A stretch of 49,926 bases of DNA, taken from Bacteroidia bacterium (GTDB lineage Bacteria; Bacteroidota; Bacteroidia; B-17B0; Aurantibacillaceae). The position numbers and the translations under genes were made by a program. The notes beneath the pieces were generated by a model. The model saw only the letters and a list, made by a program, of their open reading frames with translations. It ran no database searches and was not told where the DNA came from. Shown here piece by piece: positions 1-49,926 of the stretch (position 1 is the first letter of the stretch; every line of letters starts with the position of its first letter). The stretch lies in contig JAOABO010000001.1 of NCBI GenBank assembly GCA_026418315.1, positions 1 through 49,926 of the forward strand, read 5' to 3'.

Positions 1-412
1 GTGTTGCTACAATGATGTGGGCACCTTTTTTAATTGCTCTAATTTGTGTTTCAATATTAGCACCGCCGTAAACAGCTACAATGTTTATTTTAGGTTGATG
101 TTTTGAAAGATTGATGATGTCGTTAGATATTTGAACACATAATTCACGTGTAGGAGCAATAATGAGTGCCTGTGGGTATTTTTTTTCTACATCAATTTTA
201 TGCAGGAGTGGAATAGCAAAAGCGGCTGTTTTTCCTGTGCCTGTTTGTGCTAATGCAATGATATCAGTGTTTTTTTCTAATAGCAAAGGTATTGTTTGCT
301 GCTGAATGGGAGTTGGTGTGGTATAACCTAGTTCGTCAATAGATTTTTGAATCCAATCTAATAGAGGATAATTTTTGAAAGTAATGCTTTCCCGTGTTTG
401 TTCCATGTTCAT
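1..412 (-). CDS. DEAD-box ATP-dependent RNA helicase, N-terminal part (3' end lies beyond the window edge)
   Basis: My own reverse-strand translation from ATG at 412-410 gives MNMEQTRESITFKNYPLLDWIQKSIDELGYTTPTPIQQQTIPLLLEKNTDIIALAQTGTGKTAAFAIPLL...PTRELCVQI. The Q-motif (PTPIQ), motif I (AQTGTGKT) and motif Ia (PTRELC) are present. The frame stays open to position 1. It is absent from the ORF track because it is truncated by the window. Confidence 0.85.
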   Translation of the reverse strand, partial: MNMEQTRESITFKNYPLLDWIQKSIDELGYTTPTPIQQQTIPLLLEKNTDIIALAQTGTGKTAAFAIPLLHKIDVEKKYPQALIIAPTRELCVQISNDIINLSKHQPKINIVAVYGGANIETQIRAIKKGAHIIVAT

Positions 413-563
413 GTTTTTTGATTTTTTAGCCAGATAAACTTAACTCTGCGAACTTGTAAAACGGCTACTTGTTGTTATAATAGTTCAATAATACAGAATT
501 AAATTTTCTTAGCCGTATTTATATGGTGTGCAATACTACGAAATTAAAAGAGTAAATGCAAAT

Positions 564-593
564 AAAAAACCCTCCTTTTAGGAGGGTTTTTTG
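564..593. terminator. Bidirectional rho-independent terminator between the outer-membrane protein gene and the helicase promoter region
   Basis: AAAAAACCCTCC-TTTA-GGAGGGTTTTTT: a perfect GC-rich stem flanked by an A-run and a T-run, so it can work on either strand. It lies 26 nt beyond the stop of the minus-strand gene 619-1488. Confidence 0.7.
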
Positions 594-618
594 TTAATGT
601 AAATTATTAATCAAAGGA

Positions 619-1488
619 TTAGAAATACAGATTTAATCTCAAAGAACCTGCAGGTCCAAATATTGAGTTGTTGTTATCTGTATCTAAAGCAAAACGGCTT
701 GATTTTCCAATTTTAGTTTGAATAGTTTTTACTGAATTGCTTGCAAAGTCCCAATATTCGGTTGTAGTAGAACCTTCTCCGGTAGAAGAGAAACCTAATC
801 CCCAACCAAATTCACCAGCAATAGAAATTTTTGGTAAGATAAAATATTCTGCACCAATAAAACCTCTTAAACCAAATTGAAAAGTAGAACCATTTTTAAC
901 TTCTGTAGCACGAGAAGCAACAGGAGCAGATGCCATTGTTGTCCAATTAGTAGTAGAGGTAGGAGATGTATTGGTTGAAGAAAATTGATTTCCGTATGTG
1001 TATTTTTCTTTGGAACCACCAATAAATATTCCTAATTCACCACCATAATAACCTTGTAATCTGGTTTTTCCTTTTCTCATTTCAATTCCTCCACTCAGTC
1101 CTATTCCATTGAATGATACAGTTCTCGTATCTTGAACATACTTTGGATCAGGGGTTGTGTTAGTATCATCATCTACAAAGTTAGACATTTTACTGGAACC
1201 AAATCCTAATCTGATAGCTGCTCTGTAAGCAGTTGTTGCATCTTTGAAGTATTTTCCTACAATTGTATTATTACCGGTTAAGAAATTCCAAGTAGGAGCA
1301 GAATTTGCAGCAGTTTTGCCAAAAAAGTTTCCTGCATATTGTAAGAATGGGCTTGCATCAATTCCGATGCCCCAGTCGCCTTCTTCAGGAAGGATAGGTT
1401 CGCCTTTTTTTGAAGTAAGATCCTGTGCGTTAGTTGTGAATAAGCCCAAAGCCAATGTCATGGCTACTGTTGTGATTTGTTTTTTCAT
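619..1488 (-). CDS. Outer-membrane beta-barrel (porin-like) protein, function unknown
   Basis: Track ORF 619-1569, with the start re-called at the internal Met. MKKQITTVAMTLALGLFTTNAQ is a classical signal peptide. The body has alternating hydrophobic, G/S/T-rich strands and ends in the C-terminal ...LRLNLYF typical of OMP barrels. A -7 box lies inside the longer ORF version. Confidence 0.6.
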   Translation of the reverse strand: MKKQITTVAMTLALGLFTTNAQDLTSKKGEPILPEEGDWGIGIDASPFLQYAGNFFGKTAANSAPTWNFLTGNNTIVGKYFKDATTAYRAAIRLGFGSSKMSNFVDDDTNTTPDPKYVQDTRTVSFNGIGLSGGIEMRKGKTRLQGYYGGELGIFIGGSKEKYTYGNQFSSTNTSPTSTTNWTTMASAPVASRATEVKNGSTFQFGLRGFIGAEYFILPKISIAGEFGWGLGFSSTGEGSTTTEYWDFASNSVKTIQTKIGKSSRFALDTDNNNSIFGPAGSLRLNLYF

Positions 1489-1514
1489 ACTTTTAATTTT
1501 TAATGTTAATGGCG

Positions 1515-1547
1515 CAAAGCTATGGAATTTGTTTTTTATTTTCCAAA
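1515..1547 (-). promoter_or_regulatory. Candidate Bacteroidota promoter for the OMP gene (-7 TAGCTTTG, possible -33 TTTG)
   Basis: Plus-strand CAAAGCTA at 1515-1522 equals TAGCTTTG on the minus strand and matches TAnnTTTG. CAAA at 1544-1547 gives TTTG about 21 nt upstream. The box is 27 nt upstream of the ATG at 1488. Confidence 0.35.
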
Positions 1548-1685
1548 TTTGGTGTAGATATTTATTCACAAATAATTGTTAATAAACAAGATAGATTAAA
1601 AATAATTTTTTAATAACAGTAGTAATAGTAGAAGAGATTATTAAACAGAAAATAAATTATAGTAAAAAATTATTCAATAAAAGAA

Positions 1686-2564
1686 TTAGCTTTTGAAAAA
1701 AACTATAATTTGAGTAAGCTTTTGTTTTAAATCTGTACGAGGAATAATTTTATCAAGAAAACCATGTTCTAAAACAAATTCTGCTGTTTGAAATCCTTTT
1801 GGTAAATCTTTACCAATAGTTTCTTTCACCACTCTTGGTCCTGCAAAACCAATGAGGGCACCGGGTTCTGCTATATTTAAATCGCCAAGCATGGCATAAC
1901 TTGCAGTAACACCTCCGGTTGTAGGATCGGTTAATAAAGAGATATAGGGTATTTTGTTTTGTGCTAACTGGTATAATTTTGCAGATGTTTTGGCCATTTG
2001 CATTAAGGAAAAGGGTGCTTCCATCATTCTTGCTCCACCAGATTTTGAGATAATCATAAGTGGAGATTTGGTTTTGATACAAAAATCAACGGCTCTTGCT
2101 ATTTTTTCACCTACCACAGAACCCATAGAGCCACCAATAAATGAAAAATCCATGCAAGCAATTACCCAGTCGTGATCATTTATTTTTCCAAATGCTACTC
2201 TGATAGCATCTTTCAAGTTGGTTTTTTCATACGCTTCTTTAAGGCGGTCGGTATATTTTTTGGTATCCTGAAAATTGAGAGGGTTACTGCTTACTATGTT
2301 ATCAAACATTTCAAAAAATTGCCCGTTGTCAAAAAGAAGATTAAAATATTCCTGGCTTCCTATTTTTTCGTGATAGCCACAATTATCACATACATAGCAG
2401 TTTTTAGCATGGTCTTGTGTTGTGGTAATTTTTTTACATGATGGGCATTTGTACCATAAACCTTCGGGTGTTTCTTTTTTTTCTCTTGTAGATGTAGTGA
2501 TACCTTCTTTTATTCTTTTGAACCAACTCATAGATTGTGTTTGCGTTTGAACTTCTGCTTCCAT
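1686..2564 (-). CDS. accD: Acetyl-CoA carboxylase carboxyltransferase beta subunit
   Basis: Contains MSWFKR..., the zinc ribbon CPSCKK...CDNCGYH, and the carboxyltransferase core ([32 protein letters not shown]). The true start may be the internal MSWFKR Met at 2531. Confidence 0.9.
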
Positions 2565-2576
2565 CTTTTATTACCT

Positions 2577-3647
2577 TTATGCAATAGTAATTTTTTTATT
2601 AAGATAAACATCCTGTATAGTATTTAATAACTGAATGCCTTCTTTCATGGGTTTTTGAAATGCTTTTCTTCCAGAAATGAGCCCCTGCCCACCCGCTCTT
2701 TTATTGATAACGGCTGTAATGACGGCTTCCTGCAAATCTGTTGCGCCCTTACTTTCTCCACCGCTGTTAATAAGCCCGATTCTTCCCATATAGCAATTGG
2801 CTACCTGATAACGACACAAATCAATAGGATGGTCAGTAGTTAATTCTGAATAAACTTTTGGATGGGTTTTGCCAAAATTGATGGCCGTATAACCCCCATT
2901 GTTAGTGGGTAGTTTTTGTTTGATAATATCTGCCTGAATAGTAACACCGATGTGGTTGGCTTGTCCTGTAAGGTCTGCTGAGGTATGATAATCTATACCA
3001 TCTTTTTTGAATGCAGAATTTCTTAAATAACACCATAAAATAGTAGCCATGCCCAATTCGTGAGCATATTCAAATGCTTCTGCTATTTCTACAATTTGGC
3101 GGGATGATTCAGAAGACCCAAAATAGATAGTGGCTCCTACTGCCACAGCTCCCATGTTCCACGCGTCTTTAATAGTACCGAATAAAATCTGATCATATTT
3201 ATTTGGATAAGTTAAAAATTCGTTATGATTGATTTTAACTATAAAGGGTATTTTGTGGGCATATTTTCTTGAAACAGCACCTAAAACCCCAAAAGTGGAA
3301 GCAACGGCATTACATCCTCCTTCAATAGCCAGTTTAACAATATTTTCAGGGTCAAAGTAGATAGGATTGGGGGCAAAGGATGCACCGGCGCTGTGCTCAA
3401 TTCCCTGGTCTACAGGAAGAATGTTTAAGTATCCTGTTCCTGCCAAACGACCTGTGTTGTATATTTGATTTAAACTTCTTAGTACTTGTGGGTTCCTATT
3501 AGACAAACCAAACGATTCATCTATAAATTTTTTACCAGGTAACATTAGTTGTTCTTTTGGAATTCCTTTGCAAGTATGTTCTAAATAATAAGATGCTTTG
3601 TCGCCTAATAATTCCGTTATATCTGGCTTTGAGGTTTTAGTTTCCAT
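2577..3647 (-). CDS. fbaB: Class I fructose-bisphosphate aldolase (FbaB/DhnA type)
   Basis: 356 aa, similar in length and pattern to E. coli FbaB-type aldolases ([24 protein letters not shown]). It sits 13 nt upstream of accD on the same strand. Confidence 0.8.
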
Positions 3648-3781
3648 AGGTTATCTTTTTATTCTATCAGTTTTTTTGATGGGGGTAAATTTACCAATTT
3701 ATGTTTCAATATAGAATTTCAATTGGTCTAAAATATAATATTTCGAATGATAAATATTTGATTAACAATAATTTAAAAATG

Positions 3782-4597
3782 TTAATATTGTTCTTTTTCG
3801 TTAGGAAAATTTCCTGATTTAACGTCTTTAATGTATGTCTGAAATGCTTGTGTCATAACTTCATACAAATTAGCGTATCTTCTTAAAAAGCGCGGACTGA
3901 ATTCATTATTCATTCCTAGCATATCATGGGTTACCAATACCTGTCCATCTACATATTTTCCTGCACCAATGCCTATTACGGGAATTTTAAGTGCCGATGC
4001 TACTTTTTTGCCTAATGCGGCGGGTATTTTTTCCAAAACAACAGCAAAGCATCCTAATTTTTCAAGTAACAGAGCATCCTTATATAATTGTTCTGCTTCT
4101 GCTTCTTCTCTTGCTCGTACTTCATAAGTTCCGAATTTATAGATGGATTGCGGAACAAGCCCAAGGTGCCCCATAACGGGTATACCAGCAGATAGTATTC
4201 TTTCTATGCTTTCTTTAACATTTTCACCTCCTTCTAATTTTACAGCATGGGCACCACTTTCTTTCATAATGCGGATGGCAGAATTGAGCGCTTCTTTTGA
4301 GTTTCCTTGATAAGTGCCAAAAGGTAAATCTACTACAATAAGTGCTCTCTGAACAGCTCTTACTACAGATGAGGCGTGATAAATCATTTGGTCTAATGTA
4401 ATGGGTAAAGTGGTTTCGTGTCCGGCCATCACATTACTGGCTGAGTCGCCGACTAATATGACATCTATTCCTGAGCGGTCTATAATTTTTGCCATTGTAT
4501 AGTCATAAGCTGTCAGCATGGATATTTTGATACCTGCTTCTTTCATCTCGTACAAAGCGTGGGTAGTTATTTTTTTGTATTCCTTTATTGTTGTCAT
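3782..4597 (-). CDS. panB: 3-methyl-2-oxobutanoate hydroxymethyltransferase
   Basis: 271 aa with [32 protein letters not shown] and [12 protein letters not shown], all characteristic PanB blocks. Confidence 0.9.
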
Positions 4598-4615
4598 GTT
4601 ACTTATATTAAAAAT

Positions 4616-4657
4616 AAAAACCCCTATCGTTTGTTAATAAACGACGGGGTTTTTTGT
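4616..4657 (-). terminator. Rho-independent terminator ending the sucC / lipoprotein / 170-aa gene string
   Basis: AAAAACCCC-TATCGTTTGTTAATAAACGAC-GGGGTTTTT. CCCC/GGGG and TCGTT/AACGA pair with a small bulge. Read on the minus strand it is followed by TTTTTATTTT. It lies 24 nt past the stop at 4681. Confidence 0.6.
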
Positions 4658-4680
4658 TTGCAAAACATTTTTTCAGGGTA

Positions 4681-5193
4681 TTAGTATTTGCTAAATCCTT
4701 GTATTTCTGTTTTTTTATGTTCAATGAGTAAACCCAGGCAAGCAGCATCTTTTGCTTTTAAATTATTATTGCTTGCTTCGGTAGCTCCTTCTGGAATGAA
4801 TACTTCAATAATAATGGGGCGGGTAGATGCACTTTGAAACTCAAATACCTGAGTATTTTCAGAAGTGGCGTTATCAAAAAGCAATTCGTTCGTTTTAGCA
4901 TCATAAATTTTAAAGTTAAGTTTATCTCCAAGTGCAGTTTCTGCACATAGAGTTAATCTATAATCCATCCCTTTGTATATTACGCATCTTATTTTAGAAG
5001 CCATTCCCTGAGAAAATAAGCCGCTTCTGCTTTGGGAATTGTATTCCCATTTTTCTCCTTTTTCTTTATCTAATTTACAGTATTTTTTATGAAACTGTCC
5101 GCAAGCGGATACTTGAGATACTAATTCTCGCTTTTGAGCAAACACAATGCTTACCGTTGCAATTAATAAAAAAGACAAAATACTTTTTTTCAT
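4681..5193 (-). CDS. Secreted hypothetical protein (170 aa, several Cys)
   Basis: The signal peptide is MKKSILSFLLIATVSIVFAQ. I recognise no family. It is co-directional and close to the upstream lipoprotein gene and is followed by a terminator. Confidence 0.6.
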   Translation of the reverse strand: MKKSILSFLLIATVSIVFAQKRELVSQVSACGQFHKKYCKLDKEKGEKWEYNSQSRSGLFSQGMASKIRCVIYKGMDYRLTLCAETALGDKLNFKIYDAKTNELLFDNATSENTQVFEFQSASTRPIIIEVFIPEGATEASNNNLKAKDAACLGLLIEHKKTEIQGFSKY

Positions 5194-5213
5194 AATTATA
5201 TTTTTTGGGGTTT

Positions 5214-6119
5214 TTATTGATTTTGTGTATACTGATTACGGATATTAGTAATTTTGGTTTTAATTTCAGTATAGATTTTTTCATCTATGAGTAAATTAAC
5301 ACCACCTCCAATTATCTTTTTATTACCTTCATTTTTAGTATCTACATTATTTATTTTCTCTTCTTTTAATAAACTGAATGATTTCATTAAATCTTCTAAG
5401 TCAGCTTTTACTTGTTTTACATCATCGTTATTTGTTTCATGTTTCTTTAAAAACTCAATCAGGTTTTCTAATGTATATTTTTGATCTTTAATTCTTTGAA
5501 TGACTGGATTAGAAGCATCAAACTTATCGACCATATTTACCGCAATATACATGCTTTCTATCCACCCCCCGGCTACTACCAGTGCTAACGTTCCACCTTG
5601 TTTGCTTTCGTCAAGTGTTTCAAAACTGGTAAAATACAAATCATCTGTAATAGAACTTAAAGAATCGGTATTATCAATGTTTTTTTCTATTCGTGCTAAT
5701 ATTTGAGGTTGAATGGTAGAAGACAGACCCATTTGGTCGCCCAATTGTTTTACTATTTTAAAGTATTTAATGGACTCTGCTCCCATATTGAATATGCTGC
5801 AATAGCTCAGGTCAGTAGAGTATATCCCAAAGTTAAGTGCTTTGGATTTATTGTCTGTATATTTTGTAATGTTTTGGGGTGAGTTCAGAATGTCTAACTT
5901 ATTTTTATCTCTTTTACCTACCGATTTAATAAAAGAAAGCATTTCGCCAGGAGAGGGTACTTGAAAGAAGGTTTCATAATTACTTGATGTGTTTTCATTG
6001 GTTTGAACAGAAGTAGTATCCTTTACTATGGATACTTCTTCTTCTTTATCTCCTGAACAGGACGTGTTAAGAAGAGAAATGGCTATAATTGTAGTGATAA
6101 AAATTTGTTTTACTTTCAT
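5214..6119 (-). CDS. Hypothetical lipoprotein (301 aa)
   Basis: There is a lipobox-like N-terminus, ...AISLLNTSC-SGDKEEE. No family recognised. The start is 12 nt downstream of the sucC stop. Confidence 0.65.
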   Translation of the reverse strand: MKVKQIFITTIIAISLLNTSCSGDKEEEVSIVKDTTSVQTNENTSSNYETFFQVPSPGEMLSFIKSVGKRDKNKLDILNSPQNITKYTDNKSKALNFGIYSTDLSYCSIFNMGAESIKYFKIVKQLGDQMGLSSTIQPQILARIEKNIDNTDSLSSITDDLYFTSFETLDESKQGGTLALVVAGGWIESMYIAVNMVDKFDASNPVIQRIKDQKYTLENLIEFLKKHETNNDDVKQVKADLEDLMKSFSLLKEEKINNVDTKNEGNKKIIGGGVNLLIDEKIYTEIKTKITNIRNQYTQNQ

Positions 6120-6131
6120 AAGTATTGGTTT

Positions 6132-7325
6132 TTAATTTTTAATCAATTGTTTTACAAGGTTAGCGGCCTCCTGCAATTCTATAGCAGAATATACTTTTAG
6201 GCCTGATTGATCTATCAGTTGTTTGGCTAGTTCTGCATTGGTGCCCTGTAAGCGAACGATAAGCGGAACAGGAATATTGCCGAGATTTTTGTATGCATCT
6301 ACAATTCCTTGCGCTACGCGATCGCAACGAACAATGCCACCAAATATGTTCACTAAAATGGCTTTTACATTTTTATCTTTTAGAATGATGCGAAAAGCTT
6401 TTTCTACTCTTTCAGCATTAGCGGTTCCTCCTACATCTAAAAAGTTGGCGGGTTCTCCACCTGATAATTTGATAATATCCATGGTAGCCATTGCTAATCC
6501 TGCACCATTTACCATACATCCTACATTACCGTCGAGTTTCACATAATTTAACCCGGCTGCTTTTGCTTCTACTTCAGTAGGGTCTTCTTCTAAAATATCT
6601 CTCATTTCGGCTAAATCAGGGTGTCTGAAAAGAGCATTATCATCTAATACTACTTTTGCATCTACTGCAATGATTTTATCATCTGATGTTTTCAGAAGTG
6701 GATTGATTTCAAATAAACTGGCATCTATTGATTCATAGGCCTTGTATAATTTTGCAACAAAAGAAGTCATTTCTTTAAAGGCATTACCAGTTAATCCTAA
6801 ATTAAATGCTATTTTTCTTGCCTGAAAGGGTAATAGGCCCACTTTGGGGTCAATGGTTTCTTTCCATATAAGATGGGGTGTTTTTTCTGCGACTTCTTCA
6901 ATTTCCATCCCACCTTCGGTAGAATACATGATAACATTTCTTCCTTTGGAACGGTCGAGCAGAATACTCATGTAAAATTCTTTGGTAGGTTGTGGTCCTG
7001 GATAATAGACATCTTGTGCAATAAGTATTTTATGAACTTTTTTGCCTTTTGGACCGGTTTGAGGGGTAATGAGTTGCATTCCTAAAATGGCAGATGCTTT
7101 ATCTTTTAATTCATCTAAATTTTTAGCTACTTTTACTCCTCCGCCTTTGCCTCTTCCGCCAGCATGTATTTGTGCTTTAATGACAGTAATAGGAGAATTG
7201 AATTTTGTTTTAATCTCTTCATATCCTTTCACTGCTTGTTCAAGATTTTCAGCTACCACCCCTTCCTGCACGGTTACACCAAAGGATTTTAAAATTTGTT
7301 TACCTTGATATTCGTGTAAATTCAT
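6132..7325 (-). CDS. sucC: Succinyl-CoA synthetase (ADP-forming) beta subunit
   Basis: MNLHEYQGKQIL..., AQIHAGGRGKGGGVK and NIFGGIVRCD are canonical SucC ATP-grasp and CoA-ligase blocks. No sucD lies next to it. Confidence 0.95.
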   Translation of the reverse strand: MNLHEYQGKQILKSFGVTVQEGVVAENLEQAVKGYEEIKTKFNSPITVIKAQIHAGGRGKGGGVKVAKNLDELKDKASAILGMQLITPQTGPKGKKVHKILIAQDVYYPGPQPTKEFYMSILLDRSKGRNVIMYSTEGGMEIEEVAEKTPHLIWKETIDPKVGLLPFQARKIAFNLGLTGNAFKEMTSFVAKLYKAYESIDASLFEINPLLKTSDDKIIAVDAKVVLDDNALFRHPDLAEMRDILEEDPTEVEAKAAGLNYVKLDGNVGCMVNGAGLAMATMDIIKLSGGEPANFLDVGGTANAERVEKAFRIILKDKNVKAILVNIFGGIVRCDRVAQGIVDAYKNLGNIPVPLIVRLQGTNAELAKQLIDQSGLKVYSAIELQEAANLVKQLIKN

Positions 7326-7347
7326 AAAATATAAGTTAAAATCGGGT

Positions 7348-7355
7348 CAAAGGTA
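7348..7355 (-). promoter_or_regulatory. Candidate -7 box (TACCTTTG) for sucC
   Basis: Plus-strand CAAAGGTA equals minus-strand TACCTTTG and matches the Bacteroidota -7 consensus TAnnTTTG. It is 23 nt upstream of the sucC ATG. Confidence 0.4.
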
Positions 7356-7406
7356 CATTTTTTTATTTTTTCTTTGAAAAATATTTTTTGGTTTTTTATA
7401 ACATAA

Positions 7407-7438
7407 TTTGGTTTATAGAAAAATAATCATTATGTTTG
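7407..7438 (+). promoter_or_regulatory. Candidate promoter (-33 TTTG, -7 TATGTTTG) for the 137-aa periplasmic protein gene
   Basis: TTTG at 7407-7410 and TATGTTTG at 7431-7438 are spaced 20 nt apart. The -7 box ends 14 nt before the ATG at 7452. Confidence 0.45.
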
Positions 7439-7451
7439 CAGCATAAAAATT

Positions 7452-7865
7452 ATGATTATGAAAAAAATAATGTTGGTTTTAGGAATAGCCGGAGTAATAG
7501 TGGCGTTTGCTCCTCATACCATTCATGCTCAAACAAGTGCTAAGAGTACCATGACTCCTGCTCAAGACCTTGAGGCAAAAGCAGAAAGACATACTCAGGA
7601 AGCCACCAAAGAATTGGCACTCAATGATGAGCAGAAGAGTAAGTTTAAGAAATTTGCTATGGATAGATTATATAAGATACAACCTATTCAGGAAAAAATA
7701 AAAGCTGCTTCAAATGAAAAAGAAAAGGAAAACCTTAAGTTGCAAAAAAAACAGATTAATGATGAGTTTATCAAAAATGTAAATACTATACTAACTCCCG
7801 CTCAACAGGAAATATTTAAGAAAAAAATGGAAAAAAAATTAGAGAAAGACGAACATAAACATTAA
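7452..7865 (+). CDS. Periplasmic Spy/CpxP-like (LTXXQ-motif) helical protein
   Basis: It has a signal peptide (MKKIMLVLGIAGVIVAFAPHTIHAQ), a K/E-rich helical body, and LNDEQ and LTPAQQ motifs resembling the LTXXQ repeats of the CpxP/Spy family. Confidence 0.5.
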   Translation: MIMKKIMLVLGIAGVIVAFAPHTIHAQTSAKSTMTPAQDLEAKAERHTQEATKELALNDEQKSKFKKFAMDRLYKIQPIQEKIKAASNEKEKENLKLQKKQINDEFIKNVNTILTPAQQEIFKKKMEKKLEKDEHKH

Positions 7866-7882
7866 AAATTTTTGAGGTTATT

Positions 7883-7910
7883 AAAGCCCTCTTTTGAGAG
7901 GGCTTTTTTA
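7883..7910 (+). terminator. Rho-independent terminator
   Basis: AAAGCCCTC-TTTTGA-GAGGGCTTTTTTATTTT, 18 nt after the stop at 7865. Confidence 0.7.
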
Positions 7911-7921
7911 TTTTAAATGCG

Positions 7922-9055
7922 ATGAGTAGCTTATATATTCATATACCTTTTTGTCATTACAAGTGTTCCTATTGCGATTTTCATTTTTCAGTCAATAAAA
8001 AATCAAAAGATAAAGTTATTGATGCTATAATAAAAGAAATTATTGAAAGACAAGATTATCTGCAATCAAAAGAATTAGATACTATTTATTTTGGAGGTGG
8101 TACGCCCTCTGTTTTATCAATAGAAGAATGGGTAAAAATTTTTCATCATTTATCTAACATTTATACATGGAATAAAAACACTGAAATTACTGTAGAATGC
8201 AATCCTGAAGACGTGAATATAGGGTACTTGCTTGTATTAAAAAATTTAGGCGTGAATAGAATCAGCTTGGGTGTTCAATCCTTAAACGACAAAGTATTGG
8301 CATGGATGGGAAGAAAGCACAAAGTGGCTCATGCATTAAAAAGTATAAAGGATATTCAGCAAGCAGGGATAGAAAATTTTTCTATTGATTTGATATTTGG
8401 AATACCTTTTTATGATATGAAAAATTTGGAAAAAGATATTTATTTTCTACTCAATCAATTCAACATTCCGCATATTTCTGCCTATCAACTTACAGTTGAA
8501 CCAAAAACAAAGTTAAATTATTTAGTTAGAAAAAAGAAAATATCTTTTGCTAATGAAGATAAGGTAAGAAATGAGTTTTTAATGCTTCATGATACTTTAA
8601 ATAATAAGGGATATTTGCATTATGAAGTTTCTAATTATGCAAAAGAAGGATATATTGCAAAACATAATTCTGCATATTGGTTACAAAAAACGTATTGTGG
8701 TATAGGACCTTCTGCTCATTCATATAACGGTATAGAAAGACGATGGAATGTATCTAATAATTATGTGTATGCAAATAGTATCTCCGAAGGAAAAATTTAT
8801 TATGAAAAGGAAATTTTGAATGCTAATCAAAAGTTTAATGAATATGTATTCACCAGATTAAGAACAACATTTGGATGTAACTTGAATGAAATAAAAGTAA
8901 ATTTTGGGGAAAAGTATGCAAAACATTTTTTAGATGCGTATAGTAAAAATAAAGCTTATTTTGAAGTGGATGAAAAAAATCAAAAATACTATCTAAGTCC
9001 TTCAAACGGATATCTTATGGCAGACAAAATTTCTCTTAATTTTTTTGTAGTATAG
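7922..9055 (+). CDS. hemW: Radical SAM heme chaperone HemW (coproporphyrinogen III oxidase-like)
   Basis: 377 aa with the N-terminal YIHIPFCHYKCSYCDF radical-SAM CxxxCxxC motif. Length and layout fit HemW rather than the longer HemN. Confidence 0.8.
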   Translation: MSSLYIHIPFCHYKCSYCDFHFSVNKKSKDKVIDAIIKEIIERQDYLQSKELDTIYFGGGTPSVLSIEEWVKIFHHLSNIYTWNKNTEITVECNPEDVNIGYLLVLKNLGVNRISLGVQSLNDKVLAWMGRKHKVAHALKSIKDIQQAGIENFSIDLIFGIPFYDMKNLEKDIYFLLNQFNIPHISAYQLTVEPKTKLNYLVRKKKISFANEDKVRNEFLMLHDTLNNKGYLHYEVSNYAKEGYIAKHNSAYWLQKTYCGIGPSAHSYNGIERRWNVSNNYVYANSISEGKIYYEKEILNANQKFNEYVFTRLRTTFGCNLNEIKVNFGEKYAKHFLDAYSKNKAYFEVDEKNQKYYLSPSNGYLMADKISLNFFVV

Positions 9056-9069
9056 ATAATAGAAGAAGT

Positions 9070-11244
9070 TTAATTTTTCTGCAAAAAGTTATATATCATG
9101 GAATATAAATGCAATCTTGTATATCCTCCATAGATACCATGATTTTTATTAGGATAAACAAAATATTCTATGGATTTATTTTGATTTACACATTCTTTGA
9201 CAAACTCCATAGCATTTTGTAAATGAACATTGTCGTCTGCTGTGCCGTGTATAAGCAATAATTTTCCTTTTATGTTTTTTACAAAATTGATAGGAGATAA
9301 TTCGTTGTACCCATGAGGATTTTCTTTAGGTAATCGCATATATCTTTCTGTATAAATGTTGTCATAAAATTTCCAGTTACTAACAGGAGCAATGGATATG
9401 GCGCCTTTAATTTCATCGGGTGCTTTGGTTATCATATTCAAAGCCATAAAACCACCATAACTCCATCCCTCAAAGAAAATTTTGTTTTTATCTACATACG
9501 ATTGCTGCTTTAAATATCGGATAAAATCAGTTTGATCTTCAGTTTCCAGTTTGCCTAACTGTAGGTAGGTGCAGTGCCAAAAAGATTTTCCTTTTCCAAA
9601 TGTTCCTCTGCCATCGGCACATGCTACAATATATCCATTTTGACATAAAAATTGATGAAACCAATATTCATACTCCCATGCGTTATTAACTTTATTAATA
9701 CCAGGCCCGTTGTAGGCAGTAACAAATACCGGGTGTTTGTTATTGGAGTCAAAATTAACGGGCTTCATTATCCAATAATGTAATTCTATACCATCTCTGT
9801 TTTTGAAAGTATAAAATTCTTTTTTGCTCAAACTATAGTTTTTCATTTTGTCTATCAATTCCTGATTGTTTTCAAGCATTTTGATGAATTTATTATCTTT
9901 ATTTTGATAAAGGGAATAAACCGGCGGTGTATTAGCAGAATGAGTAAATAAAATAAAATATTTTTTATCAGGTGATAATTGAATGTTATTAAATCCTTCT
10001 GCAGGTGAAATTAAAGTTTTCTTTTTTCCATCAAAAGTGATTTTGTAAACAGGACGATTGATAACAGAGTTTTCAGTAGATGTATAATAAATTTCTTTTT
10101 TGGTCTCATCAACATCCAAAATACTTTCTATATCAAAATTTCCGGAAGTAACCGGATTGATTAGTTTTCCTGAAATATCATATCTGTAAATATGTTGAAA
10201 CCCATTTTTGTTACTTAACCATAAGAATTCTTTATCTTTATTGACAAATTGCCAGTTATCATTAATTTCAATATATGTATCCGATTGTTCTTCAAAAATT
10301 TTTTTTACAGAAAAATCGGATGGATTGAAAAGAAACATTTGAAGGTGATTTTGATGACGATTTAATGTTATGTAACAAAGTTGATGAGCATGCTGTAGCC
10401 ATTTGATTCTTGGGATGTAAATATTCTGAAAGTTATTGTCAGTTGGAATAATTTTATTTTCTTTGGACTTTAGGTTAAATATCCACAATGTTACTTCTGA
10501 ATTATCTTCTCCGGCCTTTGGATATTTAAAGGAATATTTATCAGGATAGGCATTATTATTGTATATATCCATTACATATTCTTTTACTTTACTTTCATTA
10601 AACTTTAAATAAGCAATATAATTTCCATCGTTGCTCCATTCAAATAAATCTGGCTTTCCGAACTCTTCTTCGTATACCCAATCAGCCCAACCATTTTTTA
10701 TTTTATTCCACTCACCGTCTATAGTAACAGGAGTTTCCTGTAATGTTGTTAAGTCAGTAAAGTAGATGTTGTTGTTTTTGATATACGCAATTTTTGTTTC
10801 GTCGTTGGAAAATTTTGGAAACATTATTTTTTCTCCATTAGAAAGTAATATCAACTTTTTGTTTTTAATATCCCATAAATAAGTAATGAATTTTGATGAA
10901 TGACGGTAAATCAATTCTCTTTGATTAAATATAAGCAGGTATTTTTCCTGAGGGGATATCTGATAATCTTCTATTTTTATGTCTGAGTATAGTTTTTGAA
11001 TATCACTTAATGCTACAAGGGTTTCAGTGATATTTCCGGTCAATAAATCTTTTTTGATAATATTGTTTTTTTCATCTTCAGTGATATAAAAATTTCCTTC
11101 TTTTGTAAAAGTAAAAGATGGTGGTGGGTTGGTGCGAAACTTAAATTTAAGCCATATATCTTCAAGAGTGATTGTATTTTGAGAATATATCAACTGAACC
11201 GAAAAACATACATATAAGAAAAACAATTGTAAGCGAGTTTTCAT
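9070..11244 (-). CDS. Dipeptidyl-peptidase IV family serine peptidase (S9B)
   Basis: It has a signal peptide and an N-terminal beta-propeller-like region. The catalytic triad context is GWSYGGF (Ser), HGTADDNVH (Asp) and NKNHGI (His). Confidence 0.9.
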   Translation of the reverse strand: MKTRLQLFFLYVCFSVQLIYSQNTITLEDIWLKFKFRTNPPPSFTFTKEGNFYITEDEKNNIIKKDLLTGNITETLVALSDIQKLYSDIKIEDYQISPQEKYLLIFNQRELIYRHSSKFITYLWDIKNKKLILLSNGEKIMFPKFSNDETKIAYIKNNNIYFTDLTTLQETPVTIDGEWNKIKNGWADWVYEEEFGKPDLFEWSNDGNYIAYLKFNESKVKEYVMDIYNNNAYPDKYSFKYPKAGEDNSEVTLWIFNLKSKENKIIPTDNNFQNIYIPRIKWLQHAHQLCYITLNRHQNHLQMFLFNPSDFSVKKIFEEQSDTYIEINDNWQFVNKDKEFLWLSNKNGFQHIYRYDISGKLINPVTSGNFDIESILDVDETKKEIYYTSTENSVINRPVYKITFDGKKKTLISPAEGFNNIQLSPDKKYFILFTHSANTPPVYSLYQNKDNKFIKMLENNQELIDKMKNYSLSKKEFYTFKNRDGIELHYWIMKPVNFDSNNKHPVFVTAYNGPGINKVNNAWEYEYWFHQFLCQNGYIVACADGRGTFGKGKSFWHCTYLQLGKLETEDQTDFIRYLKQQSYVDKNKIFFEGWSYGGFMALNMITKAPDEIKGAISIAPVSNWKFYDNIYTERYMRLPKENPHGYNELSPINFVKNIKGKLLLIHGTADDNVHLQNAMEFVKECVNQNKSIEYFVYPNKNHGIYGGYTRLHLYSMIYNFLQKN

Positions 11245-11273
11245 AGAGTTTATTTATAGGGTTTATTTTAAAA

Positions 11274-12479
11274 TTACATGATATGACCTAGTTTTGTTTT
11301 TTTGGTAGAAAGATAACAGGCGTTGTATGGATTAGGAGCAACAACAAGCGGCACATTTTCTACAATTTGTAAATCATATCCTTCTAACCCCGCTCTTTTA
11401 CGAGGATTATTGGTAAGCAACCGTATTTTACGAACTCCAATATCTCTCAATATCTGAGCTCCAATGCCATAGTCCCTTTCATCTGGTCCAAAGCCAAGTT
11501 TCAAATTAGCTTCTACAGTGTCCAAACCCTCTTCCTGTAATTTATATGCTTTTAATTTATTGAGAAGGCCAATGCCTCTGCCTTCTTGATTAAGATACAA
11601 TAACACACCTTTCCCTTCTTTTTCAATTGCTTCCATGGCTGCGTGAAGCTGTTCGCCGCAATCGCATCTTAATGAACCTAACACGTCTCCTGTGATACAT
11701 GAAGAATGTACTCTGCATAAAACAGGTTCTTGGGGGTTAATTTCTCCTTTTACAAGCGCAAGATGTTCCTGACCAGTTGTTTTAACTTTATACGCATACA
11801 GTTTAAAGTGTCCATATTTTGTGGGTAAATCAACCACCACAATTTTTTCAACAATACTTTCTTTTTGTAAACGATAATGAATCAAATCTTTTATAGATAT
11901 AACTTTGAATCCAAATTTTTCAGCAATATGTATGAGGTCTGGTAAACGTGCCATGGTGCCATCATCATTCATTATTTCAACTAAAACACCACTGGGCTTT
12001 AAACCTGCAAGAGTTGCTAAATCTACTGCTGCTTCGGTATGACCGGCTCTTCTTAAAACACCTCCTTCTTTTGCAACAAGAGGAAAAATATGTCCTGGCC
12101 TTGCAAAATCATCTGCCTTTTTATTTTCATTCACCAGCGCCTGAATGGTTTTAGCGCGGTCAAAAGCAGAAATACCAGTAGTACAGCCATCTCCAATTAA
12201 ATCTACAGATACTGTAAAAGCTGTTTCATGCAAGGATGTGTTTTGAGGAACCATGGGCTCTAACATCAATTCCTGTGCTCTTTTTTCTGTAATAGATACA
12301 CAAATTAACCCGCGTGCGTGCTTGGTCATAAAATTAATGGCTTCTGGAGTAACTAATTCAGAAGCCATAATAAAATCTCCTTCATTTTCTCTGTTTTCAT
12401 CATCTACTACAATAATCATTTTGCCATGACGAATATCCTCAATGGCTTCTTCTATGGTATTCAGTTTTACTTCTGTCAT
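11274..12479 (-). CDS. ribBA: Bifunctional 3,4-dihydroxy-2-butanone-4-phosphate synthase / GTP cyclohydrolase II
   Basis: The RibB block is [11 protein letters not shown] and the RibA zinc motif is CDCGEQL. The start is re-called at [13 protein letters not shown] (ATG at 12479) because a -7 box at 12493-12500 lies inside the longer track ORF. Confidence 0.9.
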
Positions 12480-12492
12480 AAAAATTTGCCTG

Positions 12493-12500
12493 CAAAGATA
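12493..12500 (-). promoter_or_regulatory. Candidate -7 box (TATCTTTG) for ribBA
   Basis: Plus-strand CAAAGATA equals minus-strand TATCTTTG, 14 nt upstream of the ATG at 12479. Confidence 0.45.
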
Positions 12501-12582
12501 CTGAATAAACTTGAAGATGTAAATTTGTGCAGAAAATAGAGCATCCATACTTTTGTTCACTATCAATAAATTTTATTTTTAT

Positions 12583-12590
12583 TACTTTTG
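12583..12590 (+). promoter_or_regulatory. Candidate -7 box (TACTTTTG) for lpxC-fabZ
   Basis: TACTTTTG lies 29 nt upstream of the ATG at 12619. An identical octamer also occurs at 12548-12555. Confidence 0.4.
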
Positions 12591-12618
12591 TCCAGATTTT
12601 CAATGTAAAAACATTGTC

Positions 12619-14043
12619 ATGGCAGATAAGCAAAAAACAATTAAAGAAAAAATTACAGTATCAGGCGTGGGTCTTCATACAGGTAAGCATGTCAATCTTA
12701 CTTTTGTTCCCGCCCCCGCTAATCATTGGTTTAAATTTCAAAGAATAGATTTACCCGGACAGCCCATCATTGACGCAGATGTGGATTATGTAGTCAATAC
12801 CGAAAGAGGAACCACGCTCGGTAAAGATAATGTGCTGGTACACACAACCGAACATGTATTGGCTGCATTAGTAGGAATGGATTTAGACAATTGTTTAATA
12901 CAAATTGATGGTGCCGAAATACCCATCATGGATGGAAGTTCCAAGCCCTTTATAGAAGCATTACAAAAAGTGGGAGTTGTAGAACAAGATGAAGAAAGAG
13001 AATATTTTGAATTACAAGAAAATCTGACTTATGAGTGTGCTGAAAGAAAAATAGAAATGCTGGCTGTTCCCCAAGAAACCTATAGAATAACAGTAATGGT
13101 AGATTACAACAGCGAAGTATTGGGTACTCAGCATGCCAGCATGTACCATACAGGGGAGTTTATTCCTGAAATATCTATGTGCAGAACATTTGTTTTTTTA
13201 CACGAACTGGAAATACTACTGCAACATAATTTAATTAAAGGCGGTGATTTAAATAACGCCATTGTATTGGTGGACAGAGAATTGCCAAAAGAGAAAATAG
13301 ATTATTTGAAAAAAGTATTCCATAAAGAGGATGTAGAAGTAAAAGGGAAAGGCGTATTAAATAATACCAAATTGCATTTTTACAATGAACCTGCAAGGCA
13401 CAAATTGTTAGATATTGTAGGAGATTTAGCTTTGGTTGGACAACACATGAAAATACACATTTTGGCAGCAAGACCCGGTCATTATGGAAATGTACAGTTT
13501 GCCAAAAAAATAAAAGAAGTGATTAAAAAACAAAAGAAAGAACAATATGTTCCAAAAATTGGCCTGAATACACCTGCCTTAATTGATGTAAGAGAAATAC
13601 AAAATATTTTGCCGCATCGTCATCCTTTTTTATTAGTGGACAGAATTGTAGAACTCAACCCCGAATATGTAGTAGGTATCAGAAATGTAACTATCAATGA
13701 TTATTGGTTTCCCGGGCATTTTCCTGATGAGCCAGTAATGCCAGGCGTGCTTATCATTGAAGCATTGGCACAAACGGGTGGTATTTTGGCTTTGAAATCA
13801 GTTCCTGACCCTGAAAATTATCAAACTTATTTTCTAAAAATAGACAGTGCTAAGTTTAAGCAAAAAGTAGTGCCCGGAGATGTTCTTGTGATGCGTATGG
13901 ACTTGGCAGAACCTATTCGCAGAGGTATATGCCACATGATAGGAAGAGCGTTTGTTGGTAACAAATTAGTTTGTGAAGCAGATATGACTGCTCAAATTGT
14001 CAAAGTGAGGAATATTGAACAAAAAAAATCTGTAATGGTATGA
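12619..14043 (+). CDS. lpxC/fabZ: Bifunctional UDP-3-O-acyl-N-acetylglucosamine deacetylase / 3-hydroxyacyl-ACP dehydratase (LpxC-FabZ fusion)
   Basis: The N-terminal half has LpxC blocks (VSGVGLHTGK, TTEHVLAAL). The C-terminal half has FabZ blocks (LPHRHPFLLVDRI, FPGHFPDEPVMPGVLIIEALAQ). The start is re-called at MADKQKTIKE. Confidence 0.9.
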   Translation: MADKQKTIKEKITVSGVGLHTGKHVNLTFVPAPANHWFKFQRIDLPGQPIIDADVDYVVNTERGTTLGKDNVLVHTTEHVLAALVGMDLDNCLIQIDGAEIPIMDGSSKPFIEALQKVGVVEQDEEREYFELQENLTYECAERKIEMLAVPQETYRITVMVDYNSEVLGTQHASMYHTGEFIPEISMCRTFVFLHELEILLQHNLIKGGDLNNAIVLVDRELPKEKIDYLKKVFHKEDVEVKGKGVLNNTKLHFYNEPARHKLLDIVGDLALVGQHMKIHILAARPGHYGNVQFAKKIKEVIKKQKKEQYVPKIGLNTPALIDVREIQNILPHRHPFLLVDRIVELNPEYVVGIRNVTINDYWFPGHFPDEPVMPGVLIIEALAQTGGILALKSVPDPENYQTYFLKIDSAKFKQKVVPGDVLVMRMDLAEPIRRGICHMIGRAFVGNKLVCEADMTAQIVKVRNIEQKKSVMV

Positions 14044-14813
14044 TTTCTCCCTTAGCCAGTGTAAGCCCTAAGGCAAAGTTGGGAGAAAATGTAGTGGTTT
14101 CTCCTTTTGCTACAATAGAAGATAATGTTGTAATAGGAGACAACACCTGGGTTGGGCCCAATGCTGTTATTATGAATTATTCCCGAATTGGAAAAAATTG
14201 TAAAATATTTCCTGGTGCTATAATAGGTTCAGAACCACAAGATTTGAAATTCAAAGGAGAAGAAAGTACTGTAGAAATCGGAGATAATACTACTATCAGA
14301 GAGTTTGTTACCATTCACAGAGGTACTTTAGATAAAATGACCACTAAGGTGGGGAATAATTGCCTGATAATGGCCTATGTTCATATTGCTCATGATTGTA
14401 TTATTGGAAATAATGTCATTCTTGCTAACAATGTAGCGTTATCAGGGCATATTGTAGTAGAAGATTATGCTATTGTAGAAGGATTAAGTGCTGCCCAACA
14501 ATTTATTACTATTGGTAAACATTCATTTATTGGAGGTGCTTCGCTTATTCGCAAAAGTGTGCCTCCTTATGTAAGATGTGCCCGTGAACCATTACAATAC
14601 ATAGGCGTCAATGTAGTGGGATTAACAAGAAGAGGATTTACTCCTGAACAAATCAAACACATTGAAGATATTTACAGAATCATTTTTGTAAAAGGATATA
14701 ATTTGCAAAACGCACTGGAAATAGTTGAAAAAGAAATTCCTGATACTGAATTCAAAAGAGAAATTATCACCTTTATTCGTCATCAAAAAGATGGTGTTAT
14801 TAAAGGTATCTAA
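14040..14813 (+). CDS. lpxA: Acyl-ACP--UDP-N-acetylglucosamine O-acyltransferase
   Basis: 257 aa with left-handed beta-helix hexapeptide repeats followed by a helical C-terminal domain. It has an ATGA overlap with lpxC-fabZ. Confidence 0.9.
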   Translation: MISPLASVSPKAKLGENVVVSPFATIEDNVVIGDNTWVGPNAVIMNYSRIGKNCKIFPGAIIGSEPQDLKFKGEESTVEIGDNTTIREFVTIHRGTLDKMTTKVGNNCLIMAYVHIAHDCIIGNNVILANNVALSGHIVVEDYAIVEGLSAAQQFITIGKHSFIGGASLIRKSVPPYVRCAREPLQYIGVNVVGLTRRGFTPEQIKHIEDIYRIIFVKGYNLQNALEIVEKEIPDTEFKREIITFIRHQKDGVIKGI

Positions 14814-14860
14814 ATAAAATACGGACGGTTCTTTTTTAGTTTTAGTGCAACAGAAAATAA

Positions 14861-14962
14861 AAAAGGGCAAGCTGACTTCATCGCACCGCTACAACCGCCT
14901 TACCCTTGCTTTGTTCCCAACCTGGGGGATTTGGCAGGAGCTGGTCGTGAAGGACTTGCCCG
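14861..14962 (-). ncRNA. ffs: Signal recognition particle RNA, small (4.5S) type
   Basis: This is the only GC-rich island in the window. The minus-strand read is GGGCAAGUCCUUCACGACCAGCUCCUGCCAAAUCCCCCAGGUUGGGAACAAAGCAAGGGUAAGGCGGUUGUAGCGGUGCGAUGAAGUCAGCUUGCCC-UUUU. The ends pair (GGGCAAG/CUUGCCC, CUUCA/UGAAG, GCU/AGC, GCC/GGC). The apex, CAGG-UUG-GGAA-CAA-AGCA, reproduces the domain IV pattern of E. coli 4.5S RNA (CAGG-UCC-GGAA-GGA-AGCA). A -7 box lies just upstream and a U-run follows. The ends are +/- a few nt. Confidence 0.8.
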
Positions 14963-14965
14963 CCG

Positions 14966-14973
14966 CAAAGGTA
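14966..14973 (-). promoter_or_regulatory. Candidate -7 box (TACCTTTG) for the SRP RNA
   Basis: Plus-strand CAAAGGTA equals minus-strand TACCTTTG and ends about 4-6 nt before the first paired G of the RNA. Confidence 0.45.
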
Positions 14974-15009
14974 GTTATTATTTTTTTATTACAACAAGTA
15001 TTTTTATTA

Positions 15010-15984
15010 TTAGTGTAGGGTTCTATATTCTTCAATTAATTTTTTTGCCACTCTGTGTGGAAAAAAATAATCTTCTTCTTTCAAGGTGTTTAGTTTTTGC
15101 AGAATTTTTTCGTTAGAAAAAAAATCATGAGAAAGAAAATCTGAAATTATTTTTTTTAATCTGATTTGTTGTTGCTGTGTTCTTTTGGTAAAAAAGTATT
15201 TTTTTTCAAGGGCGAGCTCGCGGTATCTTATCAGCATATTGTATATTTCATCCAATCCTTTTTTGGTAATGGATGAGGTGGGTAATACGGGAATGTTCCA
15301 ATCTTGTAATGGATGAGTAAAATAGTGTAGTGCAGATTTGAACTGAGCTGCTGCCAAATTTGCTTTGGTTATATTGTCGCCATCACATTTGGTAATAACA
15401 ATTCCATCTGCCATTTCCATAATGCCTCTTTTAATTCCCTGTATTTCATCGCCACTGGATGCTAACATGAGTAAAAGAAAAAAATCAGAAATTTCAGCGA
15501 CATCGGTTTCGCTTTGTCCTACTCCTACTGTTTCAATGAATATCCAGTCAAAGCCAGCCGCTTCACATAAAAGCATGGTTTCATAGGTTTTGGAAGCAAT
15601 ACCACCTAAAACACCTCCACTGGGTGAAGGACGAATAAAAGCATGGGGGTGACGTGATAAAGTTTCCATTCGGGTTTTATCACCTAAAATGCTTCCTTTT
15701 GAAATACTGCTGCTGGGGTCTATTGCAAGAACAGCTAACTGATGACCTTTTTCTATGCAATATAGCCCGAATGCTTCTATAAAAGTGCTTTTTCCTACAC
15801 CTGGTGCTCCTGTAATGCCTAATCTAAATGATTTGTTTGTGTAAGGTAGTATTTGATACAATAGTTGTTCTGCAATTTTTTGATGTTCTGGCTTGTTAGA
15901 TTCTATTAATGTAATGGCTCGGGCTAATACAGAGATGTCTTTGTTTAATATACCTTTGACATAATCATCTACCGATAATATCAT
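15010..15984 (-). CDS. meaB: MeaB/ArgK-type G3E GTPase (methylmalonyl-CoA mutase accessory protein family)
   Basis: GITGAPGVGKSTFIE (P-loop), DPSSSISKGSILGDKTRM and ETVGVGQSE are very characteristic MeaB/ArgK blocks. Confidence 0.85.
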   Translation of the reverse strand: MILSVDDYVKGILNKDISVLARAITLIESNKPEHQKIAEQLLYQILPYTNKSFRLGITGAPGVGKSTFIEAFGLYCIEKGHQLAVLAIDPSSSISKGSILGDKTRMETLSRHPHAFIRPSPSGGVLGGIASKTYETMLLCEAAGFDWIFIETVGVGQSETDVAEISDFFLLLMLASSGDEIQGIKRGIMEMADGIVITKCDGDNITKANLAAAQFKSALHYFTHPLQDWNIPVLPTSSITKKGLDEIYNMLIRYRELALEKKYFFTKRTQQQQIRLKKIISDFLSHDFFSNEKILQKLNTLKEEDYFFPHRVAKKLIEEYRTLH

Positions 15985-15985
15985 A

Positions 15986-16756
15986 TCAAAACTTTAGGTG
16001 TCTTACAGAAATACCCTGATTTTTAATTTCTAATAAAGATTTTATTCCTATGTCTAAATGTATTTCTGTATATTGTTGTGTAACGGTTTTATCTTTTTCT
16101 TCTGTTTTTACGCCTTCGGGTATCATGGGTTGGTCAGTTACCAGCAATAATGCTCCTGCAGGGATTTTATTGGCAAAGGCCACGGTAAAAATGGTGGCTG
16201 TTTCCATATCAATGGCCATGGCTTTTATTTTTCTTAGGTATGCTTTAAAATCTTCATCGTGTTCCCATACTCGTCGGTTGGTTGTATAAACTGTGCCGGT
16301 CCAGTAATCTCTGTTTTCCAGACGAATAGTATAAGATACTGCTTTTTGTAAGTTGAAAGCCGGCAATGATGGAACTTCTGGCGGAAAATAATCATTAGAG
16401 GTTCCTTCTCCTCGGATGGCTGCAATGGGTAATATCAAATCGCCTATTTGATTTTTTTTCTTTAAACCACCACATTTTCCAAGAAATAACACAGCTTTGG
16501 GCTTAACAGCACTGAGCAAATCCATCACTGTAGCCGCTGCAGCACTGCCCATTCCAAAGTTGATAATAGATAATCCTTCTGCATGGGCACTAATCATGGG
16601 CTTGCCATAGCCTCGTACTTCTGTATTGTATTTTTGAGCAAATAGTTCTACATAATTTGTAAAATTACATAACAAAATATATTGACCAAATTCTTCAATG
16701 GGTACATTGGTATAGCGTGGAAGCCAGTTGGTAACAATTTCTTCTTTTGTAGTCAT
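15986..16756 (-). CDS. Nucleoside phosphorylase-fold protein (short AMP nucleosidase-like, PNP_UDP_1 family)
   Basis: 256 aa with GMGSAAAATVMDLL, FLGKCGGL and IDMETATIF blocks of the PNP/UDP phosphorylase superfamily. Its size matches the short AMP-nucleosidase-like proteins of Bacteroidota. Confidence 0.65.
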   Translation of the reverse strand: MTTKEEIVTNWLPRYTNVPIEEFGQYILLCNFTNYVELFAQKYNTEVRGYGKPMISAHAEGLSIINFGMGSAAAATVMDLLSAVKPKAVLFLGKCGGLKKKNQIGDLILPIAAIRGEGTSNDYFPPEVPSLPAFNLQKAVSYTIRLENRDYWTGTVYTTNRRVWEHDEDFKAYLRKIKAMAIDMETATIFTVAFANKIPAGALLLVTDQPMIPEGVKTEEKDKTVTQQYTEIHLDIGIKSLLEIKNQGISVRHLKF

Positions 16757-17853
16757 AGTTCTGTCTTTTTATGGGTTATTGGTTCTGTATCGTTTTGATT
16801 TAAAATTTTATTTTGTATATTGATGGATTCTTCGTGCAATAAAGACAAAAAGTGATGAATGAAATGCTCGCTGATATTTAACTCTTTAGATATTGTTTTT
16901 CTGTTTTTTAAAATTTCTTTCCATCTTGATAATTGAAAAGCCATCACATTTTTTTCTTTCTTGTATAATGCTATTTGCTGAACTACATCAAATCTTCGTG
17001 CTATTAAATTAAGAATATCTTCATCTATTTCATCTATTATTTGTCTGAAAATATCCAATGTATTTTTGAATAGAGGGTCATCAGATGTTGTGTCAAGAAA
17101 TTTTAGTTTTGATAGTAATATTTTTAATTCCGATGGGGTAATTTGTTGTTCTTTATCGCTCAATGCTATAGAGGGGTTTATGTGTGTTTCAATCATCAGT
17201 CCGTTCATTCCTATGTTTAATGCTTTTTGAGATATTTCAAAAAGATATTCTTTTTTTCCGGCAATGTGGCTGGGATCACAAATAATGGGTATATCAGGAA
17301 ATTGTGTTTTTAATTCTAAAGGAATTTGCCATAATGGTTTGTTTCTGTATTGGTCATTTCCATAATAGAAAAAGCCGCGATGTATGGCGGCTATGTTGTT
17401 TATGCCTACGTTCATTATTCTCTCAATAGCCCCTATCCATAGTTTAATTTCGGGATGCATAGGGTTTTTTATCATGATGGGTATTTGGACATTTTGTAGT
17501 GCCGATGCGATTTCATTAACACTAAACGGATTGGTAGTTGTTCGTGCACCTATCCACACAACATCAATATGATATTTTAGTGCTAATTCTACATGCTGAG
17601 GACTTGCTACTTCAGTGCAAACGGGTATGTTATATTGTTGTTTTACTTCAGATAGCCATTTTAGTGCAGTTTCGCCATGCCCTTCAAATTTTCCAGGTGA
17701 AGTTCTTGGTTTCCAGATACCGGCTCTGAATAGAGAAATATTGGGAATATTTTTTATTGACTCTGCGGTTTGAAATAATTGTTCTTTGCTTTCTGCACTG
17801 CAAGGTCCTGCAATAATAACGGGTGATTGGAGTTTTGTAAAATCAATCATCAT
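16753..17853 (-). CDS. Bifunctional 3-deoxy-7-phosphoheptulonate (DAHP) synthase / chorismate mutase
   Basis: The N-terminal roughly 260 aa is a KDO8PS-like type I-beta DAHP synthase (IIAGPCSAES, CDPSH). The C-terminal roughly 90 aa is an AroQ-type chorismate mutase helix bundle (IDEIDEDILNLIARRFDVVQQIALYKKE). Confidence 0.85.
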   Translation of the reverse strand: MMIDFTKLQSPVIIAGPCSAESKEQLFQTAESIKNIPNISLFRAGIWKPRTSPGKFEGHGETALKWLSEVKQQYNIPVCTEVASPQHVELALKYHIDVVWIGARTTTNPFSVNEIASALQNVQIPIMIKNPMHPEIKLWIGAIERIMNVGINNIAAIHRGFFYYGNDQYRNKPLWQIPLELKTQFPDIPIICDPSHIAGKKEYLFEISQKALNIGMNGLMIETHINPSIALSDKEQQITPSELKILLSKLKFLDTTSDDPLFKNTLDIFRQIIDEIDEDILNLIARRFDVVQQIALYKKEKNVMAFQLSRWKEILKNRKTISKELNISEHFIHHFLSLLHEESINIQNKILNQNDTEPITHKKTEL

Positions 17854-20216
17854 TAGTATTTTTTATATGAGTATGCACCATAGCGATATCCATAACCGTA
17901 TTTGTATCCATATTTGCTATAACTGTAATATCCTGATTTTTTGATATTAATGCCGTTTAGTATTAAGTATAAATTGGGTATTTTGTTTTCTTTAGCCAGT
18001 TGGTTGATAAATTTAATGGTGCGACGAGTGGCAATTTTAGAATTCACTGTAAAAATATTTAAATCTGAAAATTGCATTAAGTAAATAGCATCTACTAATA
18101 ATCCGGCTGGGGGCGTATCAATAATGATGTAATCATAATTTTGTTCTAAATATTTTAGTAGTTCATTTAGTTTATTAGATAATAATAAATCGGATGGATT
18201 AGGTGGTGTATCTTTTCCGGCAAGGAATATATCTAAATGGTCAATAAAAGAAGAGTACTTGATTTCTTCTATTGTTGCCTGATTAGATAAATATGCTCCA
18301 ATTCCTTTATTGGGTTGTAGTTTTAGGGCACTGAAAATTCTTGGCTTGTGTAAGTCCAGTTCCAGTAATGCTATTTTTTTATTGGACTTAGCAAGCATAG
18401 AGGCAAGATTAACAGATAAAAAGGTTTTGCCTTCTCCGGGTAAAAAGGAGGTAAATAAAATTTTTTTAACTGGATTGTCTTTTGATGTGTATTTGATATT
18501 CGTAATTAATCCTCTTATAGCATCTGTAACAGGAGAATGTGGTTCTTCAATAGATATCACAGAATTTTCATTAACATTTTTCTGAAATGGGATTACTCCT
18601 AAAAGTGGTAAATCTGTTAGTTCTTTTAAATATTCTTCATCTGTAATTTTTACATAAAATAATACTCTGATTAAAATAATTAAAATGGCTAAACCTAACC
18701 CAAAGGAAATAAATGTATTTCTAATTTTATTTTTATCGGGCTTTACTATGCCCATATTTCTTGGTTTTTCTACTATTTTTACATTTGGAGTAATAGATGC
18801 TTTAGCTATTCTTGTATTGGCTTTTTTTTCTAATAAAAAGGAATATAATTTTTGATTAATTTCTATCTTTCTCTGAATATTCAGCACATCTCTTTGTTTT
18901 GGCGAAATGTATTTAAACTTTGAAGCAAAGTTATTAATTTCACTTTCCAAGTTTTCGAGTTGTCTATAGGTTGCTTTTCTTGAGTTGGTTATGTATATAA
19001 GCAGGTCTTGTTTTAATCTTCGGATGTTTTGTTTAAGGTTGGTTACATTAGGGTTGTTGTCTGTATTGGTTCCATATTGGTCGTTTAATTTTATTTGTAG
19101 CTGATAAAGTTCTGTAACTGCACTTGGTAAAAAACCTTGTTTTTCAAGAATAAAAACATTAGGGGGTAGGAACTGCGGGTCTTTATCTTCAATAATGTAC
19201 TTTTCCAAATCATTTAAAGATTCTATTTGCATTTTTAATTGGTTTTTCTGATTTTCATAATCTGTCAGTTTATCTAAATAGGTTTTTTGTTCCCAATCCA
19301 AATCTAAAATATTATGAATATCTTTGTAGAATAACATAGAATCTTCAACTCCTTTCAAAGCGGCTGAAATTTCGGATAATTGTTTATCAATATATTGAAG
19401 TGTTTTTTCATTAAGTTCTAATCTGGATTTTAATGTGCTTTTTATGTAAACTGTATTGAGTGTGTCTAAAACAAGCACTGCTCTCTCTGGTATTACATCT
19501 TCAACAGAGATTTTGAGAATATTGGTATAATCAGGATTTTCAATATTAAGCGTGGAAAGGTATTTGTTTATCAGAAATTCTTTTGAATGTATAATAATTT
19601 CATAGTTAATTTCAGACAAGGAGAGTGCTGTTTGCATTGTAAGATTAGCTGTGCGTTTTACTAATATACTTAAGTCGGTATCAATTAAATCTTTATCAAA
19701 TTCACCTTCTTTTACGACTTGACGGCCGTTTATATCCATCCATAATTGATACTTTGTATAATTTTTTATTTTGAATTTTATGGGAACTTCATAAAATGAA
19801 GGATTGATGTTATTGACTTTGATTTCAAAGGGCATTCCGCTAAATTGTTCTGTTGTTCTTACCTTTCCTACAATGTAATAAGATACCTGCAACGTGCTTT
19901 TTAGTTTTTCAATAGTTTCATCCATTATATCATAGGATTTTATGACTCTTATCTGGTTAGAATTGTCTATGTATGCAGAATAGGCGGATGAATACATATT
20001 TTCTTCTGAAATCAAATTTTTATCATAGTAATCTTTAATATTAATAAGAATTTGTGTAGATGCTTGATAAATATTGGTTAATTTGTATATATAAAAATAA
20101 CCGGCGGTGTAAGAGAGTATAATTGCAACTAATGGAATATACCAGTTTTGTTTAATAATTCTTGAGATGGCCTGAATATCTTTCTCACTGATAATATTTA
20201 TTCTGGTATTTTCCAT
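17853..20216 (-). CDS. Polysaccharide co-polymerase / tyrosine autokinase (Wzc/GumC-like)
   Basis: 787 aa with an N-terminal TM, a long coiled periplasmic domain and a second TM. The cytoplasmic P-loop is LPGEGKTF, with the Walker A'/B context IIIDTPP. The tyrosine-rich tail is SGYYSYSKYGYKYGYGYRYGAYSYKKY. Confidence 0.85.
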   Translation of the reverse strand: MENTRINIISEKDIQAISRIIKQNWYIPLVAIILSYTAGYFYIYKLTNIYQASTQILINIKDYYDKNLISEENMYSSAYSAYIDNSNQIRVIKSYDIMDETIEKLKSTLQVSYYIVGKVRTTEQFSGMPFEIKVNNINPSFYEVPIKFKIKNYTKYQLWMDINGRQVVKEGEFDKDLIDTDLSILVKRTANLTMQTALSLSEINYEIIIHSKEFLINKYLSTLNIENPDYTNILKISVEDVIPERAVLVLDTLNTVYIKSTLKSRLELNEKTLQYIDKQLSEISAALKGVEDSMLFYKDIHNILDLDWEQKTYLDKLTDYENQKNQLKMQIESLNDLEKYIIEDKDPQFLPPNVFILEKQGFLPSAVTELYQLQIKLNDQYGTNTDNNPNVTNLKQNIRRLKQDLLIYITNSRKATYRQLENLESEINNFASKFKYISPKQRDVLNIQRKIEINQKLYSFLLEKKANTRIAKASITPNVKIVEKPRNMGIVKPDKNKIRNTFISFGLGLAILIILIRVLFYVKITDEEYLKELTDLPLLGVIPFQKNVNENSVISIEEPHSPVTDAIRGLITNIKYTSKDNPVKKILFTSFLPGEGKTFLSVNLASMLAKSNKKIALLELDLHKPRIFSALKLQPNKGIGAYLSNQATIEEIKYSSFIDHLDIFLAGKDTPPNPSDLLLSNKLNELLKYLEQNYDYIIIDTPPAGLLVDAIYLMQFSDLNIFTVNSKIATRRTIKFINQLAKENKIPNLYLILNGINIKKSGYYSYSKYGYKYGYGYRYGAYSYKKY

Positions 20217-20219
20217 AAT

Positions 20220-20882
20220 TTATTGACCTGATGTTGCTTTAATAAGTACCGATTCATTGTGGCTATTCAAAAGGTTATTTAAAGTGTTTTTTAATAATTC
20301 ATTTGAGGGATATAAATAAGATTTTATACCTAATTTTTTAGCAGATTCTATGTGGTCTATAGTATCATCAAAATATACTGTGTGGTTTAAATCAAGATTG
20401 TTTTCTTTTACAATTTTCTGAAACAACTTTGCGTCTGGCTTTCTTAAGCCCATTCTGCATGAATAATAAACTTTATCAAATAATAACTCTAATGATTCTA
20501 TATGGTGTTTTTGCTGAAGCATTTCTTCAAAACATTGAATATGTGTTTCACAAGTATTGCTCAATAAAATAAGACGATATTGCTTTGAAAGATGATGTAA
20601 AAATTCTATGTTTTCTTTTGGAATAGCTAACAACATGGCGTTCCATGCTTCTTTAAGATAATACAAGTCCTTTTCAAACGACAACAAATCCTGTAATTCT
20701 TCAAAAAACTCTTTTTCAGTTATTTTGCCCATCTCAAATTTTTGAATAAGCTGATGTGGATATCCAAATTGCATCCACTCTTTAATGTCTTTATTGGTGT
20801 ATTCCAAGATTTTTTGTCGGGTTGCTTCTGTATTAAGAGGTAGTATAACACCCCCTAAATCAAAGATAATAGTTGGTCTCAT
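20220..20882 (-). CDS. HAD-superfamily hydrolase (subfamily IA-like)
   Basis: The motif I-like N-terminus is IIFDLGGVI, with LLSNT (motif II) and FDDT (motif IV-like). It has an ATGA overlap with glyA. Confidence 0.7.
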
Positions 20883-22156
20883 AAATCTGAAAATAAAGGA
20901 TATTTACTCATCATTTGATTGACTTTCTTTTTAATTTTTGAAAGTGCTTTAGGATTATTTTTATTTCTGATAGTTTCATCGATTAACTCCACAATCTTTA
21001 TGCAATCTTTTTCTTTTAATCCCCTGGTAGTAATGGCAGCGGTTCCTATTCTTATGCCAGATGTAATAAACGGCGATTTGTCATCAAAAGGGACCATGTT
21101 TTTATTTACTGTAATATCTACTTCTCCTAATAATTTTTCTGCTTCTTTTCCTGTAATATCTTTGTTTCTCAAATCAATAAGCATCAGGTGATTATCCGTT
21201 CCGCCCGAAACGATGTGATAGTTCTTTTCAATCAGTGCTTGGGCCATAGCTTTGGCATTTTTTGTTACCTGAATAATGTAATAGAGATATTCATCTGTGA
21301 GTGCTTCAGCAAATGCTACTGCTTTGGCAGCAATAATGTGTTCAAGTGGTCCTCCTTGTATGCCTGGGAAAACAGCACTATCCAACAGAGCACTCATCAT
21401 TTTAATTTCACCCTTTGGTGTTTTTTCTCCAAAAGGATTAGGAAAATCTTTTTTCATCATAATCATCCCTCCACGAGGTCCCCTTAATGTTTTATGGGTT
21501 GTAGTAGTAACGATGTGACAATGCAATAAGGCATCGTTTAATATTCCTTTAGCTATAAGTCCTGCAGGATGCGATATGTCTGCCAACACTATGGCATTTA
21601 CCTTATCGGCTGCTTCTCTGACCAAGGCATAATCCCAATCTCTTGAATAGGCCGAGGCGCCTACTATTACCATCTTTGGTTTTTCATCTATTATTTGATG
21701 ATATAGTTTTCTGAAATCTATTAAACCCGTTTCTTTTTCAACACTATAAAATAATGGAGTATACAACTTACCTGAATAATTAACCGGTGAACCGTGTGTA
21801 AGATGTCCTCCATGAGATAAGTTCAATCCCAGAATTTTATCTCCCGGCTTTAAGCAAGCATACATGACCGCTGCATTTGCCTGTGCACCAGAATGTGGCT
21901 GTACATTGACCCATTCTGCACCAAATAATTTTTTTGCTCTGTCAATGGCTAATTGTTCTATTTTATCTACCACTTCACATCCTCCGTAATATCTTCTTCC
22001 AGGATAACCTTCTGCATATTTATTCGTTAATACACTTCCCATTGCTTTCATCACTTGTTTACTCACATAATTTTCACTGGCTATTAACTCAATACCTCTC
22101 AGCTGCCTCTCTTCTTCTTCTTTGATGTACTTAAAAATCTGTGTTTCTTTTTTCAT
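20879..22156 (-). CDS. glyA: Serine hydroxymethyltransferase
   Basis: Contains ELIASENY and the PLP-lysine block [14 protein letters not shown]. The start is re-called at [11 protein letters not shown] (ATG at 22156), because the longer track ORF would swallow a -7 box and has no family-like N-terminus. Confidence 0.95.
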
Positions 22157-22631
22157 GATGATGTAATTTGTTTTTATCCCACAAATATAATGCAAATAAT
22201 ACAAAGCTGATAAGTGGTGATTGTGCAAGACCCATTAATCCACGACTTAAGGAATATTCGGTTTCGTTGAGTTTCTGATGAAAATAATACGCGTATAGCA
22301 TTAATATGATACTTAAGGCAAAAAGAAAAATATATGAAATGATTAAAATTCGGATATAAAAAGCATAAACCTTCATCTGCTTTAAAAAGTAAAAATTGAG
22401 TATAAAATATATTATTACAAAAAGAAATGTGAGTGGATATTTGATGTAGTACAAAGTGGCATGTGAAAATTGAGTAAGCCATCCAAAACCATAAGGAATA
22501 GGCATTGTTGTGTTTTTGTAATATTTGAAATAGATAACATTATTGATATTTACAAACATATACTCTCTGAACAACCCCAACAAAATAAATAATATTAAAA
22601 ACAGCGAGATTTTGGTTATGATGAATCGCAT
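22131..22631 (-). CDS. Polytopic small membrane protein, probably the exosortase F system-associated protein
   Basis: 166 aa with about 5 hydrophobic helices. It starts 4 nt after the stop of the XrtF-like gene. My recollection is that XrtF is always paired with such a protein (Haft and colleagues' exosortase survey). The call rests on position and topology only. Confidence 0.5.
22182..22189 (-). promoter_or_regulatory. Candidate -7 box (TATATTTG) for glyA, embedded in the upstream membrane-protein gene
   Basis: Plus-strand CAAATATA equals minus-strand TATATTTG, 26 nt upstream of the ATG at 22156. Confidence 0.4.
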
Positions 22632-22635
22632 TGAT

Positions 22636-23205
22636 TTAAGCGTATTTATTTACCCACCACATCCACAACATAAAAATATAGGCATATACAAGAAAAGTAA
22701 ATACATAAGTATGATTAAATTCCAGCCATTCCGGTTTATAATAAGTAATAATGGTAAGTCCTACTACTCTTAAAACATTGATTACATGGATTGTAAGAAT
22801 ACCAAAAGGAACAAACCACCATTTATCTCTTTGATTACCGGGAAAAGCAAGGATAAAAATAGAAAAAATAATAAACAAACTCATAGCATCACAGGCCTTT
22901 CCCACCCATACACCTATGGAGCCATGAATGCCTATTACCTGAAAGTCATTAACATCTGTTGTTTTAAAGGTATTAAACTTCATTCTGTTTAATATCTCAT
23001 CAACATTTTCAATAATGACTCTTATGACATACTCATCAAATAATGTATATTTCTTTAAAACCAATTCGTATAAAGTAAAACTCAAAAAATAAAGTATGGA
23101 AGCAGTAAAAACAAATTTGATTCTCGGGTCAGAAAAGTTCAGCTTACTCTTTTTATTCTGAACTTTCTGTTTGTCCATTATTTCGTCTGGCTTTGAACTT
23201 ATCAT
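22636..23205 (-). CDS. xrtF: Exosortase family protein, XrtF-like
   Basis: 189 aa polytopic membrane protein. Candidate catalytic residues occur in the exosortase order: Cys (VGKACDAMS), Arg (INVLRVVG), His (EFNHTYVF). Small size and Bacteroidota context fit the XrtF subfamily. The start could instead be the Met at 23178. Confidence 0.65.
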   Translation of the reverse strand: MISSKPDEIMDKQKVQNKKSKLNFSDPRIKFVFTASILYFLSFTLYELVLKKYTLFDEYVIRVIIENVDEILNRMKFNTFKTTDVNDFQVIGIHGSIGVWVGKACDAMSLFIIFSIFILAFPGNQRDKWWFVPFGILTIHVINVLRVVGLTIITYYKPEWLEFNHTYVFTFLVYAYIFMLWMWWVNKYA

Positions 23206-23401
23206 AAGATTTTTTTACACCATACAAAGCACCCGCTGCAATTAAAAAACTTACTCCCCCGTCAATAGGAATACATGGTGGTGGCCAGCATGGAGGAGGT
23301 GGAGGAGGAGGTGGTGGTGGCGCTGCACCAAAACTCACAAACACAACAAGAAAAAACACAATTGTCAAAAAAACAGGTTTATATGATTGAATACAGAACA
23401 T
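23153..23401 (-). CDS. 82-aa precursor: signal peptide, poly-proline/Cys segment and P-I-D-type C-terminal sorting signal (candidate XrtF substrate)
   Basis: MFCIQSYKPVFLTIVFFLVVFVSFGAA-PPPPPPPPPP-CWPPPC-IPIDGG-VSFLIAAGALYGV-KKSYDKFKARR-NNGQTESSE. This follows the tripartite exosortase-signal layout of a short motif, a TM helix and a basic cluster. The start is re-called from 23419 to 23401 because the -7 box at 23417-23424 overlaps the upstream ATG. The 3' end overlaps the xrtF ORF by 53 nt, out of frame. Confidence 0.6.
   Translation of the reverse strand: MFCIQSYKPVFLTIVFFLVVFVSFGAAPPPPPPPPPPCWPPPCIPIDGGVSFLIAAGALYGVKKSYDKFKARRNNGQTESSE
23276..23320 (-). repeat. Simple-sequence GGN/CCN tract encoding P10-C-W-P3
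   Basis: The plus strand at 23291-23320 reads TGGAGGAGGTGGAGGAGGAGGTGGTGGTGG, which is ten consecutive Pro codons on the minus strand. Three more TGG (Pro) codons lie at 23276-23284. Confidence 0.9.
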
Positions 23402-23416
23402 ACATTTTATTTTCTG

Positions 23417-23424
23417 CAAATTTA
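23417..23424 (-). promoter_or_regulatory. Candidate -7 box (TAAATTTG) for the poly-Pro ORF / xrtF operon
   Basis: Plus-strand CAAATTTA equals minus-strand TAAATTTG, 16 nt upstream of the ATG at 23401. Confidence 0.4.
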
Positions 23425-23506
23425 AGGAAAAAATAATGAAATAAAAAATCTATACAAAAACTATTAAAAATAAAACATAGACAAAATGCTCAATCAGAAT
23501 TTTTAT

Positions 23507-23514
23507 TAGGTTTG
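23507..23514 (+). promoter_or_regulatory. Candidate -7 box (TAGGTTTG) for the ferredoxin reductase gene
   Basis: TAGGTTTG ends 10 nt before the ATG at 23525. Confidence 0.45.
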
Positions 23515-23524
23515 CCCCAAAAAC

Positions 23525-24583
23525 ATGTCACACTTTTATCCTCTGAAAGTCAAAAATATAGAAAGAGTTTCTAAAGATGCAGTAGCCATTACATTTGATA
23601 TTCCCCTTCAATATGTGTCTCATTTCAGATTTAAGCAAGGTCAGTTTATCACACTTAAAATTAATATTGATGGCGAAAATGTCATGCGTTCATACAGTAT
23701 TTGTACAAGTCCGTATTCAGAAAAAGAACTGAAAGTGGCAGTAAAAGAAGTACCGGGTGGTAAAATGTCCACATACATTAACCAAAAATTAAAAATAGGT
23801 GAAACCATAGAAGTGATGCCGCCATCAGGTCGCTTTTATACAGAACTTAACTCTGCTCATCAAAAAAAATACATTCTTTTTGCAGGTGGCAGCGGCATTA
23901 CACCTATGATGAGCATCATTAAAAGTATTTTATTTATTGAAAAACAAAGTACTATAGTTTTATTGTATGCTAATAGAGAACCTGATAATGTAATTTTTCA
24001 AAACGAAATAGATCTTTTAGCAAAAAGTCATTCAAACTTTCAAGTTGTTTATATTTTTGACAATCCACCTTCTGACTATCCGCCAGAGCAATCAGGATTA
24101 TTAAATGAATCCAAAATACACACTCTGCTTGAAAAATATAATGGATTAAGTGCTGACGAATATTTTATTTGTGGTCCTACCCCTATGATGCAGGTTATTG
24201 AATCCAGTTTAAAGAAACTGCAGGTGCCATCTGAAAAAATACACATTGAATACTTTACAGCAGTAGAAAATCAAAATATAAGCAGCACATCGGATAATAT
24301 AGAATCTGAAGTAACCGTTATTTTATATGGAATACAAACCACATTTCGGTTAAGTTCCAATGATATTAATATTTTAGATGCTGCTATTCAAAACGGAGTG
24401 GATGCACCGTTTAGCTGTAAAGGAGGTGTATGTAGTACATGCAGAGCAAAAGTGATTGAAGGAAAAGCCAACATGACTGTCAATTATGCTCTTACCGAAC
24501 AAGAAGTGGCAGATGGCTTCATACTGACCTGCCAGGCACATCCTGCAAGTGAAAAAGTAGTGATAGATTATGATGCTCTTTAA
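23525..24583 (+). CDS. FNR-type flavin reductase fused to a plant-type 2Fe-2S ferredoxin (PaaE/PaaK-like)
   Basis: RSYSICTSP (FAD RxYS motif), GGSGITPMMS (NAD(P)H motif), and the C-terminal CKGGVCSTCRAKV...LTCQA cluster ligands. Confidence 0.8.
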   Translation: MSHFYPLKVKNIERVSKDAVAITFDIPLQYVSHFRFKQGQFITLKINIDGENVMRSYSICTSPYSEKELKVAVKEVPGGKMSTYINQKLKIGETIEVMPPSGRFYTELNSAHQKKYILFAGGSGITPMMSIIKSILFIEKQSTIVLLYANREPDNVIFQNEIDLLAKSHSNFQVVYIFDNPPSDYPPEQSGLLNESKIHTLLEKYNGLSADEYFICGPTPMMQVIESSLKKLQVPSEKIHIEYFTAVENQNISSTSDNIESEVTVILYGIQTTFRLSSNDINILDAAIQNGVDAPFSCKGGVCSTCRAKVIEGKANMTVNYALTEQEVADGFILTCQAHPASEKVVIDYDAL

Positions 24584-24586
24584 TAT

Positions 24587-25312
24587 ATGAAGTTATATAC
24601 AGATAAAATAACTAAAAGATATAAAAACAGAATTGTTGCTAATGAAGTATGTATTGAAGTTCAGCAGGGAGAAATTGTAGGATTATTAGGCCCGAACGGC
24701 GCCGGAAAAACCACTTCATTTTATATGATTGTTGGAATGATAAAGCCCAATAGCGGAAAAATATTTCTGGATGATCAGGAAATAACACATCTTCCTATGT
24801 ATCAAAGAGCACAGCTTGGAATTGCTTATTTGCCGCAAGAAGCATCTGTGTTCCGAAAATTAACCGTTGAAGAAAATATTTTAGCTATTCTTGAAATGAC
24901 TAATCTTTCAAAACAAGAACAAAAACAGAGATTAGAAGAATTACTTACAGAATTTAATCTGCATCATGTTAGAAAAAATTTAGGTGATCAATTATCAGGC
25001 GGAGAAAGAAGAAGAACAGAAATTGCCAGAGCACTATCTACAAAGCCAAAATTTATTTTGCTAGATGAGCCCTTTGCTGGTGTAGATCCAATTGCAGTAG
25101 AAGATATTCAATCTGTTGTTAAAAAATTAAAGGAAAAAAACATTGGTGTACTCATTACAGATCATAATGTCCATGAAACATTAAGTATTACTGACCGTGC
25201 CTATTTATTATACTCAGGTAAAGTTATCAAATCAGGTACTGCAGAAGATTTAGCGAATGATGACATGGTAAGAAAAGTTTATCTTGGTCAAAATTTTGAG
25301 TTGAGAAAATAA
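24587..25312 (+). CDS. lptB: LPS export ABC transporter ATP-binding protein
   Basis: 241 aa single ABC ATPase with [34 protein letters not shown] and [11 protein letters not shown]. Size and motif pattern are typical of LptB. Confidence 0.85.
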
Positions 25313-25413
25313 ACTATTTCTTTTACTACTTATAGTTGCTATATATTTTCAAATAAACCGAAAAAATCTACTATTTGAAAAATTTACTTTTCCTTTTGTA
25401 ATATGGAATAATG

Positions 25414-27108
25414 TTATAAACTCAATTTTTTATACCGTGGTCTTTTAGGTTCAACATTACCTAAACGTTTCTTTTTATTTTCCTCGTATTCTGAATAAGT
25501 TCCTTCAAACCAATAAAAAGTACTATCTCCTTCGTAAGCGAGTATATGAGTACATACTCTATCTAAAAACCATCTGTCGTGACTAATAATGACAGCACAT
25601 CCTGCAAAGTTTAATAATCCTTCTTCTAATGCTCTTAATGTATTGACATCCAGGTCGTTGGTGGGCTCGTCTAATAATAATACATTACCTCCTTCTTTTA
25701 GGGCTAATGCTAAATGTAATCGGTTTCTTTCTCCTCCGGAAAGTACACCACATTTTTTACCCTGATCAGCACCGGTAAAATTGAATCTCCCAAGGTATGC
25801 ACGGGTGTTAATGGTACGACCTTCAAAAATGAGATTATCTAACCCTCCGCTCACTACTTCAAAAACTGTTTTTTCGGGGTCAATGGCTTTATGTGTTTGG
25901 TCTACATAAGAAATTTTTACAGTAGGACCAATTTTTATTTCTCCTGAAGTGGGTTTTTCTTGTCCCATAATAATTCTAAATAAGGTAGTTTTACCTACAC
26001 CATTGGGCCCAATAATTCCGACAATACCTGCAGGTGGAAGTTTAAAGTTCAGATTTTCAAACAGTATTCTATCATCATACGCTTTTGTAAGATTAATGGC
26101 TTCTATGACATCATTTCCTAAGCGAGGTCCGTTGGGAATAAAAATTTCCAGTTTTTCTTCTTTTGCCTTTACGTCTTCATTTAAGAGTTTTTCATAGTTT
26201 TGTAAACGTGCTTTTTGTTTGGTTCCTCTGCCTTTAACGCCTGCTCTCACCCATTCTAGTTCTCTTTCCAGTGTTTTCAGTCGTTTGCTTTCCTGTTTTT
26301 CTTCTTGTCTTAATCTTTCTTGTTTTTGTTCTAACCAGCTTGTGTAATTTCCTTTCCATGGAATACCTTCTCCTCGGTCTAATTCAAGTATCCAGCCAGC
26401 CACATTATCTAAAAAATATCTATCATGGGTTACTGCAATGACAGTGCCTTTGTAGTTTTTTAAATGTTGTTCCAGCCAATCTACACTTTCTGCGTCTAAG
26501 TGGTTGGTAGGTTCGTCTAATAGTAAAATATCAGGTTCTTGTAAAAGTAAGCGACATAATGCTACTCTCCTTCTTTCTCCACCCGACAATACTTTTATAG
26601 GGGTATCTGACTCAGGGCAGCGAAGTGCATCCATTGCTTTTTCAAGACGATTATCTAGATTCCATAAATCCAAATGGTCTATTTTTTCTTGCAGTTCTGC
26701 CTGACGGTTGATGAGTTTTTCCATTTTATCGGGGTCATTGATAATTTCTTCATCTGAAAATTTATTATTCACTTCTTCATATTCTTTCAGGATATTGACA
26801 TATTCCTGCACACCTTCTCTTACTACTTCTATGACGGTTTTATTTTCATCCAGTTTGGGTTCTTGTTCTAATAATCCAATAGAATAACCGGGAGAATAAT
26901 GTACTTCACCAATATAATCCTTGTCTATTCCTGCAATGATTTTAAGTAAACTGGATTTTCCTGCTCCATTTAATCCAAGCACGCCAATTTTTGCTCCGTA
27001 ATAAAAAGAAAGGTAAATGTCTTTTAATACTTGTTTGTTAGGGGGGTAAATTTTACTGACGTTTACCATGCTGAATATAATCTGTCTGCCCTCATTATTA
27101 TTTGACAT
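25414..27108 (-). CDS. ettA: ABC-F translational throttle protein EttA
   Basis: It has two ABC cassettes (GLNGAGKSS / LSGGERRR; GPNGVGKTT / LSGGERNR) joined by a charged linker, with no TM domain. The start is re-called at MSNNNEGRQIIFSM (ATG at 27108), since a -7 box at 27127-27134 lies inside the longer ORF. Confidence 0.9.
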   Translation of the reverse strand: MSNNNEGRQIIFSMVNVSKIYPPNKQVLKDIYLSFYYGAKIGVLGLNGAGKSSLLKIIAGIDKDYIGEVHYSPGYSIGLLEQEPKLDENKTVIEVVREGVQEYVNILKEYEEVNNKFSDEEIINDPDKMEKLINRQAELQEKIDHLDLWNLDNRLEKAMDALRCPESDTPIKVLSGGERRRVALCRLLLQEPDILLLDEPTNHLDAESVDWLEQHLKNYKGTVIAVTHDRYFLDNVAGWILELDRGEGIPWKGNYTSWLEQKQERLRQEEKQESKRLKTLERELEWVRAGVKGRGTKQKARLQNYEKLLNEDVKAKEEKLEIFIPNGPRLGNDVIEAINLTKAYDDRILFENLNFKLPPAGIVGIIGPNGVGKTTLFRIIMGQEKPTSGEIKIGPTVKISYVDQTHKAIDPEKTVFEVVSGGLDNLIFEGRTINTRAYLGRFNFTGADQGKKCGVLSGGERNRLHLALALKEGGNVLLLDEPTNDLDVNTLRALEEGLLNFAGCAVIISHDRWFLDRVCTHILAYEGDSTFYWFEGTYSEYEENKKKRLGNVEPKRPRYKKLSL

Positions 27109-27126
27109 ATCAAAAATTTTAGGGTG

Positions 27127-27134
27127 CAAAAGTA
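27127..27134 (-). promoter_or_regulatory. Candidate -7 box (TACTTTTG) for ettA
   Basis: Plus-strand CAAAAGTA equals minus-strand TACTTTTG, 19 nt upstream of the ATG at 27108. Confidence 0.45.
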
Positions 27135-27154
27135 ACAATTAATGCTCATCCAAT

Positions 27155-27934
27155 TTACATCAATATTTTTTCCATCAGGGGTATGAATTCTTTGTATGAC
27201 ACATTGTAGTATAGTTTGCCATTTTTTGCTACAGACACGTTTCCTGTTTGTTCGCTTACTAAAATCGCTATAGCATCGGTTTGTTCACTAATGCCAAGTG
27301 CTGCCCGGTGCCTTGTTCCTGCATGATGAGGTATGGTTTCTGATTCGCTGACGGGTAAAATACATTTGGCTGCAAGAATAAGATTATTTTTAATTATAAC
27401 TGCTCCATCGTGCATAGGGGCATTTTTGTAAAAAATACTTTCCAACATATATTCTGTAACAGGGGCATTGACTGGTACGCCTGATTGCTCGTATAAAATT
27501 AAATCGTCCTTTTGATAAACAACAATCAGGGCACCTGTTTTGTTTCTTCCCAGGTTGTAACATGCTTCCTGCAAAATGTTGAGGGGGATGGTATGAATAG
27601 TGTTTTCTTTCAAAACATCTTTTATTTTAAAGATACTGTAATGTTTTTTCCAGAATTCTGTTGACCCAATGAGTAATAAAAATTTTCTGATTTCTTGTTG
27701 AAATATAATGATGATAGTAATTATTCCTACATTGATAAATTTTCCTACCACAGAGCTCAGGAGTTTGAAATCTAATGCCGTTACAATAACCCAAATAATA
27801 TATATTAGCCCTAATCCCCAAAATACCTTTACCGCAGAGGTTCCTTTGATGAGATTATACAGAACATAGAGTAAAACTGATACAAGAAAAATATCCATCA
27901 AATCATTCCATCCGATATGTAATATGCTATTCAC
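27155..27934 (-). CDS. cdaA: Membrane-anchored diadenylate cyclase (c-di-AMP synthase, CdaA type)
   Basis: It has three N-terminal TM helices and a DAC domain (HDGAVII, GTRHRAALGISEQTDAIAILVSEQTG). The start codon is GTG, with a GTGA overlap on the ppx stop. The resulting N-terminus aligns by eye with the Bacillus CdaA N-terminus. Confidence 0.85.
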   Translation of the reverse strand: MNSILHIGWNDLMDIFLVSVLLYVLYNLIKGTSAVKVFWGLGLIYIIWVIVTALDFKLLSSVVGKFINVGIITIIIIFQQEIRKFLLLIGSTEFWKKHYSIFKIKDVLKENTIHTIPLNILQEACYNLGRNKTGALIVVYQKDDLILYEQSGVPVNAPVTEYMLESIFYKNAPMHDGAVIIKNNLILAAKCILPVSESETIPHHAGTRHRAALGISEQTDAIAILVSEQTGNVSVAKNGKLYYNVSYKEFIPLMEKILM

Positions 27935-28857
27935 TTATTGGATATTTTTTGTAATTTGATTTCTTCATATAATTGGTGAATAACTCCGTCTGAAAGACCT
28001 ATTTGAGGAACATATATTTTTTCAATGTTGGCGGTTTTCATAGCGGTGAGGTATATTTTGGCTGCATGAACAATCACATCTGCTCTGTCGGGTTTTAGGC
28101 CGAGTAGTTTTATTCTTTCTTCGTAAGTGTATGATTGCAGCATTTCATATAGTCCTTTTAATCTGTTGAATCCTAATGATTTGTTTTCTTTTTTTCCGCT
28201 CATCTTGTATAGCTTGTTAATATTTCCGCCTGAGCCGATGGCGTAGAGGGGATAAATGCCTTGTGTGTGTTTTTTTATCCAATGTTTCATTTCGTCCCAG
28301 GCATCAGGTTCTAATTTGTTATATAATAATCTTAGGGTTCCTATGTTAAACGATTTGGCGGCAATGGTTTTGTGTTTGTTATATATAGTAATTTCAGTAC
28401 TGCCTCCGCCCACATCAATATACATGTATGCTTTATCGGGGTCTAATATTTCTTCAATATGATTAGCAAAGATGAGGTTGGCTTCTGTTTTTCCATCTAA
28501 TATGTCAATTTTGATGTGGGTTTCTCTTTCAAGTAATTGAATAACTTCTTTTCCGTTGGCGGCATCTCGCATAGCGCTGGTAGCTACTGCTTTGTAGGCG
28601 GTAATATTATATACCTGCATAATGTTGTAATAGGCGTTCATGGTGTGTATTAACCTTTGAATTTTTTCATCGGATATTTTGCCTTGTAAAAAAACATCTT
28701 CGCCCAGCCGAACAGACATTCGTATCAGTTCTTCTTTGTGAAAAAAAACAAAGTTTTTGTCTTCAAATACCCGAGATAACAATAACCTGATAGCATTGCT
28801 TCCTATGTCTATGGCTGCAAGCAGTATTCCAAGTTGTTTGTTAGAAGAGGAGTTCAT
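27931..28857 (-). CDS. ppx: Ppx/GppA-family phosphatase (exopolyphosphatase)
   Basis: 308 aa with the ASKHA-fold N-terminus AAIDIGSNAIRLL and DVGGGSTE. It has an ATGA overlap with the ppk1 stop. Confidence 0.8.
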   Translation of the reverse strand: MNSSSNKQLGILLAAIDIGSNAIRLLLSRVFEDKNFVFFHKEELIRMSVRLGEDVFLQGKISDEKIQRLIHTMNAYYNIMQVYNITAYKAVATSAMRDAANGKEVIQLLERETHIKIDILDGKTEANLIFANHIEEILDPDKAYMYIDVGGGSTEITIYNKHKTIAAKSFNIGTLRLLYNKLEPDAWDEMKHWIKKHTQGIYPLYAIGSGGNINKLYKMSGKKENKSLGFNRLKGLYEMLQSYTYEERIKLLGLKPDRADVIVHAAKIYLTAMKTANIEKIYVPQIGLSDGVIHQLYEEIKLQKISNK

Positions 28858-30944
28858 ATAGTAGATAATTTGTTATTATAGGATAATTCGCGGATATATT
28901 CGTAGGTTTTGTCTTGTGCTCTGAAAACTGGGGTTCCGGGTTCAACAGGTTTATATTTATTAGTTTGATGGCGGTCAATAATTCTGACTTTCTGATTGCC
29001 TGATAATTGTATTTTAAGCAAAGTTTTAATTATTTCCTTTAATGTTTCATCGTATATGGGTGTGGCTACTTCGCTTCTTTGATCAAGATTTCGGGTCATC
29101 CAATCTGCAGAAGAAATAAATATTTTTTCATTTCCTCCATTGTGAAATATAAAAACGCGAGCATGTTCAAGGTATTTGTCTACAATGCTATATGCCCTGA
29201 TATGATCGCTGTAACCGGGTAGTTCTGTAACTAATGAGCAAGAACTTCTTACAATCAGGTCAATTTTTACTCCTGCCTGTGATGCCTGATATAAATGATG
29301 AATCATTTCTCTATCTACAAGATTATTGAGTTTTAATGTAATTTCTGCTTTCAATCCTTTTTTGGCATTTTTGATTTCTTTATTGATAAGGCGTATAAAT
29401 TCTTTTCGCATAGTGAATGGGGACACGATAAGATGTTTGTAATGACCTATTTTTAAATTATCTCTATAAAAATGAAAAACGGTTTCTACATCTTTACATA
29501 TTCCTTTGTGAGCAGTGAGTAAGGAAAGATCTGTGTAAATTCTGGCTGTTTTTTCATTGAAATTACCTGTACCGATGTGAGCAATTTTAAAATGTTGATT
29601 TCGATTTTTTCCTTCAATCAAAAAAAGTTTGGAATGCACCTTTAAACCTCTTACCCCATAAATGACTTCTGCGCCTTCTTCTTTTAGTTTTTCTGCCCAA
29701 TAAATATTATGTTCTTCGTCAAACCTGGCTTGTAGTTCAACAACGGCGGTTACTTTTTTCCCGTTTTTGATAGCATTAATTAAGGCATTGGCAATCCTTG
29801 ATGATTCAGCCAGGCGATAAAGAGTGATGCTAATAGAATGTACGCGAGGGTCAATAGATGCTTCTTGAAGTATTTTAATCAAGTAGTTATATGAATGGTA
29901 TGGAAAATGAAAAAGTAAATCTTTTTTCAAAATAAGATCGATGATGGGTGTATTTAATTCATCTAATTCAGGGATATTAACAGGTGGTGGATTTTGAAAT
30001 GTTAGATGAGGCATATCTAATGTTGGAAAGTTGATGAAATCTTTGAAATTGTGGTATCTTCCGCCTGGAATTAAACTGTCTTTAAGATTGGACATGCCTA
30101 ATTTTCTTGTAATAAATTGTAGCATGTCTTGTGGCATTTCTCTGTCATAAACAAACCTTACAGGTTTGCCTTTTTGCCTGTCTTTTAGTCCTTTACTTAC
30201 TTTTTCAAGTATGCTTTCACTTAAATCATTGTCAATTTCTAATTCTGCGTCTCGTGTCAGCTTAATGTTATAGGCGCCCATGCATTCAAAGCCAAATACG
30301 GAAAATATTTCATTGATATTGTATCTGATAACATCGTCTAATAGTATAATATACTTTCGGTTTTCAATGGATGGTAATATAACAAATCTGCTCAAAACTT
30401 TTGTGGGTACTTCTATCAGAGCATATTTTACTTGAGTAGGATATAGTTTGGATCTTAATTTGATGTAAAGATAACCGTATTTGTCTTTTAAGAATGGGAA
30501 TGGTTTTTTACTGTCTATCAGGATAGGAAACAAAGAGGGCATTACTTCATTATGAAAGAAATCTGTAATGAATTTTTTATGTTGAGATAAAATTTCTTTT
30601 TCATTAATGATATAAATATTATTTTCTTTTAATTCCTCTAATATTTGTAAATAAAGTTCATCAAACTTTTGTTGTTGGATAAGTACTTTATTTTGCAGTT
30701 GTTTGAGTAATACTTCAGGATCTTCTCCATAAATTTCTACAGCACGATGTCCTAATTTTATCAATCTTTTTACAGTGGCTACTCTTACGCGGTAAAACTC
30801 ATCTCTGTTATTACTAAAAATACCTAAGAACCTTAATCTTTCTAATAATGGGTTTCTTTTGTCTTCTGCTTCTTGTAGCACTCTTTCATTGAAAGAGAGC
30901 CAGCTTATTTCACGATTAATGTGTGGAATAAATTGCTTTTTCAT
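28854..30944 (-). CDS. ppk1: Polyphosphate kinase 1
   Basis: 696 aa with the N-terminal INREISWLSFNERVLQEA and two PLD-like HKD-type C-terminal domains (VHSKL.., HARVF..). Confidence 0.95.
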   Translation of the reverse strand: MKKQFIPHINREISWLSFNERVLQEAEDKRNPLLERLRFLGIFSNNRDEFYRVRVATVKRLIKLGHRAVEIYGEDPEVLLKQLQNKVLIQQQKFDELYLQILEELKENNIYIINEKEILSQHKKFITDFFHNEVMPSLFPILIDSKKPFPFLKDKYGYLYIKLRSKLYPTQVKYALIEVPTKVLSRFVILPSIENRKYIILLDDVIRYNINEIFSVFGFECMGAYNIKLTRDAELEIDNDLSESILEKVSKGLKDRQKGKPVRFVYDREMPQDMLQFITRKLGMSNLKDSLIPGGRYHNFKDFINFPTLDMPHLTFQNPPPVNIPELDELNTPIIDLILKKDLLFHFPYHSYNYLIKILQEASIDPRVHSISITLYRLAESSRIANALINAIKNGKKVTAVVELQARFDEEHNIYWAEKLKEEGAEVIYGVRGLKVHSKLFLIEGKNRNQHFKIAHIGTGNFNEKTARIYTDLSLLTAHKGICKDVETVFHFYRDNLKIGHYKHLIVSPFTMRKEFIRLINKEIKNAKKGLKAEITLKLNNLVDREMIHHLYQASQAGVKIDLIVRSSCSLVTELPGYSDHIRAYSIVDKYLEHARVFIFHNGGNEKIFISSADWMTRNLDQRSEVATPIYDETLKEIIKTLLKIQLSGNQKVRIIDRHQTNKYKPVEPGTPVFRAQDKTYEYIRELSYNNKLSTI

Positions 30945-30956
30945 AGTTGATGTATA

Positions 30957-31070
30957 TTATTTTTTGCAACATGAATCATTATTACTGCATTTTTTTTTGG
31001 ATTTGAATTTATATATCAAATAAGATATTGAAATGAACAGTAGTGTGTATATAATAAATTTATCTAGCAT
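30957..31070 (-). CDS. Candidate 37-aa membrane micro-protein with a Lys-rich, Cys-rich tail
   Basis: My own translation gives MLDKFIIYTLLFISISYLIYKFKSKKKCSNNDSCCKK*. There is one hydrophobic helix, a KSKKK stop-transfer and three Cys. The stop is 13 nt before the ppk1 ATG. It is below the ORF-track length cut-off. The architecture resembles the small FeoB-associated Cys-rich membrane protein family as I remember it. Confidence 0.4.
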   Translation of the reverse strand: MLDKFIIYTLLFISISYLIYKFKSKKKCSNNDSCCKK

Positions 31071-31105
31071 AATAAGTGTGTTTTGTGATTAAGGATTATA
31101 TTTTT

Positions 31106-32251
31106 TCAAATAGCAGTTACTTTAATCAGTTCTTTGATTTTTTTGGCTTTTTGTAAAGCAGCAGTCAGTGTTTTGTCTGTAATGGTGATATGTCCCATTT
31201 TTCTGAAAGGTTTTACTTTCTTTTTACCATAGATGTGTGGATACACACCACTGTACTTTAAAGTATTTTCTATTCCAACATAATGAGCATTACCTTCAAA
31301 TCCTTCTGAACCTAATAAATTCAACATTACGGCGGGTCGGATTAAAGAAGTGTCTCCAAGTGGAAAATTAAGTATAGCTCGCCAGTGTTGTTCAAACTGA
31401 GAGGTTATGCAGGCCTCTATAGTATGGTGTCCGGAATTGTGTACTCGGGGTGCCATTTCATTTACATATAGCTTACCATCTTTGCTCAAGAAGAACTCTA
31501 TAGCCAAGGTTCCAACCAGATTTAATTGCTCAGCAATTTTTTTGGATAATTGTTCAGCGTTGGTGAGAGTATTTTCTGATATTTTAGCGGGGCATATTAA
31601 ATAATCTACTAAATGTGCCTGAGGGTTAAATATACTTTCTACTGCCGGAAAAGTTTTTATTTCTCCTGCCTGATTGCGAGCAACGATGATGCTTATTTCT
31701 TTTTCAACATCTACCATTCGCTCCAAAACACTAGGTTCATCAAAGGCATGAGAAATATGGTTTTTATTAGATAGTTTTTTTACACCTTTTCCATCATATC
31801 CGCCTCTTCTTGTTTTTTGAAAAAATGGAAAATAATCTGTATATTTTTCAATTTGCTCTTTGTTATCTACTAAAAAAAAATCTGCTGTGGGAATACCGTT
31901 GGTTTGATAAAATATTTTTTGTAAGCCCTTATCCTGAATCATTTCTATAATTTCTGGTTGTGGATACACTTCTTTGCCTTCTTGTTGCAATTTCTTAAGT
32001 GCTTCAACATTGACATTTTCAATTTCAATTGTAATTAAATCTAATTTTTTTCCAAAATGATAAACATCTTCAAAGTTTTTAAAATCACCTTTGATAAAAT
32101 GAGGCGTGATATTTTTACATGGGGCATTGTTGTCAGGATCAAGAACATAAACTTCTAATGCAAAATCTATTGCTTTTTGTAAAAGCATTCTGCCTAACTG
32201 GCCGCCACCTAAAATGCCAATTTTTTTGTGATTAAACGGAATCATTACCAA
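31106..32251 (-). CDS. purK: N5-carboxyaminoimidazole ribonucleotide synthase
   Basis: 381 aa ATP-grasp protein with the N-terminal KIGILGGGQLGRML and EMAPRVHNSGH. Confidence 0.9.
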   Translation of the reverse strand: MVMIPFNHKKIGILGGGQLGRMLLQKAIDFALEVYVLDPDNNAPCKNITPHFIKGDFKNFEDVYHFGKKLDLITIEIENVNVEALKKLQQEGKEVYPQPEIIEMIQDKGLQKIFYQTNGIPTADFFLVDNKEQIEKYTDYFPFFQKTRRGGYDGKGVKKLSNKNHISHAFDEPSVLERMVDVEKEISIIVARNQAGEIKTFPAVESIFNPQAHLVDYLICPAKISENTLTNAEQLSKKIAEQLNLVGTLAIEFFLSKDGKLYVNEMAPRVHNSGHHTIEACITSQFEQHWRAILNFPLGDTSLIRPAVMLNLLGSEGFEGNAHYVGIENTLKYSGVYPHIYGKKKVKPFRKMGHITITDKTLTAALQKAKKIKELIKVTAI

Positions 32252-32297
32252 TTTTTTCAGGCAGTAAGTTACATTATTTTTGACTGAATTTGGTAAC

Positions 32298-32804
32298 TTA
32301 TTTGAGTGTTTTTAATTTCTTAATATGTATATAATGAATAATGGTATCTTTCATTTGTATGGGTTTAATTTTTCTGTACTTGGTTCCTGTTTCAATTCCA
32401 ATCAGGTTATTATACAAATCCATTTGAATGCTGGCACTGTCGGGAATATCCCAATATTCTGTTTTTCTTTTCTTTAAAAAATAAGAGAGGTCATCTTTTT
32501 CATGAGCAATTCCCAGTTTAATCAATTTTTTTGCTTTTACTTTTTGTGCAAAACAAGCCATAAAAAAGCCGTGTCGAAAGGCATCTAACTTTCCGCCGTT
32601 TTCAATTGTATCCAGAATTTTTTGTTGTTTTACTTGTTGGTAAATCGGATAATTTTTCTTGTATATTTTTTTTACTTTAATAGCAGCAATAGGATGAAAA
32701 AATGCCCATTGATACTGATGTTTTCCTTTGTGTTGAGAATAGTAATTGGATGAACAAAAAATAATAAATATGAAAACAAAAATAAATTGGCTGGTTTGAA
32801 ACAT
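32298..32804 (-). CDS. Secreted hypothetical protein with DAFRH...HE...MDLYNN motifs
   Basis: 168 aa with a hydrophobic N-terminus. The motifs LDAFRHGFFMACFAQ, GIAHEKDD and QMDLYNNLIG resemble an uncharacterised family (DUF6973-like, from memory). It has a 1-nt overlap with the upstream gene. Confidence 0.55.
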   Translation of the reverse strand: MFQTSQFIFVFIFIIFCSSNYYSQHKGKHQYQWAFFHPIAAIKVKKIYKKNYPIYQQVKQQKILDTIENGGKLDAFRHGFFMACFAQKVKAKKLIKLGIAHEKDDLSYFLKKRKTEYWDIPDSASIQMDLYNNLIGIETGTKYRKIKPIQMKDTIIHYIHIKKLKTLK

Positions 32805-34081
32805 TATCTTTTTAGGGTATTTATCCTTAATAATCCTACTAATTGGTCATAATAAAATCCTCGTGGACGATGATACACAAAAATATAATAATCATTTTCT
32901 GTTTGCCAGTAATTTCCTTCTGTTTCTGACTCATCACATTTGGAGGTATTATCATAAAGCAGGGTATATATATAATTGTAATAACCTTGCTTTAAATACA
33001 TGGTGCATTCGTATGATTGGGTAGTTTCATTGTAAATCATTTTATTCTCGTCGGTTAATTGCCAATTATTGATTTTACTTAATATATACATATTTCCGTT
33101 TTTTGCAGGAAGAGGGTAGTAGTACTGAAAGTGCACAAAAGCATAATCGGCTTCAGTATCGGGGTTAGATAATTTATCGTTATTGCGTATTAAAAAATTT
33201 CCATTCAAATCGTTTTGAAAAGCATACTTTTGCTTGTATCTTGGCTCGTCACGAGTTAAATAAACATGCCACTTTCCATTATCATCTTTGATTATATTGG
33301 CTATTTTTTCGGTATAAGTGAATAGGGTACGAATATCAAAGTAACGGAATTCATTGGAGCCGGAAAATGTTGTGCGGTCGTCTAAATTGAATTGAAAACT
33401 ATTTCCTGTCATAAAAGTAGCAGGAATATTTTTTACCATATTATCCAATCGGCCGTTTTGCATAATGAAAATTTTCATATCTGTAACAGGGTTAGTTAAT
33501 TCATATTTTCGGGAACTAATGGTAAAATCAATATGTTGGCCGGTATATTGGATGTCATTGCCAATAGGTTGAGAAATTTGTGCCGCAATATCTACTACAT
33601 TATTTAAAACATAAAAGCGACGGGTGGCTACAATTTTATTTTTATCGGGGGTTTCATATAATACCAACAAATAATTTCCTGCTTTTGTAAATCGGCAATT
33701 GGCAGTAGGATATTTAATGTCGTAGTGCGTATATTTTTGCAATGTGTTTTGAGAAAAAGAGTAGTTTAAAATATTAAGTTCAAAAAATCCATCCATGTAT
33801 TCAGAGGTCATTAAATCGCTTGGGTTCCAATAGGCATCACAATGAATAAAATAAATAGAATAGTTTTTTACATCTGCATGGAGGTCATCAAAACTGAGCT
33901 GTAATTGTTGTGCAGGATTGTTTAAATCTAATACAGGTAAGCCCATTTCAAAATCGGCAGGATGAAGAAAAAGAGAACGGATGTTGCTTTTATAAATGCA
34001 ATCTTCGTATTTTAATGTTTGAGCTACAACATCTTGGAATAAAAAAACAATAATGCTAAATAAAAAAAATAAAAACCGCAT
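32804..34081 (-). CDS. DUF5103-like secreted protein (possible type IX secretion system plug-protein family)
   Basis: 425 aa with a signal peptide and a beta-rich body. The N-terminal region IRSLFLHP...LQLSFDDLHADVKNYSIYFIHCDAYWNPSDLMTSEYMDGF matches my memory of the DUF5103 signature. It has a 1-nt overlap with plsY. Confidence 0.45.
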   Translation of the reverse strand: MRFLFFLFSIIVFLFQDVVAQTLKYEDCIYKSNIRSLFLHPADFEMGLPVLDLNNPAQQLQLSFDDLHADVKNYSIYFIHCDAYWNPSDLMTSEYMDGFFELNILNYSFSQNTLQKYTHYDIKYPTANCRFTKAGNYLLVLYETPDKNKIVATRRFYVLNNVVDIAAQISQPIGNDIQYTGQHIDFTISSRKYELTNPVTDMKIFIMQNGRLDNMVKNIPATFMTGNSFQFNLDDRTTFSGSNEFRYFDIRTLFTYTEKIANIIKDDNGKWHVYLTRDEPRYKQKYAFQNDLNGNFLIRNNDKLSNPDTEADYAFVHFQYYYPLPAKNGNMYILSKINNWQLTDENKMIYNETTQSYECTMYLKQGYYNYIYTLLYDNTSKCDESETEGNYWQTENDYYIFVYHRPRGFYYDQLVGLLRINTLKR

Positions 34082-34704
34082 CAGGTTTTCGCTTTAATAA
34101 ACTTTACTTGCGACTCTGTTTTATTGAGCAATCTGCGGATATTTTTGCGATGTGTAATAATCAGTAATATTGCAATTAAAATAGAATAAACGGTAAGTGT
34201 TGTTTGTTGATTATTCATAATTAAATGTAAAATAATAGGATAGCTCACTCCCGCCGACATGGAACTTAAAGAAACATATTGAGTAGTGAATAAAACCAAC
34301 AAAAATACTACCAACGCTAATGCACACGAGATAGGTGTAATAATCAATGTAGCACCCATTAATGTAGCTACACCTTTTCCGCCTCTGAATCCCGCAAAAA
34401 TCGGAAAAATATGCCCAAAAACAGAAGAAATAGCTAATCCAATTTCTATATCAACAAACTCTTGTGTAGGAAGCGTATTCTCAAATAAATAAGACATACT
34501 TACTGCAGCACTGCCTTTTAGTATATCTATTAACAAAACAAGAGTACCTGGCTTTTTTCCTAAAACTCTAAAAGTATTTGTTGCTCCTGCATTGCCGCTA
34601 CCATGCTCACGAATATCTATTCCGTAAAAATACTTTCCAATCCATACCGATGTTGGTATAGACCCAAGAATATATGCTAATAGGATTAATACAGGTATGG
34701 CCAT
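34081..34704 (-). CDS. plsY: Glycerol-3-phosphate acyltransferase (acyl-phosphate dependent)
   Basis: Contains GSIPTSVWIGK and HGSGNAGATN blocks and is polytopic. The start is re-called at MAIPVLILLAY (ATG at 34704). Confidence 0.9.
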   Translation of the reverse strand: MAIPVLILLAYILGSIPTSVWIGKYFYGIDIREHGSGNAGATNTFRVLGKKPGTLVLLIDILKGSAAVSMSYLFENTLPTQEFVDIEIGLAISSVFGHIFPIFAGFRGGKGVATLMGATLIITPISCALALVVFLLVLFTTQYVSLSSMSAGVSYPIILHLIMNNQQTTLTVYSILIAILLIITHRKNIRRLLNKTESQVKFIKAKT

Positions 34705-34984
34705 ATATACTTTACATGTATTATGTTGGCAAATAAACATAATAAAACAAGAAAATAAAAGTTAATTTTATTAAACAGAACAGTGTCAATGAGATAAGTG
34801 GATATTCACTGATAAAGAGAACATTTTTTATTACAAAAACATAAATATTAACCAGTACTATAAATAAACAAGATATTGATGTAGATTTGCACAAAAAGAA
34901 ATATTCTTCTACATCAGGGAATAGAAATGAAGATAAACAATCAGCCAAAAAACATTTACATTATATCCAAGTAAAAAAGACATT

Positions 34985-34992
34985 TAATTTTG
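34985..34992 (+). promoter_or_regulatory. Candidate -7 box (TAATTTTG) for the DNA glycosylase gene
   Basis: TAATTTTG lies 29 nt upstream of the ATG at 35021. Confidence 0.4.
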
Positions 34993-35020
34993 TGCCGATT
35001 ACTTCAACCAACAGTTTTAT

Positions 35021-35638
35021 ATGAAACTTGATAAATATTTTTACACAAGGAATAATGTTGTTGAAATTGCTCGTGATTTATTAGGTAAAACTTTAGTTAC
35101 TAAAATTGATAATATCATAACATCTGGCATAATAGTAGAAACTGAGGCATATAATGGTATTTATGATAAAGCATGCCATGCCTATGGCAACAGAAAAACA
35201 GAAAGAACAAAAGTTATGTATGAAGAAGGAGGTGTTAGTTATGTGTATTTTTGTTATGGCATGCATTATTTGTTTAATGTTGTAACGAATAAAAAAGACA
35301 TACCCGATGCCGTGTTAATTAGAAGCGTTATTCCGTATGATGGGAAAGAATATATGTTTCAGAGAATCTCAGAAAAATCCATGAAAAAAGGCATACTCAA
35401 TGGTCCTGGAAAAATTACAAAAGCATTACATATTGACAAAAGTTTCAATGCAGAAAGTTTACTAGGCGATAGAATATGGATGGAGGATATTAAAATTAAA
35501 GTGTATTCTCATGATATTTTATCAACTCCCCGAATTGGCGTAGATTATGCGGGTAAAGATGCTCTATTGCCATACAGATTTATTCTTAAAGATGAAAAAT
35601 TAGATGAAATTAAAACCATGATAAAAAGTTCATTTTAG
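35021..35638 (+). CDS. mpg: 3-methyladenine (alkylpurine) DNA glycosylase, AAG/Mpg family
   Basis: FYTRNNVVEIARDLLGKTLV, IVETEAY and GGVSYVYFCYGMHYLFNVV are typical Pur_DNA_glyco blocks. Confidence 0.85.
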   Translation: MKLDKYFYTRNNVVEIARDLLGKTLVTKIDNIITSGIIVETEAYNGIYDKACHAYGNRKTERTKVMYEEGGVSYVYFCYGMHYLFNVVTNKKDIPDAVLIRSVIPYDGKEYMFQRISEKSMKKGILNGPGKITKALHIDKSFNAESLLGDRIWMEDIKIKVYSHDILSTPRIGVDYAGKDALLPYRFILKDEKLDEIKTMIKSSF

Positions 35639-35742
35639 AATAGTGTATTATATTCAAATTTATAATTTTAATGACGGGTTTATTCATCTGGGGTTTAACT
35701 ACACATAAACTATAAAAATTTTTGTAGTAGATATAATCAAAT

Positions 35743-35774
35743 AAAAAAGCACCTATTTTTATAGGTGCCTTTTA
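35743..35774. terminator. Bidirectional rho-independent terminator between convergent mpg and actF
   Basis: AAAAAA-GCACCTAT-TTTT-ATAGGTGC-CTTTT: a perfect 8-bp stem with a six-A run on one side (a T-run for the minus strand) and TTTT on the other. Confidence 0.7.
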
Positions 35775-35804
35775 TGGAGAAAATGTATTTATTTAGAAAT
35801 TATT

Positions 35805-37046
35805 TTACGTATTCAAATGTAAACTTTCTTCTAAGAACGGATGGTTTCTTACTAGCAATGGAGCTTTTTCAAGGTTTCTCAATACAATATAAATAAACAA
35901 CCCTAAAAAGAAAAGAAAATTACCTATTTCCATCCAGCTGATTCCATTCCAATGTTTACCAACTGTGCCGGGCATTACCATCATAATAACATCCAGATAA
36001 TGGCCGATGAACACAATAGTACCTACAAATGCTAGAAAATTAAAGTTTCTTTTTGAGTCACGACTCATTAGAATAACCATTGGAAATGCGAAATTAATGA
36101 ACAAAACAAACCACATCAATGATTTATAGCTTTCCCAACGTGTTTGAAAATACGTAACTTCCTCAGGAATATCGGCATACCATATCAACATAAATTGAGA
36201 GAAATACAAATAGGTCCACAAAAACGAAATAGCAAACATCCATTTTCCCATATCATGAATGGTACTTTCGGTTACAAATTCTAAGTAACCATTTTTTCTT
36301 AACCAAATAATGAGAAGCGTCATAAAACTAATGGCACTGATCCATAAACCTGAAAAAGTATACCAGCCAAATAATGTAGAATACCAATGAGTATCAATAC
36401 TCATTACCCAGTCCCATGCAGAAGTTGAAGAGGTTACTGCAAATACCACCATGAACCATGCACCTAATTTTACATTTTTCCAGTGATATGCATGACCATC
36501 TCCGCCGTATTCAAATTTATCTGCTTCTAAAGAATTTTTTCTTAATTGCAAAGTAAACCATACCCACCCTACAATATAAAGAATAGTTCTAAGCCACCAG
36601 AACCATCCAAAATAACCTATTTTTCCTGCAATAACAGGGTCATAATTGGGACTGGAAGGATCGGCAATACCTTCGGCCATCCAGTGGTAAATGTGATGTA
36701 CATGCAGCTGTCCAAGAATAAAGAGTAAAAATAACAAACTCAATCCATAAGGCAGATACAATGCAGTAGATTCAATCACTCTTTTAATAGTAGTAGCCCA
36801 TCCGGCTTCGGCGGCATATTGCATACCTAAAAAGAAGGCCGCTCCCAAACTTAAAGCAGCAAAGAAAAATGTTCCTGAAAAAACATTAGCCCATGCTCTG
36901 TTTAAATGATAATGTTCAGCATGGTGCTGTCCATCTACAATAAACATAGCAATGATGCTAATGAGTCCAATTCCCATTAAAACATAAGCAAACATTTTGG
37001 CTTTAGCATCAAATACAAACTGAAGTTTCTCTTTATTGATGTGCAT
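35805..37046 (-). CDS. actF: Alternative complex III subunit ActF (polytopic membrane subunit)
   Basis: 413 aa with about 10 TM helices, the last gene of the ACIII-order cluster. Assigned from operon position and topology. Confidence 0.75.
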   Translation of the reverse strand: MHINKEKLQFVFDAKAKMFAYVLMGIGLISIIAMFIVDGQHHAEHYHLNRAWANVFSGTFFFAALSLGAAFFLGMQYAAEAGWATTIKRVIESTALYLPYGLSLLFLLFILGQLHVHHIYHWMAEGIADPSSPNYDPVIAGKIGYFGWFWWLRTILYIVGWVWFTLQLRKNSLEADKFEYGGDGHAYHWKNVKLGAWFMVVFAVTSSTSAWDWVMSIDTHWYSTLFGWYTFSGLWISAISFMTLLIIWLRKNGYLEFVTESTIHDMGKWMFAISFLWTYLYFSQFMLIWYADIPEEVTYFQTRWESYKSLMWFVLFINFAFPMVILMSRDSKRNFNFLAFVGTIVFIGHYLDVIMMVMPGTVGKHWNGISWMEIGNFLFFLGLFIYIVLRNLEKAPLLVRNHPFLEESLHLNT

Positions 37047-37050
37047 ATTT

Positions 37051-37656
37051 TTATTTTTTTGCGGTTAATTTAGATGCAGTTGAATCTTGTTTTGTTTCTG
37101 TTTTGTCTTTTCCTTGTAGTTTATGAATATATAAAATTAAGGCCCATCGCTCATTCACAGACAGGAAATTATGTGACCCCATTAGCCCTTTTCCATAGGT
37201 GATAGAATGAAACATTTTTCCTTCTGGTAAATTGAGGATAGCAGCAGAAGTATAAGGTGGAGGTGGTCCTGGTAATTTGCCGGCTACTTTGCCGTCTCCT
37301 TGTCCTGATGCGCCGTGGCAATGAATACAATATTTTGTATAAAGTTCTTCACCTTTTTTAATATTCTCTTCAGAATTTTCTAATGGATTTTTTAAATTTT
37401 GACCTGCCAATTCATATCCTTCAGGAGTGTTAGGATAAGGGTATGGTTTGTATCCCCGTGCAATGGTGTTTTTTGGTGGAAGTTGAGCACCCCATATAGT
37501 GTCTCCATCTACTTCAATAGCATGATAATATTCTAATCCTACGGCTCTGTACATGTCAGGCATATACTCAAACCCCGGGCTATTCGGATCTTTCTTTGTA
37601 CATGCTGATAATAAAATAACACCTGCAGATAAAATAATAAATTTTATTTTCTTCAT
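37051..37656 (-). CDS. actE: Alternative complex III monoheme cytochrome c lipoprotein ActE
   Basis: Lipobox LLSAC and a single CIHCH heme motif, about 200 aa. Confidence 0.8.
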   Translation of the reverse strand: MKKIKFIILSAGVILLSACTKKDPNSPGFEYMPDMYRAVGLEYYHAIEVDGDTIWGAQLPPKNTIARGYKPYPYPNTPEGYELAGQNLKNPLENSEENIKKGEELYTKYCIHCHGASGQGDGKVAGKLPGPPPPYTSAAILNLPEGKMFHSITYGKGLMGSHNFLSVNERWALILYIHKLQGKDKTETKQDSTASKLTAKK

Positions 37657-37661
37657 AAGTA

Positions 37662-38210
37662 TTAATATTTAGGTTCTAAGTAAAATTCTCCTTTTATTTC
37701 AAATTCTTCTGCGCCTATTTTTTTTGCAATAGATTCAGCTAACTTTGTTTGTTCTTCTGTTAGCTCAAGATAAAGCATAAACTTATCGTCCGTTGTTCTT
37801 GGGTCTGGGTTCTTAGGCCGAACACCGGGTAATAACCAAGAAGCCATCAAATAAGTGAATACCATAAGATGTGCAGCACAAAAAACTGTACTTTCAAAGG
37901 TAATTGGAATAAAAGAAGGCATGTTATAATAATAAGCCCAGTTAGGTTTTCCTCCAATATCATTAGGCCAGTCATGTATCATCATGTACCACATCATTAA
38001 AGTGGCTAATGATGTGCCGGTAATACCGTAAATAAAAGAAGCAATAGCAATACGTGTTCTTGGTAATCCCATTGCCGCATCCAATCCATGTACAGGAAAT
38101 GGTGTAAAGGCATCTTTAATTCGGATTCCTGCTTTTCGCAGTTCTATAACTGTTTTTAATAACGGTTCTTCATCTCCAAAAAGTATATGTATTTTGTTTT
38201 TCTTAAGCAT
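37662..38210 (-). CDS. actD: Alternative complex III subunit ActD (DUF3341-type membrane protein)
   Basis: 182 aa with two central TM helices. Assigned from its position between actC and actE. Confidence 0.75.
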   Translation of the reverse strand: MLKKNKIHILFGDEEPLLKTVIELRKAGIRIKDAFTPFPVHGLDAAMGLPRTRIAIASFIYGITGTSLATLMMWYMMIHDWPNDIGGKPNWAYYYNMPSFIPITFESTVFCAAHLMVFTYLMASWLLPGVRPKNPDPRTTDDKFMLYLELTEEQTKLAESIAKKIGAEEFEIKGEFYLEPKY

Positions 38211-38221
38211 ATTGAAAGGTT

Positions 38222-39631
38222 TTAATGTTGTTCAACTTTATGATGGTCTTTGTGTTGTGCAGCAGCTATCTTTTTGAAGTTTTCTCCAGAGGTTTTTAAT
38301 ATAGTTTTAGTTTCAGCAATGGCAATCACAGGGAAGTAACGAGAAAATAGTAAAAACAATACTCCAAAAAATCCAATTGTTCCAATAAACATACCAATAT
38401 CTACAAAAGTGGGTGTATAAGTAGCCCATGATGAAGGTAAAAAGGTTCTACACAGAGTAGGAACTATAATTACAAAACGTTCAAACCACATTCCAATATT
38501 AACTACTATTGATAAAATGAAAGTTGCTAAAATAGAAGTTCTGATTTTTTTAATCCAAAACAATTGGGGCGAAATAACATTGCAAGTCATCATAGCCCAG
38601 TAACTCCATGCCATAGGTCCTGTAGCTCTGTTTAAGAAAGTATACTGTTCAAATTCTACACCACTATACCAAGCCATAAATAATTCTGTAAGATATGCTA
38701 CACCTACAATTGAACCAGTTACAATAATTAAAATATTCATATACTCAATATGCTTGATAGTAAGGTATTCTTCTAACTTATAGGCCTTTCTAACTACCAG
38801 CATTAAGGTTAATACCATAGCAAACCCTGAAAATACCGCACCTGAAACGAAGTAGGGAGGGAAGATAGTGGTGTGCCATCCGGGTAAAATAGAAGTAGCA
38901 AAGTCAAATGATACGATAGAGTGTACTGAAAATACAAGAGGAGTAGATAAACCTGCTAATACAAGTGATACTTCTTCAAATCTTTGCCAATGTTTGGCTC
39001 GGCCACCCCAGCCAAAACTTAATATGCTATAAAATTTTTTCCATCCCTTATGTACCATTCTGTCTCTGATAGTGGCAAAATCAGGAATTAAACCCATATA
39101 CCAAAACACAATAGATACTGTCATATAAGTGGATACCGCAAATACGTCCCAAAGAAGAGGAGAGTTAAAGTTGGGCCACAATGAACCAAATTGGTTAGGT
39201 AATGGAAATAACCAATAATCTACCCATGGACGACCGGTGTGCAAAGAAACATACAAACCAGCGTTGATTACAGCAAAGATGGTCATTGCTTCAGCTGCAC
39301 GGCTGATGGCCATTCTCCATTTTTGTCTGAAAAGCAACAGTACTGCAGAAATAAGGGTTCCGGCATGCCCAATACCAATCCACCATACGAAGTTGGTAAT
39401 GTCCCAAGCCCAATCTACTGAGTTATTAGAGCCCCAAGTACCAATCCCTTCGCCAATGGTGTAGGTAAAACTTGCAATGCCCCATAGAGCTGCAAGTAGG
39501 GCTATTGTGAATAAAAAATACCACCACTTACTGGTTTTACCTTCAATAGGGGCAATAATATCATCGGTAATTTGTTTGTAGTTTTTATCCCCTAATATCA
39601 GCGGCGTTCTTATTTCTGATTCTGCGTGCAT
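38222..39631 (-). CDS. actC: Alternative complex III quinol-interacting membrane subunit ActC (NrfD/PsrC family)
   Basis: 469 aa polytopic protein with an NrfD-like pattern, directly downstream of the Fe-S/molybdopterin-like subunit. Confidence 0.85.
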   Translation of the reverse strand: MHAESEIRTPLILGDKNYKQITDDIIAPIEGKTSKWWYFLFTIALLAALWGIASFTYTIGEGIGTWGSNNSVDWAWDITNFVWWIGIGHAGTLISAVLLLFRQKWRMAISRAAEAMTIFAVINAGLYVSLHTGRPWVDYWLFPLPNQFGSLWPNFNSPLLWDVFAVSTYMTVSIVFWYMGLIPDFATIRDRMVHKGWKKFYSILSFGWGGRAKHWQRFEEVSLVLAGLSTPLVFSVHSIVSFDFATSILPGWHTTIFPPYFVSGAVFSGFAMVLTLMLVVRKAYKLEEYLTIKHIEYMNILIIVTGSIVGVAYLTELFMAWYSGVEFEQYTFLNRATGPMAWSYWAMMTCNVISPQLFWIKKIRTSILATFILSIVVNIGMWFERFVIIVPTLCRTFLPSSWATYTPTFVDIGMFIGTIGFFGVLFLLFSRYFPVIAIAETKTILKTSGENFKKIAAAQHKDHHKVEQH

Positions 39632-39658
39632 AGTTATATTATTTTATTTTTTATGAAT

Positions 39659-42600
39659 TTATGCGTGTGCTTCTTCTTTGTTAGATGATTTTTCAGATTT
39701 GTCTTTTTCGTACCATAGTTCTTCGTTCCAATCTAAAAGTGGCTCATCTACATTTCTGACCTTGAGCAAGTAGGATACTGTGGGGCGAATACCTAATTCT
39801 TCAAGCAATACATAATTTCTTTCATTCTTTCTCCAAGCTACTACTTCAGAGTTTTCATCATTCAAATCACCAAAAATAATGGCATTAGTTGGACATGCTT
39901 GCTGGCAGGCAGTTTGAATGTCTTTATCCTGCAACTTTCTTCCTTCTTTTTTGGCTTGTAGTTTTCCTGCTTGTATTCTTTGCTGACACATAGAGCATTT
40001 TTCAATGACCCCTCTGCTTCTTACTGTAACATCTGGATTTAATACCATACGAGTTAGTTCTTGTGCAGCAGGGTTTACATCTTTAAATCTCCAGTTTTCT
40101 GTATAATTGAACCAGTTAAAGCGACGTACTTTGAATGGGCAGTTATTAGCACAATATCTTGTTCCAATACAACGATTATATACCATTTGGTTTAACCCTT
40201 CGGTGCTATGAGCAGTAGCTAATACGGGGCACACAGTTTCGCAAGGTGCATGGTTACAGTGCTGACACATGATGGGTTGAAAAGTAACTTTAGGATTGGC
40301 TGAAGGGTTCTCCATTTCTAAGTTCATTTCTTTGTAACCAATGCCTTCTTCTTTGGCTTTTTTACGCGTCATGTCAGAAGAATAATATCGGTCTATTCTT
40401 AACCAGAACATATCGCGCGTCTTTCTTACTTCTTCTTTTCCTACTACATGTACATTGTTTTCTATAGAACAAGATACAACGCAGGCAGAACATCCAATAC
40501 AGGCGTTCATATCAATGGTAAGTCCCCATTTATGGTTAGGACGTGGGTGTTGGTCCCACAAATCTACTTCTTCTACGGGTTTTTTACCTTCTGCAGTAAG
40601 AATAACAGCAGCAGGATTAAACGCTTCCTTGTCTTTTGCTTTGAATTCAGGTAAAGAAACTTCTCTTAATATCCATTCTTCTCTACCCATTACAGTGTGT
40701 TGCAATTGGTTTTGAGCAAATTCGTGTTTTTTGCCAGTATTAGAAAGTTTTACTCCTGTTGAAACAGTAACAAAATGACCATTGCTATTTTGAATGAAAG
40801 GATATGCATTTACTCCAATCTGGTGGGCTACTTTCAGTGTTTGAGCATTTCTTCCATAACCTAATGCTAAGCCAATGGTACCTGGTGCTTGACCGGGTTG
40901 TGGTAAAACAGGTACTTCTATTTTTATTCCATTCAATTCTAATGTAGCAATGCTACCATCTTTATCCTGACGCAGCATTTTTTCAAAGCCAAGTTTATCC
41001 ATGTCCTCCAAAGATACGGTGATATAGTTATCCCACACTACTTTGGAAATAGGGTCAGGGAGTTCCATTAGCCATGGGTTGTTGGATTGATTTCCATTAC
41101 CCATACCTACTTTTTCATAAACCATCAGTTCAAAATCTGCACTTTTTGCAGATACAGCGTTGGAAGCAAATGTTGAAAGTTCTATTTTTTCTTTTGGTGA
41201 TTCTTCGTTGGTTTTGTTTCCTTTTTTCTTGTCTTCTTTTTTATTTTCTTTTGAAGATACAACTTCAGAAAGAATGGTTGGATTTGATTCAAAAATACCA
41301 TCGTGTAAGGCGTTTACCCAGAATGTTTCAAAGTCCGCATCTTTGTTTTGTAGATTGAAAATGTTGGCTTTCCAATAATTGCGTATATAGGTGTAATAAT
41401 CTTCTGATTTATTGGTCCATGCCAAAAGATTCTCTTCAAACTGTCTTGTTCCTTCGTATTTTGGAGCAGCAAATACAGGGCGAATGAGAGGTTGTTGTAA
41501 GGTATAAATACCTGTTTTCGGATTGGCATCTCCCCACGATTCTAAGTAATGATGATTGGCAAGAACAATGTTGGCTTTTTGGGCTGTTTCATCCAAATAG
41601 TTGGTAGCGTGTATTTTGTTTGTAACTTTAGTGTAAGCATCTTCAAACTTTGTGAATGCAGGGGCGGAATACAGAGGATTAACCTGATAAGTGATTAAAG
41701 TTTTTACTTTACCAGCATTCATTTCTTCTACCAATGACAGAAAATCAGAATCGCTACCTGATTTAAGATGGTAGGTGATCGTTGTGTCAATGGTTTTGCT
41801 GTAATTTTCCAGTAATTGATTAATACCAATAACAATGGCCTGTAGGTTTTCATCATTGACGCCACATACTACTAATGATTGTCCTTTGTGAGCAATTAAC
41901 TCTTCGCTTATTTTATTGATAGCAGAAGCAATGGTTTTATTTTGGATATTAGCATCTGCTAGTTTGTTTGTACCTGTTTTTTCAGCAATAGCATTATAAA
42001 GAGCAACCAGAATTTTACCAAATTCAGACGGTTTTACCATATAGCGATAATCGGCATTGGCTCCGGTGAGTGACATATTAGATTCAAAATGGTAATGGCG
42101 GCTCATTTCGGCTGCTTCTTTTGAAACTTTTCTGTTTAAGGCATATTCTCTTGAAAATTCTACAGGATTAAGCCAATTGCCCAGAAAATCGCATGCAATA
42201 CCTACAATTAGTTTTGCCTTATCAAAATGATATTCAGGTATGATATTTTTACCTATTAATTTTTGATGGGCAGAACGAATGGCAGAATAAGATACTTCAT
42301 CCCATTGAATATGTTTGAAATCATTTATAGTGGTGGAGAGTTCTTGTATTAATGCTTTCAGGGAGGGACTAATTACAGTAGATGTAAGAAGGCGAACTGA
42401 ACCTTCGGACAAAGCTTTTTTTACTGCGGCATCTATTTCTTTCCAGGAGACAGATTTGCCGTTTAAAATAGGTGCGTTTAATCTTGCACCATCGTATAAT
42501 CCTAAAATAGACGCTTGTGTGCGGGCAGTGGTTTTTCCTTTATTGATAGAAGAAAGTTCGTTGCCATCTATTTTAATGGGTCGGCCTTCTCTTGCTTTTA

Positions 42601-42925
42601 CAAGGATAGAGGCAAAGTCATGCCCGTCATAAAAAGTAGAAGCGTAGTAGTTAGGTACGCCGGGAATAATTTCTTCGGGTTTAACAACATAAGGCACTAC
42701 TCTGTTTACCGGCGTTTCGCAGGAAGCTAGGGCTACAGCGGCGGTACTAAAACCCATGAGTTTCAGAAAATCTCTTCTGTTGGTTTTTAAACCTTCGTCC
42801 TTTGAGTTGTCAAGTGGAATTTCTTCTGCAAATTCGTTTTGATGTTGCTGAAGAAATTCTTCGCTTTGGTGTAATTCAGGAAGACCTCTCCAATATTTTT
42901 TTGGTGTATTATTATTCATACGCAT
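39659..42925 (-). CDS. actB: Alternative complex III subunit ActB (molybdopterin-oxidoreductase-like domain fused to a 4Fe-4S cluster domain)
   Basis: It has a twin-arginine signal (NRRDFLKLMGFSTAAVALASC), a large CISM-like domain, then the ferredoxin-type motifs CIGCSACVVSC, CQHCNHAPCETVCP, CIGTRYCANNCP and CQQACP. Confidence 0.9.
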   Translation of the reverse strand: MRMNNNTPKKYWRGLPELHQSEEFLQQHQNEFAEEIPLDNSKDEGLKTNRRDFLKLMGFSTAAVALASCETPVNRVVPYVVKPEEIIPGVPNYYASTFYDGHDFASILVKAREGRPIKIDGNELSSINKGKTTARTQASILGLYDGARLNAPILNGKSVSWKEIDAAVKKALSEGSVRLLTSTVISPSLKALIQELSTTINDFKHIQWDEVSYSAIRSAHQKLIGKNIIPEYHFDKAKLIVGIACDFLGNWLNPVEFSREYALNRKVSKEAAEMSRHYHFESNMSLTGANADYRYMVKPSEFGKILVALYNAIAEKTGTNKLADANIQNKTIASAINKISEELIAHKGQSLVVCGVNDENLQAIVIGINQLLENYSKTIDTTITYHLKSGSDSDFLSLVEEMNAGKVKTLITYQVNPLYSAPAFTKFEDAYTKVTNKIHATNYLDETAQKANIVLANHHYLESWGDANPKTGIYTLQQPLIRPVFAAPKYEGTRQFEENLLAWTNKSEDYYTYIRNYWKANIFNLQNKDADFETFWVNALHDGIFESNPTILSEVVSSKENKKEDKKKGNKTNEESPKEKIELSTFASNAVSAKSADFELMVYEKVGMGNGNQSNNPWLMELPDPISKVVWDNYITVSLEDMDKLGFEKMLRQDKDGSIATLELNGIKIEVPVLPQPGQAPGTIGLALGYGRNAQTLKVAHQIGVNAYPFIQNSNGHFVTVSTGVKLSNTGKKHEFAQNQLQHTVMGREEWILREVSLPEFKAKDKEAFNPAAVILTAEGKKPVEEVDLWDQHPRPNHKWGLTIDMNACIGCSACVVSCSIENNVHVVGKEEVRKTRDMFWLRIDRYYSSDMTRKKAKEEGIGYKEMNLEMENPSANPKVTFQPIMCQHCNHAPCETVCPVLATAHSTEGLNQMVYNRCIGTRYCANNCPFKVRRFNWFNYTENWRFKDVNPAAQELTRMVLNPDVTVRSRGVIEKCSMCQQRIQAGKLQAKKEGRKLQDKDIQTACQQACPTNAIIFGDLNDENSEVVAWRKNERNYVLLEELGIRPTVSYLLKVRNVDEPLLDWNEELWYEKDKSEKSSNKEEAHA

Positions 42926-42936
42926 TCAATTTTATT

Positions 42937-44214
42937 TTAATAATGGCATTTGCCGCATTCTAATCCACCGATTTTTTCAACAGTGAATTTGACATCTCTT
43001 TTGCCTTTATATTTTTCTTTAAGATAAGCATGCAAGCGGTCGTAGTATGGGTTGCCGGCCATTTGTACTTCTGTTTCTCTGTGGCAGTTGATGCACCATT
43101 TCATAGTAAGTGGATTTTTTTGTTCTATTACATCCATTTCTTTTACATTACCGTGGCATTGTTCGCATTGTAATTTACCTACTACAACATGTTGTTGGTG
43201 GCTGAAGTACACATGGTCAGGTAAATTATATACTTTTATCCATCTGATAGGGTTGGCTTTTGATTCGTCATATTTTCCTGTAGAGGGGTCGTAACCTGCA
43301 GCCGCATATATTTTAGCTTTTTCTGCTTTACCTGTATTATGTCCTTCCTGAATGCCTTTATGGCAGTTCATACAGATGTTTACAGTGGGAATTCCGGAAT
43401 GTTTAGATTTTTCAACTCCGTTATGGCAATACTGACAGGCAATTTCATTATCGCCGGCGTGTATTTTATGGGAAAACTTGATAGGTTGTTCGGGCTTGTA
43501 TCCTTTTTGTGTTTTCCAATCGTAGTACACGCCTACTTTCCATAGTTCATCCCAGCAGGATTTCATTCCTACAAACACGATGATCAGAGAGAGTACAAAA
43601 ACCAAACGATTATTTTTTACTAACCATTCTTTTATTTCATCACCGATTGATTGGGGTTCATATATTGGTTTACCGGTTTTTACATTGACAACATTTTGTA
43701 GGGCTATTCTTACATTTCTTAATGAAATCCACAGTACGACCAGCACAAAAATAACTAAAAATATAAGGAGATAGTTACTACCCTTGGATTTTTCTGTTTC
43801 TGCAGTGCTGGTTTGTTTATTGTCTGATTGTGCTACCGGAGTATTTTTTGATGCGGGTGGTGGTGCTTTGAGGAATGCTAAAATGTCTTTTACATCATTT
43901 TCAGACAATTGACCTTCAAATACAGTCATTGCGGCTTTGTTGTTTTCATTATATATTTTATTTGCATAAGCATCGCCCGATTTGATAAGTTTTTCATTAT
44001 TAAGGATCCATTTAGTAAGCCATTCATCTGCTGGTTTGGGGACCCTGTCAAATACGCCCTTTAAACCAGGACCTGTTAGTTTTTGGTCTGAATGTGAAGC
44101 GTGACAAACTGCACAATTTTGTTTGAATAATTTTGCTCCATTGTCAGCATTTTGGGCGAAAAAGATTTGGGTAAAAAATAACAATAGAACAGAGGCACTG
44201 AATTTAATGTTCAT
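42937..44214 (-). CDS. actA: Alternative complex III multiheme cytochrome c ActA with an extra N-terminal cytochrome c domain (six CXXCH in total)
   Basis: The CXXCH motifs are CAVCH, CQYCH, CMNCH, CEQCH, CINCH and CGKCH. The start is re-called at MNIKFSASVLLLFFTQIFFAQ (a signal peptide), since the longer track ORF adds 40 residues that look non-signal. Confidence 0.85.
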   Translation of the reverse strand: MNIKFSASVLLLFFTQIFFAQNADNGAKLFKQNCAVCHASHSDQKLTGPGLKGVFDRVPKPADEWLTKWILNNEKLIKSGDAYANKIYNENNKAAMTVFEGQLSENDVKDILAFLKAPPPASKNTPVAQSDNKQTSTAETEKSKGSNYLLIFLVIFVLVVLWISLRNVRIALQNVVNVKTGKPIYEPQSIGDEIKEWLVKNNRLVFVLSLIIVFVGMKSCWDELWKVGVYYDWKTQKGYKPEQPIKFSHKIHAGDNEIACQYCHNGVEKSKHSGIPTVNICMNCHKGIQEGHNTGKAEKAKIYAAAGYDPSTGKYDESKANPIRWIKVYNLPDHVYFSHQQHVVVGKLQCEQCHGNVKEMDVIEQKNPLTMKWCINCHRETEVQMAGNPYYDRLHAYLKEKYKGKRDVKFTVEKIGGLECGKCHY

Positions 44215-44353
44215 AAATTGAAAATTTTTTGTGATAAAGTGAAAAGTTTTAATGTATTGGGTGGGAGATATTTTAGTACAATTTTTACTTTTGATAACTG
44301 ATGGAGTAGCAGAAACATTCCAATGATTGTCCACAAAGAGAATTTAGTGGGGG

Positions 44354-44361
44354 CAAATATA
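44354..44361 (-). promoter_or_regulatory. Candidate -7 box (TATATTTG) for the act operon
   Basis: Plus-strand CAAATATA equals minus-strand TATATTTG. It is about 140 nt upstream of the preferred actA ATG, which implies a roughly 130-nt leader. Confidence 0.35.
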
Positions 44362-44533
44362 TTGTATTTATATTTTAACTTGCAAAAAAAAATTAGTATT
44401 TTTTAGGAAATGATACTATTTAAAATAGTTCTAAATAAGATTGATAATTCTTATAGTTTTTAGATTAGTAGTTTAAAATAAAAATTGCTGTTTTTTTTAT
44501 GTGTTTGTAATCAGTCATGTTCTGTTGGTAAGG

Positions 44534-45268
44534 TTAAAATATTTTCCAATCTACAACTTGCATTTTGTAAATATAACCTTTTTCTGCACGGTTTTCTACA
44601 GGGACATTGGGAAGAATGGTTTGAGATTCTAAATGGGTTATTTCTTTATATACCAAACCAATATGACGGGCGTATTTTTCTGTTTCGTTTTGATATTGTA
44701 TTAAACTGCGAAATTGATATTGCTTAACTTTCAGAACTTTTTCAAAGGAATGGTTATTGATGGTTTCTGATTGGTCAATGTATTCATAAGAATATATTTT
44801 TTTTCCGAGGGTATTTTTAGCATTACCGTCCCATTGTTGATTTTGTTTGACGGGGAAAATTAATTTTACATAACGAATATTTTCTTCTACTTTTTCAATG
44901 GAATTGTTATATGGAATAATGGTCCATACATTTTTAATTTGCCATGGAATTTGGTCATAGGGCTTAGTACTATCATACCAACGAATGTAACGTTCTAAAC
45001 GATAAGCGGTGGTGCCTTCATCATTCTGAAAAGATTGTGTAATTATTTCTTTTAGTTGATATTTATAGGTTTTGGGGATATGGGTCATTTCGTCATAAAC
45101 GGTACTGTCTACGTTATAAATTATATAGTTTCCTGTTTTGACGGGAAAGTAATCAGTGCCTAAATCAACAAGGGGAGAGTGGTTGTTTTTTTTACATGAA
45201 AAAAATATTAAAATGACAGAAAGCAGGAAAAACAGTTCAGATAAAATGTGAAAATATTTTGTTTTCAT
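44534..45268 (-). CDS. Hypothetical lipoprotein (244 aa)
   Basis: Lipobox ...ILIFFSC-KKNN. No family recognised. Its ATG overlaps the stop of the upstream kinase-like gene by 1 nt (TAATG). Confidence 0.65.
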   Translation of the reverse strand: MKTKYFHILSELFFLLSVILIFFSCKKNNHSPLVDLGTDYFPVKTGNYIIYNVDSTVYDEMTHIPKTYKYQLKEIITQSFQNDEGTTAYRLERYIRWYDSTKPYDQIPWQIKNVWTIIPYNNSIEKVEENIRYVKLIFPVKQNQQWDGNAKNTLGKKIYSYEYIDQSETINNHSFEKVLKVKQYQFRSLIQYQNETEKYARHIGLVYKEITHLESQTILPNVPVENRAEKGYIYKMQVVDWKIF

Positions 45269-45687
45269 TAGGAAGCCAAGACGGGTAGGTGAAAATGTAT
45301 TTCAATGGTTTTTCCATTGTTTTTGAAAATCACTTTATCGGCTAACTGATGGATAATAAAAATTCCTCTGCCGCCTATTTTGCTAATATTTTCAGGTAAG
45401 GTAGGGTCAGGCAACTTGTGATAATCAAAACCACTTCCTTCATCGGTAATTGAGAAGATACTTGTTTTGTCATTAGCAGTAAATTCTATTGTAACTTTTT
45501 TTTCCGGGTTTGCTTTGTTGCCGTGATAAATGGCATTATTGACGGCTTCTGTTACGGCAATAAGGATATTGCCGAAGGTGTCTTCGGGTATTTCATATTT
45601 GTCACAGATTTCCTGAATAATTTTTTCTACTTTGGCAATACCTTCAGAGCCAGATGGTATAATATAACGATGAATAAGATTTGTCAT
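45268..45687 (-). CDS. RsbW/SpoIIAB-type GHKL ATPase (anti-sigma-factor-like Ser/Thr kinase)
   Basis: 139 aa with an N-box TEAVNNAIYHG, a G1 box DEGSGF and a G2-like GGRGIFI. Size and motif order are those of HATPase_c_2 anti-sigma kinases. Confidence 0.75.
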   Translation of the reverse strand: MTNLIHRYIIPSGSEGIAKVEKIIQEICDKYEIPEDTFGNILIAVTEAVNNAIYHGNKANPEKKVTIEFTANDKTSIFSITDEGSGFDYHKLPDPTLPENISKIGGRGIFIIHQLADKVIFKNNGKTIEIHFHLPVLAS

Positions 45688-45688
45688 T

Positions 45689-48600
45689 TTATTTTTGGTT
45701 GATGGTATTAAAGTATTGTTCAGCTTTTTCTTTGTAAAATGGTTTTAAATAAATAGGTACAGATTGGAGGTCTTCAATTTCTTTTAAATGCTGATTATTA
45801 TACTCTAAATTTTTACTTTGGTTACTGAAAGGATAATTTTTTGGTTCTTTACTTTCTCTTTTTTGGTCTTCTTCTTGTTCGCGAATGGCCTTTTCGGATT
45901 CTAAAAGTCGTGTTAGAATTTCTTGCTGACGCATGAGGGTTTGTTGCGTGATTTTGTTATTTACAATGTCTTTTTCTGTTTCTTCCATCATAGAAGCAAT
46001 ATCACCGCCTGGATTTTTTCCTTGTTGTTTGAGTTTTTGTATGAGTTCTTGTAATTGCTGGCGGAGCATTTCCTGCTGGGCGGCCATTTTAGCTAATTGT
46101 TCTGCCAGTGAGTTGCCGGGTAATTTTCCGTTTTGTTGTTGGGATTTTTGCATACCGTCTTTCAGTTGTTTAAGTTGTTCGTTCAGTTGTTTTTGTAAAT
46201 CACTTAATTTGGGTTTGGAGGGTTGTAGAGATGGTTTTTGTCCTTGTCCGCTGCCGGGTTTTTTGCAGGAGCCGCTGCCGGGTTTTTCACTTGGGTTTTT
46301 CATTTGTTTTTGAAGGTTTTCAAGAGATTCATTCAGCATGAGGGCCAGGGTATTAATGGAAGTCAGAGATTTTTGCATATGCATGGAGGCAGCAGAGGAG
46401 TTGTGTTCTGATAATTGCTGAGAACTTTGATTCATGTTGTTTTGTATGTTGGAGATTTCTTTATTAACGGTAGAAGAGAGTTGAGGGTTTCTTTTAGATA
46501 AGGCCAGTATGCTGTCTTCAATTACTTTAGATTGGTCAAGAAGTTTTTTTTGTTGTCTGGCTATTTGGGCATATTGAGGGTCAGAGGTGGGTGTTGATTT
46601 GAGTTTTTTGATCAATTCTTCTTGTTGAAAAGACAGGTTGATGAGATTATCTAAAATTTGTTTCAGGTTTTCTTCGCTTTCGGATTGTTGTTCTTCCTGC
46701 ATTTTTTGAAGGGCTTTTTGCATTTGTTCTTTCATTTCTTTCATTTTGTCAGATGCGTTTTTTTGATGTTTGGAGCTTTTGGGTTTATTGTTGTTTTTAA
46801 GTTGTTCGGTGGCTTGTTGTTGTTCATTTTGTATATTTTGTTCTTGTTGTTCGGTATTGGGTAGTTGGTTAGGTCTTTCAAGGGTTTGATTGATATGATG
46901 TAGTTCTTTTAGTTCTTGTTGGATGTTTTTAAATTCGTTATTGAGTTGCTCTTGTTTGTTAAGCAAGTCCTGATTGTTGGATTTTTTGTCTTCTGTTTGA
47001 TTAGCCAGTTGTTCTTGTTGTTGTTGGATTTTGTCCAATTGATTGATGGCGTCTTGTAATTTTTGTTCTACCTGAAATTGTTTAAATATTTCCATTGTTC
47101 TATCCAGTTCTTTTTCAAGGTCTTTTGTATTCATTTTAAGTTCTTCAATTTTTTGTTGAAGTTGGTTTTTATCCAATAATTTGTTGGAGAGTTCTTCAAG
47201 TTCTTTGAGGAGTTTTTGGAGTTCGGGTGTCATGAGGTTGTCTAGTAATTTTTGAAGTTCATTGTATTTTGCGAGCAGTTCTTCATTTGCTTCTTTTTGA
47301 TTTTCTAATTCTTTATTTTGATTAAGTTTTTGTTTAAGATGCTCAATATTTTCCTGAATGAGTTTTTGTTTTTGAAGGATATTTTGCAATGCTTTTTTAT
47401 CTTCAAAGGATATCTGTTTTTTATCTAAGATTTTTTTGTAAAGTGTGTTTAAATCTTTTTGAATATCTTTTGCCTGACTGATACTGGCTTCTAGTTCTTG
47501 TTTTATTTGTTCACTATTTTGAGAAATGTTTTTTTGAATTTCAGAAATAGATGGTATATTGTATATCATCATATCTGAGCGGGTTTTTTTAGGGCCGTTA
47601 ATACCATCGTTATCATATATTTCAAAATAATATTCTACTTTACATCCTGGTTTTAATGGAGGAAAGTTTTCTGGATGAATGAAATAATTGAAAATTTGAG
47701 TATTAGACGAGCTGATGGGAATTTTATTTTGAATTTTTTGTTGTATTTCATTTCCAAGTGAATCGGTGGTGAAGATAGTGGCATGAAATTCTAATTTTGT
47801 AAAGCCATAATCGTCTTTTATGGTGCCAAAAAAAGATGGGTTGAATTGAATGGTGGAGGAATCTTTGCTTTGTTGAACCTGAATGCTGGGATATTCGTCG
47901 GGAATTATTTGGATGTTGAAGAAGGTAGAATCAGTAGGGTAGGGAAGGTATTCATTTTGAACTGTGATGATGTATGAGTTAGAAGTTTTGAATGTTCTTG
48001 AATAGCTGAACTCTTGGTTTTGGGGAGGTAAAGTAACAGTCGTGTCTTTAAAGGCCAAATGAAGAGAGGAGGTATTAATGGTTTTAATTTTCCAGATTAC
48101 CTGAGTGCCTTCAGGTATGACGAGGTCGCCTGTATTATTAATAACTTCATTTTGCTTATGAATATATTTTGGGTAAATTAATTGCATATTAAATGCAATG
48201 ATGCTTGGTTTGGGTAAGACCTTTAATACAAAATCATTTTCTACGTCTAATGCCTGCAGGGTAAAAGCAATATCTTTTTGAGGATTTTTAAATAAATAAG
48301 AAAATTCGTTTTTACTGATTTTTTGCATTTGAAAATTATTATTATGGATGAGAATGTATATTTTATCCGGAACTATCTGGCCTTTTATTTTTACTTTCAG
48401 TTCAAATGGCTCATTCTGAAGACATTCCAATTTTTTATTTTCAATTTCAAATACAAACGGAGGGGTGTAAAAAGATTGATTATAATAGATGATTTTTCTG
48501 GTGCTGCTTTGAAATAAATCAGGAACCAAAATAAATAATACTAAAAGTAGAAGTGTAGGAGGGACCAGCCATTGAAGATACTTGATGTTTTCTTTCAGGT

Positions 48601-49036
48601 TAATCACTGATGAAAAAGGTATAGGAGCCAATTCTTTTGATTTTTGATCAATAGAAGCCAAAAGAAGATGATTATCAGGGTGTTGTTGCATCATTTCTTC
48701 TAAAAGTAAGGCATTCAGTAGTTTATCCTGAATTTGTTTAAAGTGTTTACCAATAATGAGAGATGCTTCTTTATAGGTAATTGTTTTTCCTATTTTATAT
48801 AATTTGAGCAGAGGGATAAGAATAAAATAAATAAATGCTAAAATATTACTCGTTAGCCATATAGAAAGCAGAACAAGGCGAATAATAGAATTAAAATTTC
48901 CAATATATTCTGCTGAAGTTACAAAGATGAATACAGACAAAATAGATATAATAAAAAAAATACTTCCTTTTATTAATTGATTAAGATAGTATTTTTTAAT
49001 AAACTCATCTAGCTTATGAAGCAGAATATTTTGCAT
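45689..49036 (-). CDS. Large membrane-anchored protein with a beta-rich middle region and a roughly 550-aa Q/K/E/L-rich coiled-coil C-terminal half (DUF4175-like)
   Basis: 1115-aa uninterrupted ORF. It has N-terminal TM helices (IFFIISILSVFIFV, LVLLSIWLTSNILAFIYFILIPLL, VPPTLLLLVLFILV) and a long heptad-like Q/E/K/L-rich region. The DUF4175 label is from memory of similar Bacteroidota proteins. Confidence 0.7.
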   Translation of the reverse strand: MQNILLHKLDEFIKKYYLNQLIKGSIFFIISILSVFIFVTSAEYIGNFNSIIRLVLLSIWLTSNILAFIYFILIPLLKLYKIGKTITYKEASLIIGKHFKQIQDKLLNALLLEEMMQQHPDNHLLLASIDQKSKELAPIPFSSVINLKENIKYLQWLVPPTLLLLVLFILVPDLFQSSTRKIIYYNQSFYTPPFVFEIENKKLECLQNEPFELKVKIKGQIVPDKIYILIHNNNFQMQKISKNEFSYLFKNPQKDIAFTLQALDVENDFVLKVLPKPSIIAFNMQLIYPKYIHKQNEVINNTGDLVIPEGTQVIWKIKTINTSSLHLAFKDTTVTLPPQNQEFSYSRTFKTSNSYIITVQNEYLPYPTDSTFFNIQIIPDEYPSIQVQQSKDSSTIQFNPSFFGTIKDDYGFTKLEFHATIFTTDSLGNEIQQKIQNKIPISSSNTQIFNYFIHPENFPPLKPGCKVEYYFEIYDNDGINGPKKTRSDMMIYNIPSISEIQKNISQNSEQIKQELEASISQAKDIQKDLNTLYKKILDKKQISFEDKKALQNILQKQKLIQENIEHLKQKLNQNKELENQKEANEELLAKYNELQKLLDNLMTPELQKLLKELEELSNKLLDKNQLQQKIEELKMNTKDLEKELDRTMEIFKQFQVEQKLQDAINQLDKIQQQQEQLANQTEDKKSNNQDLLNKQEQLNNEFKNIQQELKELHHINQTLERPNQLPNTEQQEQNIQNEQQQATEQLKNNNKPKSSKHQKNASDKMKEMKEQMQKALQKMQEEQQSESEENLKQILDNLINLSFQQEELIKKLKSTPTSDPQYAQIARQQKKLLDQSKVIEDSILALSKRNPQLSSTVNKEISNIQNNMNQSSQQLSEHNSSAASMHMQKSLTSINTLALMLNESLENLQKQMKNPSEKPGSGSCKKPGSGQGQKPSLQPSKPKLSDLQKQLNEQLKQLKDGMQKSQQQNGKLPGNSLAEQLAKMAAQQEMLRQQLQELIQKLKQQGKNPGGDIASMMEETEKDIVNNKITQQTLMRQQEILTRLLESEKAIREQEEDQKRESKEPKNYPFSNQSKNLEYNNQHLKEIEDLQSVPIYLKPFYKEKAEQYFNTINQK

Positions 49037-49159
49037 AAAAAATGTGCTGATAAATTTACGGAAAATTAATAATAATTAAATCATCAAAATTTAATGCAAA
49101 ACCTTTACAAATTCAGCACCTTTTGAAAAACGTAATTATAGCATAGTTACCAGCATAGA

Positions 49160-49183
49160 GTAATACATGAAACCATGTATTAC
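49160..49183. other. Perfect 10-bp hairpin downstream of the T9SS cargo gene (possible terminator without a clear U-tract)
   Basis: GTAATACATG-AAAC-CATGTATTAC, 24 nt past the stop at 49207 in the minus direction. There is no T-run on the minus-strand side and TTTT follows 3 nt later on the plus side. Confidence 0.3.
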
Positions 49184-49206
49184 ATATTTTCTAAAAAATT
49201 ATCTTC

Positions 49207-49926
49207 TTAATTTACGATAATTCTGAATGTATGAAATTGGTTCTGATTATTTATTAGGATGATATTATAGATTCCTTTACCGTAATGGCTAATATCAATT
49301 GTATTATTGTCAATTAACAGAGTAGATTCTTTTATTAATTGTCCAAGAGCGTTATATATTTTGTAGTGATATGTATTATCTGATTGAATAATAAACTGTC
49401 CGTTATTAGGATTAGGATAGAGTATGATTTCATGAGCAGAATTAGCAGAGTATATACTTGTTACACAATCTACAGAAAAAGTATAAACAGTTGTACAATT
49501 ATTGGCATCAGAAACAGTAACAGTATAGGTTGTTCCGGCTCCTGCTGTTCCATTAAGATTAGATGCAGTAGAAGAGGTAGAAACATTAGGTGTCCATTGA
49601 TAAGTGTAAGGTACTGTTCCGTTAGAAACATTAATAGTAGCAGAGCCATTAGCACAACCGGGTGCTGTAGCGTTATTGACGGTTACATTAACAGATGGTG
49701 TAGGATTGACAAGAACAGAGGTGGTTGCAAAATTGGAGCAATTAAAAACGTTATTTCCATAAACTGTATAAGTGGTAGTAGTAGCAGGATTAACAATGAT
49801 GGATGATGTTATGTTTCCGGTATTCCAAGTATAGCTGCTGGCCCCTGATGCAGATAGAGTTGCAGCTTGTCCGGAACAGGTTGTAGCAGAGTTTACAGAT
49901 AAAGTTGGAGTGGGATTAACAATAAC
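49207..49926 (-). CDS. C-terminal part of a secreted multi-domain protein with Ig-like/SprB-type repeats and a T9SS C-terminal sorting domain (5' end beyond the window)
   Basis: My own reverse translation is open from 49926 to the TAA at 49209-49207: VIVNPTPTLSVNSATTCSGQAATLSASGASSYTWNTG...VNPTPSVNVTVNNATAPGCANGSATINVSNGTVPYTYQWTP...EIILYPNPNNGQFIIQSDNTYHYKIYNALGQLIKESTLL...GIYNIILINNQNQFHTFRIIVN*. The CxNGS...GGxxPYTYQW pattern is SprB-repeat-like. The LYPNP...G.Y tail is the type-A Por secretion sorting domain pattern. Confidence 0.85.
   Translation of the reverse strand, partial: VIVNPTPTLSVNSATTCSGQAATLSASGASSYTWNTGNITSSIIVNPATTTTYTVYGNNVFNCSNFATTSVLVNPTPSVNVTVNNATAPGCANGSATINVSNGTVPYTYQWTPNVSTSSTASNLNGTAGAGTTYTVTVSDANNCTTVYTFSVDCVTSIYSANSAHEIILYPNPNNGQFIIQSDNTYHYKIYNALGQLIKESTLLIDNNTIDISHYGKGIYNIILINNQNQFHTFRIIVN

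Follow-up and report, generated by a model that had tools for sequence, protein, structure and literature searches.

The window, by which we mean the whole 49,926-nt stretch of DNA that was analysed, carries on its minus strand a three-gene cassette made up of a mini-gene, an exosortase gene and a gene for a small membrane protein, followed by glyA and a gene for a Wzc-like polysaccharide co-polymerase. The positions of these genes and of the parts of the mini-protein are given in Table 1.

Table 1. Genes and sequence features of the cassette and its neighbours in the window
Feature	Position	Strand	Residues	Remarks
TAAATTTG box	23417..23424	minus		fits the Bacteroidota -7 promoter consensus TAnnTTTG; putative promoter element
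PID-CTERM mini-protein gene	23153..23401	minus		82-aa precursor; ATG 23401, TAA 23153-23155
Signal peptide of mini-protein	23327-23401	minus		hydrophobic N-terminal region, then SFG and AA; assigned by eye
Pro10 of mini-protein	23291-23320	minus	28-37	direct reading
CWPPPC of mini-protein	23273-23290	minus	38-43	direct reading
IPIDGG of mini-protein	23255-23272	minus	44-49	direct reading
Hydrophobic helix VSFLIAAGALYGV of mini-protein	23216-23254	minus	50-62	
Basic cluster KKSYDKFKARR of mini-protein	23183-23215	minus	63-73	
XrtX-type exosortase gene	22636..23205	minus		189 aa (ATG 23205) or 180 aa (ATG 23178)
Exosortase conserved Cys/Arg/His codons	22891-22893, 22768-22770, 22711-22713	minus		
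Probable XrtX-associated partner gene	22131..22631	minus		166-aa polytopic membrane protein; ATG 4 nt after the xrtX stop
glyA (serine hydroxymethyltransferase)	20879..22156	minus		26-nt overlap with the partner gene; not proposed to be functionally linked
Wzc-like polysaccharide co-polymerase / tyrosine autokinase gene	17853..20216	minus		787 aa; Pfam Wzz + GNVR + AAA_31

The full translation of the mini-gene is MFCIQSYKPVFLTIVFFLVVFVSFGAAPPPPPPPPPPCWPPPCIPIDGGVSFLIAAGALYGVKKSYDKFKARRNNGQTESSE. As read from this sequence, the precursor has both an N-terminal signal peptide and a tripartite C-terminal signal of motif, hydrophobic helix and basic cluster. The hydrophobic stretch is short at 13 residues (19 if IPIDGG is counted), and the basic cluster ends 9 residues before the C-terminus. 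Overlap with the exosortase gene amounts to 53 nt from the first exosortase ATG and to 26 nt from a second in-frame ATG, where the protein begins MDKQK. The last base of the TAAATTTG box lies 16 nt upstream of the A of the mini-gene ATG, and a strict TAnnTTTG precedes an in-frame ATG by no more than 60 nt at 21 of 79 orthologous loci, against about 4% expected from background frequency. A first-pass annotation of this DNA had described the signal-like N-terminus, the Pro10 tract, CWPPPC, IPIDGG, the hydrophobic stretch and the basic cluster, as well as the 53-nt overlap and the TAnnTTTG box 16 nt upstream, and all of these were recovered here. A TTG at 23419 was rejected as the start codon; ATG 23401 is likelier because the TTG sits within the TAAATTTG box, and the N-termini of homologues match the length of the product that begins at ATG 23401. 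A lipoprotein signal was likewise rejected, as there is no lipobox and the first Cys lies 12 residues past the likely signal peptidase I site.

Family membership and cargo of the mini-protein

The mini-protein scores 45.8 bits (E = 3.7e-12) against the NCBIfam model NF046080 PID_CTERM, which has a cutoff of 26, with residues 45-68 aligned to positions 2-25 of the 25 in the model. Precomputed annotation also places the Pfam PID_CTERM family, PF28310, on the window mini-protein (P0049) and on its homologues, and members of the family are named in RefSeq as "PID-CTERM protein-sorting domain-containing protein" (e.g., WP_035758140.1). The first-pass annotation had guessed that a PID-CTERM model might exist and had read an exosortase-type C-terminal sorting signal in the ORF, and both suppositions are borne out. 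The signal occurs once within the 50-kb window.

Homologues of the mini-protein fall into 137 clusters at E ≤ 1, and the 120 listed among them are all 54-121 aa long and have CWPPPC in common. The invariant part is the block PPCWPPPC[IV]P[IV]DGG, which is preceded by a variable Pro/Gly-rich linker; the poly-Pro tract, by which the first-pass annotation had named the ORF, is not conserved. Across 77 distinct nucleotide versions CWPPPC.P.D is unchanged while all synonymous codons are used, and within the core block third codon positions vary in 11 of 12 codons, compared with 3 for first and 2 for second positions. Judged by this pattern of substitution, the mini-gene is under purifying selection at the protein level. 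The small proline-rich ORF is a real gene, far beyond chance.

Searched by itself as a profile, the C-terminal domain matched 1689 representatives at E ≤ 1e-3. Among the best 150 of these, nearly all are 36-121 aa long and have no cargo domain, and the PID-CTERM linker has a median length of 23 aa with 29% Pro. The earlier proposal of a minimal cargo therefore holds family-wide among the best 150 of the 1689 matches, and the sorting signal can make up nearly the whole protein. Five proteins of 351-416 aa in this set were rejected as PID-CTERM cargo, as their match to the profile is limited to its helix-plus-basic part (from positions 9-12 to 31-32), in 2-3 repeated copies, and the stretches inspected contain no P-x-D-G-G.

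The exosortase, its partner and the conserved neighbourhood

The best-scoring family for the window exosortase is XrtX (NF046081), at 161 bits, 9 bits short of the cutoff of 170. The protein also scores 26.0 bits against PF09721 (cutoff 25.7). XrtX is the top family in all 10 homologues tested, at 154-224 bits, with close relatives at 160-166. Three residues, C96, R137 and H156 (numbered from MDKQK), are invariant in an alignment of 21 exosortase sequences that extends down to 35% identity, in agreement with the Cys/Arg/His triad described for exosortases (Haft). An AlphaFold2 model (mean pLDDT 86) predicts a helical membrane protein with a β-hairpin. There is no solved structure for the exosortase fold; a PDB sequence search with XrtX gave 0 matches at E ≤ 10, and a Foldseek search of the model against the PDB gave none at E ≤ 0.001, the best TM score being about 0.29.

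The third gene aligns with 141 of the 147 positions of NF046082, the model for the XrtX-associated protein, with a score of 31.9 bits (E = 9.3e-8) that is below the cutoff of 75. Positional equivalents beside canonical XrtX are sub-threshold too (73.2 bits at locus L081 and 41.2 bits at L089). Searched against NCBIfam at E values up to 10, the third gene returned the XrtX-associated model alone, with no exosortase F-associated model reported; the "exosortase F system-associated protein" of the first-pass annotation is thus replaced by a weak match to the XrtX-associated family. Although sub-threshold, the third gene is homologous and syntenic to that of the XrtX-associated membrane protein, and it probably encodes the partner.

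Synteny was followed in a sample of 80 related loci, all XrtX-like. An intact CWPPPC/PID mini-gene lies directly upstream of the exosortase gene on the same strand at 77 of them, with a spacing of -40 to +188 nt, and at another locus the copy is disrupted. Each locus carries a single PID-CTERM ORF. The small PID ORFs expected upstream of exosortase relatives are therefore present, and the idea that the mini-protein is the dedicated partner of the adjacent enzyme is upheld, "dedicated" being used as defined for sorting systems by Haft. A partner homologue occupies the same position at 72 of the 80 loci. In the window, both expected neighbours of XrtX are in place, and the order of mini-gene, XrtX and partner recurs in the canonical XrtX loci L081 and L089.

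At L089 the mini-protein that accompanies a canonical XrtX (218 bits) lacks Cys. CWPPPC is therefore not required for pairing and was rejected as an obligatory part of the XrtX recognition signal; it is the mark of one PID-CTERM subfamily. Some Cys-free PID-CTERM minis (L082, L084 and L087) have no exosortase within 4-5 kb, so that in the wider family the two are not always neighbours.

The neighbourhood beyond the cassette is also conserved. glyA lies beside it at 78 of the 80 loci and at L081, L091 and L093. The Wzc-like protein scores 128.5 bits against TIGR01007 (polysaccharide biosynthesis tyrosine autokinase, cutoff 108), and such a gene is found no more than 4 kb from the cassette at 76 of the 80 loci, in two different arrangements, as well as at L089, L091 and L093; one locus has the order XrtX-partner-Wza-Wzc-glycosyltransferase. 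Kept nearby through rearrangements, the Wzc-like gene suggests a link between the cassette and polysaccharide export. Alternatively, the conservation of Wzc and glyA could reflect inherited synteny without a functional link.

Relation to known sorting systems

The PID-CTERM/XrtX system is restricted to Bacteroidota and is already curated in NCBIfam (NF046080, NF046081 and NF046082) and Pfam (PF28310) and named in RefSeq. The window shares its three-gene layout, a sorting domain above threshold and XrtX as the top model. By profile comparison, the window enzyme is of the XrtX type, a new and slightly divergent member of a known system. Its clade differs from canonical XrtX in scoring just under the cutoff (160-166 against 170), in a partner that falls far under its own cutoff, and in an N-terminal extension of 20-30 residues that overlaps the mini-gene, while a long poly-Pro tract before the invariant CWPPPC sets the clade apart from canonical PID-CTERM proteins. 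Since the clade lies under the XrtX and partner cutoffs, its genes are named generically and its mini-genes "hypothetical." A literature search for PID-CTERM and for XrtX or exosortase X found no relevant paper and no experiment.

Several other systems offer points of comparison. The PEP-CTERM/exosortase A (EpsH) system resembles that of the window in its signal peptide and tripartite C-terminal signal, its Cys/Arg/His triad and the association of its genes with polysaccharide export genes (Wzc, Wza). However, it is a one-to-many system with a P-E-P motif, a much larger exosortase and dozens of often large cargo proteins, whereas the window system is one-to-one, with P-I-D-G-G and no cargo domain. 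The PGF-CTERM/archaeosortase A (ArtA) system of Haloferax volcanii has its superfamily and signal architecture in common with the window system, and for no other member have loss of the C-terminal helix and lipid attachment been demonstrated by experiment; unlike the window system, it is archaeal and has a large S-layer glycoprotein as cargo, a prenyl-derived lipid and a different motif. The Cys-bearing JDVT-CTERM and MYXO-CTERM (myxosortase) signals also pair one enzyme with one target in adjacent genes, but the cut is made by glutamic intramembrane proteases of the CPBP family rather than by exosortases, and the targets are full-size.

Proposed processing and its alternatives

The best explanation, and one that we consider likely, is that the mini-gene is a real PID-CTERM gene encoding the dedicated 1:1 substrate of the XrtX-type exosortase it overlaps, and that together with the partner they constitute the curated three-gene PID-CTERM/XrtX cassette of Bacteroidota. 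The precursor would be exported by Sec and cut by signal peptidase I around the junction of SFG and AA. The hydrophobic stretch and the Lys/Arg cluster would then keep it in the inner membrane with IPIDGG facing the periplasm, and XrtX, through Cys96, Arg137 and His156, would cut at or near P-I-D. This would either release a peptide of about 18-22 residues, AAPPPPPPPPPPCWPPPCIP(ID), or pass it to an acceptor in the envelope, perhaps a lipid head group or polysaccharide from the neighbouring Wzc-type machinery. ArtA/PGF-CTERM and PEP-CTERM serve as models for the proposed cleavage and transfer, the step of transfer to an acceptor being included because of the ArtA precedent. On this scheme the product would be a short peptide rich in proline instead of a folded surface protein, and in the CWPPPC subfamily it would carry an invariant Cys-x4-Cys knob. 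The state of both cysteines, like the export of the precursor, is inferred.

It is also conceivable, though rather unlikely, that the mini-protein is not cleaved and serves as a bitopic subunit or regulator of an XrtX/partner complex, in which CWPPPC-PID would be a docking or pseudo-substrate element. The overlap or tight spacing of the genes suggests co-translation in fixed proportion, invariance is not confined to the canonical signal but includes CWPPPC, and the mini-protein has no cargo, all of which would suit such a role. Nevertheless, a signal peptide combined with a tripartite layout at the extreme C-terminus is a hallmark of sortase-type substrates, the conserved catalytic residues of XrtX imply that a substrate exists, and the pairing of a canonical XrtX with a Cys-free mini-protein indicates that pairing does not depend on CWPPPC.

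We attach very little probability to the idea that the ORF acts chiefly as a regulatory leader, in which EF-P-dependent stalling at Pro10 and PPP would tune xrtX translation. Such a leader would draw on the Pro10 and PPP tracts, on the 26-53-nt overlap with xrtX and on the retention of PPP tracts in all CWPPPC homologues, but conservation extends neither to long poly-Pro (in many members the sequence is, e.g., QPVGGPPPCWPPPC) nor to the overlap, with gaps of up to 188 nt. Selection at the protein level acts on the signal peptide, PID motif, helix and basic tail, and family members occur away from any exosortase. Ribosome stalling on the mini-gene could at most be a secondary effect.

The first-pass annotation took the enzyme for XrtF and the mini-protein for the long-sought exosortase F substrate. 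XrtF (TIGR04128; Fjoh_1448/1449 in Flavobacterium johnsoniae) is likewise a small exosortase of Bacteroidota, of about 175-190 aa, next to which a small polytopic partner is encoded, and F. johnsoniae mutants that lack xrtF or the partner form far less biofilm and colonise surfaces less well. No XrtF substrate is known, a question that was still open in 2024. XrtF is in fact the second-best model for the window enzyme, many of whose homologues are labelled "exosortase family protein XrtF" by JGI. Yet when the 189-aa protein is put to the models, it carries the exosortase/archaeosortase signature TIGR04178 (56.4 bits, cutoff 23) and falls below the XrtF cutoff of 90 with 83.1 bits, 78 bits behind XrtX; the lead of XrtX over XrtF is 72-157 bits across the 10 homologues tested, and the third gene matches the XrtX-associated model rather than the exosortase F-associated one. 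An XrtF identity is thus highly improbable. The enzyme is not XrtF, and therefore the mini-gene does not solve the question of the XrtF substrate.

That the ORF arose by chance in AT-rich DNA or is an antisense-strand artefact, as its small size, the "hypothetical protein" calls for close relatives in older NCBI annotations and the lack of a match in a Pfam version older than PF28310 might suggest, has a negligible probability and is refuted by the HMM E value, the 137 homologous clusters, the synteny and the concentration of changes at third codon positions.

The chemistry of exosortases, notably the target to which the cleaved substrate is attached, is still unknown, and the substrates of Bacteroidota exosortases have never been shown. 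In the PID-CTERM/XrtX cassette there is one enzyme and one substrate, with a predicted processed product of about 20 residues, and the cleavage site, the acceptor and the state of the cysteines should therefore be directly measurable by mass spectrometry. As a tentative suggestion, XrtX may be a peptide-maturation enzyme and not a protein sorter. Its sole product, a Pro-rich peptide of about 15-25 residues with the invariant Cys-Trp-Pro3-Cys in the CWPPPC subfamily, would be covalently joined at its new C-terminus, possibly also through its cysteines, to lipid or to polysaccharide of the neighbouring Wzc-type machinery, giving a peptide-capped or peptide-anchored envelope polymer. As a wider corollary, the many Cys-free PID-CTERM minis located away from XrtX might supply the substrates still missing for related enzymes of Bacteroidota, for instance XrtY or XrtF. 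If peptide maturation by XrtX is correct, no system would be simpler than the cassette for identifying the exosortase acceptor, since the substrate is so small that all of it could be analysed intact by mass spectrometry.

The mini-gene and its conservation

The candidate exosortase substrate is an 82-residue mini-protein, MFCIQSYKPVFLTIVFFLVVFVSFGAAPPPPPPPPPPCWPPPCIPIDGGVSFLIAAGALYGVKKSYDKFKARRNNGQTESSE, and the layout described in the first-pass annotation was found in full: a hydrophobic, signal-like N-terminal region, an unbroken run of ten prolines, then CWPPPC and IPIDGG, a hydrophobic stretch of 13 residues and a Lys/Arg cluster. The 53-nt overlap with the exosortase ORF was likewise as annotated, shrinking to 26 nt if xrtX begins at its second in-frame ATG. 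The PID-type signal occurs once in the window, both in a six-frame regular-expression scan and, separately, in a scan with a home-made HMM. On the opposite strand, a 53-aa ORF (MVVASMEEVEEEVVVALHQ...) mirrors the proline tract and signal peptide and is without gene support. It is improbable, in our estimation, that the mini-protein is an uncleaved membrane subunit or regulator.

Coordinates of features in the window and at related loci
Feature	Position	Strand	Remark
Mini-gene	23153..23401	-	ATG 23401, TAA stop 23153-23155; read from sequence
TAAATTTG box (TAnnTTTG)	23424..23417	-	upstream of mini-gene
Proline run	23291-23320	-	
Antisense ORF	23275-23436	+	
xrtX ORF	22636..23205	-	start inside 3' end of mini-ORF
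xrtX second in-frame ATG	23178	-	
Cys96 codon	22891-22893	-	xrtX
Arg137 codon	22768-22770	-	xrtX
His156 codon	22711-22713	-	xrtX
Partner gene	22131-22631	-	directly after xrtX
glyA (serine hydroxymethyltransferase)	20879-22156	-	directly after partner gene
Wzc-like polysaccharide co-polymerase / tyrosine autokinase	17853-20216	-	787 aa; downstream of HAD hydrolase
Disrupted mini-gene	L028:3671-3967		one MAG
XrtX loci without PID-CTERM ORF	L062:3-4025, L072:3-3542		
Lone Cys-free minis	L082:4001-4213, L084:4001-4180, L087:5001-5207		
Very large gene upstream of mini	L081:1757-4903, L082:352-3972, L084:1-3431, L087:1-4893, L089:361-4971, L093:1865-4924		

All 120 homologues listed (the search at E<=1 gave 137 clusters) measure 54-121 aa, and in each of them PPCWPPPC[IV]P[IV]DGG precedes a helix and a basic tail. 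Between the signal peptide and the CWPPPC block, the linker varies from Pro-rich to Gly-rich. Close relatives (P0050-P0074) have roughly 7 to 13 uninterrupted prolines, with PPPPGGGG-type linkers instead in P0068, P0071 and P0073, and this variation suggests that linker length is slippage-prone and weakly constrained.

Small PID ORFs upstream of the exosortase were sought at 80 XrtX-like loci, obtained by using an XrtX alignment to scan a single genome for each species (nearly all Bacteroidota MAGs by title). At 77 of them an intact CWPPPC/P-x-D ORF immediately precedes the exosortase gene in the same orientation, at -40 to +188 nt from the exosortase match; no locus of the 80 has a second PID-CTERM ORF. 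Two loci (L062 and L072) are without any such ORF, and there a same-strand ORF of more than 1100 aa ends at or shortly before the xrtX start. In L028 the mini-gene reads PTC*PPPYIPIDGG, a TAA stop replacing the Trp of CWPPPC and Tyr the second Cys, with the remainder and the downstream XrtX still readable; the copy is a pseudogene, or else reflects an error in sequencing or assembly.

The 12-codon core occurs in 77 distinct nucleotide versions among 79 copies, in which residues C, W, P, P, P, C, P and D are unchanged and every synonymous codon is used; variable sites number 3, 2 and 11 at codon positions 1, 2 and 3. A strict TAnnTTTG box is found within 60 nt upstream at 21 of 79 loci, versus about 4% expected. 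That the ORF acts purely as a poly-Pro stalling leader for xrtX is unlikely, because conservation extends to the protein features but not to the long proline tract or the overlap. A chance ORF is refuted. The mini-gene is real and under selection, and its product bears a sorting signal of exosortase type for which a curated model exists.

Assignment to the exosortase X system

The PID-CTERM model whose existence had been guessed does exist: the mini-protein scores 45.8 bits against NCBIfam NF046080 (PID_CTERM; cutoff 26). The 189-aa enzyme carries the exosortase/archaeosortase signature (TIGR04178, 56.4 bits, cutoff 23). Its earlier assignment to XrtF, and with it the mini-protein as an XrtF substrate, is rejected because HMM scores favour exosortase X (NF046081, 161 bits, below its cutoff of 170) over XrtF (TIGR04128, 83.1 bits, below its cutoff of 90). 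The kind of system first proposed, a minimal-cargo substrate dedicated to one exosortase, is upheld; the family named was wrong, the enzyme being XrtX-type. For the 166-aa third gene product, the sole NCBIfam match reported, even at an E-value limit of 10, is NF046082 (XrtX-associated membrane protein, 31.9 bits, below the cutoff of 75).

XrtX was the best model for all ten exosortase homologues tested (154-224 bits). Close relatives of the window's enzyme score 160-166 bits against the cutoff of 170, so this clade sits just under the curated threshold; XrtX-associated proteins beside canonical XrtX also fall under 75 (73.2 and 41.2 bits). The curated XrtX and XrtX-associated models appear slightly too narrow, and the sub-cutoff scores of the clade and its partners account for generic NCBI names. 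In older records the mini-genes are labelled 'hypothetical protein'. The precomputed annotation of mini-protein homologues includes Pfam PF28310 (PID_CTERM), an older Pfam release gave no match to the mini-protein, and one family member, WP_035758140.1 from Hugenholtzia roseola, is titled 'PID-CTERM protein-sorting domain-containing protein' in RefSeq. In the literature collection searched, no paper mentions PID-CTERM or exosortase X. Since NCBIfam and Pfam already hold curated models of the system and RefSeq uses its name, the window's cassette is a new, slightly divergent member.

Cys96, Arg137 and His156 (numbering from MDKQK) are invariant in a 21-sequence alignment reaching to 35% identity; Haft names Cys/Arg/His as the triad suspected of catalysis in exosortases and archaeosortases. 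A confident AlphaFold2 model (mean pLDDT 86) predicts five long helices and a beta-hairpin, and neither sequence search nor Foldseek found a solved structure of the fold.

Cargo and genomic context across the family

A domain-only profile (IPIDGG to the C-terminal end), searched against 1.84 billion representative proteins, gave 1689 matches at E<=1e-3, of which all but five among the best 150 are 36-121 aa long. Those five (P0171, P0174, P0190, P0208, P0264; 351-416 aa) contain 2-3 repeats resembling the helix-plus-KK half only (e.g. GGVALAAGAAYGAKKLHDKKKKKK); with no P-x-D-G-G in the stretches inspected, they were rejected as PID-CTERM cargo. Across 262 mini-proteins gathered, median length is 75 aa, and the segment from the N-terminal hydrophobic region to P-x-D is 23 residues long at the median (29% Pro, 13% Gly). 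The 'extremely minimal cargo' first proposed for the window therefore characterises the family as a whole. CWPPPC is present in 134 of the 262, another Cys pair (CWPEPC, CGGPFGxVC and others) in 25, one Cys in 8 and none in 95; by this count it is the mark of a large subfamily, outside the universal PID-CTERM signal. At L089, a locus from another lineage, canonical XrtX (218.5 bits) and a partner gene adjoin a Cys-free mini (...EPPEPETPIDGG). Three Cys-free minis (L082, L084, L087) have no exosortase within 4-5 kb; candidate processing enzymes are XrtX elsewhere, XrtY or XrtF.

The window's minus-strand order is tightly packed: mini-gene, xrtX, partner, glyA, HAD hydrolase and Wzc-like gene, with 4 nt between xrtX and partner and a 26-nt partner/glyA overlap. 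A partner homologue follows XrtX at 72 of 80 loci, glyA is at the cassette in 78, and a Wzc-like gene lies within about 4 kb in 76, divergent and upstream of the mini-gene in 69; the 7 closest relatives share the window's arrangement, with the Wzc-like gene on the downstream side beyond glyA and HAD. Loci from other lineages show the association in further arrangements: XrtX-partner-Wza-Wzc-glycosyltransferase (L089), a divergent Wzc plus an ABC-2 exporter (L091) and convergent Wzc (L093). That Wzc is kept despite rearrangement argues with moderate strength for a functional link to polysaccharide export, with which exosortases are classically associated. The glyA gene also directly follows the partner in L081 and L091, is close by in L093 and lies within 5 kb of the lone H. 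roseola mini (L087); this adjacency has no obvious functional reason.

Six independent contexts, all in other lineages, have a very large same-strand gene (1000-3000 aa) ahead of the mini-gene, at a distance of about 25-110 nt, or about 570 nt in L084. Five of these six genes carry a T9SS type-A C-terminal domain (Por_Secre_tail), L084 having only a faint Ig_7 match; no such gene precedes the mini-gene in the window or L001-L080. The arrangement is a possible hint that T9SS cargo and the XrtX product are connected.

Proposed processing

The exosortase gene, whose catalytic residues are intact, is paired one-to-one with an adjacent, often overlapping mini-gene lacking a cargo domain, and is accompanied by a conserved partner membrane protein gene. 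By analogy with ArtA/PGF-CTERM and PEP-CTERM, the precursor would be exported by Sec, cut by signal peptidase I (probably at SFG|AA) and retained by its C-terminal helix and basic tail; XrtX would then cleave at or near P-I-D, and a peptide of about 20 residues would be released or transferred to an acceptor. Candidate roles for the two invariant cysteines are a disulfide, links between chains, metal binding and modification by lipid, the last having been proposed for MYXO-CTERM signals. With a substrate that is almost solely the sorting signal, the PID-CTERM/XrtX system offers a very tractable route into exosortase chemistry.
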